Source of the DNA: Candidatus Dormiibacterota bacterium
Lineage (GTDB): Bacteria; Chloroflexota; Dormibacteria; Aeolococcales; Aeolococcaceae
Length of the DNA: 64,000 nt
Direction of reading: 5' to 3'
NCBI GenBank assembly: GCA_963718525.1
Contig: OY970355.1
Location: 1,312,001-1,376,000 of the forward strand
This document shows, in pieces, positions 1-64,000 of the stretch. Position 1 is the stretch's first letter. Every line of letters begins with the position of its first letter. The notes beneath the pieces are model-generated. The model made no database searches and was not told the origin of the DNA. It worked only from the letters and a program-made list of their open reading frames with translations. The position numbers and the translations under genes were made by a program.

Positions 1-120
1 ATGCTCGGCCGGCTCAAGCTCAAGGGTGACTTTCCGACCATCGTGCGCTACACCAAGGCGTCGCAGGAGCTCACCAACTGCACCACCCGCGTGCCGGTCA
101 GGTGGCCGGACGAGACCTGA
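1..120 (+). CDS. 3' end of a probable SCP2 sterol-carrier/lipid-binding domain protein (partial)
   Basis: Frame 1 reads MLGRLKLKGDFPTIVRYTKASQELTNCTTRVPVRWPDET*. The M-x-G-(R/K)-L-K-x-x-G-D pattern is typical of the SCP2 C-terminus, and beta-oxidation genes follow. Confidence 0.55.
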   Translation: MLGRLKLKGDFPTIVRYTKASQELTNCTTRVPVRWPDET

Positions 121-125
121 CGCCC

Positions 126-1043
126 ATGCCCGCATCCCGACGGGACGCCGGCGCTCGCGGCCGGCTGCTCGTCGTCGGCGCCGGGACCATGGGAGCCCAG
201 ATCGCCCAGCAGGCGGCGCTCAACGGGATCGACGTCTCGCTCGTCGACGTGGACGCCGAGCATCTCCAGCGGGCCATGGCATCGAACCGGCAGCTGCTCG
301 ACCGGCGAGTTGAGAAAGGCAGGCTGGAACGTGAGGACGCCGAGGCCGCCGCGAGCCGCGTGACGCCGACGACCGACCTCGCCGCGGCGGCTTCCCAGTC
401 CGCATGGGCGATCGAAGCCGTCGTGGAACTTCCGTCGGTCAAGCGCGAGATCTTCTCCGAGCTGGATGCTCACCTTCCGGCGCGCGCGGGGATCGCCACC
501 AACTCGAGCAACATCGTGGTGTCTCGTCTCGCCGATGCGACCGCGCGGCCGGAGCTGTGCTGCAACATGCACTTCTTCCACCCCGTGCTGGTGATGGACC
601 TCTGCGAGGTGGTGCGAGGACCCGAGACCTCCGACGAGACGACGTTGCGAGCCGTGGCGTGGTCGAAGCGCATGGGCAGGACACCGATCGTGGTGGCGAA
701 GGAGATCGACGGCTTCATCGTGAACCGCGTCCTGGGCGCGGCCTCGCGGGAGGCGTTCTCGCTGCTACAGGGAGGGCTGGCCTCTGCCGAAGACATCGAC
801 ATCGCGGTACGCAAGGGGCTCAACTGGCCGATGGGCCCGTTCCAGCTGGCCGACTTCTCTGGGCTTGACACCGTCCTGACCATCCGTCGCGATCGCATGG
901 AGCGCGAGAACGCCCCGGGTGACGTTGCCACCGTCGCCGTCCTCGAGCGGATGGTGCGTGCCGGCCGCCTGGGCCGCAAGACCGGCCGGGGCTTCTACGA
1001 CTACGCGGTCGACCCGCCGGCGCCCCTGCCGCTTCCCGACTGA
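126..1043 (+). CDS. 3-hydroxyacyl-CoA (3-hydroxybutyryl-CoA) dehydrogenase
   Basis: Rossmann motif VVGAGTMG, plus IEAVVE, ATNSS, catalytic HFFHP, GFIVNR, PMGPF and GRKTGRGFY. Start placed at ATG 126, just after the upstream stop. Confidence 0.92.
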   Translation: MPASRRDAGARGRLLVVGAGTMGAQIAQQAALNGIDVSLVDVDAEHLQRAMASNRQLLDRRVEKGRLEREDAEAAASRVTPTTDLAAAASQSAWAIEAVVELPSVKREIFSELDAHLPARAGIATNSSNIVVSRLADATARPELCCNMHFFHPVLVMDLCEVVRGPETSDETTLRAVAWSKRMGRTPIVVAKEIDGFIVNRVLGAASREAFSLLQGGLASAEDIDIAVRKGLNWPMGPFQLADFSGLDTVLTIRRDRMERENAPGDVATVAVLERMVRAGRLGRKTGRGFYDYAVDPPAPLPLPD

Positions 1044-2272
1044 GCGAGCACCGCGCGAGCGGGGCTCCCGGAGCGCGTTCTCGTGGCGGGGATCATCAGG
1101 GCCGCGACACCCATGCCCAGCAGCGCGAGGGGCACGAGCCTGCCGGGCGGGGCGGGGGCCGCGTTGCCGGTGTCCATGAGGGTGAAGACGGCGAGGATCG
1201 CCCAGGCCGCGAGCACCCGAATCGTGATCACGCCGGGCCAGGGCGCGACCTCCGAAGCAGCGGCGCGAGCCATGCACCAGGCGAGTACGGGCGCGACGAT
1301 CACGAGATCGTGCGCAAGGAGATGTGGCGACGCGACCAACGAGAGCGCCGTCGCGCCGGCGAGTGACACCTCGAGCGCTCCCGGGTTGCCGCGAGATCGA
1401 ATCCCGAGCAGCGCGCAAGCGGCCAGCGCGACCGCCGACCCGGCGATGCCGATGGCCACCGCCGCGCCGCCGCCTCCCAGCCAGGATGCGATCAGCCCAG
1501 GCATGCCGAGGGTGCTCGCCGCCGGCGTGTTGCCGATGGCGAAGCCCAACGCGGACATGAACCCGGCGATGCCCGCGGGACCCACGAGCCCCAGCGACGC
1601 CGCGGCGGCAATGGCGCAGCCGCACGCGGCACCGGCGAGCGCTCGCCAGTCACGCCGCGCGATGAGCCAGATGCCGAGCCCGAGTGCCAGGTGTGGCTTG
1701 GTCGAGGCAAATGCCAGCGCCATCCAGAAGCCGGCGAGCCCCGGATGCCCCTTCCGCCAGGCTGCGTATGCGGCGGCGAGCCCGAGGGCGGCAACGCCAT
1801 CGATCTGGCCGAGGAGGAGGAACGCGTACGTGCCGCCCCCGGCCGCCGCGACGAGCAATGTTGCGGCGCGGGGCCCACGTCCGAGCTGCAGGGGCCACGG
1901 CCCCGCCCGGATGGCCACCCACACGGCGAGCACGACCAGGAGGAGTTCGATCGCCGACCACACCCGGAAGGCGGTCCCCGGGTCCAGAACCGTGAGCGGG
2001 AGCGCCAGCAGGGCGGCAGTCGGCGGGGTTATGAACGGGAGATTGATGACCGTGCCCGCGGGGAGCAGGGTGAGGTGCCGCGAATGCTCGACCTGCTGGT
2101 CGTACAGCTGGGCTCCGTCACCGCCGCGCAGCAGCAGCGCAGCCACGTACGACGCTGAGAAGTCGGTGCCCCGTTCGCGCACAGGGGTCACCTGGGCCCA
2201 TGCGATCGCGTAGTAGGCGAGGAGGACGGTGCTGACGGCGGCCGCGATGGTGACCGCGCGACTGGTTCTCAC
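1001..2272 (-). CDS. GT87/DUF2029 polytopic membrane glycosyltransferase (GT-C fold)
   Basis: DF..SY near the N-terminus, LYD, PFITPP, LLGQ, KPHL and SPH..HD, with many TM helices. Overlaps the convergent upstream gene by 43 nt. Confidence 0.8.
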   Translation of the reverse strand: MRTSRAVTIAAAVSTVLLAYYAIAWAQVTPVRERGTDFSASYVAALLLRGGDGAQLYDQQVEHSRHLTLLPAGTVINLPFITPPTAALLALPLTVLDPGTAFRVWSAIELLLVVLAVWVAIRAGPWPLQLGRGPRAATLLVAAAGGGTYAFLLLGQIDGVAALGLAAAYAAWRKGHPGLAGFWMALAFASTKPHLALGLGIWLIARRDWRALAGAACGCAIAAAASLGLVGPAGIAGFMSALGFAIGNTPAASTLGMPGLIASWLGGGGAAVAIGIAGSAVALAACALLGIRSRGNPGALEVSLAGATALSLVASPHLLAHDLVIVAPVLAWCMARAAASEVAPWPGVITIRVLAAWAILAVFTLMDTGNAAPAPPGRLVPLALLGMGVAALMIPATRTRSGSPARAVLAQSGSGRGAGGSTA

Positions 2273-2347
2273 GGCATCCGGACGCTAGCATCGAGCTCCC
2301 AGGAGCGAACGCGGCGTTGCCGTATTGCTTCCTATACTCGGCCGACG

Positions 2348-2782
2348 ATGGCGAGCGCATTCACCGGGATCGACCACGTGGGAATCGCCGTCGCCGACCT
2401 GAATCTCGCGGTCGCCGCCTATGAGCGACTTACCGGTTCGGCGCCCGCGCATCGCCAGGTGGTCACGTCCGACGGCATCGAGGCGGTCATGTTCCAGGTG
2501 GGCGAATCGAGGATCGAGCTGCTCGGGAGCACCGGTCCCGATTCGAAGATCGCCGGATTCCTCGCGCGCCGCGGCGGCGGGCTCCATCACGTCGCCTACG
2601 GCGTCGACGACGTCCAGGCAAGCCTCGACCATTTCGCCGAGCTCGGTCTCCAGCTGCTCGACACGTGTCCGCGCCAGGGTGCGGCCGGCAGGCTGGTGGC
2701 GTTTCTGCACCCGTCGGCCGGAGCCGGGGTGCTCACCGAACTGTGTCAGCCGGACCAGGAGAAGAGCGGGTCGCACGCATGA
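2348..2782 (+). CDS. mce: methylmalonyl-CoA epimerase
   Basis: IDHVGIAV, IELL, GLHHVAY, FLHP and GVLTEL motifs. ATGA-coupled to the mutase gene. Confidence 0.93.
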   Translation: MASAFTGIDHVGIAVADLNLAVAAYERLTGSAPAHRQVVTSDGIEAVMFQVGESRIELLGSTGPDSKIAGFLARRGGGLHHVAYGVDDVQASLDHFAELGLQLLDTCPRQGAAGRLVAFLHPSAGAGVLTELCQPDQEKSGSHA

Positions 2783-4365
2783 GCGACCACCCCGGCGCGG
2801 AGGCCAGTCGCGCCGATACGGAGTTGGGGATCCCGTTGGAACCCTATTACGCCGACCAGCACGACCCCCCGCCTCCACCCGGCGAGTACCCGTACACGCG
2901 GGGAATCCGCGCCGACGGGTACCGGTCGCGGCTCTGGACCATGCGTCAGTACGCGGGCTTCGGAAGCGCTGAGCAGACCAACGAACGGTTCCACTACCTG
3001 CTGCGTGCCGGCCAGAGCGGGCTCTCCGTGGCGTTCGACCTGCCCACGCAAATGGGCTACGACAGCGATGACCCGGTGGCCCACGGGGAGGTCGGCAAGG
3101 TCGGCGTCGCCATCGACTCCCTCGAGGACATGGAGCTGCTCATGCGTGGGATCCCGCAGGACCGCGTGACCACGTCGATGACAATCAACGCGCCCGCGTC
3201 GGTGCTCCTGCTGCTGTATGAGCTCGCGGCCGAACGCAAGGGCATCGACGCGTCCACGCTCGGAGGGACGATCCAGAACGACATCCTCAAGGAATACGCC
3301 GCGCGGGGCACCTACATCTTTCCGCCGAAGCCGTCGATGCGGCTGGTCACCGATACCTTCGCGTACTGCGCAGAGCGTCTGCCGCGCTGGAACACCATCA
3401 GCATCAGCGGCTACCACATACGCGAGGCCGGGGCGACGGCACCACAGGAGATCGGCTTCACGCTGAGCAACGGCGTCGCATACGTGCAGGCCGCGATCGA
3501 TGCCGGCCTCGATGTCGAGGACTTCGCCCCACGACTGAGCTTCTTCTTCAACGTCAGCAACGATTTCTTCGAAGAGGTCGCCAAGTTCCGCGCCGCTCGC
3601 GCGCTCTGGGCGGAGGTGATGCACGACCGCTTCGGCGCCACCGGAGAGCGCAGCCTGCAGCTGCGATTTCATGCGCAGACGAGCGGTGCGACGCTCACGG
3701 CGCAACAACCGCTGAACAACGTGGTGCGGGTCTCGCTGCAGGCGCTCGCGGCAATCTGTGGTGGCGCGCAATCGCTGCACACCAACAGCTATGACGAGGC
3801 CCTCGCGCTGCCGTCGGAACAGGCGGCGGAGATCGCGCTGCGCACCCAGCAGGTCATCGGCTTCGAGACCGGTGCCGCCAACGTCACCGATCCAATTGGT
3901 GGAGCACACCTCGTCGAGGCGCTGACCCACGAGCTCATGGAGGAATCGCGGACGCTCATGAGCCGTGTCGACGAACTTGGAGGTGCGGTGGCGGCGATCG
4001 ACGCCGGCTTCTACCAGCAGCAGATCCAGGAATCGGCCTACCGGCATCAGCGCCTCGTCGAAGCTGGGGAACGCGTCATCGTCGGCGTCAACCGGTTCAC
4101 CGAGACGTCGCAACCGGCGGTGCCGATCCTCCGTGTCGAGGCCGGCCTGGAGACCGAGCAGATCGCGCGGCTGCAGAAGATGCGCGCCGCCCGCTCCACC
4201 ACGGCAGTCACCCGTGCGCTCGATGCGCTGCACGCCGGTGCCGAGGGTAGCGACAATCTGTTGCCGCTGATGCGAACCGCGCTTGACGCCCACGCGACCG
4301 TCGGCGAGGTGTGCGGCACGCTTCGCGAAGTGTTCGGCGTCTATCGTCCGGCGGTCACGGTGTGA
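2779..4365 (+). CDS. mcmA: methylmalonyl-CoA mutase, substrate-binding (large) subunit, no B12-binding domain
   Basis: GEYPYTRG, WTMRQYAGF (Tyr), [13 protein letters not shown] (Arg), [11 protein letters not shown] and LHTNSYDE. No C-terminal DxHxxG domain. Confidence 0.9.
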   Translation: MSDHPGAEASRADTELGIPLEPYYADQHDPPPPPGEYPYTRGIRADGYRSRLWTMRQYAGFGSAEQTNERFHYLLRAGQSGLSVAFDLPTQMGYDSDDPVAHGEVGKVGVAIDSLEDMELLMRGIPQDRVTTSMTINAPASVLLLLYELAAERKGIDASTLGGTIQNDILKEYAARGTYIFPPKPSMRLVTDTFAYCAERLPRWNTISISGYHIREAGATAPQEIGFTLSNGVAYVQAAIDAGLDVEDFAPRLSFFFNVSNDFFEEVAKFRAARALWAEVMHDRFGATGERSLQLRFHAQTSGATLTAQQPLNNVVRVSLQALAAICGGAQSLHTNSYDEALALPSEQAAEIALRTQQVIGFETGAANVTDPIGGAHLVEALTHELMEESRTLMSRVDELGGAVAAIDAGFYQQQIQESAYRHQRLVEAGERVIVGVNRFTETSQPAVPILRVEAGLETEQIARLQKMRAARSTTAVTRALDALHAGAEGSDNLLPLMRTALDAHATVGEVCGTLREVFGVYRPAVTV

Positions 4366-4402
4366 GCACGAAGCCCAAGTGGTCCCCTGGTAGCCTGACG
4401 CC

Positions 4403-6064
4403 GTGAGCAGACAGGCGCGCAAGGGCGTCCCTCCGGTCGGCGCCGGCGACGGTGTCAACGCCGCGAGCACTCCCGGCTCCGCCGGCGAGAGCGGAGCGTC
4501 GACGAGCGGGTCGCGTGTTGGCACCGGCAGGAAGATCAACATGCTCCGTAAGCGCAGGTACGACGCCGTCCATCGTGGTGGTGCCGCAGAGCGATCCCAG
4601 CACGCGAAGGGCAAGCTCACCGCGCGCGAGCGCATCGACCGCCTGCTCGATCCCGGTTCCTTCACGGAGCTCGACATGTTCGCCCTTCACCGGACGACCA
4701 ACTTCGACATGGAGGAGCGGAGGATCCGCGGTGATGGCGTGATCACCGGCTGGGGCACGATCGCCGGCCGCCAGATATTCGTGTTCAGTCACGACGCGTC
4801 GGTCTTCGGCGGATCGCTCGGCGAGGTGTTCGCCGAGAAGGTCACCAAGATCATGGATCTGGCGCTGACGACCGGCTGCCCGTGTATCGGCATCAACGAC
4901 TCCGGGGGCGCGCGCATCCAGGAGGGCGTCGTGTCCCTGGCGGGCTATGCCGAGATCTTCTACCGCAACGTCGAATCGAGCGGGGTCATCCCGCAGCTCT
5001 CTTTGATCGCCGGGCCGTGCACAGGCGGCGCGGTGTACTCACCCGCGATGACCGATTTCATCTTCATGGTGCGCAAGGTCGGGTACATGTTCATCACCGG
5101 CCCCGATGTCATCAAGGTCACCACCGGCGAGGAGGTGACCTTCGAGGAACTCGGCGGCTCGGACGTGCACAATCAGCGAAGCGGGGTCGCCCATTTCATC
5201 GCCGACACCGAGGATGAGGCGTTCGGACAGATGCGTGAGCTGCTGTCGTACCTGCCGCCCAACAACCACGAGCGGCCGCCCTACCGGCCCACCCTCGACG
5301 ATCCCCATCGCGAGGATGCCGAGCTGCAGACGATCATCCCTGACAACCCGAATCAGCCCTACGACATGCGCGGTGTGGTCACGCGCATCGTCGACGAGGG
5401 CCGCTTTCTGGAGGTGATGCAGTACCACGCCGAGAACGTCATCTGCGGGTTCGCCAGGCTGGACGGCAACCCGGTCGGCGTCGTCGGCAATCAGCCGCGT
5501 GTCCTCGCGGGGGCGCTCGACATCTCCGCGTCGATCAAGGCGGCGCGCTTCGTGCGCTTCTGCGACGCGTTCAATGTGCCGCTCGTGACCTTCGTCGACG
5601 TGCCCGGCTTCCTCCCCGGGACTGACCAGGAGTACGGCGGCATCATCCGCCACGGTGCCAAGCTGCTCTTCGCGTACTGCGAGGCGACAGTGCCGAAGCT
5701 CACGGTGATCACGCGCAAGGCGTACGGCGGCGCGTATGACGTCATGTGCTCCAAGCACATCCGCGCCGACTACAACGTGGCATGGCCCACTGCGGAGATC
5801 GCCGTGATGGGACCGCAGGGCGCTGTCAGCGTCATCTTCAAGCGCGAGATCGCTCAGGCGGACGACCCCAAGCAGCGCTCAGACGAGCTGATCGAGGACT
5901 ATCGCGAGCAGTTCGCCAATCCGTACTACGCGGCGGAGCGAGGCTATATCGACGACGTGATCGAGCCTCGCCAGACGCGCGCCGCACTCATCGCGGCGCT
6001 GCGAATGGCGCGAGACAAGAAGGTTCGGACGCCGGAACGCAAGCACGGCAACATCCCGCTCTGA
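4403..6064 (+). CDS. pccB: acyl-CoA (propionyl-CoA) carboxylase beta/carboxyltransferase subunit
   Basis: [44 protein letters not shown] and C-terminal RKHGNIPL. Confidence 0.92.
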
Positions 6065-6067
6065 CGG

Positions 6068-7345
6068 TCAGCGCGGATTGACGCGCCGTCCACCGGTTCG
6101 CGGTGCGGAATCCTTGAGGCTCGCGGACAGCGGGACGTACGCCTTGGCGTAGGCCCTATCGGTACGGCCCTGGGCGTGGTGGATGGCCGGGACCGCGGCG
6201 CGCACCAGGAGCACCTGGAGTGCGGCCGCGACCGGCACCGCGAGGATCGCGCCAATGAGGCCCTGGATGGCTCCGCCGACCAGGAGGGCGAGGACGACCC
6301 CGAGCGCCGGCAGCGACACGACGCGGTTCATCACCATGGGCACAACCGTGTTCGCGTCGACGAACTGGATCACCATCAGGACGACGAGCACCACGATCGG
6401 GTACTCGGGACTGATGGTGAAGCCGAGCAACACCGCTGGGATCACGCCGATGATGCCGCCCACCATGGGAATCGCAGCAGTGAGGCCGGCGAAGATGCCG
6501 AGGATGACCGGGTCGGGAAGGCGGAGCAGCCAGCACACGAGTTCGACCACGAGTTCAAGCGCGAGGCTGTTGATCGCCACCGCGCGCAGGAAGCCGCCCA
6601 TACGGAATCCCATCTCTCGAAAGATGTCGACGATCAGGTCGTGATGGGCTTCGGGGAACAGGTCGACGGTGAACGACTTGAGGCGGTCGCTGCTCACCAG
6701 CCAGAGGAAGCCGACGACGAGCACGAGCACGAAGTCGACGATGATGCTGAAGATCGTGCCGCCAATTGCCAGCAGGATGTTGCGCGTCGCGTCGATGAAC
6801 GTGCTCACCTGCTGGGCGATGTTGACGTTGAAGTGAAATTGCTGCTCGACCCCGGTGAACCACTTGAGAAAGTCCTTCTGGTACGCGGGAAAGTTGGTGG
6901 CAAGCGACGAAGCCTCACTGACAATCGGCTGCACGAGCAGCAGCACCATGATTGCGATGAACGCGAGCACGGCGATGTAGACGATCAGGATGCCAACCGG
7001 CCGTGGAACGCGGCGGCGGTGCAGGTCGTCGACCAGTGGCCGGATCCCCTCGGCGAACACGATCGCGACGAGCACGACGAGGACGATGCTGATGATCGAC
7101 GCGAGGAAGGCAACCAGTGCGACAACGCCGAGCACGATGAGCGCCGCGGTCACGAGCGTGCGCACGCTGATGACGTTGACGCCCTCGCGACGCGATGTCT
7201 TCGGCGGCTCGGTGGCGACGCGGTCGGAAGCAGCCCCGATGTGAGGTTCAGCCGGCTCTGGCGCCGGACCTTCGTCTGGTTCAGTCCCGACGACGCGCTC
7301 TGCCAACCGGGCCAGCCTACCAGCCTCCGGTTGCGGTTGAGACAT
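6068..7345 (-). CDS. AI-2E (PerM) family transporter
   Basis: TM pattern plus IPMVGG, QFVDANTVVPMVM and GAILAVPVAA signatures. Confidence 0.85.
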   Translation of the reverse strand: MSQPQPEAGRLARLAERVVGTEPDEGPAPEPAEPHIGAASDRVATEPPKTSRREGVNVISVRTLVTAALIVLGVVALVAFLASIISIVLVVLVAIVFAEGIRPLVDDLHRRRVPRPVGILIVYIAVLAFIAIMVLLLVQPIVSEASSLATNFPAYQKDFLKWFTGVEQQFHFNVNIAQQVSTFIDATRNILLAIGGTIFSIIVDFVLVLVVGFLWLVSSDRLKSFTVDLFPEAHHDLIVDIFREMGFRMGGFLRAVAINSLALELVVELVCWLLRLPDPVILGIFAGLTAAIPMVGGIIGVIPAVLLGFTISPEYPIVVLVVLMVIQFVDANTVVPMVMNRVVSLPALGVVLALLVGGAIQGLIGAILAVPVAAALQVLLVRAAVPAIHHAQGRTDRAYAKAYVPLSASLKDSAPRTGGRRVNPR

Positions 7346-7368
7346 GGGCTTTGCGTACTCTGTCCTGC

Positions 7369-8316
7369 GTGAGCGGCCTCGAGGCGCGTCCCATTGACGG
7401 AGGGGTCCTCCAGGCCTCGGTGGTCGGACTAGGTTGCAACAATTTCGGCCGCGGCGTGGATGCTGAAGGCACGGCGCGTGTGGTCCACGCTGCGCTCGAG
7501 GAGGGGATCACCTTTTTCGACACCGCCGACATCTACGGAGGCGGACAGAGCGAGGAGATGCTTGGCGCTGCGCTCAAGGGGCGTCGCCAGGATGTGGTCA
7601 TCGCGTCCAAATTCGGGCATTCGTCCGGTGGGGCTGGGCGTGGGGGCTCTCGCGAATGGATCCGCGTCGCCGTCGAGAACAGCCTCAGGCGCCTCGGCAC
7701 CGACTGGATCGACCTCTACCAGCTCCATACCCCGGACCCTGCGACGCCGATCGAGGAGACGCTGGCGACGCTGACGGAATTGGTGAGCGAGGGCAAGATC
7801 CGCTGCGCCGGTTCGTCGAACCTGGCGGGATGGCAGATCGCGGACGCCGATTGGATGGCGCGCACCCGAGGACTTACCAGGTTCGTCACCGCGCAGAACG
7901 CGTACAGCCTCCTCGATCGGTGGATCGAGGTGGAGGTGATCCCGGCGTGCGCGCGCTTCGACGTTGGGATGCTCCCGTACAGCCCACTCGCCAACGGCTT
8001 GCTCACGGGCAAGCACCGGCGCGGCCAGCCGCCCGTGCCAGGCAGCCGCCTCGCCTCGGTGCCTGGGGCCAACCCGAGCCGCTGGCTCACCGACGCGAAC
8101 TTCGACATCGTCGAAGCGCTCGAGGGCTATGCGCACGAGCGCGGCATCTCGCTGCTGGAGGTCGCAATCGGGGGTCTCGCCGCGCAACCTCAGGTGGTCT
8201 CGGTCATCGCCGGGGCAACCTCAGTCGAGCAGGTGCGGGCAAATGCACGAGCCGGCCGGTGGCGTCCGAGCGCCGACGACCTGGAGGAGCTCGACCGGAT
8301 CGCGCCTCGTCGATGA
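7369..8316 (+). CDS. aldo/keto reductase
   Basis: GLGCNNFG, FDTADIYG, SKFG, SLRRLGTDWIDLYQLH and PYSPLANGLLTGK. GTG start 7 nt after TACTCT. Confidence 0.9.
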   Translation: MSGLEARPIDGGVLQASVVGLGCNNFGRGVDAEGTARVVHAALEEGITFFDTADIYGGGQSEEMLGAALKGRRQDVVIASKFGHSSGGAGRGGSREWIRVAVENSLRRLGTDWIDLYQLHTPDPATPIEETLATLTELVSEGKIRCAGSSNLAGWQIADADWMARTRGLTRFVTAQNAYSLLDRWIEVEVIPACARFDVGMLPYSPLANGLLTGKHRRGQPPVPGSRLASVPGANPSRWLTDANFDIVEALEGYAHERGISLLEVAIGGLAAQPQVVSVIAGATSVEQVRANARAGRWRPSADDLEELDRIAPRR

Positions 8317-8347
8317 CCCGGCACGCTTTCTCTAGACTGGCCCGCCG

Positions 8348-9535
8348 ATGAAGCTGCTCGAGTACCAGGCGAAACAGCGCTTTGCTTCAGCCGGCATCGC
8401 GGTCCCGCCGGGCCGGCTGGCGCGAACCCCGGAGGAGGCCGCAGCAGCGGCTCGCGAGCTCGGCCGCGTCGCTGTCAAGGCGCAGGTGCCCATCGGCGGG
8501 AGAGGCAAGGCGGGTGGCATCGCCGTCGTCGACACCCCAGAGGAGGCCCAGCGCGAGGCTGCGCGGATCCTGGCGATGGACATCCGCGGCTACCCGGTGC
8601 GGAGCGTCTGGTGCGAGACCGGTCTCTCCATCGAAGCGGAGCTCTACCTGGGGATCACGCTGGACCGCGATCGCCGCCGCCTGGTGATCATCTTCTCGGC
8701 GGCGGGCGGCATGGAGATCGAGCAGGTCGCCGTCGAGGCTCCTGAGCGCATCGCCAAGCTGTGGCCCGATCCGTTTGCGGGTCCGCAGCCCTTCGAGATC
8801 CGCCGGCTGGCGTTTGCAGGGTTGGCGCATGCGCCGGAGCTGCGCGACCGCGTCCCGAAGTTGGTGAGCACCCTGGTCGGACTCACCACTCGGCTCTACT
8901 CGGTCGCGGTGTCTTTCGATGCGCTGACGTGCGAGATCAACCCGCTGGTGCTCACGCCGGACGGCGCCCTCGTTGCCGCGGACGGAAAGCTCGAGACCGA
9001 TGAGAACGCGGACTACCGGCACGGGGATGTTGCCGAGGAGCTGGCGCGCGATGAGACCGGCGATGACGGCCGCAGCGGCGACGACCCTTTCGAGGTCGAG
9101 GCGCGCAAACGTGGTCTGACCTACGTACACCTCGACGGCGACATCGGCTGCATCGGCAACGGTGCCGGACTCACGATGAACACGCTCGACCTTGTCAAGC
9201 AGCACGGCGGTGAGCCCGCCAACTTCCTCGACATCGGTGGCGGCGCGAACGCGGAACGCGTGCGCAACGCCCTCGAGATGGTGCTCCTCGACCCCAAGGT
9301 GCGCGGCGTGTTCATCAACATCTTCGGGGGGATCACACGTGGTGACGAGGTCGCGCGCGGGATCATCGCGGCGCGCGACCAGCTGCGAATCACCAAGCCA
9401 TTGGTCGTTCGCATGACGGGGACCATGGAAGAAGAGGGTCGGCAGTTACTGGAAGAAGCAGGCATCGTCCCGGCCAAGAGCGCCAGCGAAGCGGCCGAGA
9501 GCATCGTCGCGCTTACCAGGGGGGGCAGCGAATGA
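8348..9535 (+). CDS. sucC: succinyl-CoA synthetase beta subunit
   Basis: MKLLEYQAK, KAQVPIGGRGKAGGI, EINPL, GNGAGL, PANFLDIGGG and NIFGGI. Confidence 0.93.
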   Translation: MKLLEYQAKQRFASAGIAVPPGRLARTPEEAAAAARELGRVAVKAQVPIGGRGKAGGIAVVDTPEEAQREAARILAMDIRGYPVRSVWCETGLSIEAELYLGITLDRDRRRLVIIFSAAGGMEIEQVAVEAPERIAKLWPDPFAGPQPFEIRRLAFAGLAHAPELRDRVPKLVSTLVGLTTRLYSVAVSFDALTCEINPLVLTPDGALVAADGKLETDENADYRHGDVAEELARDETGDDGRSGDDPFEVEARKRGLTYVHLDGDIGCIGNGAGLTMNTLDLVKQHGGEPANFLDIGGGANAERVRNALEMVLLDPKVRGVFINIFGGITRGDEVARGIIAARDQLRITKPLVVRMTGTMEEEGRQLLEEAGIVPAKSASEAAESIVALTRGGSE

Positions 9536-9698
9536 ACTGCGTCTCGCACGGAGTGGGGAGGGCATGAACGGAGGAGGGCCGTCTCGCAGCCCGGGCTACC
9601 CCCCCGGGCGAGAGCGAGGGGCGGAACGGCGAAGGCGTTCCGACCCCGTGCCCGCCGTAGTTCATGCCCTCCCCACGCCCACTGAAGCCGTCTCATGA
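9532..9698. repeat. palindromic MITE/REP-like insert between sucC and sucD, with a 17-bp perfect inverted repeat and ATGA direct repeats at both ends
   Basis: GTGGGGAGGGCATGAAC (9553-9569) and GTTCATGCCCTCCCCAC (9660-9676). Two internal hairpins (GCCCGGG/CCCGGGC and CGGAACG/CGTTCCG). ATGA at 9532-9535 and 9695-9698. Confidence 0.75.
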
Positions 9699-10579
9699 GC
9701 GTCCTTGTCGATCGGTCCAGCCGCGTCGTCATCCAGGGCATCACCGGGCGCGAGGGGAGCTTTCATACGGGGCAGATGCGCGCTTTCGGGACCAACATCG
9801 TCGCGGGGGTATCGCCCGGCAAGGGTGGGAGCGACCAGGATGGGATCCCCATCTTTGACACGGTCGCCGATGCTGCTGCGGCCACTGGCGCGGACGTGTC
9901 GGGGATCTTCGTGCCGCCTGCTTTTGCCGCTGACGCAATCATGGAGTCAGCCGCCGCAGGGATCCGGTTGACGGTGTGCATCACTGAGGGAATCCCCGTG
10001 CTGGACATGATTCGCGCTCGCGAGTTCGTGCTCCGGACAGGCAACCACCTCCTCGGCGCGAACTGCCCGGGAATCGTGACCCCCGAGCAGTGCAAGGTCG
10101 GGATCATCCCCAACCACATCAACACTCCCGGGCCGGTCGGGATCGTCGGGCGCAGCGGCACCCTCACCTACGAGGTGATACAGGGGCTCGGACAGGGAGG
10201 GATGGGCCAGACGACGTCAGTCGGCATCGGCGGAGACCCGGTGATGGGGCTCAGCTTTCCGGATGTGCTCCGTCTCTTCGCCGACGATACGGAGACGCGC
10301 GCCGTGGTGCTCATCGGTGAGATCGGTGGCTCCGACGAGGAGACCGCGGCCGCGTGGATTCGCGACACCGGATTCGACAAGCCGGTGGTGGCGTTCATCT
10401 CCGGTCGAACGGCGCCTCCGGGAAAGCGAATGGGCCACGCGGGCGCGATCATCAGCGGCAACACCGGCAGCGCGCAGAGCAAGATCGACGCGCTCACCGC
10501 TGCTGGCGCGGAGATCGCCGATACGATCGAGGACGTGGTGCGGTTGACGGCGGCGAGGCTGGACGCTCGCTCTCGCTGA
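9695..10579 (+). CDS. sucD: succinyl-CoA synthetase alpha subunit
   Basis: [31 protein letters not shown] and GEIGG, plus the phospho-His motif RMGHAGAI. Confidence 0.95.
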
Positions 10580-10592
10580 AGAAGCGTCCAGC
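10558..10592 (+). terminator. hairpin spanning the sucD stop (possible terminator or processing site)
   Basis: GCTGGACGCT (10558-10567) and AGCGTCCAGC (10583-10592) form a 10-bp inverted repeat. There is no strong U-tail. Confidence 0.3.
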
Positions 10593-10642
10593 GCTTGACG
10601 TGAATCGCATGGATTGAGCCCAGTCCGCCGCGGTACGGTTAG

Positions 10643-11827
10643 GTGCGAGTGAACTTCGATCTCAGTGACGAGCAGCGTCACATTCGCGACGTGGTGCGCG
10701 ACTTCGCCCAGGCGGAGATCGCGCCTGCGGCAGCCCACTACGACGAGACGGGCGAGTTTCCGTACGAGCTCGTCGCGGGGATGGCCCGGCTCGGGCTGTT
10801 CGCGCTGCCCTTCCCTGTCGAGCTCGGGGGCGCCGGCGGCGATTTCATCTCGTACTGCCTCGCCATGGAGGAGATCGCGCGGGCCGACGCGAGCTGCGCC
10901 ATCACGCTCGAGGCAGCCGTTTCGCTGGGAATCTCGCCGCTGGTGAAATTCGGCTCGCGGGAACAGCAGCAGCGCTGGCTCGAGCCCCTGATGGCCGGCG
11001 AACGTCTCTGGGCCTTCGGGCTCACCGAGCCCGATGCCGGATCGGATGCCGCCGCCACCCAGACGCGCGCAGTCCGCGACGGCGATGAATGGGTCATCAA
11101 CGGCCGCAAGGCGTTCATCACCAACGCGGGCACCGACATCAGCGCGGGGGTGACCATCACCGCGGTCACCGGCTCGCACAACGGCCACAAACAGATCAGC
11201 ACGATCGCCGTGGAGCAGGGGACCCCCGGGTACTCGCAGGCTCCCAAATACCGCAAGCTCGGATGGCACGCATCCGACACGCGAGAGCTGATCTTCGAGG
11301 ATTGCCATGTGCCGATCGGCAACGTCGTCGGGTCGCCGGGTCAGGGACTGACTCAATTCCTGCAGATACTCGAGGGCGGTCGCGTCGCGATCGCGGCACT
11401 CTCCGTGGGGGTCGCTCAGGCGTGTCTCGATGCCTCGCTCGCGTACTCCGCGGCGCGGCGCCAGTTCGGAGTTCCGATCGCCACCTTCCAGGCCACCCAA
11501 TTCAAGCTTGCCGACATGGGAACGCAGATCGAGCTGGCGCGGTTGATGACATGGCGGGCCGCCGCCGCGATCGACGCGGGTAAGAGCGCCGCACCCTGGG
11601 CGTCGATGGCGAAGCTGCACGCGTCCGAGGTCGCGACGGCGTGCGCAAACCAGGCTGTGCAGATCCACGGGGGCATGGGATTCATGGAGGAGACGCCGGT
11701 GGCGCGCCTCTATCGCGACGTCAAGATCAATGAGATCGGTGAGGGAACAAGCGAGGTGCAGCGCATCCTGATCGCCCGTCACCTGCTGCGTCCCTTCGAG
11801 GTGCTGGAGGCAGACCGTGCCAACTGA
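10643..11827 (+). CDS. acyl-CoA dehydrogenase (short/branched-chain type)
   Basis: LTEPDAGSD, NGRKAFITN, RRQFG, QIHGGMG and EIGEGTSE. Start is GTG 10643 or 10649. Confidence 0.92.
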   Translation: MRVNFDLSDEQRHIRDVVRDFAQAEIAPAAAHYDETGEFPYELVAGMARLGLFALPFPVELGGAGGDFISYCLAMEEIARADASCAITLEAAVSLGISPLVKFGSREQQQRWLEPLMAGERLWAFGLTEPDAGSDAAATQTRAVRDGDEWVINGRKAFITNAGTDISAGVTITAVTGSHNGHKQISTIAVEQGTPGYSQAPKYRKLGWHASDTRELIFEDCHVPIGNVVGSPGQGLTQFLQILEGGRVAIAALSVGVAQACLDASLAYSAARRQFGVPIATFQATQFKLADMGTQIELARLMTWRAAAAIDAGKSAAPWASMAKLHASEVATACANQAVQIHGGMGFMEETPVARLYRDVKINEIGEGTSEVQRILIARHLLRPFEVLEADRAN

Positions 11828-12992
11828 TCCCGTCATCGTCGCTGCGGCGCGGACCCCCTTCGGCAAGCTCGGCGGGCGGCTCGCCTCGGTGCCTGCGGTC
11901 GACCTGGGTGCGCGAGTGATTCGTGAGGTGCTCGAGCGCACCGGCACCGATCCCGCTGAGGTCGATCAGCTGATCATGGGGATGGTGCTCGCGGCCGGAC
12001 AGGGGCAGGTGCCATCGCGCCAGGCCGGGTTGCGCGCCGGCCTCCCTGCGAGCGTCTCGTCGTTCACCGTCAACAAGGTCTGCGCGAGCGCGCTGAAGGC
12101 CGTGAACCTCGGCGCGATGCTGATCCGCTCCGGCGAGGCGGACGTCGTCGTCGCGGGCGGCATGGAGTCGATGTCGCGGTCTCCATACCTGCTCGAAGAT
12201 CAGCGGTTCGGCAGCCGTTTCGGCGATCGCGTGGCGGTCGACAGCATGATCCGTGACGGGCTGTGCTGCCCGGTGGACGGGGTGCTCATGGGTGTCCACG
12301 GGAGTGATGTCGCGTCCGAGCTCGGGGTCCGGCGCGAGGAGCAGGATGCCTGGGCGCTGCGCTCTCAGGTGCGCTACCAGGAGGCGCTCGCGGCAGGGAA
12401 GTTTGCGGAGGAGATCGTGCCGGTGAGTGTCAACGGCTCGAGCGTCGGCGGGGACGAGCAGCCGCGGGCGGACACGACCATCGAGAAGCTCGCCGCCCTG
12501 CGAGGCGCCTTCGGTGACGGCACCACCATCACCGCCGGTAACGCGCCAGGGATGAATGACGGCGCCACAGCGGTGCTCCTGATGAGCGCTGAACGGGCGC
12601 GCGCCGAAGGGCTCGTGCCGCTTGGAACCTGGCTGACGTACGGAGAGTCGGCCGCTGAGCATCCGTACCTGGCGACGGTGCCGGCGCTCGCCATCGAGGC
12701 GGCCCTCGCCAAATCCCGTGGGGAGGTCGACGCCGGCAAGCTCGAGGTGGTCGAGATCAATGAGGCGTTCGCGGCCGTTGCGATCACGAGCACGCGGATG
12801 CTCGAAGTGGATCCGGACCGCGTCAATGTCAACGGCGGCGCGATTGCGGTCGGACACCCGATCGGCGCCAGCGGAGCGCGAATTCTCATGACGCTGCTCT
12901 ACGAGCTGCGACGCCGCGGCGGGGGCTACGGGGCGGCCGGGATCTGCAGCGGCGTCGCGCAGGGCGAGGCCACCCTCGTCCGTGTCGACTGA
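11817..12992 (+). CDS. acetyl-CoA C-acyltransferase (thiolase)
   Basis: NKVCAS catalytic Cys, GGMESMS, NEAFA, GHPIGASG and C-terminal ICSG. Confidence 0.93.
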   Translation: MPTDPVIVAAARTPFGKLGGRLASVPAVDLGARVIREVLERTGTDPAEVDQLIMGMVLAAGQGQVPSRQAGLRAGLPASVSSFTVNKVCASALKAVNLGAMLIRSGEADVVVAGGMESMSRSPYLLEDQRFGSRFGDRVAVDSMIRDGLCCPVDGVLMGVHGSDVASELGVRREEQDAWALRSQVRYQEALAAGKFAEEIVPVSVNGSSVGGDEQPRADTTIEKLAALRGAFGDGTTITAGNAPGMNDGATAVLLMSAERARAEGLVPLGTWLTYGESAAEHPYLATVPALAIEAALAKSRGEVDAGKLEVVEINEAFAAVAITSTRMLEVDPDRVNVNGGAIAVGHPIGASGARILMTLLYELRRRGGGYGAAGICSGVAQGEATLVRVD

Positions 12993-14100
12993 CATCGGCG
13001 ACCGCGAGCTCGCCGCCCGCATCGCGAGGTTCGTCGACGACGCCATCGCGCCGATGGCCCCCGCCATGGCTCGCGGCGAAGGTCCGCCACCGAAGGGGAT
13101 TGTCGAAGCAGCGGGCGAAGCCGGTCTCGCCGGCATCCTGACCCCGGAGCGCTTCGGCGGCGCGGGCGGGACTCACGGTGACTTCGTCCGGTTGGTGGAG
13201 GCGGTCGCCCGCGTCGACGCCAGCTGTGCCGTGATCCTCGACGTGCACCTCTCGGTCGGAACCGAGCCGCTCCTCGTTTTTGGCGATGATGATCAGAAGT
13301 CGCGGTACCTCGGCAAGCTTGCTCGCGGCGAGTGGCTCGCGGCCTTTGCGCTGACGGAGGCTGCCGGCGGCAGCGACGCCCTCGCGATGCGCACGCACGC
13401 CGCGCGAGACGGCGACGCCTACGTTCTCGACGGTGTAAAGGCCTTCATCACCGGAGCAGGCGATGCCGATCTCTACATCGTGATGGCGCGCACCGGCGAG
13501 GGCTCACACGGTGTGAGCGCCTTCCTGGTCGAGGCGGCATGGCCGGGTGTCAGCGCCGGGACACCGCTCCGCAAGATGGGTCTCCACGGTTCATGGACCG
13601 CGGAGCTGGTGCTGGATGGCGTGCGCGTTCCGGCCGCCAACCGCCTCGGCGCGGACGGCACCGGCTTCACCGTCGCGATGTCCGCGCTGGACAGCGGGAG
13701 GGTGGGTATCTCGGCACAGGCGGTCGGCATCGCGCAGGGGGCGCTCGATGCCGCTGTCGCCGCCTCGCGCCATCGCCGGGACGCTGGGCTGGATGTCAAC
13801 ACCACTGCGCTGGCTGACATGGACGCTCGCACTGCGGCTGCTCGCCAGCTGACCTGCTACGCGGCAGCCCTGGTGGACGCGGGCCAGCGTGTCACGCTCG
13901 ACGCCGCGATCGCCAAGCTGTACGCCACCGACACCTGCGTCGCGGTGGCGCAGTCCGCCGTGGACGTGTGCGCCCCGGAATCCGGGTTCGACGACCATCC
14001 GGCCGCGATCCGCTTCCGCGACGCCAAGGCATGCCAGATCTATGAAGGCACGAACCAGATCCAGCGCGTGGTCATCGCCCGTCACCTGCTCGGCGACTGA
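12982..14100 (+). CDS. acyl-CoA dehydrogenase family protein with degenerate C-terminal FAD-binding motifs
   Basis: LTEAAGGSD, KAFIT, KMGL, LDSGR and QIYEGTNQIQR are present. RxQFG and QxxGGxG are absent. Confidence 0.85.
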   Translation: MSTDIGDRELAARIARFVDDAIAPMAPAMARGEGPPPKGIVEAAGEAGLAGILTPERFGGAGGTHGDFVRLVEAVARVDASCAVILDVHLSVGTEPLLVFGDDDQKSRYLGKLARGEWLAAFALTEAAGGSDALAMRTHAARDGDAYVLDGVKAFITGAGDADLYIVMARTGEGSHGVSAFLVEAAWPGVSAGTPLRKMGLHGSWTAELVLDGVRVPAANRLGADGTGFTVAMSALDSGRVGISAQAVGIAQGALDAAVAASRHRRDAGLDVNTTALADMDARTAAARQLTCYAAALVDAGQRVTLDAAIAKLYATDTCVAVAQSAVDVCAPESGFDDHPAAIRFRDAKACQIYEGTNQIQRVVIARHLLGD

Positions 14101-14141
14101 CGCCTGCGACTCGCCAGTGGTGGCTTGGTAGCATCACCGGG

Positions 14142-15290
14142 ATGGACGTCCGTCTCAACGACGAGCAGACGATGATCCGCGATACGGTGCGCGACATCGC
14201 TCGCGAGCGCATCGCGCCCCGTGCGGCGGAGATCGATCGCACCGGCGAATTCCCATGGGACGTGGTGGATCTCTTTCGCACGCACGATCTCTTCGCGCTG
14301 CCGTTTCCACCTGACTACGGTGGGCTCTCGGGGAGTGCGCTGACGCTGAACGTCGCCATCGAGGAGATCGCCAAAGTCTGCGCGACCAGCGCGTTGATAC
14401 TCGTCGTTCAGGGGCTCGGCGGCTATCCGCTGATGATCGCCGGGACCGAGGAGCAGAAATCACGGCTGCTTCCCGAGCTTGCGAGCGGTGCCAAGCTCAG
14501 CGCGTACGCGCTCAGCGAGCCCGGCGCCGGCAGCGATCCTGCCGGCATGCAGACTCGCGCCGAGCGACACGGTGACGAGTACGTCATCACCGGTAGCAAG
14601 CTCTGGATCACAGAAGGCGGCGTCGCCGACACCATCACCGTCTTCGCCAAGACCGACCCGAGCCAGCGCGCACAAGGGGTGAGCGCGTTCGTGCTCGAGG
14701 ATGCGCAACACCTCAAGGGGTTCACAGCGAACACTATCCACGGCAAGCTCGGTATTCGGGGCAGCAATACCGCGGAACTGCAGCTCGATGAGGTGGTGGT
14801 CCCCGCCGCGAACCGCCTCGGCGAGGAGGGCGACGGCTTCCGGATCGCGATGCAGGTGCTCGATCGTTCGCGGCCGGGCGTCGCCGCGCAGGCTCTGGGA
14901 ATCGCGCAGGGAGCCCTCGACTACGCTGTCGGGTATGCCAAGGAGCGCAAACAATTCGGCAAGACGATCGCCGAATTCCAGGGAGTCCAGTTCATGGTTG
15001 CGGACATGGAAGCCCAGACCGCGGCGGCTCGGGCGATGGTCTATTGGGCGTCACAGCTCATCGACGACAAGAGCGCGGACGTCGGTCATTTCGCCGCGAT
15101 CGCGAAGCTGCTCGCGGCAGACACTGCGATGAAGGTGACCACGGACGCCGTCCAGATCCTCGGTGGCTATGGGTACGTGAACGAGTATCCGGTCGAACGG
15201 ATGATGCGTGACGCCAAGATCACGCAGATCTATGAGGGAACCAGCCAGATCCAGCGCGTCGTGATCGCCAGGGACCTGTTACGCGGGTAG
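14142..15290 (+). CDS. acyl-CoA dehydrogenase (butyryl-CoA dehydrogenase-like)
   Basis: LSEPGAGSD, KLGIRGS, RKQFG, QILGGYGY and QIYEGTSQIQR. Confidence 0.93.
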   Translation: MDVRLNDEQTMIRDTVRDIARERIAPRAAEIDRTGEFPWDVVDLFRTHDLFALPFPPDYGGLSGSALTLNVAIEEIAKVCATSALILVVQGLGGYPLMIAGTEEQKSRLLPELASGAKLSAYALSEPGAGSDPAGMQTRAERHGDEYVITGSKLWITEGGVADTITVFAKTDPSQRAQGVSAFVLEDAQHLKGFTANTIHGKLGIRGSNTAELQLDEVVVPAANRLGEEGDGFRIAMQVLDRSRPGVAAQALGIAQGALDYAVGYAKERKQFGKTIAEFQGVQFMVADMEAQTAAARAMVYWASQLIDDKSADVGHFAAIAKLLAADTAMKVTTDAVQILGGYGYVNEYPVERMMRDAKITQIYEGTSQIQRVVIARDLLRG

Positions 15291-15301
15291 GCGAGCGCGA
15301 A

Positions 15302-16267
15302 CTACATCGTCAGGACGACTTTTCCACGCGCCTGTCGCCGACCGAGGAGGTTGAGCGCCGCGGGCGCCTCCTCGAGGGGATAGGTCGCTCCGACGATCGG
15401 GGCAACGACACCCGCCTCGATCATGGCGTTGAGCGCCCGTTGGGTGTCGGCGAACAGCGAAGGCTGGACACCGAGAAAGGCACCCCATGCGGCGCCGACG
15501 ATGTCGATGTTGCGCAGCAGCACCCGATTCATCTGCAGATTGGGAATGCGCCCCTCGGTGAATCCGACGACGATCAGGCGTCCCTCTGGTGCCAGACAGC
15601 GAACGCTCTGGTCGAAGCGCTCGCCGCCAACCGGGTCGAGGATCGCGTCGACACCGAGTCCATCGTTCTGAGCACGCAGGGCGGCGACCCAGTCCTCTTC
15701 GGCGTCGAGGACATGGTGGGCGCCCGCCCGTTCGGCGATGTGCATCTTGTCGGGGCCGGCCGCGATCGCGATCACCTCAGCGCCGATTCCCCTCCCCACC
15801 TGGATGGCGGCCGTGCCGACGCCTCCAGCGGCGCCGTGGATGGCGATCCGATCGCCGGGCCGGATCCGGCCTCTGCGTGCCAATGCGAAATACGCGGTGT
15901 GGTAATTCATGATGAATCCCGACGCCGACTCGACACTCAATCCGTCCGGGATTGCCAGGGTGAGCGCCGGTTCGGCCAGCGCCACATCCGCGAAGCCGCC
16001 GAGCACCGTGAACGCCATGACCCGGTCCCCGGCGACGAATCCCGACCCCTCGGGCGCTGAGCGCACGCGCCCGGCCACCTCGACGCCCGGCACGAAGGGC
16101 AGCGGCGGCTTCATCTGGTATTCGCCCCGAGTGAGCAGCAGATCGGGGAAGCTCACGCCCGCGGCGGCAACTTCGATGACGACACGCGTCATGTCCTCCG
16201 GCTCGTCGACCTCGACCAGGTGAAGTCCGGACGGGCCTTCGAGGCCCTGAAGCTGTTGAGCGCGCAT
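15302..16267 (-). CDS. NADPH:quinone oxidoreductase (MDR family)
   Basis: PFVPGVEVAG, HGAAGGVG, DPVGG and GKVVL. GGAGG RBS upstream of ATG 16267. Confidence 0.88.
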   Translation of the reverse strand: MRAQQLQGLEGPSGLHLVEVDEPEDMTRVVIEVAAAGVSFPDLLLTRGEYQMKPPLPFVPGVEVAGRVRSAPEGSGFVAGDRVMAFTVLGGFADVALAEPALTLAIPDGLSVESASGFIMNYHTAYFALARRGRIRPGDRIAIHGAAGGVGTAAIQVGRGIGAEVIAIAAGPDKMHIAERAGAHHVLDAEEDWVAALRAQNDGLGVDAILDPVGGERFDQSVRCLAPEGRLIVVGFTEGRIPNLQMNRVLLRNIDIVGAAWGAFLGVQPSLFADTQRALNAMIEAGVVAPIVGATYPLEEAPAALNLLGRRQARGKVVLTM

Positions 16268-16475
16268 CCAATTCCTCCGTCCCGATGCTGGCCGCTGATG
16301 ATGCCACGTCGGCTCCTGATCAGCCGACCCTGGGGTACCCTGTCGTTCGCGGCGGGTAACCGGGGAGTTGACACGACCGTTCCCCTCAAGGAAGCCCATC
16401 GTGGCGCGCCGGCCCCGCAGCATTCCTGCGGCGGTCAGTACACCCGTTTGCAGAGTCGAGAGCAACACCTCAACC

Positions 16476-17957
16476 ATGGCAACGATCAGCAGATCATCAG
16501 TCCGTCGCAGGCGCCGGTCGCGGTACAACGTTGTACCCGGCTGGATCACACGGAAGCGCGCGATCGTGTCGGTCGTCGTGATGTTCTCGCTGCTGCTCGT
16601 CGCCGGCGGGGTCTACGGTGTGCGGCTCTCGCTCGCGCTGGCCAAGACCTTCCACACCAACCCGATCAGCGCGGTGATCGGCGCGCTGCACGGGGGGAGC
16701 GGCTCGGCAGTTGCTCAGGAGAGCCAGCACTACCAGCGAATCAACATCGTGCTCTACGGGTATGGCGGCACGCAGCACTCCGGCGCATTCCTCACCGATT
16801 CGATCATGGTCATCTCGATCCAGCCAATTCAGGGCCACCCGCCCCAGATCGCTGAGATCTCGATCCCGCGCGACTGGTTTGTGACCATCCCTCTGCGCAA
16901 TGGCCGGTCGACCCAGGACCGGATCAACTTTGCATATGCGGCCGGGATGCTCGGGGAAGGACCGCAGCCGGCGAGCGCGGTGGATGCGGGAGCGGCCGTT
17001 GCCGATCCACTGATCGCCCACCTGCTCGGCATCGGCATCAACTACTTCGTCGGCGTCGACTTCAACGCATTCAAGCAGGCCGTCGACGCCGTGGGTGGGA
17101 TCAACGTCAACGTCACGGCTGGGTTCACGGATCACCTGTACCCCGCCGGCGAATGTGACCTCGGCAACTGCGGCTACGAGACCGTGCATTTCAACGCGGG
17201 CATGCAGCATATGAATGGAGCGACAGCCCTCATCTACGCCCGGTCGCGCCACGGCAACAACGGGCAGGGATCTGACTTTGCCCGTAGCCGCCGCCAGCAG
17301 CAGATCATCGTCGCGCTCAGGTCGCAGATCGAGAGCCTCGGCGGTTTCGGCAAGCTGCCGGACGTGATCAACGCACTCGGCGACAACGTGCTCACCAACC
17401 TGACGATCGGCGACGCTGAATCGCTCTACGGACTGGTGAACGGGGTCAATCCCGCGAGCATCGAACACATCAGCATCGACGACACCAACTTCCTCTACGA
17501 CTGCGGGTATCCGTATCGATGCGGCGGTTACTACCTCTACGCCAACGACAAGAGCTTCACGTCGCTCTCGCACTTCGTCCAGGACGTCTTCCCCCCACAG
17601 GCGGCGCTCGCTGAGGGCGCGCAGGTCACGTTCGTCAACGCAAGTGGCCGGAACAACAATGCAACCACGCGCTGGGCGTCGCTGATGAACATGGTGGGTT
17701 TCGCGACCAAGGCCGGGGGCAAGGCGCCCACCCAGGTCGTGACCCAGGTGATCGACAACAGCGGCGGTAAGGGCGCGGTCGCTGCGCAATGGCTGGCCGC
17801 GTACTTCGGCGTCAGCGTGACCACCGAGCCGGCCCCGACGGCTGTGGCGACCACGCCGCCGGCCACGCCCGCGGCCGTCGCCCCCGGTGGTGTGACCGTC
17901 ATACTCGGCAGCGCCGAAGAGCAAGCGTTCCTCGGTGACCCCGGAGTTGGTCAATAG
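16476..17957 (+). CDS. LCP (LytR-CpsA-Psr) family protein with a C-terminal LytR_C-like domain
   Basis: Basic N-tail plus a single TM, then LTDSIMV, SIPRD, RINFAY, VDAVGGI, YARSRH and SDFARSRRQQ. Confidence 0.88.
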   Translation: MATISRSSVRRRRRSRYNVVPGWITRKRAIVSVVVMFSLLLVAGGVYGVRLSLALAKTFHTNPISAVIGALHGGSGSAVAQESQHYQRINIVLYGYGGTQHSGAFLTDSIMVISIQPIQGHPPQIAEISIPRDWFVTIPLRNGRSTQDRINFAYAAGMLGEGPQPASAVDAGAAVADPLIAHLLGIGINYFVGVDFNAFKQAVDAVGGINVNVTAGFTDHLYPAGECDLGNCGYETVHFNAGMQHMNGATALIYARSRHGNNGQGSDFARSRRQQQIIVALRSQIESLGGFGKLPDVINALGDNVLTNLTIGDAESLYGLVNGVNPASIEHISIDDTNFLYDCGYPYRCGGYYLYANDKSFTSLSHFVQDVFPPQAALAEGAQVTFVNASGRNNNATTRWASLMNMVGFATKAGGKAPTQVVTQVIDNSGGKGAVAAQWLAAYFGVSVTTEPAPTAVATTPPATPAAVAPGGVTVILGSAEEQAFLGDPGVGQ

Positions 17958-17979
17958 CCCCGCACACAGTAGGCGAAGA

Positions 17980-19020
17980 GTGGGACAGAGGATTGCCGTC
18001 CTCACGGGCGGCGGTGACGCACCAGGCCTCAACGCGGCAATCCGCGCCATCGGCAGAAAGGCGCTGGCTGCCGGTGACACATTGTTCGGGGTCCGCAACG
18101 GCTGGGCCGGGTTGGTGGGCGACGGCGACGTGATCCCTCTGGAGCGCTCGAGACTCTCTGGCATCCTGCAGCTCGGCGGCACGATGCTCGGCAGCTCGCG
18201 GGTGAACCCGTTGAAGCTCGACCATGGCGTCGAGGAGGTCCTGCATAACATCGAGCGTCTGCGTCTCGACGCGCTCGTGGCCATCGGTGGCGATGACACG
18301 CTCAGCGTCGCCGCGCGATTGGCCGAACAACGTTCGCGGGTGGTGGGCGTGCCCAAGACCATGGACAACGACCTGAGCGTCACCGACTACTGCATCGGCT
18401 TCGACAGCGCCGTGAGCGTGGTCACCGAAGCGCTCGACCGTCTGCACACGACGGCCACATCGCATCACCGGGTGATGGTCTGTGAGGTCATGGGTCGCGA
18501 TACCGGCTGGGTCGCGGTGATGGGTGGGCTCGCGGGGGGTGCGGACATGATCATCATCCCCGAGTTCAGCATCACCGTCGACGAGGTCGTTGCGCATCTC
18601 GAAGTGCGCAGGAGCGCCGGCAGCGACTTCAGCATCATCGTCGTTGCCGAGGGCGTCGAGATGGACGGGTTGCAATCCAAGGACCAGGCGGACGGTGCTC
18701 GGGATGCGTTCGGTCACGTGCAACTCTCACGTCGCGGCGTCGGCGAGAATCTCGCCCGGATCATCGAGGAGCGCACCGGGCACGAAACTCGCGCCACGGT
18801 GCTCGGGCACATCCAGCGTGGCGGGTCGCCGACAGCGTATGACCGCATCTGGGCGACGCGCGTCGGGGCCAAGGCGTACGACCTTGTTGTCGACGGACTC
18901 TTCGGCGAGATGCCTGTCGTGACCAGCGGGACCGTCGACGTCGCGAGCATTGCCGACGTGGTCGCCGAGCAGCGACGCGTCCCGCGCGAGCTGTACGAGC
19001 TCGCCCAGGTTTTCTACTAG
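17980..19020 (+). CDS. pfkA: 6-phosphofructokinase, PfkA family group III (probably PPi-dependent)
   Basis: TGGGDAPGLN, GGDDT, PKTMDND, EVMGRDTGW, VAEG and LGHIQRGG. Confidence 0.92.
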   Translation: MGQRIAVLTGGGDAPGLNAAIRAIGRKALAAGDTLFGVRNGWAGLVGDGDVIPLERSRLSGILQLGGTMLGSSRVNPLKLDHGVEEVLHNIERLRLDALVAIGGDDTLSVAARLAEQRSRVVGVPKTMDNDLSVTDYCIGFDSAVSVVTEALDRLHTTATSHHRVMVCEVMGRDTGWVAVMGGLAGGADMIIIPEFSITVDEVVAHLEVRRSAGSDFSIIVVAEGVEMDGLQSKDQADGARDAFGHVQLSRRGVGENLARIIEERTGHETRATVLGHIQRGGSPTAYDRIWATRVGAKAYDLVVDGLFGEMPVVTSGTVDVASIADVVAEQRRVPRELYELAQVFY

Positions 19021-19032
19021 CCCCGAAGCACG

Positions 19033-20100
19033 CTAGCGGGACATCACGGGCACGCTGTTCAGCGGTGACCAGCTCGGCGGCGAGGTTGCTGTGAAATCGA
19101 GGTTGGTGGTGACCTGCAACGGCGGCGACGGCGCCGCGGTGAGCGCCCCCTTGATCCACCAGAGCTCGAAATGACCCGTTGCGTCGGCGGTGTTGTAGTA
19201 CACGAGACCGCTCCCGTCGGGAGCCCAGACCGGCGATGCGCACAGGCAGTTGTTGACCACCGTTTGGGGAATCCCCAGCTTCCCGCCGGTGAGCGTCGCC
19301 ACCTCGAGTCTCGTGCTCTGCAAACCCGTTTCCCCGATGCAGATCATCGCGAGCTTGGTGCCGTCAGGTGACAGCGCCGGCTGGCCGCAGTCCTGGGCGG
19401 CTGTCGTGAGCACGGTCGGCCTGACGAGCGGCTTCGGCTGTATCACGATCTCCGAGTAGGCGTTGCCGCCGCTGATCGCGTACTTCGAATACATGACGGC
19501 GCCCCCGGCCATGGGTGTCGGCTCGACGTCGCCACCCGTGAAGGGATTGGAATTGCTGAGCAGGGTGGCGGCGAGCTTTCCATTCAGCGTCCCGGACCAT
19601 ATCGAGAGGTCGACGGCGAGCTGCGACGAGTCCTTTGGCTGGTCGTAGCTGAAGTAGATGGTGTTGCCGTCAGCGCCCATGTGCGGATAGAACATCCAGT
19701 GATTGAGGTACACGGTGTCGAGATGCACGTTGGCGTTGTTGCTGAGCCGGCGGATGATCGACCCCTGGCTGTTCAGCACATAGAGGTTCGAGTATTCCGC
19801 GGCGCGAACCACCGCCACGATGTCCTGGGAGTTCGGCACATATGCGGGTTGCATCCATGACCCCAACGCCGCGGGCAGGTGCAGATCAGTGAAGTACCCA
19901 TCACTGAGCCGGTAGATGTCCCCGTTCTGCGCCAGGTACAGCGTCCCCGGCAGCACGATCTTGGGTCGCGTCGCGGTGGGAATGAACACGCTCGACTCGC
20001 TCGGGATCTTGTGCTTCCGCGACGCGATCAGGCGGTTCACGCCGAAACCGAAGCCTCCCATGAGCGCGAGCAGCAGGATGACCGTGATCGACCGTCTCAT
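19033..20100 (-). CDS. membrane-anchored TolB-like/PD40 beta-propeller protein
   Basis: N-terminal TM and repeated PALSPDG / PVWAPDG / PSWSP motifs. GAGGGAG RBS before ATG 20100. Confidence 0.7.
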   Translation of the reverse strand: MRRSITVILLLALMGGFGFGVNRLIASRKHKIPSESSVFIPTATRPKIVLPGTLYLAQNGDIYRLSDGYFTDLHLPAALGSWMQPAYVPNSQDIVAVVRAAEYSNLYVLNSQGSIIRRLSNNANVHLDTVYLNHWMFYPHMGADGNTIYFSYDQPKDSSQLAVDLSIWSGTLNGKLAATLLSNSNPFTGGDVEPTPMAGGAVMYSKYAISGGNAYSEIVIQPKPLVRPTVLTTAAQDCGQPALSPDGTKLAMICIGETGLQSTRLEVATLTGGKLGIPQTVVNNCLCASPVWAPDGSGLVYYNTADATGHFELWWIKGALTAAPSPPLQVTTNLDFTATSPPSWSPLNSVPVMSR

Positions 20101-20111
20101 CGTGGACTCCC

Positions 20112-21188
20112 TCACACCGCGGGGAAGTACTGATGCGTCTCAGGAAGGATGAAGTTCCAGTTGGGGAGCAGCACGTCCTCGTTGGCTATGTGACCTGTGT
20201 ACGTGTACGGGGAGGCAAGGATCACCTGGTGCACGTTCTGTAACTGCACGCTGCTTGCGATCGGCAGCAGAGATGCGATCTCGCTGATGCTCATGTCCGT
20301 CGAGAAATCGTTGGCCATCGCGGTCGCGATGTCCGGAAGGTCGGCGATGCCGAGCAGCTTCGCCTTGGCGCGCAGGGCGAGCAGGACCTGCTGCTGGCGC
20401 TGCGAACGGCCGAAGTCGCTGCGCAGATCGCCATGACGCGAGCGCACGTACATGAGCGCCTGCATCCCGTCCATGTGCTGCGGCCCGGGAAGGACCGCCA
20501 CCCGCTCGTACGCATACGGATTCTTGCCGGTAAGGTCGGCGGGATAGAAGTCGTCCATGACCGGGTTGGTGGCCACCACGTCGATGCCCCCCACCTGGTT
20601 GATGAGGTTGACCAGGCCGAGCAAGCCGATCCACGCGTAGTGGTCGATGTGAATGTGGAAATCCTGCTCGACGGTCGCCACCGACGCGCTGGCGCCACCA
20701 TGCAGATAGGCGGCGTCGATCTTCGCGCTGCCCCCGCTCGAGAGCGGGACCCACAGGTCGCGAGGAATCGACTCCATGACGACCTGTCTCGTGAGCGGAT
20801 TGACCCGGGCCAGGATCATCGACTGGGTGAGGACCGTGCCGCCGAATTTGGCGTCGTTGTCCGAGCCGAGCAGCAGCACGGTGAAAGGGTGCCCGGGCGG
20901 CGCCACCGCCGGGGGCGGCGTCGCCGACGCTGACGCCGAGGCTGCGGCCGAGGCCGTTGGCGAAGACTTGGCCGTCGGGAGGTTCCGATCGATGGCGTGC
21001 CCGGTGTCCTGAAACGCTGTCACGATCGCGGGCATGAAGTAGGCAACCGCGCCGATGGCGCCGGACAGCACGAAGCCGAGCGCAATAAGAAACCCGAGAA
21101 GGACCCGGCTGCGCCGCTTACGGGGGCGGCGCAGCGAGGCGCGTTGACGTCTCACCTGAGGCTTTATAACGAACTCGGCTGACGTCAC
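20112..21188 (-). CDS. LCP family protein
   Basis: Arg-rich tail plus TM, then LLLGSD, SIPRD, KIDAAY, YVRSRH and SDFGRSQRQQ. Confidence 0.88.
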   Translation of the reverse strand: MTSAEFVIKPQVRRQRASLRRPRKRRSRVLLGFLIALGFVLSGAIGAVAYFMPAIVTAFQDTGHAIDRNLPTAKSSPTASAAASASASATPPPAVAPPGHPFTVLLLGSDNDAKFGGTVLTQSMILARVNPLTRQVVMESIPRDLWVPLSSGGSAKIDAAYLHGGASASVATVEQDFHIHIDHYAWIGLLGLVNLINQVGGIDVVATNPVMDDFYPADLTGKNPYAYERVAVLPGPQHMDGMQALMYVRSRHGDLRSDFGRSQRQQQVLLALRAKAKLLGIADLPDIATAMANDFSTDMSISEIASLLPIASSVQLQNVHQVILASPYTYTGHIANEDVLLPNWNFILPETHQYFPAV

Positions 21189-21235
21189 GGTTACGGTGAA
21201 GCGGAATCAGCTCGGGCCGCCGGTAGACTCCGGCG

Positions 21236-23841
<2,606 letters not shown>

Positions 23842-23845
<4 letters not shown>

Positions 23846-23869
23846 CCTTTCCTTAACCCCTCCATAAGA
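23842..23869 (+). promoter_or_regulatory. putative PHO box (11-nt-periodic direct repeats)
   Basis: TTGACC-N5-TTAACC-N5-ATAAGA immediately upstream of the PhoB/PhoP-like regulator and the polyP genes. Confidence 0.55.
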
Positions 23870-23896
23870 GAGAGGCGGCTAGGCTCACCCGGTATC

Positions 23897-24643
<747 letters not shown>

Positions 24644-24702
24644 CTGGCCTGGAGTCGGCCCTGCCTATACTTGCCGCTCCCGCCCGAGTACGGACCAGGG
24701 AG

Positions 24703-26277
24703 ATGGCCGCCGTGGAATCGCCGCTCGCCGTCATCGACATAGGGTCAAACTCGGCCCGAATCGCAGTGCTGAGGCTCGACGGCTCGGGCCAGCTCGACAT
24801 CATCGCCGACGCCCGAACCTCGCTCCAGCTTGCCCGCCACATCAACTCGCGCGGCCGGCTCGAGGCCGCCGCCATCACCGAGGCGATCGCGGCGGTGCGC
24901 GATTTTCGCGCTGTCGCAGCCGCCGCCGGGGCCGAGAGGACTGTCGCCGTCGCCACGGCGGCGATCCGCACCGCTGTCAACCGCGACAGCGTCCTCGCGC
25001 GGTTGGAGGCCGACACCGGCCTGGCCATCAAGGTCATCGATGGCGAGGAGGAGGCGAGATTCGCCTTTCTCGGAGCCGTCCACGGCCTGCCGATCGACAC
25101 CGGCTACCTCATCGACGTCGGCGGTGGAAGCTTCGAGCTCGCGTACTTCGAACGGCGGCGCGCTCTCCGCTGGTGGACCTTCGAGCTTGGCTCCCTGGTC
25201 ACGACCGACCAGTTTCTCGCGAGCGATCCGCCGCGCGCCTCGGAGATGTCAGCCCTGCGCGACCACGTGACCCAGACCCTGCTCGACGCCGGAGTGCCGA
25301 TCCTCCCCGAGGATGGCGGCATGGTCGGGACGGGTGGCACAGTGCGCAACCTCGCCAAGATCCACATGCGGTCGGTCGCCCATCCGATCGCCCGTGTCGA
25401 CGGCTACGTTCTGCAGCGCCGCGAGGTGCGGGATCTGACGTCGCGTCTCACGACCCGGAATCGTGCGGGCCTGCGCACGGTACCGGGTCTCTCCACCGAT
25501 CGCGCCGATTCGATTGCCGGCGGCGCACTCGTCGTGATCGCCGCCATGGAGGCGCTCGGGGCGCGGAGCCTGATGGTTTCCGGGCACGGGCTGCGTGAAG
25601 GGATCGCTCTCGCGGAGCTCAAATTGCCGCTTCCCGAGGTGTGGCAGGTGCGGCGCAGTTCGGTCGCGGCGCTCGCCTCCCGCTTCTCGACCTGGAATGC
25701 GCCCAGGGCCGCGCGCCGGGTCGAGATGGTCCGGGCCATCCTCGGCGTCGCCGATCCGACGATGCCCGCCGAGATGCGTGAGGTGCTCGACCACGCGACC
25801 ACGCTGCTCGACGTCGGTCAGAGCATCAATTACTACGATCGCTGGAGCCATGCAGCCGGAGTGACGGCTTCCGCGGACCTCCAGGGCTTCACGCATCGTG
25901 AGGTGGCCCTCATCGCCACGACGCTCGCCCGGCTTGGCAAGGCACGAAGCAACCTTCCGCGCTACGCGCGCCTCTGCACTCGCGATGACATCAAGCGGAT
26001 CGACAAGCTGGCGGTGATCCTCGAACTTGCCGACGAGCTCGACCGGCGCGTCAACGGCGGGGGGCCCCCGACCTTCCGGTTCGACGAGCGCCGCAACCGG
26101 GTGGTCGTGTCGACCGGGCTCCCGTACACCTGGGAGCCTGAGGACCTGACCAGACGCTTCCGGACCCGCCTGGGCCGAACGCTCAGCCTGCGCCCAGCAG
26201 AGACGGCGGGTGACCGAACGAAAGGCCCGGATTCTCCAAACGGTCGATCGACTGGTAGAGGTCCTCGACGAGCGTGA
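24703..26277 (+). CDS. ppx: Ppx/GppA exopolyphosphatase
   Basis: IDIGSNS, ATAAIR, GEEEA, DVGGGSFE, GTGGT and GLREG, plus a degenerate C-terminal HD-like domain. Confidence 0.9.
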   Translation: MAAVESPLAVIDIGSNSARIAVLRLDGSGQLDIIADARTSLQLARHINSRGRLEAAAITEAIAAVRDFRAVAAAAGAERTVAVATAAIRTAVNRDSVLARLEADTGLAIKVIDGEEEARFAFLGAVHGLPIDTGYLIDVGGGSFELAYFERRRALRWWTFELGSLVTTDQFLASDPPRASEMSALRDHVTQTLLDAGVPILPEDGGMVGTGGTVRNLAKIHMRSVAHPIARVDGYVLQRREVRDLTSRLTTRNRAGLRTVPGLSTDRADSIAGGALVVIAAMEALGARSLMVSGHGLREGIALAELKLPLPEVWQVRRSSVAALASRFSTWNAPRAARRVEMVRAILGVADPTMPAEMREVLDHATTLLDVGQSINYYDRWSHAAGVTASADLQGFTHREVALIATTLARLGKARSNLPRYARLCTRDDIKRIDKLAVILELADELDRRVNGGGPPTFRFDERRNRVVVSTGLPYTWEPEDLTRRFRTRLGRTLSLRPAETAGDRTKGPDSPNGRSTGRGPRRA

Positions 26278-26416
26278 TCAGGATGGGAGGCGCCTCGCAG
26301 GCGAACATGAGGGCCTCGATCGTCGCGACCTGGCGGCGCAGCCCGTCGACCGCGTCGATCCGGTCCCACGGGTCCGATGCGAGTCGTTGCACGCGTTCGA
26401 GTATGCGTTGAGCCAT
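26183..26416 (-). CDS. small hypothetical helical protein (77 aa)
   Basis: Natural-looking amphipathic sequence (MAQRILERVQRLASDPWDRIDAVDGLRRQVATIEALMF...) filling the ppx-phoU gap. Overlaps only the low-complexity ppx tail. Confidence 0.35.
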   Translation of the reverse strand: MAQRILERVQRLASDPWDRIDAVDGLRRQVATIEALMFACEAPPILITLVEDLYQSIDRLENPGLSFGHPPSLLGAG

Positions 26417-26498
26417 TGCCGCAAGGCGATTGTGAAATGGATATGGTGCAGGGCAGATCTGATGGTGGCAGGCTCGACACCCATTACAGTGGGTGGAG

Positions 26499-27173
26499 AT
26501 GAGCGAACCGCTGCTGCACCCCCACCACCCGACGCTCGGCGCTGAGCTAACTCATCTGCGACGCATCGTCGCGGACATGGGGGAGCTCGTCGACGCCGCG
26601 ATCACCCAGGCGACGAGCGGCCTCGCCGAGCGCGACGTGAGCCTGTGCGCACGCGTCATCGCCGACGACGCGCTGGTCAACGACCGTCAGCGCGAGCTGC
26701 GCGAACTGTCGTTCTCGCTGATCGTCAACCAGAGCCCTGAGGCGCGCGAGCTTCGCGAAATCATCGGGCTGCTGAACATGTCCTCGGAGCTCGAGCGCAT
26801 GGGTGACCACTGCGTCAGCATCGCGAAGCTCGCGCGCAACCTCGCCGACCTGCCGCCCTTGGAGACGTACGTCGACGTCCCGAAGATGGCCGCCTACTGC
26901 AGCGATCAGGTTCGGGGGATCCTGGCCGCGATGGTGTCCCGTGACGTGCTCCAGGCGCGCCGTATCGCGGCCGGCGACGACCGGGTCGACCGCATCTATC
27001 ACCGCCTGTTCGACGACCTGATCCAGATGATGACCGAGGACAACACCACCGTTTTCAGAGCAACGAACCTCGTGTTCATCGCTCATCACCTCGAGCGCAT
27101 CGCCGATCGCGTGACCAATATCGCTGAGGATCTCGTGTTCCTCAACTCCGGGGCCATCGAGGAGCTCGGGTGA
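26499..27173 (+). CDS. phoU: phosphate signalling protein PhoU
   Basis: Two PhoU repeats: DD..VN...ELERMGDH and DDRVD...LERIADRVTNIAE. Confidence 0.92.
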   Translation: MSEPLLHPHHPTLGAELTHLRRIVADMGELVDAAITQATSGLAERDVSLCARVIADDALVNDRQRELRELSFSLIVNQSPEARELREIIGLLNMSSELERMGDHCVSIAKLARNLADLPPLETYVDVPKMAAYCSDQVRGILAAMVSRDVLQARRIAAGDDRVDRIYHRLFDDLIQMMTEDNTTVFRATNLVFIAHHLERIADRVTNIAEDLVFLNSGAIEELG

Positions 27174-29287
27174 TGACCGTGTCCGAGCCTGCGGAGGCGC
27201 CCAAGGACGCGCCGCCGCCCGCGCCGGATGCCGCACGGCCGCACGCGGTTGAGCTGGGCAGCCGGCACCGGTACATCAACCGGCACCTGAGCTGGCTCGA
27301 TTTCGACACCCGGGTGCTCGAGCTCGCGGAGGATGCAACCCGCCGCCTGCTCGAGCGTGCGAAGTTTCTGGCCATCTCGAGCAGCAACCTCGACGAGTTC
27401 TTTCAAGTCCGCGTCGGCGGGTTGATCGAGCAGCGTCGCGCGGGTGTCGCTGCGCTGAGCCCCGACGGAATGACCGTCGATGAGCAGCTCTTCGAGATCC
27501 AGCGTCGCTGCGTCGACCTCACCGCCCGGCAGGTGCGCGCGTTCCGGGCCATCGTGGAAGGTCTCGATCAGGACGGGCTGCATTTCTCGAACTACAACGC
27601 GCTCGATCCGGGCGAGCGTGAGTACGTCGATTCCGTGTTCGAGGAGCGGATCTTTCCGGTGCTCACACCGCTCGCGGTGGACCCGGCGCATCCGTTCCCG
27701 TACATCAGCGACCTCTCCCTCAACCTCGCCGTGGTCGTGGGCGCTCCGCGTGGCAGCGAGCAGCGGATCGCCCGCGTCAAGGTCCCCCCGCTGCTGCCCA
27801 GATTCGTGGTCATGCCCGACGGTGAGCGCTTCGTGCCCGTCGAACAGGTCATCGCCGCACACCTGGATCGGCTCTTCCCCGGCATGCGCGTCATCGGCCA
27901 GTACCCGTTCCGGGTGACACGCAACGCCGACCCGGCGCTCGAGGAGGAGGAGGCAGAGGACCTGCGTACCGCCGTGCAGGAATACCTGCGCCGCCGCCGC
28001 CGCTCGCCGCAGGTTGTCCGGCTCGAGATCGACATCACGATGACGGCTGAGGTCAAGGGTCTGCTCATGCGGGAGCTCGAGCTCTCAGCCGAAGACGTCT
28101 ACACCGTGGACGGTCCGCTCGACCTCAGCGGCCTCTGGGGGCTCTACGACCTGAACCGGCCCGATCTCAAGGAGCGGCTCCCCGCCCCGGTGATCCCTCC
28201 CTCCCTCGCCAAGCCTCCCACCGATGACGGCGAGGTGGACATCTTCCGGGTGATCGACGAGGCGGACGTGCTCGTCCAACACCCCTATAAGTCATTCGCG
28301 AGCAGTGTCGAAGCATTCATCGACCAGGCCGTGAGCGACCCCGACGTGCTCGCCATCAAGCAGACGCTGTATCGGACCTCCGGCCCTGACAGCCCGATCG
28401 TCCGCTCGCTCATCCGCGCCGCCGAGTCGGGCAAGCAGGTGGTCGCGCTCGTCGAGTTGACCGCTCGATTCGACGAGGAAGCGAACATCACGTGGGCCGC
28501 CGAGCTCGAGAAGGCCGGTGTGCACGTGGTCTACGGCGTCGTCGGGCTCAAAACCCATGCCAAGGCAACACTGGTGGTCCGGCGCACCGGGACCGGGATC
28601 CGCCGCTACTGGCACATGGGCACCGGGAACTACAACTCTCAAACAGCGCGGCTCTACGAGGACATCGGTCTGCTCTCCTCGGACGCCGATATCGGAGAGG
28701 ACCTGACCGACCTGTTCAACTACCTCACGGGCTACAGCAGGCAGCGGCAGTACCGACGCCTGCTGGTGGCCCCGGTCACGCTGCGCAGCGGGATCGTCGA
28801 ACTGATCCGAACCCAGACACACAGCACCGGCCGAATCATCATCAAGTGCAACCACCTCATCGATCCGGAGGTCATCGAAGCGCTCTATGCGGCGTCGACG
28901 GCAGGCGCGCGCATCGACCTCATCGTACGGAGCTCGTGTGGCGTGCGTCCCGGGATCAAGGGGATGTCGGAGAACATCTGGGTGCGCTCGCTGGTCGGTC
29001 GCTACCTGGAACACTCGCGCATCTACCACTTCGGTGACGACCGCTGGTTCATCGGATCCGCCGACCTGATGGGTCGTAACCTGGATGGTCGGATCGAGAC
29101 TGTGGTGCCGGTGATCGATCCCGGCCTCCAGGCGCGGCTCTCCGAGATCGTCGATGTGCTCCTCGCCGACGACGTGCTTGCCTCGGAGCTTCAGGCCGAT
29201 GGAAGCTGGCGAAAGGTCCCGACCGTGCGCGGGCTCGACGCCCAGGAAGAGCTGCACCGGCTCGCGGTCGAGCGCGCCTCGCGGTGA
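27173..29287 (+). CDS. ppk1: polyphosphate kinase 1
   Basis: NRHLSWLDF, SNLDEFFQVRV, PAHPFP, IKQTLYR, ARFDE, KTHAK (phospho-His), GRYLEHSR and SADLMGRNL. Confidence 0.95.
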   Translation: MTVSEPAEAPKDAPPPAPDAARPHAVELGSRHRYINRHLSWLDFDTRVLELAEDATRRLLERAKFLAISSSNLDEFFQVRVGGLIEQRRAGVAALSPDGMTVDEQLFEIQRRCVDLTARQVRAFRAIVEGLDQDGLHFSNYNALDPGEREYVDSVFEERIFPVLTPLAVDPAHPFPYISDLSLNLAVVVGAPRGSEQRIARVKVPPLLPRFVVMPDGERFVPVEQVIAAHLDRLFPGMRVIGQYPFRVTRNADPALEEEEAEDLRTAVQEYLRRRRRSPQVVRLEIDITMTAEVKGLLMRELELSAEDVYTVDGPLDLSGLWGLYDLNRPDLKERLPAPVIPPSLAKPPTDDGEVDIFRVIDEADVLVQHPYKSFASSVEAFIDQAVSDPDVLAIKQTLYRTSGPDSPIVRSLIRAAESGKQVVALVELTARFDEEANITWAAELEKAGVHVVYGVVGLKTHAKATLVVRRTGTGIRRYWHMGTGNYNSQTARLYEDIGLLSSDADIGEDLTDLFNYLTGYSRQRQYRRLLVAPVTLRSGIVELIRTQTHSTGRIIIKCNHLIDPEVIEALYAASTAGARIDLIVRSSCGVRPGIKGMSENIWVRSLVGRYLEHSRIYHFGDDRWFIGSADLMGRNLDGRIETVVPVIDPGLQARLSEIVDVLLADDVLASELQADGSWRKVPTVRGLDAQEELHRLAVERASR

Positions 29288-30792
29288 CCAGCCCGGCCGG
29301 GAACGAGCCCGGGCGCGGGCTTCGTCTCGAGGTGCCGATCACGTTCTCACCGGTGCCGCTCGACGCCATCGACGCGTCCCTGACGGCGATCTCCGAACCC
29401 GTCCGCAAGCTCCGCACCACGCATTGGGACACTGCGGATCTCCGCCTTGCGCGCTGGGGCGTCGCCCTCGAGCATTCGGGCGAGACTGGTTGGACCCTGC
29501 GTCTGCCGCCGACCAGCGAGGGGATGGCCGCTCCAGACGGGGCCGAGCTGCACTTCGAGGGCAGTTCGGAGCGCGTGCCGGAGCAGGCGTTGCAGCTCGT
29601 CCGCGTCTACGGGCGCCGTGCGCCCCTCGAGCTTGTGGCACGCCTCGTCACCGCGACCGCGGAGGCGACGCTGCTTGACGCAGATGGCGCGGTGGCCGCG
29701 CGCCTGGTCGACAGCACCGTCTCGGTGTATTCAGGCCCGCGCATCACGCAGCGCTTCCGCGAGATCGACCTCGCCAGTGACAGCGGACAGCTCCTCGACG
29801 AGCTCGCGAGCCGGTACCAGGCGGCGGGCGCGCAACCCGCGCGACCTCGGGCGCTCGTCGCTCGAGCCCTCGGGCTGGTGGGCACACCGCCCGCGGAAAT
29901 CGGATCGGTCACCCTTGGCGGCGCGGCGACCGCCGGCGAGGTCGTGAGACGAGCCCTGAGCACGTCGGTCGTCCGGCTCATGCGCCACGACCCCGGCGTG
30001 CGGTTGGGCATCGACGCCGAGGATGTGCACCAGGCGCGCGTCGCCACCCGCCGCCTCCGCAGCGATCTGCGGACGTTCCGGCCACTCCTGGAGCAGACGT
30101 GGGTCGAATCGCTGCGAGACGACCTGCGCTGGATCGGCGGTGAGCTCGGGCGAGTCCGCGATGCGGAAGTCCTCCGCGATCGCCTCCGCACGGCGGCCGC
30201 GGCCCTTCCGGCGGCGGACCGGCACTCGGCCCTGGCGGTCGTCGCGCCGCTGGTCGCTCAGGTGCGCTCCGCGCGCCGCCATCTCGTCATCGCGATGGAC
30301 ACCGAGCGCTACGTCGAGGTGGTCGACCATCTGGTCGCGGCGGCGCGCGCGCCGGTCCTGACCGAGATAGCGGCGTCGCCGGCGCGCGACGTCCTCCCCG
30401 GGCTCGTTCGCAAACCCTGGCGATCGCTCAAGTCCGGTGCGCTCGCGGCTCGAGCGGGCAATGTGCCCGACGAGCAGCTCCACGACCTGCGGATACGGGC
30501 CAAGCGCTGCCGGTACGCAGCCGAAGCGGCCGCGGCAGCCACGGGCAAGAGCGCCGCGAAGTTCGCTCGAGAGGTCGCGGCGCTCCAGGAGATCCTCGGG
30601 GAGCTGCACGACGCCGTCGTTGCCGAGGCGTGGCTGCGTGACCGGTCGGAGGCACCCAGGGTGCACGAGACGGCGCTGTTTGCGGCAGGCGAGCTGGTCG
30701 CCCTCCAGCGCGATGCCGCGGAGCGCGCGCGCATCGGCTGGCCGGCAGTCTGGAAACGTGTCGAGCAAGGCTGGTCGAATGCCTGGCGATGA
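29284..30792 (+). CDS. CYTH + CHAD domain protein (polyphosphate-binding)
   Basis: N-terminal CYTH-like (WDTADLRL, FREID). CHAD motifs VHQARVATRRLRS, LHDLRIRAKRCRY and LQEILGELHD. Confidence 0.88.
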   Translation: MTSPAGNEPGRGLRLEVPITFSPVPLDAIDASLTAISEPVRKLRTTHWDTADLRLARWGVALEHSGETGWTLRLPPTSEGMAAPDGAELHFEGSSERVPEQALQLVRVYGRRAPLELVARLVTATAEATLLDADGAVAARLVDSTVSVYSGPRITQRFREIDLASDSGQLLDELASRYQAAGAQPARPRALVARALGLVGTPPAEIGSVTLGGAATAGEVVRRALSTSVVRLMRHDPGVRLGIDAEDVHQARVATRRLRSDLRTFRPLLEQTWVESLRDDLRWIGGELGRVRDAEVLRDRLRTAAAALPAADRHSALAVVAPLVAQVRSARRHLVIAMDTERYVEVVDHLVAAARAPVLTEIAASPARDVLPGLVRKPWRSLKSGALAARAGNVPDEQLHDLRIRAKRCRYAAEAAAAATGKSAAKFAREVAALQEILGELHDAVVAEAWLRDRSEAPRVHETALFAAGELVALQRDAAERARIGWPAVWKRVEQGWSNAWR

Positions 30793-31246
30793 GGCGACGA
30801 GCTACCTCGTCCGGCATGCGAAAGCGGGGTCACGAGAGCGCTGGACGGCTCCGGATCGCGACCGGCCCCTGTCCGACGCCGGCACGATGCAGGCTGCCGC
30901 TCTGGCGAAGCTGCTCGCGCCCAGAACACGCAGCGTCATGTCGAGCCCCTATCTGCGCTGCGTCCAGACCGTCGCTCCCCTGGCGGCGGCCGCTGGCCTT
31001 CGCCTCGAGGAGGAGGAACGTCTTGCGGAGGGTGCCGACCCGGATTGGGCCATCGCCGAGCTCGCGGGGACGCCGGGTGCCGTGCTGTGCACCCATGGGG
31101 ACGTCATGGCGTCGATCGTGATCAGCCTGTCTGATGCCAAGGTGCCGATGGCCGGCGGGACGCAGTGGGCCAAGGCGGGGACCTGGGAGTTCACGATCGC
31201 CGGTGGGCGGATTCGCGGGGGCCGCTACCTGCCGCCGCCGGGCTGA
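30779..31246 (+). CDS. SixA-like histidine phosphatase
   Basis: LVRHAKA, DRPLS, SSPYLRCVQT and CTHGD. Confidence 0.85.
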   Translation: MPGDEATSYLVRHAKAGSRERWTAPDRDRPLSDAGTMQAAALAKLLAPRTRSVMSSPYLRCVQTVAPLAAAAGLRLEEEERLAEGADPDWAIAELAGTPGAVLCTHGDVMASIVISLSDAKVPMAGGTQWAKAGTWEFTIAGGRIRGGRYLPPPG

Positions 31247-32148
31247 GGTTCCAGGGCGACGCCTTCGCGATCGCCGGCGACGCGGATGAGCACGCATGCG
31301 CAGGTCCGGAAGGGTCGCCAAGCTTCCGCGAGTGAGGAGATCTCAGCTGGAGCCGCCGGACCCGCCATCCCGTAGAAGTGCCGGACGTATGAGGGGATAC
31401 GCGGCTCGCCCAGGGTGAGGATATCGGTCGCCCCGGTCGACCGCAGCAGGATCAGGGTGGCGTAGGTCGGGCCGATGCCGGGCAGCTCCTGCAGCTCGGC
31501 CATCGCCTGCTCGGGTGCCAGGGCCAGGAGTTGTCCGCGGTCGAGCTGCCCGTCCAGGGCGGCTCGTGCGATCGCATGGAGCCGCTGGATGCGCTGCGGC
31601 TCGATGCTGGGGAAACCATCGACCGCGAGCAGCGCCCGGGGGGTGGGGAAGGCTTCGAGCTCGCCGCCTGGCAGGCTGAAGACGTGGCCATGGGCGGCCG
31701 ACAGACGCCGCCGAACTGCGGTGGCCTGGGTTCGATGCCTGCGCTGGCTGAGGATCGACCAGGCCGCAGCCTCATACGGCGAATGGAACAGCACCGGCCG
31801 GAGCCCCGGGAACTCCGCCTGGAGACGTCCGATCACAGGATCACGACCTCCAACCGCGGCCCAGGCAGTACCGGACTGATCCAATGACAGCACTCTCCGC
31901 AGCTGGGACAGGACGATGTCGGGCTCGGCTTCACCAAAGATCCGGCAGTGCAATACCCCCTCGGCGTCCTGTGTCACGAAGGCCGCGGCGTGATGCTCGA
32001 GGTCGTCGGCGACGAAGGCCAGTGACATCGAATTCCCGTCCGGTTTTGGTCGCCCCGTGTTGGGACCGAACCCGAAGCTCGCCGCCGCTGCCAGGGAGAA
32101 GCTCCCATCGGGGGTGACGGTCAGCTCCGCCGCGGCGGTGTCGGTCAC
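31225..32148 (-). CDS. alkA: DNA-3-methyladenine glycosylase, AlkA/HhH-GPD family
   Basis: SPYEAAAWSILSQ, AFPTP, HhH motif LPGIGP and WRPFR. Confidence 0.8.
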   Translation of the reverse strand: MTDTAAAELTVTPDGSFSLAAAASFGFGPNTGRPKPDGNSMSLAFVADDLEHHAAAFVTQDAEGVLHCRIFGEAEPDIVLSQLRRVLSLDQSGTAWAAVGGRDPVIGRLQAEFPGLRPVLFHSPYEAAAWSILSQRRHRTQATAVRRRLSAAHGHVFSLPGGELEAFPTPRALLAVDGFPSIEPQRIQRLHAIARAALDGQLDRGQLLALAPEQAMAELQELPGIGPTYATLILLRSTGATDILTLGEPRIPSYVRHFYGMAGPAAPAEISSLAEAWRPFRTCACVLIRVAGDREGVALEPQPGGGR

Positions 32149-32159
32149 GGCTGGGTCGT

Positions 32160-32384
32160 CTATCCGCGGAGGCGCATGATCAGGTTGATGACCACGGTCA
32201 GGACCACGCTGACCACAACGCAGAAGGCCACCGGGAAGAAGAACGAGAAGCCTCCGGTGCTCACCGAGATGCTCCCCGGGAGCTGGGTCACCCCCAGGCG
32301 GGTCAGGAGCACGAACACCCCACCCAGCACCAGGAGGAGCGCGCCGGCGATCAGGAGCAGCTTCCCAACGTCACCGAGTGCCAT
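32160..32384 (-). CDS. DUF2905 family small membrane protein
   Basis: GKLLL..G..L, LPG.I, FFFPV..C..VSVVLT, with two TM helices. Confidence 0.75.
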   Translation of the reverse strand: MALGDVGKLLLIAGALLLVLGGVFVLLTRLGVTQLPGSISVSTGGFSFFFPVAFCVVVSVVLTVVINLIMRLRG

Positions 32385-32416
32385 ATCGACACTCTAAGGT
32401 AGAGTCCGCGAAACGC

Positions 32417-32510
32417 ATCCACTTCAAGCAGGTCCGGAGAGGCCGGCAAGGGATCGCGGCGCCCCCGCGCGGCCGCCCTTTGCCCGGACCGACACGGGCT
32501 GGAGGGCGAA
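32417..32510 (+). promoter_or_regulatory. PyrR-binding RNA leader / attenuator of the pyr operon
   Basis: AGGTCCGGAGAGGCCGGCAAGG (32430-32451) matches the PyrR binding-loop consensus ARUCCNGNGAGGY. A downstream hairpin covers the pyrB RBS. Confidence 0.8.
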
Positions 32511-32515
32511 GCGCC

Positions 32516-33445
32516 ATGACCGTAACGACTGCGCGAAACCGGATGCTCGGCCACGTGATCAGCGCCGAGCAGTTCGGTCGCGAGTTGCTCGACGTCCTCT
32601 TTCTGCGCGCCACGGTCCTCGCAGATGTGCGCGACGACAGGCTGGCGCATCGGATCATGGCGACGATCTTCTACGAGCCGAGCACCCGGACCCGACTGAG
32701 CTTCGAATCGGCGATGCTGCGTCTCGGCGGGTCGGTGATCGGGACCGAGGCCGCTCGCACGTTCTCCAGCGCCATCAAGGGCGAAACCCTGGAGGACACG
32801 GTGCGCATGGTCTCGACCTACGCGGATCTGATCGTCCTGCGCCATGACGAAGCCGGTTCGGCCGCCCGGGCGGCAGGTGTCGCGTCGGTGCCGGTCGTCA
32901 ATGCGGGGGACGGTCCGGGGGAACACCCCACACAGGCGCTTCTCGACCTGTACACGATCGAGCGCGAGCTCGGCCACGTCGACGGGGTGCGCGTGGCATT
33001 CTGCGGTGACCTCCGCTTCGGCCGGACAGCGCGATCGCTTGCGCTCTTGCTCGCGCTCTATCCCCGCGTGCGTCTCTCCTTCGTTGCCCCCGCGGTGATC
33101 CAGGTGGGCAGCGATATCCTCGCCCGCCTCGAGGCTCGCGGCGTCGAGTGCCGGCTCGCCGATCAACTGACCGATGTCATCGACGACATCGACGTCGTCT
33201 ACCAGACGCGCGTGCAGAAGGAGCGCTTCACGGATCCGCTCGAATATGAGCAGGCAAGAATGGCCATCCGCATCGACGGCGCGATCATGCAGCAGCTCCC
33301 AGCCGCGGCGATCGTGATGCATCCGCTGCCGCGCGTCGACGAGATCGCGCCGGAGGTCGATGCGGATCCACGCGCCGCCTACTTCCGGCAGGCGGCGAAC
33401 GGCGTCGCGATCAGGATGGCGCTGCTCGAGATGCTGCTCCTATGA
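32516..33445 (+). CDS. pyrB: aspartate carbamoyltransferase catalytic subunit
   Basis: FYEPSTRT, KGETLED, HPTQALLD, TRVQKER and MHPLPR. Confidence 0.96.
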   Translation: MTVTTARNRMLGHVISAEQFGRELLDVLFLRATVLADVRDDRLAHRIMATIFYEPSTRTRLSFESAMLRLGGSVIGTEAARTFSSAIKGETLEDTVRMVSTYADLIVLRHDEAGSAARAAGVASVPVVNAGDGPGEHPTQALLDLYTIERELGHVDGVRVAFCGDLRFGRTARSLALLLALYPRVRLSFVAPAVIQVGSDILARLEARGVECRLADQLTDVIDDIDVVYQTRVQKERFTDPLEYEQARMAIRIDGAIMQQLPAAAIVMHPLPRVDEIAPEVDADPRAAYFRQAANGVAIRMALLEMLLL

Positions 33446-33455
33446 CGGTGCTCCG

Positions 33456-34031
33456 ATGAACGGCCTCGCGCAGCCGCTCGAGAGCAGCCCGCAGCTGCTC
33501 GATGGAGCGGCGCTGCAACGCATCACCATGCGTCTCGCGCACGAGATCACGGAGCGCCACCCCGCATTGGACCGCGTCGTGCTGGTCGGCATTCCGACGC
33601 GCGGCGTCCCGCTCGCCCGCGTCGTGGCGAATCACCTCGTGCAACTGGGACACGCCGCCCCACCCATTGCGGCGCTCGACCCGAGCGCGCATCGCGATGA
33701 CCGTCCGCGTCCGGCGGCCCCGCACGCGGCGCTCGATGACGTCGATGGTGGTCCCATGCCCCGGATCGACGGCTCCGTTGTGATCGTGGTCGACGACGTG
33801 CTCTTCACCGGTCGTACGGTTCGAGCGGCGCTCGATGCCCTCGTCGATTGCGGACGCCCCGCCACCGTCGAGATTCTCGCGCTGATCGACCGAGGCCACC
33901 GCGAGCTCCCACTGCGTGCGACGTACGTCGGCAAGAACGTGCCGACGGCGCCGGGTGATCGCGTGTTCGTGCGCCTTCGCGACGTGGACGGCGTCGACGG
34001 CGCATGGCTGCGCCAAGGTGCCGCTCTGTGA
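33456..34031 (+). CDS. pyrR: pyr operon regulator / uracil phosphoribosyltransferase
   Basis: RLAHEI, GIPTRG, VDDVLFTGRTVRAALDAL, DRGHRELP and YVGKNVPT. Confidence 0.93.
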   Translation: MNGLAQPLESSPQLLDGAALQRITMRLAHEITERHPALDRVVLVGIPTRGVPLARVVANHLVQLGHAAPPIAALDPSAHRDDRPRPAAPHAALDDVDGGPMPRIDGSVVIVVDDVLFTGRTVRAALDALVDCGRPATVEILALIDRGHRELPLRATYVGKNVPTAPGDRVFVRLRDVDGVDGAWLRQGAAL

Positions 34032-35363
34032 ATGCGATCCTGCGCGGCGTCCGCGTCATCGACCCGCTCGGGCGTCTGGACGCCGCCGGCCAGGACGTGT
34101 GGATCGACGGCGGGAAGATCCTCGCCATCTACCACCACATCGACGCCGCGGGGGTACCGATCGTCGACCTGACCCCCCCGGCGGGGACGGATCCCTGCGT
34201 GCTGTGCCCGGGGTTCATCGACCTCCACGCGCATCTTCGTCAGCCCGGTGACGACGAGGCCGAGACGTTGGAGAGCGGATCGCGCGCAGCCGCGGCCGGC
34301 GGCTTCACGTCCGTGGTCGCGATGGCGAACACATCACCGCCCATCGACACACCGGAACGTGTCGCGGAAGCTCGCCTTGCCGCCAGCAATCTCCCGGTGT
34401 CGATCCTGCAGGTCGCTGCGCTCACCCGCGACCTCGCAGGCGCGGAGCTCGTCGACATCCGCAAATGCATCGAGGCGGGGGCCGTAGCGGTCGGCGACGA
34501 CGGACGCAACGCCGTGTCGCCGCGCCAGCTTGCCATCGCGCTCGCGGAAGCGGCCCACCTGTCTCGTGGGGTCTTCGTGCATCCCGAGGATGAGGAGATG
34601 ATCGCGCAGGCCAACGCCACCCAGGGATCGGTGACACGCAGCACGATCCGCCCCGCGGAGACGGAGACGCGCGCCGTGAATCTCGCGATTCGCGCGCTCG
34701 CCCATGCGCGGTCCGGACATCTCCATCTCCAGCACCTGTCCGCGGAAGGCTCGGTCGCATCACTGCGCCGTGCGCGCCACCAGGGCCTCGCCGTGAGCGC
34801 CGAGGTCACCCCGCATCACCTGTCGATGTGGCTCCCTATCGCCGAGGAGCCTGACCCGCAGGGGCTCCGCAAGGTGAACCCGCCGCTGCGCGCCGAGCAC
34901 GACAGGAACGCGCTGGTGCGAGCGTTGCGTGAGGGCCTCATCGAGGCGGTGGCGACGGACCATGCCCCGCACCGTGCCGACGAGAAATCGCTGGCGTATG
35001 CGGACGCGGCACCGGGGATGATCGGCCTCGAGACGGCCCTTGCCGCGTGCATCACCATCGGCGGGATGGGCGGAGAGTGGCTGGCCACGCTCGTCGAGCG
35101 ACTGACCGCCGGGCCGCATCGGATTCTCGGGCCGGCTTCGGGCGTGCCGGAACCACGGCTGAGGATCGGTGAGTCGGCGACGTGCACGCTGTTCGACCCC
35201 AACAGCGAATGGACCGTGGGAGAGGCCCCGCTGGAGTCGAGGTCGCGCAACACGCCGCTCATCGGGGCGAGACTTCGCGGCACCGTGCTGCTCACCATGG
35301 CGGGCGGCCGCGTCGTCCACCGCAATGCGGCGCGGGTGCCGCTCGCGCCGGAGCGGGTATCCA

Positions 35364-35371
<8 letters not shown>
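34028..35371 (+). CDS. pyrC: dihydroorotase
   Basis: PGFIDLHAHLR, AAAAGGFT, EVTPHH, KVNPPLR and ATDHAPH. Confidence 0.93.
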
Positions 35372-39994
<4,623 letters not shown>

Positions 39995-39998
<4 letters not shown>

Positions 39999-40843
39999 CC
40001 GCGGATCTGAGCAGGGCAGCTCTCGAGACCGGGGAGGTGCTCGTCGTGGAACGGCTGGGAGGGGGGCTGCTGGAGCTGGTCGTGCGGTTGCCACACCTCG
40101 CGGCGACCGCAATGCCGGGAATGTTCGCCCAGCTGCGCTGCGGCCGCAGCACCTCACCGCTGCTCCGGCGTCCGTTCAGCGTTGCATGGACGCAGGACGA
40201 CACGTGTGGCTTCATCTTCGAGGCGGTCGGCGCGGGCACTCGCCTGCTCGCAGAGCTCGAGCCCGGCGATCCGCTCGACATCCTCGGCCCGCTTGGACAT
40301 GGATTCAGCGTCGCGGACGGTGGATCGGTCGTCTGCGTGTCCGGCGGCCTCGGCTGTGCTCCCTTCCCGCTGCTCATCAACGAGCTCCGGCGCCGGGGCG
40401 TTGAAGACATACTTGTCTTGAACGGGGCGCGCACCGCGACGCGCCTCTATCCCGCTGAGCGATTTGCTCGTCCGGCGGTGCCCCTAGTTGCGGAGGCGAC
40501 CGATGACGGCACTCGCGGCCACCGCGGGTACGTCACCGACCTGCTCCGCCAGGCGCTGGAGTCGCACCCGTCGGCCATCTACGCCTGCGGACCGAACGCG
40601 ATGCTCGGCGCGGTGATGCGAACGCTGCTCGAATCCGGAGCCGATCTCCCTCCGACGCTCGAGGCGTCGCTGGAGGCGCCGATGGGCTGCGGATTCGGCA
40701 CCTGCCTCGGCTGCGCGCTGCCGGTCCGCGGCGAGGATGGATCGCCGGCGTGGCGGCTCTGCTGCACCGACGGTCCGGTCATGCCGATGCGCGACGTCGA
40801 CTGGGATGCTCTCCGCGCGCTCCCGGGAGCGGACGTCGCGTGA
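39995..40843 (+). CDS. pyrK: dihydroorotate dehydrogenase electron transfer subunit
   Basis: LRRPFS, GPLGHGF, GGLG, ACGP and the 2Fe-2S motif MGCGFGTCLGC...C.DGPV. Confidence 0.92.
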
Positions 40844-41703
40844 CCGAAAACCGAGCAGGTGGCGTCGATCTCGGGCGCGGCCTGACGCTGGCGAACCAGG
40901 TCGGACTGGCGAGCGGAACCGCTGGATACGGTTTCGAGCTCGAGCAGCTGATCGACATCAATGGCCTCGGGGCGCTGTACACGAAGGGCACGACCGTCCA
41001 GCCCCGCGAGGGCAACCCGCCTCCCCGCGTCGCCGAGACCGGCGGAGGGATGCTCAACAGCATCGGGCTACAGAATCCCGGCGTCGACGTGGTCGCATCC
41101 ACGTACGCGCCGCGCTGGAGGGGCTGGGCGATTCCCATCATCCTGAACATCGCCGGCGGCTCGATTGACGACTACGTGCACTGCACGAGAGTCCTCGAAC
41201 CGATTGCCGAAGTCGCGGGCATCGAGCTCAACATCTCGTGTCCGAACATCGCGCAGGGGCTCGACTTCGGCCGCGATCCGGCTGCGGCCGCTCGACTGGT
41301 CGGCGCGGTGCGAGCCGTCACCGAACGCTGCATCATCGTGAAGCTCAGCCCCAACGTCACTGACATCGGGGCGGTTGCCCGAGCCGTTGAGGAAGCCGGC
41401 GCCGACGCGGTGTCGGCGGTGAACACCTACATCGGCAGAAAGATCCACAGGGCGACCGGCCGGTCAGTGCTTCCCCTCGGCACGGGCGGCCTCAGTGGTC
41501 CTGCGATCCAGCCACTCGCGCTGGCCGCTGTCGCCGCGGTCTGCGAAGCCGTGCACATCCCGGTGATCGGCGTCGGCGGCATCGCGGACGCTGCATCGGC
41601 ACGTGACTTCCTGATTGTCGGAGCCTGCGCGGTGCAGGTGGGGACTGCGACGTTCGTCAACCCGGAGACCGCCCTGCAGGTGCTGGACGGTCTCCGGGGT
41701 TGA
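40840..41703 (+). CDS. pyrD: dihydroorotate dehydrogenase B catalytic subunit
   Basis: ASGT, GNPPPR, NSIGLQNPG, ELNISCPN, KLSPN and GGLSGPAI. Confidence 0.94.
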   Translation: MTENRAGGVDLGRGLTLANQVGLASGTAGYGFELEQLIDINGLGALYTKGTTVQPREGNPPPRVAETGGGMLNSIGLQNPGVDVVASTYAPRWRGWAIPIILNIAGGSIDDYVHCTRVLEPIAEVAGIELNISCPNIAQGLDFGRDPAAAARLVGAVRAVTERCIIVKLSPNVTDIGAVARAVEEAGADAVSAVNTYIGRKIHRATGRSVLPLGTGGLSGPAIQPLALAAVAAVCEAVHIPVIGVGGIADAASARDFLIVGACAVQVGTATFVNPETALQVLDGLRG

Positions 41704-41729
41704 CTGCCGTTACTGACTGACGGCGGACC

Positions 41730-43133
41730 TCAGGCCGGCGTGCCGGCCTCCACCGGCGTCGGACTGAGATGTCCGTTGAGCGACATGACTTCCTCGGGTG
41801 GTTCCATGTCGATCGCGACCTCCCCATGGAGCAGGAGGTCACCAACCTCGAGTTGCTTGTCGGTCATGCGGAGCGGAACGATGAGCCCGACCAGCTTGAT
41901 CACGACAAAGGTTGCCGCCGCGTCGTACACGATGATGAAACCCAGGGCGATCGCTTGGAGGAGCAACTGCTTTGCATTGCCGTAGACGAGGCCGGTCACG
42001 GCGACAGATGCGGTCCCTGCGGTGCCCACGTAGACGATCATGTTCGGCGACGCGAGCACACCGGTCATGAGGCCGCCGAACGCTCCCGCAACGCCATGCG
42101 TATGGAAGACACCGAGCGTGTCGTCGACTCTGCCGGTGAACAACTTGGTCTTGCCCAGAAAGTTCATGGAGAGCCACGGCAGGACTCCGGCACCGATGCC
42201 GATGATGAACGCCGCGTAGCCATTGACGTAACCGGCTCCGGGGGTGATCGCCACCAGGCCGGCGATCATGCCGCTGATCATCCCGATGATGGTCGGCTTC
42301 TTAAGGAAGGCGATGTCCATGATCATCCAGACCAGCAATGCAGTCGCCGTGCACAGATGGGTGTTGAGCACCGCTGCTGATGCGTCGGCGTTGGCGAAGT
42401 ACGGATCACCGCCGTTGAATCCGCTCCAGCCGAGCCACAGGAGTCCCCCTCCGGCGACCGCCAGCATGATGTTGCTCGGCGTGTTGTTCTGCCGGTCCTT
42501 GAGCAGTCGTGGACCGATCACGGCAGCGGCGACGAAGGCGGATACCGCAGCGGCGACATGGATGACGTAGCCACCGCTGTAGTCGACGGCCCCGAGGGCA
42601 CCGAGCCAGCCACCGCCCCAGAGGCTGAAGGCTCCCACCGAGTACACGAGCGTGATCCAGAGCGGGACGAAGAGCGCCCACGCCTTGAAGCTGATGCGCC
42701 CGAGCAGCGCGCCGCCCAGGATGATGACCGTGATCGTCGCGAAGACGAACTGGAAGTACACGAGCGACGACATCGGGAAGCGCAGTGCGGGAATCAGCCC
42801 GGTGAGCAGCGGGATGCTCGCCTGCTGTTCGAGGTCACTCGCTCCGGCAATGGGGTGAGGTATTCCCACAAACGTCGTAGCGGCGCCGGCGACGTGCAGC
42901 GGCTGGCCGAAGCTCATGTCATACGCAAAGAACATCCAGATGACCAAGGTCATCGCGAATGCGTAAACGACCATCAGCGCGGAGTTGACGGCAAACTTGC
43001 GCTTCATCAACCCTGCGTACAGGATCGCGAGGCCCGGGATGCTCATGATCCCGACCAGCGTCGCCGACGTGAGCTGCCACGCCGTATCGCCGGAGTTCAG
43101 CCAGCTTGGATCCGGGGTCAGGGCAGACAACAT
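41730..43133 (-). CDS. amt: ammonium transporter
   Basis: GDTAW, FQFVFA, DYSGGYVIH, WLGWSGFNGG, GLVAITP, VDD...FHTHG and HGE. Confidence 0.93.
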   Translation of the reverse strand: MLSALTPDPSWLNSGDTAWQLTSATLVGIMSIPGLAILYAGLMKRKFAVNSALMVVYAFAMTLVIWMFFAYDMSFGQPLHVAGAATTFVGIPHPIAGASDLEQQASIPLLTGLIPALRFPMSSLVYFQFVFATITVIILGGALLGRISFKAWALFVPLWITLVYSVGAFSLWGGGWLGALGAVDYSGGYVIHVAAAVSAFVAAAVIGPRLLKDRQNNTPSNIMLAVAGGGLLWLGWSGFNGGDPYFANADASAAVLNTHLCTATALLVWMIMDIAFLKKPTIIGMISGMIAGLVAITPGAGYVNGYAAFIIGIGAGVLPWLSMNFLGKTKLFTGRVDDTLGVFHTHGVAGAFGGLMTGVLASPNMIVYVGTAGTASVAVTGLVYGNAKQLLLQAIALGFIIVYDAAATFVVIKLVGLIVPLRMTDKQLEVGDLLLHGEVAIDMEPPEEVMSLNGHLSPTPVEAGTPA

Positions 43134-43314
43134 TGCGATACCTCACCTCTTACTCTGCTGATGTGCAAATGCACCGACATGCGCCTTGGTCGGAACTTTG
43201 TCAGAGGCAGGCGCTGGGTTCTTCGGCCGCAACGCACAGATACAACGGCCGCGGGCTGTACTCCGCGCACGACTCACACTGGACGCGAAGCACAGGCCGC
43301 AGCCGGCGCTCAGG

Positions 43315-45687
43315 TCAGACGGCTGTGCGCAGGTAGCTCGGGAAGATCTCGACGCCGCCAGGGGGCGCCACTCGCAGCGCAGGGAGGGTAGGGGCAGCCT
43401 CGAATTCCTGAGCGGGCACCGGTCTGCCGGTGAAGTACCCCTGAGCGCGGTCACAGCCAAGCAATGACAGCAATTCCAGCGTCGCCAGCGTCTCGATGCC
43501 CTCGGCGACCACGACCAACCCCAGCGCATGGCCCAGCTCGATGGTGGCGCGCACCAGCTTGGTGTCCTGCTCGCGCCCGCTGACGCTCAGGCCACCGATG
43601 AAGGTGCGATCGAGCTTCAGCTCCGTGATCGGGAGGCTGCCAAGGTAGGCGAGCGAGGTGAACCCCGAGCCGAAGTCATCGATCGACACCCCGACGCCCA
43701 GCGCGCGGAGCTCTTCGATGACACCCTGACAGGCGGTGAAGTCGCGGATGATCGTCGTCTCTGTGATCTCCAGGATCACGGCGGATGCGGGAAGACGATG
43801 GCGCCGGAGCGCCGCGCGGACGAGGTCGGTGAACCCTGGATCGAGGAGGTTCGACGACGAGACGTTGACGGACATGGCGATGCGGCTGCCCGCGCTGCGC
43901 CATACGGCACACTGTGCGAGCGCCTGCTCGAGCACGACTCGCGTGAGCGGCCCCATGAGACCGGCTTCCTCGGCAAGCGGGAGGAACTCCAACGGTGGAA
44001 TCAGGCCGAGCCGGGGATGCGGCCAGCGCACGAGCGCCTCGGCAGCGACGGTCTCCCCGTTGCGCAGATCCACCTGCGGCTGGTAATGCAAGACGAGCCG
44101 CTCACTCTCGACCGCAGCACGCAACTCCTCGACGAGCGCGAGCCGGTTGCCGCCGTCGTCGATCGACGGCGTGTACACCTCGTACGACTGGTGGGTCATC
44201 TTCGCGCGATACATGGCGACGTCCGCACAGCGCATGAGGCCGATGCTGTCACCGGCATCCGCCGGCGCCGTCGCGATCCCGATGCTCGCACTGATCCGCA
44301 CGCTGACCCCGTTGAGGACGAAGGGTTGCTCGAGCAGCGTCGTCAGACGCCGAGCGAGTCCTGCTCCGTACGCGGGATCGCTATCGATGAGCACCGCACC
44401 AAGCTCATCGCCACCGATTCGTACGAGGACGTCGGAGGCCCGTAGCGAGCTCCTCAGCCGCGGTCCGAGCTGTTTGAGCAGCTCGTCCCCTGCGGAGTGC
44501 CCAAACGAGTCGTTGATCTCCTTGAAGTGATCCAGGTCCACGAAGAGGAATGCCATGGTCCTCTGCGGCGTTGACGGATCGGCGAGGTCCTCGAAGTAGG
44601 CATCGAGGATCGCTGTGAGCCGGCGGCGATTGCCCAGCCCGGTGAGCTCGTCCGTGACCGCCTGGCGATGTCGCTCCTCGGTCAGGGCCCGAAGCCCATG
44701 CACGGAAAGCGCGAGGCGCAGCCCGACCACCACGAGCGTGGCGGTGGCCAGACCCACCGCAATCTGGCTGACGTCATGCGCTACCGAACCGACGAACATG
44801 ATCACCAACCCGGCCGCGGCGCCCGCTCCGGGGAGGACGAAGCCAGGCAGCTTTCCGCTCTCAACCAGGTCGCGGAGACCCGGAGGCAACCAGACCGAGA
44901 TCGACATCAGGGTGATCGCAATCGGCCACGCGATGCCGTTGAAGACGATCCCCACCTGTGCGGTCGAACCGAAGAGATTGAACGTGTCTCCGATCCCATT
45001 CACCGCACAGGCGGTGGCGAACAGCAGCCAGGGCATCCGCCGTCCCGGAAGGATGGCGGTGCCGCCCACCACCAGGGCGAGCAGCAGAACGTCGCCGATC
45101 GGGTACACGAGGTCGACCACCACTCCGAAGGGGTTGACACCACCCGTGTCCCCGCCGAGCGACCTGAGGACCGCGTGGAACGCGAACGCGGCGCATACGG
45201 CGGCTGCGCCGAGTCCGGCGATGGCTCCATCCAGCCACGTGGCCGGCAGGAGCCGGCCGATCTCCCTGCGGAGCATGAGCACGATCGCCACGTAGGCCAG
45301 CGGATAAAAGCCCACATAGAACGCGTCGGCCAGTGATGGGTGTGCCGCGATTGACCCACCCCAGGTCTCGGCGGCCAGCACGAGGTCACCGAGCGACCAG
45401 AAGAGCACGGCGGTGCCGAGCACCAGGGGAATCGCCCGGCCCTGCTGGCGGGTGAATCCACGGGCAAGCAGCAGGCCGGCGGCCACCACCTCGTAGATTC
45501 CGACGCCCCAGTCGTCGACCCAAGGCCAGTTCGCGCCCGGAGAGCGGACGAGCAGCGAGACGACGTAAGCGGTGACCAGCGCGCCCATGACCGCATACAC
45601 GACCCAGAGGGCCAACGGGGCTCCCCCGGTCGGTCTGAGGAATGCCGGGGGTGCCCGCCGTTCACGAGGGGCCGCCGAACTCACCAC
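43315..45687 (-). CDS. membrane-bound GGDEF-EAL c-di-GMP enzyme
   Basis: Multiple TM helices. GGDEF part: DELTGLGN, DLDHFKEINDSFGH, RIGGDEL. EAL part: EALVRW, EITE, DDFGSG, AEGIE, QGY. Confidence 0.9.
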   Translation of the reverse strand: MVSSAAPRERRAPPAFLRPTGGAPLALWVVYAVMGALVTAYVVSLLVRSPGANWPWVDDWGVGIYEVVAAGLLLARGFTRQQGRAIPLVLGTAVLFWSLGDLVLAAETWGGSIAAHPSLADAFYVGFYPLAYVAIVLMLRREIGRLLPATWLDGAIAGLGAAAVCAAFAFHAVLRSLGGDTGGVNPFGVVVDLVYPIGDVLLLALVVGGTAILPGRRMPWLLFATACAVNGIGDTFNLFGSTAQVGIVFNGIAWPIAITLMSISVWLPPGLRDLVESGKLPGFVLPGAGAAAGLVIMFVGSVAHDVSQIAVGLATATLVVVGLRLALSVHGLRALTEERHRQAVTDELTGLGNRRRLTAILDAYFEDLADPSTPQRTMAFLFVDLDHFKEINDSFGHSAGDELLKQLGPRLRSSLRASDVLVRIGGDELGAVLIDSDPAYGAGLARRLTTLLEQPFVLNGVSVRISASIGIATAPADAGDSIGLMRCADVAMYRAKMTHQSYEVYTPSIDDGGNRLALVEELRAAVESERLVLHYQPQVDLRNGETVAAEALVRWPHPRLGLIPPLEFLPLAEEAGLMGPLTRVVLEQALAQCAVWRSAGSRIAMSVNVSSSNLLDPGFTDLVRAALRRHRLPASAVILEITETTIIRDFTACQGVIEELRALGVGVSIDDFGSGFTSLAYLGSLPITELKLDRTFIGGLSVSGREQDTKLVRATIELGHALGLVVVAEGIETLATLELLSLLGCDRAQGYFTGRPVPAQEFEAAPTLPALRVAPPGGVEIFPSYLRTAV

Positions 45688-45793
45688 AGCAGCTTTGCCG
45701 ATCTCGTGTTGAATTCCGGTTGCGACTGTGGAACGACAATGACCTCAGGCCGCTAAAAAGGCGGCCGCTCAGTGCAAACGCGGGGGACCTGGA

Positions 45794-46285
45794 ATGGCGG
45801 CAGTTGATCAGGTGGCGGTGAGCATCGTCAGCACCGAGGCGCAGCTTGGGAGGCTCCTCCCGCTGATGCGGGCCTATTGCGATTTCTACCGCGTCGAGCC
45901 CTCGGATGAGGCGCTGCTCTTGCTTTCGCGATCACTGATGGCCGATCCAACCCACGAGGGTGTGCAATTGATCGCCACCGACGGGGCCGCGGACCTGGGG
46001 TTTGCGACCCTCTTCTGGAGCTGGGAAACCACCACCGCAGGGCGCGTCGGCGTCATGAACGATCTGTTTGTTGCCGCCCCGGCGCGAGGTCGCGGCATCG
46101 GCTCGGCGCTGATCGCCGCCTGCCTGGAGCGATGCCGCCATCATGGCGCGGCCCGAATGATCTGGCAGACGGCCGTGGACAACGTGTCCGCCCAGGCGGT
46201 GTACGACCACGTCGGGGCGACCAGAGAAAGCTGGGTCGACTACTGGATCGACACCCGGACGACAGGGACAGCGGAACGGCGCTAG
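45794..46285 (+). CDS. GNAT acetyltransferase
   Basis: DLFVAAPARGRGIG acetyl-CoA motif A and N..AQAVY. Confidence 0.85.
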   Translation: MAAVDQVAVSIVSTEAQLGRLLPLMRAYCDFYRVEPSDEALLLLSRSLMADPTHEGVQLIATDGAADLGFATLFWSWETTTAGRVGVMNDLFVAAPARGRGIGSALIAACLERCRHHGAARMIWQTAVDNVSAQAVYDHVGATRESWVDYWIDTRTTGTAERR

Positions 46286-46293
46286 GCCGCGGA

Positions 46294-46890
46294 TTACTTC
46301 TTCGCGGCCTGGTAGTAGGGATTCGCGCCCTGCGCGTGATCCGTGGTGTCGCGAACCTCGGTGATCTGCGGGAACCGCTCGAGGATCGCCACGCGCACCC
46401 CCTGTCCAAGCGTGACCTCGGCCATGCCGCAGCCCTGACAGCCACCGCCCATGTGGATGAACGCCACTCCATCGTTGACGTCGAGCAGGTCGATATAACC
46501 GCCGTGGGTGGCGACCGACGGGTTGATCTCGTCGTCGAGGAGCCGCTGCACGTCGCGAGCAAGGTCGTCGAACCAGAGCGGATTCGGGTTGTCGACCGTG
46601 AGCGCACCGCGTGCGCGATCGGCGTCGATGGTGATGCCGTCGAGGTATGGCGCCGACGCGATGGGCATAGTGAAACGGACGCCCGACGGCCCGTTGACGA
46701 CCATCTCGCCGTCGCGCTCGTCGCCGGCATTGACCAGGGAGAGGTCGTACGTGAACGCGCCGCCCTGCCGTCCGGTGACCGCTATTCGCACGCCCGCGTC
46801 CGGCTGTTTGCGGTTGGCCCTCACCTGCTCGATCCGCGTCAAAGCGTAGTCGGTGATTGCGATTCTCGGTTCCTTCACGCTGTCGTCCAT
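46294..46890 (-). CDS. nfuA: Fe-S biogenesis protein NfuA (degenerate ATC domain + NifU-C domain)
   Basis: INPSVATHGG, MGGGCQGC, DTTDHAQGANPYY, with an N-terminal HesB-like domain. Confidence 0.85.
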   Translation of the reverse strand: MDDSVKEPRIAITDYALTRIEQVRANRKQPDAGVRIAVTGRQGGAFTYDLSLVNAGDERDGEMVVNGPSGVRFTMPIASAPYLDGITIDADRARGALTVDNPNPLWFDDLARDVQRLLDDEINPSVATHGGYIDLLDVNDGVAFIHMGGGCQGCGMAEVTLGQGVRVAILERFPQITEVRDTTDHAQGANPYYQAAKK

Positions 46891-46927
46891 GGTACGTCGG
46901 TTCGAATCTCGAGCGTAGGCTGAGTGG

Positions 46928-48178
46928 ATGCCGAGGGTGATGCTCGTCCTGCCCACCGAGACGTATCGAGCCACAGCATTTCTCCGCGCAGCCGAGGAAC
47001 TCGGGCTCGACGTGGTGGTTGCCTCCAACGAGGCGCCGACGCTGGCGACGCTCATGGAGGGCCGCGTTCTCACGCTCGATCTGCAGCGACTCGACGAGTC
47101 CGCCGCCCGCGCACTGCAGTTCGCCGCTCGGTGGCCGGTCGACGCCGTTGTCGGAGTCGACGAGCTGTCAGTGGTGACCGCTGCCAACATCGCCGAACGG
47201 TTGGACGTGACGCGGAGAAATCCCATCGCGGCTGTCGCGGCAACGCGGGACAAACGCCAGCTGCGCAAGCGTCTGACCGCGTCAGGACTGACGCAGCCTC
47301 GGGTCGCGGAGATCGATGCCGATGCGGACGAGCGCACCCTCGACGCGGCGGTACGCCGTGCCGGCCTGCCATGCGTGGTCAAACCGGTTGACCTGGCTGC
47401 CAGTCGTGGCGTGATCCGAGCCGACAGCCGTGTTGACGTCGACAGTGCCGTGCAACGCGTTGGGAGACTCCTGCGGAGCATCTGCGCTGGCGGTGCGATA
47501 CCGCCGATGATCGTCGAGAGCTACGTCGATGGCGCAGAGATCGCTGTCGAAGGCCTGCTGCGAGCAGGGCGGCTCGAGGTGATCGCCTTGTTCGACAAGC
47601 CGGATCCGCTCACCGGGCCGTTCTTCGAGGAGACCATCTACGTCACGCCGTCACGCCTCGACGCGGCGTCCCAGCGCGCCGCGATCGACGCCGTCAGTGA
47701 TGCGGTGTCGTCACTCGGATTGCGGGACGGACCGATCCACGCGGAGGTACGGATGGGCGACGACGACCCCGTTGTCATCGAGGTGGCTGCGCGTTCGATC
47801 GGCGGCCTCTGCTCGCAGGTCATCCGTCTCGTGTGCGGGGATGCACCCGATGAGGTTCGGTCTCTGGAGAACGTGATCCTTCGCCAGGCGTGTGGATTGC
47901 CCCTGGGCGCGATCGAGCGCTTCGATGCCGCCTCGGGAGTGTTCATGCTGCCGGTGCCTGACGCCGGGGTCCTCAGGCACGTGCACGGCCTCGACCAGGC
48001 CATGTCGCTCCCCGGCATCACCGGCGTCACCATCTCGGTCCCTCCCGGCGAGCGATTGACGCCGCTTCCGGAGGGCGATCGATATCTCGGCTTCATCTTC
48101 GCGAGGGGCGATACGCCGGACGCGGTCGAGTCGGCGCTGCGTCAGGCGGAGCTGCGGCTCAGCGTCGAGCTTGCATAG
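46928..48178 (+). CDS. ATP-grasp domain protein (L-amino-acid-ligase-like)
   Basis: RDK, PCVVKP...ASRGV, VESYVDG.E, HAEVR and IEVAARSIGG. Confidence 0.8.
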   Translation: MPRVMLVLPTETYRATAFLRAAEELGLDVVVASNEAPTLATLMEGRVLTLDLQRLDESAARALQFAARWPVDAVVGVDELSVVTAANIAERLDVTRRNPIAAVAATRDKRQLRKRLTASGLTQPRVAEIDADADERTLDAAVRRAGLPCVVKPVDLAASRGVIRADSRVDVDSAVQRVGRLLRSICAGGAIPPMIVESYVDGAEIAVEGLLRAGRLEVIALFDKPDPLTGPFFEETIYVTPSRLDAASQRAAIDAVSDAVSSLGLRDGPIHAEVRMGDDDPVVIEVAARSIGGLCSQVIRLVCGDAPDEVRSLENVILRQACGLPLGAIERFDAASGVFMLPVPDAGVLRHVHGLDQAMSLPGITGVTISVPPGERLTPLPEGDRYLGFIFARGDTPDAVESALRQAELRLSVELA

Positions 48179-48234
48179 ACGCCGAGTTGGCCCCGTGCCT
48201 CACGGCCCGCGTCCCAGGAGGCGGCGCGAGAGCA

Positions 48235-48305
48235 TGCCCCCTGGAGGAATCGAACCTCCCTCAACCGGTTAAAAGCCGGCTGCTCTACCGATGAGCTAAG
48301 GGGGC
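48235..48305 (-). tRNA. tRNA-Lys (anticodon UUU), CCA not encoded
   Basis: Minus strand folds as a cloverleaf: acceptor GCCCCCT/AGGGGGC+A, D-arm GCTC..GAGC, anticodon arm GCCGG-CTTTTAA-CCGGT, T-arm GGAGG-TTCGATT-CCTCC. Confidence 0.93.
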
Positions 48306-48356
48306 GGGACCCGGATTGTATTGCCGCCTGTGCAGCACGCCCTACCATCGGCACAC

Positions 48357-49088
48357 GTGACCGATGAGATCCCCGGGTTTCCGGAGCACTTCCCTGTCCG
48401 CGACGACGGCGTCAGAAGCTGGCGCTACCGGGCCGTCTCCCTGATCTGCAGGGCATCTCTGCGCGGGTTCTTCGGGCGAGGGCTCCAGCTCGATTCGATG
48501 TCGAAATTTCCCTCCGAGGGTCCGCTGCTGGTTGTCTGCAACCACCTGAGCAACATCGACCCGTGGATCTTCGGGGGTTTCGGCCCAGGCGTCCTCTACT
48601 GCATGTCAAAGCGCGAGCTGTTCAAGAACCCGTTCATCGCGTGGGTCCTCGCGGGATGCAACTGCTTCCCCATCGATCGAGGGACCGCCGATCGCCGAGC
48701 GCTGCGAACGGCGCTCGACATCCTCTCTCGCCGTGGACGCCTGCTCATCTTCCTCGAGGGCACCCGCTCGTCCATCCCGGGTATGCGGAGGGCGGAAGCC
48801 GGCGTCGGTTTCCTCGCGCGGCGATCCGGCGCGTCCATCCTCCCGGTGGGCGTCTGGGGCACCGAGGCTGCGCTCCCTCGAGGCCACAAGCTCCCGAGGC
48901 GGGTGCCGATCCGGCTGAAGCTGGGTCCGGTTTTCCAGCTCCCGGAACGCGTCCCGGGGGAGCGGCGCGACGACCAGGCGGTCGCGGACTTGATCGGAGC
49001 GCGCATCGCGGAGCTGCTCCCACCTGCCTACCGCGGCGTCTACGCGTCCCTCGGCGAGGGCGAGAAAGCCGAACGTCAGGCCGGGTAG
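48357..49088 (+). CDS. plsC: 1-acyl-sn-glycerol-3-phosphate acyltransferase family
   Basis: NHLSNID (NHxxxxD), FPIDRG, FLEGTRS and ILPVG. Confidence 0.88.
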   Translation: MTDEIPGFPEHFPVRDDGVRSWRYRAVSLICRASLRGFFGRGLQLDSMSKFPSEGPLLVVCNHLSNIDPWIFGGFGPGVLYCMSKRELFKNPFIAWVLAGCNCFPIDRGTADRRALRTALDILSRRGRLLIFLEGTRSSIPGMRRAEAGVGFLARRSGASILPVGVWGTEAALPRGHKLPRRVPIRLKLGPVFQLPERVPGERRDDQAVADLIGARIAELLPPAYRGVYASLGEGEKAERQAG

Positions 49089-49101
49089 CGGCCCGCGAGC
49101 G

Positions 49102-50322
49102 TCAGCGAGCCCTGCGGCTCGGGGATTTGGCGTGGGTCGCCTTCGCGTGTGCGGCCGAGGGCCGCTTGGCGGCAGCCGACCGCAAGGCCTGTGCCTTGCT
49201 GGCGGACGCCTTGGCTGGACCTTTGGCCACCGGCTTCCTGGTAGCGGGCGCCTTGGCCTTCGCGGCCGGCTTGACCACTGTCCTGCTCTTCGCCTTCGGT
49301 GCCGGGGCGGCAGATCGAGCCGAGGTCCTGGCGCCGGAGGTTGCTTTTGCGACCGGCTTTGGTTTGGCGGTGCCCGGGGGCTTCACCTTGGCAGCGCTCT
49401 TCTTCGGAGTGCTCTTGGCCTTGACCGCCGGTTTGGCCTTGACACTGGGCTTGGGCCTGGCCGCCGGCGTCGATTTGACGGGCGCCGGCCTGGCGGCCGT
49501 GGTCTTCGCCACCGTCTGCGCCCTGGCCGCAGAAGCAGTCTTGGCAGGGGGTTTGCTCTTCACGGGTTGAGCAGACCTGTCCGGCGCCGGCTTCCGCGAT
49601 GGTGTGGCCACCGCCGGCTTGCGAGCAATCGAGCGCTCGGGTGGTGAGGGGGCTTTGACCTCGGGACGGGACTCCGTGCGTTTCGAGGCCGGGGCGGCGG
49701 CCCTGGTTGGCGCGGGCGCTGCAGGCGCGGGCGCCACCGGCTCGGCCTCAGCCGAAGGCGAAGCCGATGAGCCGTTGGCTGGGGGACGCGGGCCGCGATC
49801 ACCGACGCGGACGGGTTCGACCATGAGCTGCGTCAGCTCAGCGTGGCGCTCGGGGGTCTCCGACGTCTCGAGGCACGTGAAGGCGACGACCTCCTTGGTC
49901 TCCGAGTGCCTGTCGAAGCGAACGATCGCCGTCTGACTCAACACCGTCTCGACGATTCCGGTGGAGCCCACCGGGTAGTCGCCGATCGAGGCGCCGGTGC
50001 GGGGCCGCGTGTTCGAGGTGAGGATCACATGCTCGCCGACGCCAAAGGGTGGCGGGGGCTCTTCGCGTGCTCCCGGCGGCCTTCCGGGAGTCGGCGAGGG
50101 GCGTGGTACCGCGGCGACGACGACAGGTGCCGCGACCGCGACAACCTCCTCCTCCTCGTCGTCGTCATCATCATCGTCATCGACCTCGACAACCACGCCG
50201 ATCTCGATCTCGATCTCGTCGAAGTCGTCCAGCTCGACGGCGTCACCCTCGGCCTCAACGACGGGGGTCTCCGGCTCTTCCTGGTCGGCGTCGACAGTGG
50301 GGTCAGGTGGTTCTTGGGGCAT
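49102..50322 (-). CDS. hypothetical protein: acidic N-terminus, small beta domain, histone-H1-like K/A/P tail
   Basis: D/E-rich N-terminus (DDDDDDDEEEE) and a C-terminal region of about 170 aa with PAKK/KPAVK/KAKA repeats. Confidence 0.75.
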   Translation of the reverse strand: MPQEPPDPTVDADQEEPETPVVEAEGDAVELDDFDEIEIEIGVVVEVDDDDDDDDEEEEVVAVAAPVVVAAVPRPSPTPGRPPGAREEPPPPFGVGEHVILTSNTRPRTGASIGDYPVGSTGIVETVLSQTAIVRFDRHSETKEVVAFTCLETSETPERHAELTQLMVEPVRVGDRGPRPPANGSSASPSAEAEPVAPAPAAPAPTRAAAPASKRTESRPEVKAPSPPERSIARKPAVATPSRKPAPDRSAQPVKSKPPAKTASAARAQTVAKTTAARPAPVKSTPAARPKPSVKAKPAVKAKSTPKKSAAKVKPPGTAKPKPVAKATSGARTSARSAAPAPKAKSRTVVKPAAKAKAPATRKPVAKGPAKASASKAQALRSAAAKRPSAAHAKATHAKSPSRRAR

Positions 50323-50361
50323 TCAGGCTCATATGTGACGGATGGGTAGACTGACGTGCAG

Positions 50362-51894
50362 ATGATCGCGCGATCCACGGCGATCCCGCTGTCGCACCAT
50401 ACCCAACAGCGGCTCCTTGAAATCCTTCCGGGCGCGCTCACATGGTTCGCACTGCTCGTTCCGGTGGTTGCCGCATTCGCGATCAGGCTCAATGACCCCG
50501 GGATGCTCTGGATCCTGGGCGCGGGTGCCGTTCTGCTCGATAGCTACTGGCTGGTGAGGACGACGGTGACGGTTCGAGGTGTCCGCAAGACGCTGAAGGC
50601 TCTCAAGGAAACTGAGGTCATCGACTGGTGGCAGCGCTGCCAGGAGCTCGAGGCGAATCTCCCCGAAGGAGCGCCGGCGCCGTCAGAGATTGTGCAGTGC
50701 GCGCTCATTCCAACCTACACCGAGTCGTACGACGTGCTTCGCGCGACGGTCGCGGCGCTCGCGGCGCAGAACTATCCGGAACATCTCCGGGTGTGCGCGA
50801 TCATCACCCGCGAGACCGACTCGGGCGGCATCGAGAACGTGGCCAGGCTGCGTGAGGAGTTCGCCGGATCGTTTCGCCTGTTCCTGCACATCAAGGATCC
50901 GCTGCTCCCCGGCATCGTCGTCGGCAAATCGGCGGCGATGGCGTACGGCGGTCCCGTGCTCAAAGCCGCGTGCGACGAGCTTGGTCTCGATCCCTCGCGC
51001 ACGATGGTGACCGACCTCGATTCCGATTTTCGTTTGCACCCGCAGTATTTCGCATACATCGCGCTGCAGTTCTGCACCGCCACGGACCGCCTCGTCTCGA
51101 TTTGGCAGCCGGTGCCGGTGTTCCTCAACAACATCTGGCGTGTGCCCACCGCCGTGCGCGTGATGGCCACAGCCGCGACCCAATGGCAGATGTTCCTGCA
51201 CCAGAACCCGCATCGCCTGGTGATGTTCTCGTCGTACTCGATGTCGCTCGACCTGCTCGCCGATGTCGGCTACTGGGACTCCGATGTGATTCCCGAGGAC
51301 TCGCGATTCTTCTGGAAGGCGTTCTTCCACACCCGCGGCACACTCAACACCCGTCCCGCATTCCTGCCGGTGTTTGGTGATGCGCCGCGCGCCCGGGGCT
51401 ACGCGGCAACCCACGCATCGCAGTACAACCAGATCAAGCGGTGGGCGTGGGGAGCGACCGATATCCCTTACGTCACCTCACGAATGCTGCTGCACCCGGA
51501 GATCCCGTGGCGCATTCGCGCACGGCGGTATTCGAACCTCATCTTCAACCATCTGACCTGGGCGACGCTGCCGCTGCTGCTGTTCTTCGGGGGCGCACTG
51601 CCGGCGTTCATCGACCTCGACTACAGCCTGTCGTCGACCTCGGCCCTGCTCGGCAGTCTCAGCGCAAGCATTCTCACGATCACGCTGCTGAACACGCTGC
51701 TGCTGGTGCAGGTCGACTACAGGATCTGTCCAAAGCCAGCGTCGTGGCCATGGTGGCGCAGGCGGTGGGCAGAGTTGCAGCTCTTCACGTATCCGGTGGT
51801 CGGACTGGCGCTCAGCGTGATCCCGGCGCTCGAGGCACAGACGCGGCTGATGTTCGGGGCATACCTCGAATATCACGTCACCGAGAAGGAATGA
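50362..51894 (+). CDS. membrane-integrated processive GT2 glycosyltransferase
   Basis: IPTYTE, GKS, DLDSD (DxD), PED and QIKRW (QxxRW), with flanking TM helices. Confidence 0.8.
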   Translation: MIARSTAIPLSHHTQQRLLEILPGALTWFALLVPVVAAFAIRLNDPGMLWILGAGAVLLDSYWLVRTTVTVRGVRKTLKALKETEVIDWWQRCQELEANLPEGAPAPSEIVQCALIPTYTESYDVLRATVAALAAQNYPEHLRVCAIITRETDSGGIENVARLREEFAGSFRLFLHIKDPLLPGIVVGKSAAMAYGGPVLKAACDELGLDPSRTMVTDLDSDFRLHPQYFAYIALQFCTATDRLVSIWQPVPVFLNNIWRVPTAVRVMATAATQWQMFLHQNPHRLVMFSSYSMSLDLLADVGYWDSDVIPEDSRFFWKAFFHTRGTLNTRPAFLPVFGDAPRARGYAATHASQYNQIKRWAWGATDIPYVTSRMLLHPEIPWRIRARRYSNLIFNHLTWATLPLLLFFGGALPAFIDLDYSLSSTSALLGSLSASILTITLLNTLLLVQVDYRICPKPASWPWWRRRWAELQLFTYPVVGLALSVIPALEAQTRLMFGAYLEYHVTEKE

Positions 51895-51906
51895 GCCGCC
51901 GGCGTG

Positions 51907-53025
51907 TCAGCGCTGGAGCACCGCCCGATACGTCTGGTACGTGAGCTCGGCAGCCCGCCGCCACGTGAAGGTCGCGGACCACGCCAGCCCCTGTGCCTGC
52001 ATCCGCGCACGCAGGGCGGTGTCGTCGAGCACGCCATTGATCGCAGCCGCCATGGCATTCGCGTCACCGTCGGGCACCACTGTCGCGGCCCCGCCGCTCA
52101 CCTCGGGAAGTGACGAGTTGTCGAAGACCACCGCGGGGGTGCCACAGGCCATCGCCTCGAGCGGAGGCAATCCGAACCCCTCATAGGCGGACGTGAAAAC
52201 GAACACCTCCGCGGCCGTGTAGAGGGCGACGAGGTCGTCGTCGCTGACGTGGCCGATCACGCGAGCGTGTTCGGCGAGGCCTGCGGCGGAGAGCGTCTCG
52301 GTCACCTTCGCCGTGAAGGTGCCCTGATCGCCGACGATGACGATGGCGACGTCATGATCTCGGCGAACACGGCTGACCACATCGGCAAGCAGCGCGATGC
52401 GCTTGCGCGGATCGAAGGTGCCGACGGCCAGCAGAAATGGACGGCTCAGGCGCAGCCTGCTGCGAATCCGCTGCACCGCCTCAGGGTGGGCCGGCCGGAA
52501 TGCCGGCGAGATCCCCTCCGGGATCACGGAGATCCGATCGGGATGCGTCGCCGTGAATCGGAGCACGTCACGCCGGGTGGCGTCCGAGACGGCGATCACG
52601 GCATCGGCGCGCCGGAGGAGGCGCAACCCGAGGATCCGCGCTCGCCGGACCCATGGGTAGCCGCGCGGCATCACGAACGGGATCAGGTCGTGGACCGTGA
52701 CCACGACCGGGAGGCGGCTGCGCAGCGGCTGTCCGAACTCGATCGCGTGGTAGAGGTCGGCCCTGGAGCCGCGCAGCGCGTCTGCGATCAGGAGGGTGTC
52801 GGCGATCGGCTGGAGCGTCGGGTGGACGACTCGGATGCGGCGTGCGGACGGCGTGACCAGCCTGGTGACTTCGGAAGGAGGCTCCAGATGCGTCGAGAGC
52901 AGCAGGCTGACCTGAGGTGGCTCCGCGAGCTCGCCCAAACCGGCGATCAGCCCACGCTCGTAGCTGCCGATCCCTCGCACCGACGACGCCCCCTGGAGCG
53001 GGCGGCCGTCCATGACGACCCTCAT
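51907..53025 (-). CDS. GT4 family glycosyltransferase
   Basis: RGIGSY, VTVHDLIP, AVS, PRK and EGFGLPPLEAMACG. Confidence 0.92.
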   Translation of the reverse strand: MRVVMDGRPLQGASSVRGIGSYERGLIAGLGELAEPPQVSLLLSTHLEPPSEVTRLVTPSARRIRVVHPTLQPIADTLLIADALRGSRADLYHAIEFGQPLRSRLPVVVTVHDLIPFVMPRGYPWVRRARILGLRLLRRADAVIAVSDATRRDVLRFTATHPDRISVIPEGISPAFRPAHPEAVQRIRSRLRLSRPFLLAVGTFDPRKRIALLADVVSRVRRDHDVAIVIVGDQGTFTAKVTETLSAAGLAEHARVIGHVSDDDLVALYTAAEVFVFTSAYEGFGLPPLEAMACGTPAVVFDNSSLPEVSGGAATVVPDGDANAMAAAINGVLDDTALRARMQAQGLAWSATFTWRRAAELTYQTYRAVLQR

Positions 53026-53083
53026 CGCGGGCAACTCAGAGGGCAGGGCACGGGCTGAGAGTCTGTCGGATAGACTGGCGACG

Positions 53084-54922
<1,839 letters not shown>

Positions 54923-54924
54923 GC

Positions 54925-56232
54925 ATGGCTGCGAACATCCCCTACCGACCCGAGATCACGGTGCTCGACAACGGCGTCAGCCTGCTCAATGCACCGTCGA
55001 GCAGCAGGAACTCCGGCGTTTTCCTGATCGTGCGTGCCGGGTCGCGTGACGAGACGGCGGAAACGTCGGGGCTCGCGCACTACCTCGAGCACATGTTCTT
55101 CAAGGGCACCGAGCGCAGGCCGACGACGAAGATCATCTCGCGAGAGATCGATCGCCTTGGCGCCAACACCAACGCGTACACGGACACCGAAGAGGTGGCC
55201 TACTTCGCGGAAGGCCCGGCCACGGCGATGCACGAGCTCGCGGACGTCATCTGCGACATGCTGAGCCGGCCGCTCTTCGCTGCCGAGGAGGTCGAGCGCG
55301 AGCGCAACGTCGTGCTCCAGGAACTCTCGATGCGGCTGTCGGATCCGGACGGCTGGATCTGGGATCGCCTCGGAACCGTCGCCTTCGGCGGCAACCAGCC
55401 GATGTCGTGGTCCGCCGCCGGGTTTCCCGCCGTCATCCAAAAGGCGACGCGCGAGCAGCTGACGGAATACCACCGCGCGTTCTACGCGCCGAAGTCGATG
55501 TGCCTGGTCATCGCCGGCGGCGCGGCCCTGACCGAGGACGAGGCGCTCAACCTGCTGTCCGACATCCCGCGTGGGAAGCCTCGGCCACGCAAGAAGGCCA
55601 AGTGGGGCCTTGGTGACCGCTACACGGCGAACGTGCGCCCCGTGACCCAGCAGGAGGAGCCGCAGGTGCACATGGTGTTCGCGGTTCCCGGGATACGGGC
55701 GGCCGATCCGCGCCGCACCCAGCTGTCGGTCATGACCCACGTTCTCGGGGGCGGGATGTCGTCGCGCTTGTTCCAGACTGTCCGCGAGCGCAACGGCCTC
55801 GCCTACAGCATCTACGCACACCACGCCGGCTTCGACGACACCGGGCTGTTCGCGATCGCCACGGCAACTCGCCCCAAGGATGCTCGCAAAGCCACCACGC
55901 TCACGTTCAAGGAATTCCGCAAGATCGCGTCGAAGCGTGTCGCCGCCGACGAGCTCTCCGCCGCGAAGTCGGCGATGATCGGTCGCCTGCTGCGTTCAAC
56001 GGAAACAGCGATCGCGAGCGCGCGTTTCTACGGGAGTCGCTGGCGCGCCGGACTTCCGCTCGAGACCCCGGATGAACGCGCCGAGGCGATCCTCCAGGTG
56101 ACTGCCCCTCAGGTGCAGTCGATCGCGGAGGAGATCGCCGAGGGCATCCCGGACGTGCGCATGGCGCTGGTGGGGCCGACGGATCAAGGACCGGAACTTT
56201 TGGAGGCCATCGAATCGACGGCCTCGGGCTGA
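54925..56232 (+). CDS. M16 family zinc peptidase (M16B)
   Basis: GSRDE, inverted zinc motif HYLEH, NAYT, ERNVVLQE and GGGMSSRLFQ.VRE..GLAY. Confidence 0.9.
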   Translation: MAANIPYRPEITVLDNGVSLLNAPSSSRNSGVFLIVRAGSRDETAETSGLAHYLEHMFFKGTERRPTTKIISREIDRLGANTNAYTDTEEVAYFAEGPATAMHELADVICDMLSRPLFAAEEVERERNVVLQELSMRLSDPDGWIWDRLGTVAFGGNQPMSWSAAGFPAVIQKATREQLTEYHRAFYAPKSMCLVIAGGAALTEDEALNLLSDIPRGKPRPRKKAKWGLGDRYTANVRPVTQQEEPQVHMVFAVPGIRAADPRRTQLSVMTHVLGGGMSSRLFQTVRERNGLAYSIYAHHAGFDDTGLFAIATATRPKDARKATTLTFKEFRKIASKRVAADELSAAKSAMIGRLLRSTETAIASARFYGSRWRAGLPLETPDERAEAILQVTAPQVQSIAEEIAEGIPDVRMALVGPTDQGPELLEAIESTASG

Positions 56233-56244
56233 CGCCGAGCCTCG

Positions 56245-57366
56245 CTACGCGAGAATCGCGCGCTCGAGGCTGAGGGCCACGCGCTCCAGGTCGCGCGCGC
56301 TCAGCCCCGGATGCACCGGAAGTGAGAGGCAGCGCGACGCGACGTCGCGCGCGATCGGTGTGTCGCCACGCTGCACGTTGGGGTGGTCGCGGTAGGCATC
56401 GTGGTCCCAGACCAGGCCTGGATAGTACACACCGGTATCGATCCCGTCGGACGACATCGACGTGACCACGTGGTCGCGATCGATCCCGGACTCAAGCAGG
56501 ATGGTGTACTGATGCCAGACATGGGTCCGGCCGGAGGGCTCGCGGGGAACGGTGATGGCCGGATTGTCCACCAGCAGTGACGTCAGCGCCGAGGCGTTGG
56601 CCCTGCGTGCGCTGACGATTGCATCGAGCCGCTCCATCTGGGGAATTGCGACCGCGGCCGCCAGGTCGGTCATCCGCCAGTTCTGGCCGATCATGGCATA
56701 ATCATAGCGGGACCGCATCCCCTGGTTGCGCAGGATCCGGAGGCGCTCCGCAAGCATCGGGTCGTCAGTGGTCACGCACCCACCCTCGCCGCTGGTCACG
56801 TTCTTGGTGGCATAGAAGGAGAAACAGCCGATGCCGAAGCCGCCGGCACGCCGGCCGCCGGCGGCGGCGCCGTGCGCCTGTGCCGCGTCCTCGACCACCC
56901 CGAGGCCATGTGCCGCGGCGAGCGACATGAGCCGAGGCATGTCCGCGGGGAGTCCGTAAAGATGTACGGGGACGATCGCCGCCGTGGCGGGTCCGATCAA
57001 CGCCGCAACCGAATCGGGGTCGATGGTGAAGTCGTCGCCGATGTCGGCGAAACGCACCGACGCACCGCTGCGCAGGATCGCGTTGATCGTGGCCGCGAAG
57101 GTGAACGGGGAGGTGATCACCTCCTGCCCGGGGCCGATCTCCAGAACTGCGAGTGCCGCGTCGAGCGCGACCGTCCCATTGGCCACAGCAACGGCGTGCG
57201 TGGTCCCGGCCATGGTCGTGCACAGCGCTTCGAACCGCGCGACCATCGGTCCCTGGGCAAGGTGGCCGCTGCGCAGGACTGAGAGGACGAGGTTCTCGAC
57301 CTCTGGGCCGAGCCGCGGGGCCGAGATCCGGATGCGCGCCTCCGGCGGCGCCTGGGTCACGGTCAC
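56245..57366 (-). CDS. DegT/DnrJ/EryC1/StrS sugar aminotransferase
   Basis: NGT.AL, PFTF.AT, PVHLYG, EDAAQAHG, SFYATKN (PLP Lys), GEGG and LSLP.HP. Confidence 0.92.
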   Translation of the reverse strand: MTVTQAPPEARIRISAPRLGPEVENLVLSVLRSGHLAQGPMVARFEALCTTMAGTTHAVAVANGTVALDAALAVLEIGPGQEVITSPFTFAATINAILRSGASVRFADIGDDFTIDPDSVAALIGPATAAIVPVHLYGLPADMPRLMSLAAAHGLGVVEDAAQAHGAAAGGRRAGGFGIGCFSFYATKNVTSGEGGCVTTDDPMLAERLRILRNQGMRSRYDYAMIGQNWRMTDLAAAVAIPQMERLDAIVSARRANASALTSLLVDNPAITVPREPSGRTHVWHQYTILLESGIDRDHVVTSMSSDGIDTGVYYPGLVWDHDAYRDHPNVQRGDTPIARDVASRCLSLPVHPGLSARDLERVALSLERAILA

Positions 57367-58109
57367 GCTGCCGTCACCTCGCCGGCGTGGCGGATCGGCC
57401 GCTGCTCCTCCGCGAGCCGCCGGCGCAGGGCGATGAGCCCCGCGGCCATGGCGATCGAATCGCGGAGGGGGGAGACGGTGGATCGTCCGGAGGCCATGTA
57501 GACCACGGGCACCTCCACGGGCGTCACCCCCGCGTGAACCGCCCACAGATTGATCTCGGCACCGATAAGGAAGTCGCCGGCACGCAGCCGCGGCAGCAGT
57601 GCCTGGGCAAGCAGCCGGTCGATGAGCACCGACCCCTGGGTGTCGATCGCGAGGCCGACGAGCCCGGCTCGCAGCAGGCCGAAGCCGGCCGACATGGCGC
57701 GCCGCACCATCGCGGTCTCGATCTGCGATTCAGGATGCGTCTTCGATCCCATCACCAGTTGGGGCCGCGGGCTGAGGCCGAGGAAGCCGTCGAGGTCGGT
57801 GAAGCCAAAGGGCAGATCGGCCGCGGTGAGCACAACCGTGTCGGTACGAGCCAGGGCGATGCCCCGGCGCCAGGCAAATCCGAGGCCCTTGGCCGATGTG
57901 GTGACACGAACGCCAACCTCATTGCCGGCGAACGAGGTTGCGAGCGTGAGGCAGAGCGGGCCCGACCCGTCGGAGGACCCGTTCTCGACGAGGATGATCT
58001 CCGACCCGGGGAGGTGAGCGAGGCGCTCGACCAGCAGTCGCACCGTCTTGCGCAGCTCGGCGATCTGGTTGTGGACAGGGATGACGTAGCTGACGCTCGG
58101 CTCGCTCAT
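57363..58109 (-). CDS. GT2 polyprenol-phosphate glycosyltransferase-like protein
   Basis: VIPVHN, VENGSSDGS, KGLG.A, AADL, GSK, DTQG and EVPV (DPM1/ALG5-like layout). Confidence 0.75.
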   Translation of the reverse strand: MSEPSVSYVIPVHNQIAELRKTVRLLVERLAHLPGSEIILVENGSSDGSGPLCLTLATSFAGNEVGVRVTTSAKGLGFAWRRGIALARTDTVVLTAADLPFGFTDLDGFLGLSPRPQLVMGSKTHPESQIETAMVRRAMSAGFGLLRAGLVGLAIDTQGSVLIDRLLAQALLPRLRAGDFLIGAEINLWAVHAGVTPVEVPVVYMASGRSTVSPLRDSIAMAAGLIALRRRLAEEQRPIRHAGEVTAA

Positions 58110-59065
58110 GCGCACTCCTCGATGGCCGCTGCAACCTCGTGTGGGGGAAGAATCGATCTGCGTTCCGCGCAGGCATCGGCCCGCCCCGAGATCAGGTCGA
58201 GAAAGTGGGCGAACTGCAGCGCCAGCGGCTCGCCCGTGTGCCGCACGAACGGGATGTCGACCACCGTCTCGGCGCGGTAGCCGGCCGCCTGGCCCGCACC
58301 GACTCCCTGCGCATGGGCGCGATGGCGGTAGACGGTCAGGTCCTGGCGGAGGAGGTCGACGTCGTACAGCGCCGTCGACGTGGCCACCAGCTGGGAGCGC
58401 ACCTTGCGCTGGCTCGCGCGGCTCGCTGAAAGAGTCGCGATCGCGCCCCCGGGGAATTGGAGGAGGCAATCGGCGACCTCCATGATCGGGTCGCGACCCG
58501 CCGTGCTGGTCGCACCGCACAAGCGAGACGGTCGTGCCCCGGCCATGTAGCAGAGGGCAAGGTCGATCTCATGGATCAGGAGGTCGTGGACGACGCTCAG
58601 GGTGCTTCGGGGCGTTTCCGGTGAGTGGCGCAGCCCGACGATGTGCACCGGCTCTTCGTGCAGCAGGCTGCGCATCGTGGCGACCACAGGGTTGAACCGT
58701 TCGACGAACCCGCACATCAGCGGCACTCCGAGGCGCTCGGCGCACGCCACCAGCGCGCGGCTGGCCTCGAGGCTCGGGGTCACCGGCTTCTCGACCAGGA
58801 TCGGCTTGCGCAGCTCGAGCAGCGCTCGCGCCGCGCCCTCGTGGAACGCGGTCGGGGTCGCGATGACGGCGGCGTCGCACCCGGCAGCCGCATCGAGATC
58901 CTCGGCAAAGTCGCAGCCAAGCCGTTCGGCCAGCGGTCGCACCCGTTCGGGATCCGTGTCGATGATCACCGCGAGGTCGGCGCCGTCGGACTCCGCGATG
59001 ATTCGCGCGTGATTGGCCCCCATCGCCCCGGCTCCGACCAGCGCAATCCGAGCGCGTGCACCCAT
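58106..59065 (-). CDS. Gfo/Idh/MocA family oxidoreductase (sugar 3-dehydrogenase-like)
   Basis: VGAGAMG, ATPT..H, LVEKP, GFVERFNP and DLLIHEID. Confidence 0.88.
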   Translation of the reverse strand: MGARARIALVGAGAMGANHARIIAESDGADLAVIIDTDPERVRPLAERLGCDFAEDLDAAAGCDAAVIATPTAFHEGAARALLELRKPILVEKPVTPSLEASRALVACAERLGVPLMCGFVERFNPVVATMRSLLHEEPVHIVGLRHSPETPRSTLSVVHDLLIHEIDLALCYMAGARPSRLCGATSTAGRDPIMEVADCLLQFPGGAIATLSASRASQRKVRSQLVATSTALYDVDLLRQDLTVYRHRAHAQGVGAGQAAGYRAETVVDIPFVRHTGEPLALQFAHFLDLISGRADACAERRSILPPHEVAAAIEECA

Positions 59066-59075
59066 GGGCGCAGTC

Positions 59076-60389
59076 TCAGCCCGGCGGGCCTCCCAGATCG
59101 AAGATTTGCAGGTCCGTTTCGATAGCGCCGCGCTCCCGCAACAGCGGGACGAGCAGGGCGGCCATCACCGCCGCCGAAGCGATCGCCCCGCACAGCAGTC
59201 CCAACTCGACACGAAGGAAGAGTGACGACCCGACCGCGGTGACGACGAAGAACACGATCGCGCCGGCCGTCCATCCCAGCGCGACCCGCCGGTACCCGGA
59301 GAGCGAGATCAGGACGTAGCCGAAGATCTGCGTGAAGATGAACCCGATGCAGCTCGCGGAGAGCAGCGCGAAGTCGAGGTTGCTCAATTCGAATCCATGG
59401 CCGAAGAGGATCCGGGTCACGCTCGGCCCGAGGAACGTGAAGCCGGCGATGGCGACCGCACCCAGACCGGCCATGAGGAGCAGGAGGCGGGTGAGCAGCG
59501 CCTGAAACTCGTCGTGGCGTCCGCCCGTGGCGAGCGTGGAGAGCTTGGGGAGCAGCGCTGACTGGACCGCCTGGAAGAGAAATATCGGGACGTAGGCGAC
59601 AATGCGGCTCAGCTGGAAGCGCCCGGCGGCGGTCTGCTGCGCCGGCGTTGCAAGCAGCTGCACGGCGACGGCGCCGACGCTGAGGAGCAGCTGGGTGAAC
59701 ACCGAGGCGATCAGGAGGAACCCGAGCGCATGGGTGATCTCCCCCCACGGGGCCGGAGGTCCGGGACGCAGCAATCCGCGCCTGCCGATGGTCGCCAGCG
59801 CAATCGCTGCGAACGACGCGACGATGAGCGAGATCCCGTACGGCCCCGCGGTCTTGACGCCGACGATCGCGAGAATCGCGGCGAACGCCACCCGCAGCGC
59901 CCCTTCACCGCCGAGCAGGATTCCGTAGGCACCGAAGCGCGCATTCCCCGCCAGGGCGCCGCGAGCGAGGAACTCGCACAGGTACGCGGCGAACCCGCCG
60001 ATCAGGCCGGCGAGCAGGGCAGCGTCGCCCTTGAAGACATGCTGGTCGATCGGGTTCGCCGCCGCCAGGGTGGCGACGATCAACACGACGGCGAGGATGC
60101 TTCCGAGCAGCGCGGCGCGCATGAACACCGGGCGCCCGCCCTCGTTGCGCACGCGTCGGGCGGCGATCGCCCGTCCGGTCTCCTGCTCGAGAGGAAGGAA
60201 GAACCCAGGACCGCAGACGAAGAGCAGCGCCCAGAAAACCGACAGCGGCGCGAATCGAGCGGTGCCGAGGGCGCGGGCTGCGACCACGAGGAAGCCGTAC
60301 TGCATGACACCGGCGAGCCCGAGGCCGATGGCGACCGGGATCGTCCCCACCGGCAGCGGCAGCGCGCGCACCCGTTCGAGAACCTTCAT
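59076..60389 (-). CDS. MOP-superfamily (Wzx-like) flippase / polysaccharide export membrane protein
   Basis: About 12 TM helices, with ARALG, PLEQE..R and LLPKLS. First gene of the sugar operon. Confidence 0.7.
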   Translation of the reverse strand: MKVLERVRALPLPVGTIPVAIGLGLAGVMQYGFLVVAARALGTARFAPLSVFWALLFVCGPGFFLPLEQETGRAIAARRVRNEGGRPVFMRAALLGSILAVVLIVATLAAANPIDQHVFKGDAALLAGLIGGFAAYLCEFLARGALAGNARFGAYGILLGGEGALRVAFAAILAIVGVKTAGPYGISLIVASFAAIALATIGRRGLLRPGPPAPWGEITHALGFLLIASVFTQLLLSVGAVAVQLLATPAQQTAAGRFQLSRIVAYVPIFLFQAVQSALLPKLSTLATGGRHDEFQALLTRLLLLMAGLGAVAIAGFTFLGPSVTRILFGHGFELSNLDFALLSASCIGFIFTQIFGYVLISLSGYRRVALGWTAGAIVFFVVTAVGSSLFLRVELGLLCGAIASAAVMAALLVPLLRERGAIETDLQIFDLGGPPG

Positions 60390-60414
60390 GACCAGGCCGG
60401 AGGAGGGGAGGCCC

Positions 60415-61683
60415 CTACGGGTAGATGCCTCGCACTGCCGTCGCGTCGGCGACCCGCTTCACCGCGACGAGGTAGGCGCCCAGGCGGAGCGACACGTGAT
60501 GGAGGTCGGCCTGGTCGCACATCTGGCCGAACGCCTTCTGCAGGATCTTCTTCAGCCGGACATTGATCTCGTCCTCCTCCCAGAAGAGCGACTGCAGATC
60601 CTGGACCCACTCGAAATACGAGACCGTCACACCGCCGGCGTTGGCGAGGATGTCGGGCACCACGGTGATCCCGCGACGTTCGAGGATGGTGTCCGCGTCG
60701 GGAGTTGTCGGCCCGTTGGCCCCCTCCACGATGAGCCGCGCCTGGATCCTGCCTGCGTTGCGCGCGGTGATCTGGTTCTCCATGGCCGCGGGCACGAGCA
60801 CGTCGACCCCGAGCTCCAGGAGCTCGGTATTGGTGACGGGCTCGGTGCCGGGAAATCCGTGAACGCCTCCGTGCTGCTGCCGGTGCGCGAGCAGTGCCGG
60901 GATGTCGAGACCGTCCCTGCAGTACACGCCGCCGCTCACATCCGCGATCGCGCAGATCGTGAATCCCGATTCATGCATCAGCTGCGCGGCCCAGCTGCCG
61001 ACGTTGCCGAAGCCCTGAAGGGCGACCGTCGTCTGCGACGGTTCCATTCCCAGGCGTTTGCACGCCTCGATGGCGACGATGTTCACGCCACGTCCGGTCG
61101 CGCTCGGGCGCCCCTCGCTACCGCCGATCTCCAGGGGCTTGCCGGTCACGGAGGCGGGGACCGAATACCCGGCCTGCATCGAGATCGTGTCCATGATCCA
61201 GGCCATGATCTCGGCGTTCGTGTTGACATCCGGCGCGGGGATGTCCGACTCCGGTCCCACCAGGACGCTGATCTCGGCGGCGAACCGGCGGGTGAGACGT
61301 TCGAGCTCTCGATGACTGAGCGTGGCGGGGTCGACGGCAACACCGCCCTTGGCACCGCCGTACGGCAGATTCGCGAGCGCGCACTTCCAGGTCATCCACA
61401 TCGCCAGTGCCTTGACCTCGTCGATGTCGGTCGCCGGATGAAACCGAAGGCCGCCCTTCGCAGGGCCACGAGTTACGTTGTGCTGGACGCGATAGCCCTC
61501 GAACATGCGGACGCTGCCGTCGTCCATCTTCACGGGGAAGCGCACGACCAGCTCCCGCCGAACCTCACGCAGCACCGCCCGCAAGCCCGATGAGAGATTG
61601 AGGATCTCAGCGGCATTGTCGAACTGGCGCTGGGCGTTCAGCCAGGGAGAGTCCACCACCGCCGGCGCGGCAACCGTGCTCAC
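60415..61683 (-). CDS. gdhA: Glu/Leu/Phe/Val dehydrogenase (glutamate dehydrogenase)
   Basis: RVQHN..RGPAKGG, MTWK, GGAKGG, PAPDVNT, GFGNVG, EGANGP and NAGGVTVSYFEW. Confidence 0.92.
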   Translation of the reverse strand: MSTVAAPAVVDSPWLNAQRQFDNAAEILNLSSGLRAVLREVRRELVVRFPVKMDDGSVRMFEGYRVQHNVTRGPAKGGLRFHPATDIDEVKALAMWMTWKCALANLPYGGAKGGVAVDPATLSHRELERLTRRFAAEISVLVGPESDIPAPDVNTNAEIMAWIMDTISMQAGYSVPASVTGKPLEIGGSEGRPSATGRGVNIVAIEACKRLGMEPSQTTVALQGFGNVGSWAAQLMHESGFTICAIADVSGGVYCRDGLDIPALLAHRQQHGGVHGFPGTEPVTNTELLELGVDVLVPAAMENQITARNAGRIQARLIVEGANGPTTPDADTILERRGITVVPDILANAGGVTVSYFEWVQDLQSLFWEEDEINVRLKKILQKAFGQMCDQADLHHVSLRLGAYLVAVKRVADATAVRGIYP

Positions 61684-61759
61684 GCTCAGGAGCCTAGCAG
61701 GCTCCCGCGCGCTTGGACGCAGCGAGGCGCACGCCGCCGGCACCTCTATACTGCCGCGA

Positions 61760-62080
61760 ATGTCCGAGACGGAGAGCGCCGAAGTGACGCCCGCCGCCGC
61801 GAGCGAAGCGATCGCCGACGGCGCCGTCCTCATCGACGTACGCGAGAAGTCGGAGTACGACGAGGCGCACATTCCCGGCTCGGTGCTGATCCCCCTGGGG
61901 CAGCTGGGAACTCGTCTCGACGAGGTCCCGACGGACCGGGATGTCTACGTGCACTGCCGGATGGGCGGTCGCAGCGCTCGCGCCGTCGACTACCTGCGGG
62001 CCGTCGGCCGGGCGAACTCCTACAACGTTTCTGGCGGGATCGAAGCCTGGGAGGAGGCCGGCCTGCCCGTGGCGCGCTGA
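61760..62080 (+). CDS. single-domain rhodanese
   Basis: IDVRE..EY..AHIPG, active-site loop CRMGGRS and GGIEAW. Confidence 0.9.
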   Translation: MSETESAEVTPAAASEAIADGAVLIDVREKSEYDEAHIPGSVLIPLGQLGTRLDEVPTDRDVYVHCRMGGRSARAVDYLRAVGRANSYNVSGGIEAWEEAGLPVAR

Positions 62081-62092
62081 CCGACCCGATCG

Positions 62093-62812
62093 TCAGCGGA
62101 CGGCGAAGGCGGTTGAACCGACAAGCTCGCCTCGATAGGTGATGGTCACCGTGTAGTTGCCGGGCGCGAAGCCGCCCCCGGGCGGGCTGAGCGCGACCAC
62201 TGTTGCGCCGGATTGGTTGAGCACATACGCGTTCTGGATGATCGTCTGCGCCGGCTGGCCCACGGACACCACGATCTGCACCGGAGCCTGGCCGGCGGGT
62301 CCCCCGGAGTTCACCTCGATGTCGACGACGGGCGTCTTCGCGGGGAACGAGACCTGCGTCTCGGGCACGGTTCCGGTACCACCGGGCGCCGAGGCAACAG
62401 GACGAACCCCGGTCAGCGAGATCTCCTGGGCGGTGTGCGCGGGCGTCTGTGGCGCCGCCGCGGGCTGGAGCAAACGGATCGTGATCAAGGCGATGAGGAG
62501 GATACCGACGAGGGTCGATCCGATGACGGCCAGGGGCAGTCTCGACCGGTGGTGCTCCAACGGTGGTGGCGGCTCCGGAGGCAGCTGCGAGAGCGACCCG
62601 CGGTGCGGAGCTCCGGCCTCGGCGATCGGCGAGAGAATCGGTTCCATCGCGGCGGCGACTGTCCATGGTCTCCCGACGGCCTCGAGCGGTGGCTTCGGGG
62701 CCGCTGGTGCGGCTGCGTGGGTTGCCGGGGGCCCCAGGCGCGCAGCGACATCAACGACACCGTCAATCGCGTTGGCGAGCCGGCCCCGTAGGAGCGAGCG
62801 CTGGTCAGGCAT
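62093..62812 (-). CDS. hypothetical single-TM protein with a Pro-rich cytoplasmic part and an Ig-like C-terminal domain
   Basis: One TM helix and a beta-rich C-terminus ending PGNYTVTITY...FAVR. Its start overlaps the upstream GT87 stop. Confidence 0.55.
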   Translation of the reverse strand: MPDQRSLLRGRLANAIDGVVDVAARLGPPATHAAAPAAPKPPLEAVGRPWTVAAAMEPILSPIAEAGAPHRGSLSQLPPEPPPPLEHHRSRLPLAVIGSTLVGILLIALITIRLLQPAAAPQTPAHTAQEISLTGVRPVASAPGGTGTVPETQVSFPAKTPVVDIEVNSGGPAGQAPVQIVVSVGQPAQTIIQNAYVLNQSGATVVALSPPGGGFAPGNYTVTITYRGELVGSTAFAVR

Positions 62813-64000
62813 TGCCGACACCTGCGGCAGAGCGCCTGCCCAGCTTGATTGCGACGCCGCCGGACCCCGCGCGGGCTGCCTGCCAGACCACCGCGACCAG
62901 CCCAGCCAGGAGCACCACGGCGACGGTGCTCTCGTTGAACGAGATCAAGGGGTTGAACAGTGACGCCGCCGTGTACGCCCCCACCAGGGCCACTGCGACC
63001 ACCGGGGCTCGCGGTGCGAGGACGGCAACTGGAACGGCGAGAAGCATGAGGCTGTAGTCGCCGAGGTGCGGCGAGAGCACGACCGAGAGTCCGATCGCGA
63101 TCGCGACCGCCGGAACCACGTTGCGCCGCATCGTGTCGCGAAGCACGAACATGGCGAGCACGGCGGACGCCGCCAGGGCCAGTGCCGCCGCCCAGGCGGC
63201 TGCGTTGCTCGCGAGGGGCCGCGCGATGAGGGTGGGAATCGAGTTGCTCTGAAGATCCAGGTGGGCATACGCCGGAGCCGTGACGAGGCCAACGGCGTCC
63301 AGGAGATGCGTGGAGCCTGCGACCGCGACCGACCCGATCAGCACAACCACTGCGCCGGCGGCGAGAGCGCCGAGCATCCGCCACTGCCTGGCCACGATCA
63401 GGGCCGGGGGCACGAGCCAGACGAGTTGCGGCTTGAGCAGGAGCGGGGCGAGCAGCAGGCCGGCGAACACCGGGCGCCCCCCGGCGAGCGCCTCGATGGC
63501 GAGCGTCGCAGCGAGCAGCATGAGACCGTCCGACTGGCCGAGGAGGATGCCGGTCCCGGCTTCCAGCGAGAACACTGCGATGACCACCAGGCTCACGGCC
63601 AGCGGCGTCCCGAGTAGGGGGGCTGCGCGACGGGCGAGGATCGCCGCCGAAAGCGTCATCGCCACGATGTTCAGGGTCACGAACACGTCGGTCCCTGTCT
63701 GCAACGGCAGCACTGCGAGCGGCTGGATCAGCCACGCCATCAGGGCTGGGTTGACGAAGGGGATCGGAAACGTGCCGCTCGCGGCGGGCGTGTACCCCAG
63801 CAGCTGCGCCTGAGCCGCGGCGAGGGCGCCGGGGCAGTAGACGCACGCGGATCCCCCGTGGACCACCCGCCCGGCGGAAGCGATCGCGAGGTAATCGACG
63901 GCTGAGCCGCCGCCGAACACGGTGTGCAGGTCGGCGATGGATCTGACCATCAGGTACACGGCGCAGACGCCCGCGACGCCGATGACCCATCGCCACCTCA
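62805..64000 (-). CDS. GT87/DUF2029 membrane glycosyltransferase (5' end at or beyond the window edge)
   Basis: VDY, PFVNP, LLGQ, LKPQL and SPH..DY, with many TM helices. The frame stays open to the window end. Confidence 0.78.
   Translation of the reverse strand, partial: RWRWVIGVAGVCAVYLMVRSIADLHTVFGGGSAVDYLAIASAGRVVHGGSACVYCPGALAAAQAQLLGYTPAASGTFPIPFVNPALMAWLIQPLAVLPLQTGTDVFVTLNIVAMTLSAAILARRAAPLLGTPLAVSLVVIAVFSLEAGTGILLGQSDGLMLLAATLAIEALAGGRPVFAGLLLAPLLLKPQLVWLVPPALIVARQWRMLGALAAGAVVVLIGSVAVAGSTHLLDAVGLVTAPAYAHLDLQSNSIPTLIARPLASNAAAWAAALALAASAVLAMFVLRDTMRRNVVPAVAIAIGLSVVLSPHLGDYSLMLLAVPVAVLAPRAPVVAVALVGAYTAASLFNPLISFNESTVAVVLLAGLVAVVWQAARAGSGGVAIKLGRRSAAGVGNA

Follow-up and report, generated by a model that had tools for sequence, protein, structure and literature searches.

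A genus-specific palindromic repeat between sucC and sucD of Candidatus Dormibacterota, in a spacer apparently kept open as a chain of coupled reading frames

The closest described counterparts of the element analyzed here are palindromic repeats that carry open reading frames (ORFs), namely RPE, ERIC, YPAL and the 107-bp form of the Correia element, which according to the available text of the papers concerned are fused in frame into the ORFs of their hosts (PMC2229807, PMC10969869). REPs, as described in the accessible part of the source, are 20–40 nt long and bear a GTAG or CGTC tag (PMC3733652). Full-text searching, with subscription journals outside its coverage, found no literature linking a miniature inverted-repeat element with translational coupling, and the available portions of the literature on Dormibacterota repeats, under the same limit of coverage, yielded nothing on such elements. 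Small inversions flanked by hairpins are familiar from the non-coding DNA of chloroplasts, in which either orientation is found in close relatives and the segments have flipped repeatedly and independently.

The locus compared with these systems is the junction of the succinyl-CoA synthetase genes in a window of 64,000 nt (the whole stretch of DNA that was analyzed) from a Candidatus Dormibacterota genome assembled as one contig of 3.34 Mb. As shown in Table 1, the two genes are separated by a gap of 159 nt which is largely occupied by a palindromic repeat. From the comparative evidence presented below, we consider it probable that this is an old, genus-specific repeat residing in the 3′ end of sucC, and that it has been tolerated because the spacer is kept translatable as a chain of coupled ORFs.

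Table 1. Features of the sucC–sucD junction (positions refer to the window)
Feature	Positions	Strand	Basis and remarks
sucC (succinyl-CoA synthetase beta subunit)	8348–9535	+	ORF list; Pfam ATP-grasp_2 and Ligase_CoA
Extra left-arm copy, degenerate	9519–9549	+	Comparison with relatives; carries the sucC stop and the first ATGA
Relay mini-ORF 1	9532–9567	+	11 codons, MNCVSHGVGRA; start overlaps the sucC stop (ATGA), stop overlaps ATGA 9564–9567
Palindromic three-way-junction repeat, 131 nt	9550–9680	+	Match to covariance model R1, 142.7 bits, E 5.9e-24
Left arm, perfect 17-bp inverted repeat	9553–9569	+	Includes the second ATGA (9564–9567)
Relay mini-ORF 2	9564–9698	+	44 codons; spans the whole repeat; ends in the ATGA that starts sucD
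Hairpin P2 of the core	9580–9616	+	Sequence and predicted fold
Hairpin P3 of the core	9618–9647	+	Sequence and predicted fold
Right arm, perfect 17-bp inverted repeat	9660–9676	+	Sequence
Site-specific spacer, repeat to sucD	9681–9694	+	In relatives matches the tail of naive sucC
sucD (succinyl-CoA synthetase alpha subunit)	9695–10579	+	ORF list; Pfam CoA_binding and Ligase_CoA; starts in ATGA 9695–9698

The stop codon of sucC (TGA, 9533–9535) is part of an ATGA (9532–9535) and follows a run of seven G residues (9519–9525) that resembles a Shine-Dalgarno sequence. From here, the two mini-ORFs join sucC to sucD through 4-nt overlaps, and direct reading of the sequence found no clear Shine-Dalgarno sequence ahead of sucD. 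Most of this had been described in an earlier note on the same DNA: the ATGA overlaps, the G-run, the coordinates of both mini-ORFs and the 17-bp inverted repeat agree with the sequence and the ORF listing, and the note was also right that sucD lacks a clear Shine-Dalgarno sequence of its own. Of the two nested hairpins that it reported, both do lie inside the long stem, but they stand side by side and are not nested in each other. At this junction, core and operon point in the same direction.

The predicted fold of positions 9520–9710 has an energy of −111.3 kcal/mol, compared to a mean of −86.7 for 200 dinucleotide shuffles of the same stretch (z = −5.2), none of which (0/200) reached the native value. 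An Rfam 15 scan of positions 9300–9900 with E values up to 10 gave chance-level matches only (the best at 12–21 bits, compared to cut-offs of 39–97), and no promoter-like or terminator-like sites were detected in the same interval. The peptides of the mini-ORFs had no Pfam match.

Comparison of the sucC tail with that of relatives revealed that the last sucC codons, together with the stop, fall within the degenerate copy of the left arm. In most sucCD loci of relatives, a tandem left-arm duplicate of this kind precedes the element. Since 9519–9549 is an extra arm copy and the spacer on the right resembles the tail of naive sucC, the unit of 163 nt bounded by a 4-bp ATGA target-site duplication, as proposed in the earlier note, does not seem to reflect the anatomy of the element. 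The family comparison gives the shorter limits listed in Table 1, the first ATGA belongs to the degenerate arm copy, and inspection of 75 copies by eye revealed no flanking direct repeats; instead, the flanks often prolong the palindrome.

Searching the own genome at the DNA level identified three copies of the repeat (0.277, 0.826 and 1.3215 Mb), in each of which the model strand is the + strand. Besides the sucCD copy, one is located directly 3′ of the purS stop and before purQ, with its core antisense to the operon, and the other separates a DUF503 gene from the small conserved gene upstream of it. The core of approximately 85 nt is nearly identical in the three copies, while the outer stems differ in sequence, each being fully complementary. 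In an alignment of 21 copies, compensatory double changes affect 15 of the 47 predicted base pairs.

The repeat family was detected only in one genus of Candidatus Dormibacterota. Model R1 has matches in 39 of 42 genomes of this genus, roughly 1–20 per genome, a number that includes some weak reverse-strand echoes; no match was obtained in the remaining three (G002, G045 and G057), which are 87–90% complete. With stricter Infernal filters, none of 150 genomes sampled from the rest of the phylum, including five from four other genera of the same family, contained a match. In a collection of species representatives, a 28-nt core pattern matched 66 stretches, each of them titled Candidatus Dormibacterota, and in viral contigs it had 0 matches. 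The idea of a multi-copy structured element, put forward in the earlier note, is thus borne out by the three copies in the own genome and by the presence of the family across the genus.

In its size and ends, the repeat is MITE-like (a 131-nt unit, inverted-repeat arms of 17–31 bp, no transposase gene), and so is its dispersal, with several copies and with presence/absence differences among relatives (empty sucCD and DUF503 sites). Element ends of the type 5′-TA-3′ were not seen by eye in the 75 copies. No parent insertion sequence sharing these ends emerged from the DNA-level search of the own genome, which returned the three short copies only, and a search of this genome for a Y1 transposase (Y1_Tnp, PF01797) gave no match, while control genomes do match.

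A variant subfamily, which has a different P2 loop containing TTAAC, occurs in genome G052 as four copies arrayed in tandem, two of them full and two partial (locus L200, 1201–1720, contig C6; also in locus L181). The array lies just past the stop of a 387-aa ORF, and G052 is the genome with the most model matches (20). The 20 public sequencing runs consisted of assembled contigs only. Among them, metatranscriptome contigs from soil (run X15) hold the core (window positions 9555–9674) on both strands, next to flanking sequence of other sites; as DNA carry-over into this RNA library is possible, these contigs do not prove transcription.

The 75 strong copies that were collected occupy a few orthologous sites common to many species: sucC/sucD, purS/purQ, the DUF503 junction, one site between convergent genes, and several others including gene 3′ ends. 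The sequence of the outer stem differs by site, and the core is common to all of them. Among 27 genomes of the genus with both sucC and sucD on one locus, the site is filled in 23 and empty in four (G002, G010, G020 and G023), and it is also empty in all five sister-family loci examined. The empty alleles of the genus are a plain sucC-[AG]TGA-sucD overlap, the very form for which the earlier note had advised looking. The purS/purQ site is filled in all 28 genomes of the genus examined (one of which, G041, has Ns in the spacer of locus L205 and was left out of the chain count given below), and the naive junction, seen in 9/9 sister-family loci, consists of TGA, 2 nt and a start codon. At the DUF503 site, 23 loci were compared (L236–L258). 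A spacer of at least 140 nt is present in ten loci with both genes on the locus; in L252 the spacer is matched by R1 and the upstream gene was not found; three loci contain remnants (44, 80 and 82 nt), eight have short spacers of 4–38 nt, and L255 was not assessable. Genomes flagged as unpublished (G027, G032 and G036) supply 2/5 of the sucCD and 3/9 of the purSQ sister-family loci, as well as 2/4 of the tree outgroups; the statements on the sister family and on the tree hold without them.

In a tree built from three genes, G002, which is without the element, branches at the base, and the other genomes with an empty sucCD site (G020, G023 and G010) are nested among filled ones; the empty alleles may stem from loss, from an exchange of alleles or from an error in the tree. 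At four empty DUF503 junctions (L243, L245, L249 and L256), the spacer of 33–35 nt contains an 8-codon mini-ORF, which starts in a GTGA at the upstream stop and ends 10–12 nt before the DUF503 start. Since this mini-ORF is already present in the empty spacers, the repeat seems to have entered a pre-existing relay there. A further copy (L064, G052:C5:416101–416231) lies between a 327-codon ORF and a 263-codon ORF starting with MSTS, and it is crossed by a coupled bridging ORF. The tail of the 327-codon ORF resembles the element-derived tail of sucC, and this locus is possibly a sucCD-like paralogue that was duplicated along with the repeat.

These sites bear on three further proposals of the earlier note. 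An element targeting ATGA junctions exclusively is not what the distribution indicates, given the copies between convergent genes, the form of the naive purS/purQ junction and the 4–38-nt gaps at naive DUF503 junctions. An RNA switch specific to the SucC:SucD ratio does not agree with the presence of the same element in unrelated operons. The suggestion that the element supplies its own start codon holds for sucCD and some purSQ loci, but fails at the DUF503 site, where the arms have no ATG.

In order to be scored as a chain, the ORFs of a spacer had to begin at the stop of the upstream gene, with each start located −4 to +3 nt from the end of the previous stop, and the last stop located at most 12 nt ahead of the first base of the start codon of the next gene, or at most 4 nt beyond that base. 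An unbroken chain linking the two genes was found in 60 of 63 genome–site cases: 22 of 23 filled genomes at sucCD (the failing locus is L033), 26 of 27 at purS/purQ (L185) and 12 of 13 at the DUF503 site (L180). The three failing loci are without a chain, yet both genes have been kept. The chain across sucCD described in the earlier note is thus conserved, and it recurs at two other junctions.

Since kinship inflates these raw counts, the number of distinct spacer lengths is a fairer measure, and the chain is kept in 33 of 36. Among the 29 lengths at sucCD and purSQ, 22 are 1 mod 3 and seven are 0 mod 3, the latter rescued by an internal overlap in every case but one; a length of 2 mod 3 does not occur. 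Most chains consist of one ORF of 42–121 codons, like that of the own purS–purQ spacer, whose 310 nt form one ORF of 104 codons. The own sucCD spacer and a few others contain two or three ORFs joined at the ATGA of the arm.

Three controls were applied. When all possible deletions and duplications of 1–2 nt were introduced into the spacers, the chain survived in 15% on average. Reverse-complementing the spacer in place kept it in 9/18, 2/21 and 2/10 loci, and length-preserving dinucleotide shuffles kept it in 50% (sucCD), 19% and 2.5% of trials. As half of the shuffled sucCD spacers still form a chain, the signal lies mainly in a frame-preserving length and not in the absence of stops.

These controls bear on the possibility that the repeat is a neutral selfish palindrome, whose open frames and ATGA overlaps would simply follow from a high G+C content and from the palindromic arm motif, without selection on translation. 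Approximately 4/6 frames are open through any copy of the repeat, whatever its context, and the mean number at coupled junctions does not clearly differ from that of other copies (3.86 vs 4.00). The arm motif CATGA[AG]C provides a start and a stop for free, and the result with the shuffled sucCD spacers of unchanged length fits such an origin as well. One frame alone does differ, being open in 48/50 coupled copies vs 12/24 others, counts that are not independent. We nevertheless regard neutrality as decidedly unlikely, because the chain persists in nearly all distinct lengths, none of them 2 mod 3 at two sites, compared to the 15% that survive small indels, because the element is conserved far above synonymous sites, and because deletions within it are multiples of three. 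The deletions are exemplified by the short repeat variants of 89 nt found in purS–purQ at L210, L212 and L219 (genomes G007, G011 and G003, respectively), which are without hairpin P3 and have lost exactly 42 nt, i.e. 14 codons. In another purS–purQ spacer (L075/L214, genome G022; 361 nt), the 3′ end of purS and the left half of the repeat are tandemly triplicated, and the spacer is still one ORF, of 121 codons, coupled at both ends.

Frames that are open in nearly all genomes could also suggest that the mini-ORFs encode a genuine small protein. The chain is present with the core in either orientation, however, and the peptides of the two orientations are completely different; a different frame, or a mixture of frames, is used at some loci, and the peptides are of low complexity and match no Pfam family. 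A small protein is, on this evidence, hardly credible. It is the continuity of the chain that is conserved and not the peptide.

The sequence of events that would account for these observations under our preferred reading, tolerance of the repeat through a translatable spacer, can be outlined as follows. The repeat (131 nt, with a long outer stem and two hairpins) would have entered the 3′ end of sucC and broken the stop/start overlap between the genes, and it would have been tolerated because the entire spacer stays translatable. A ribosome finishing sucC may restart at the overlapping ATG, cross the hairpin in two steps (9532–9567, then 9564–9698) and terminate exactly on the start codon of sucD, where it could re-initiate. 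Translation of the spacer would unwind a structure of roughly −100 kcal/mol and avoid an untranslated stretch. Selection would then act on the continuity of the chain, not on the peptide, through the removal of indels and stops that break it. The repeat family, its sites, the empty alleles and the conservation of both chain and structure are observations; that ribosomes use the chain, and that it keeps sucD expressed, we infer.

The rate at which the element itself changes was compared with that of sucD. For copies at the same site in different genomes, the identity is 0.91 in the core and 0.88 in the arms; for different sites in different genomes, the values are 0.89 and 0.76, and for different sites in the same genome 0.905 and 0.76. 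In the same genomes, sucD codon positions 1, 2 and 3 have identities of 0.95, 0.96 and 0.59. The element therefore evolves far more slowly than synonymous sites (~0.9 vs 0.59 identity), and with an identity so far above that of sucD third positions the repeat is not decaying junk. Concerted evolution among the copies of one genome was considered as well and rejected, since the core identity within genomes (0.905) shows no real effect when set against that between genomes (0.891).

In 75 aligned copies (L002, L003, L056–L085 and L166–L205), G.U pairs outnumber A.C mismatches on the model strand by 67 to 16, counts which include inherited states. The excess is seen in the arms (32 vs 12) and in the inner helices (35 vs 4), and both in copies that are sense (8 vs 1) and in those that are antisense (36 vs 8) to the operon; the states of the P3 pair are A-U 40, G.U 22 and G-C 13. 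Where the direction is known (51 copies), the model strand runs antisense to the operon 42 times and sense nine times. As the G.U excess occurs on one fixed strand which is mostly antisense, selection on the fold seems not to act on the mRNA.

Two candidate sources of the strand bias were rejected. Replication strand was one of them: cumulative GC skew, which is weak in this genome, has its minimum at ~1.2 Mb (putative origin) and its maximum at ~2.42 Mb (terminus), giving very unequal replication arms, and the three copies (n = 3) fall on both arms. The other was an IS200-type partner, the own genome being without a Y1 transposase. By the same weak skew, the window (1.312–1.376 Mb) adjoins the putative origin.

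The strand-specific G.U bias is left unaccounted for by the relay explanation. Together with the strong conservation of the element, this wobble bias points to a putative function of the element's own. That function could reside in one particular strand, working either as a small antisense RNA or as a protein-bound single-stranded DNA structure, the relay being the accommodation of the host where copies lie in operons, a possibility to which we give some weight while holding it doubtful. The identity of 0.89–0.91, which is like that of first and second codon positions, the absence of any sign of homogenization within genomes, the G.U excess irrespective of operon direction, the P3 states and the copies between convergent genes all agree with it. 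Its weaker points are the lack of promoter-like and terminator-like sites around the sucCD copy (9300–9900) and of an Rfam match, the genome without a Y1 transposase, the location of the copies on more than one replication arm as judged from GC skew, and the inherited states contained in the G.U counts. This explanation is moreover compatible with the relay and does not exclude it.

Both core orientations occur at all three junctions, and the flips are scattered on the rough three-gene tree. One public-run contig, from a diverged relative, joins the end of sucC to the core on the opposite strand. Flipped copies keep their own arm mismatches (L085 vs L078), and since the mismatches travel with the flip, the unit turns as a whole. 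The scattered flips, the arm mismatches carried along and the different peptides produced from the two orientations raise the question of an invertible DNA switch, in which the core would flip between the inverted repeats, alter the access of ribosomes to the downstream gene and thereby tune subunit ratios. Such a switch seems unlikely: there is no promoter-like site inside the repeat, the inter-arm spacer of ~75 bp is far below the usual size for a switch driven by a recombinase, occasional inversions mediated by hairpins on an evolutionary timescale would look alike, and the tree on which the flips are placed was built on three genes. A related and similarly unlikely possibility is that the repeat is a domesticated functional nucleic acid, selected for the fold of one strand regardless of operon direction and flipping whole, whose orientation sets the efficiency of the relay to the downstream cistron. 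If this were true, the flipping repeat would constitute a heritable flip-switch by which core metabolic operons of Dormibacterota set their subunit ratios.

The relay itself has wider bearings. Comparison of three unrelated operons across dozens of genomes provides evidence that a repetitive palindrome fits inside a coupled gene pair if the spacer forms a continuous chain of ORFs. This has implications for the annotation of "hypothetical" mini-ORFs in repeat-filled spacers and for the tolerance of compact genomes towards selfish or structural repeats, and the junctions may serve as a natural system for examining how far termination-reinitiation can be relayed through strong RNA structure.

When set beside the known systems, the repeat shares with the small inversions of chloroplasts a segment lying between perfect inverted repeats and found in either orientation in close relatives; it differs in that the flipping segment is located in the translated spacer of an operon and is under strong purifying selection. 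Like REP/BIME elements with their RAYT, it is an intergenic palindromic repeat inside operons; unlike them, it is 131 nt long, with three helices in a three-way junction, and its genome encodes no Y1 transposase domain.

The likeness to RPE, ERIC, YPAL and the 107-bp Correia form, which is one of published descriptions in the available text and not of sequences, is closer: all are palindromes of 100–170 nt with long stem-loops and open frames, which are co-transcribed and tolerated where they are translated (PMC2229807, PMC10969869). In-frame insertion of the RPE type is not what was found at sucCD, where the ORF that spans the repeat does not share the frame of sucC and terminates on the start codon of sucD, and where the arm copy contributes only the last few sucC codons to a host protein. 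As far as the accessible descriptions of those families extend, the Dormibacterota repeat stands apart in forming a separate ORF, in another frame, that is stop/start-coupled to both neighbors in either orientation.

Finally, the chain resembles termination-reinitiation coupling at ATGA and TGATG overlaps, in that every link is a stop/start overlap and the empty alleles are plain overlaps of sucC and sucD. It goes beyond plain coupling in that the putative relay passes through one to three non-genic ORFs of 4–121 codons, across a very stable structure.
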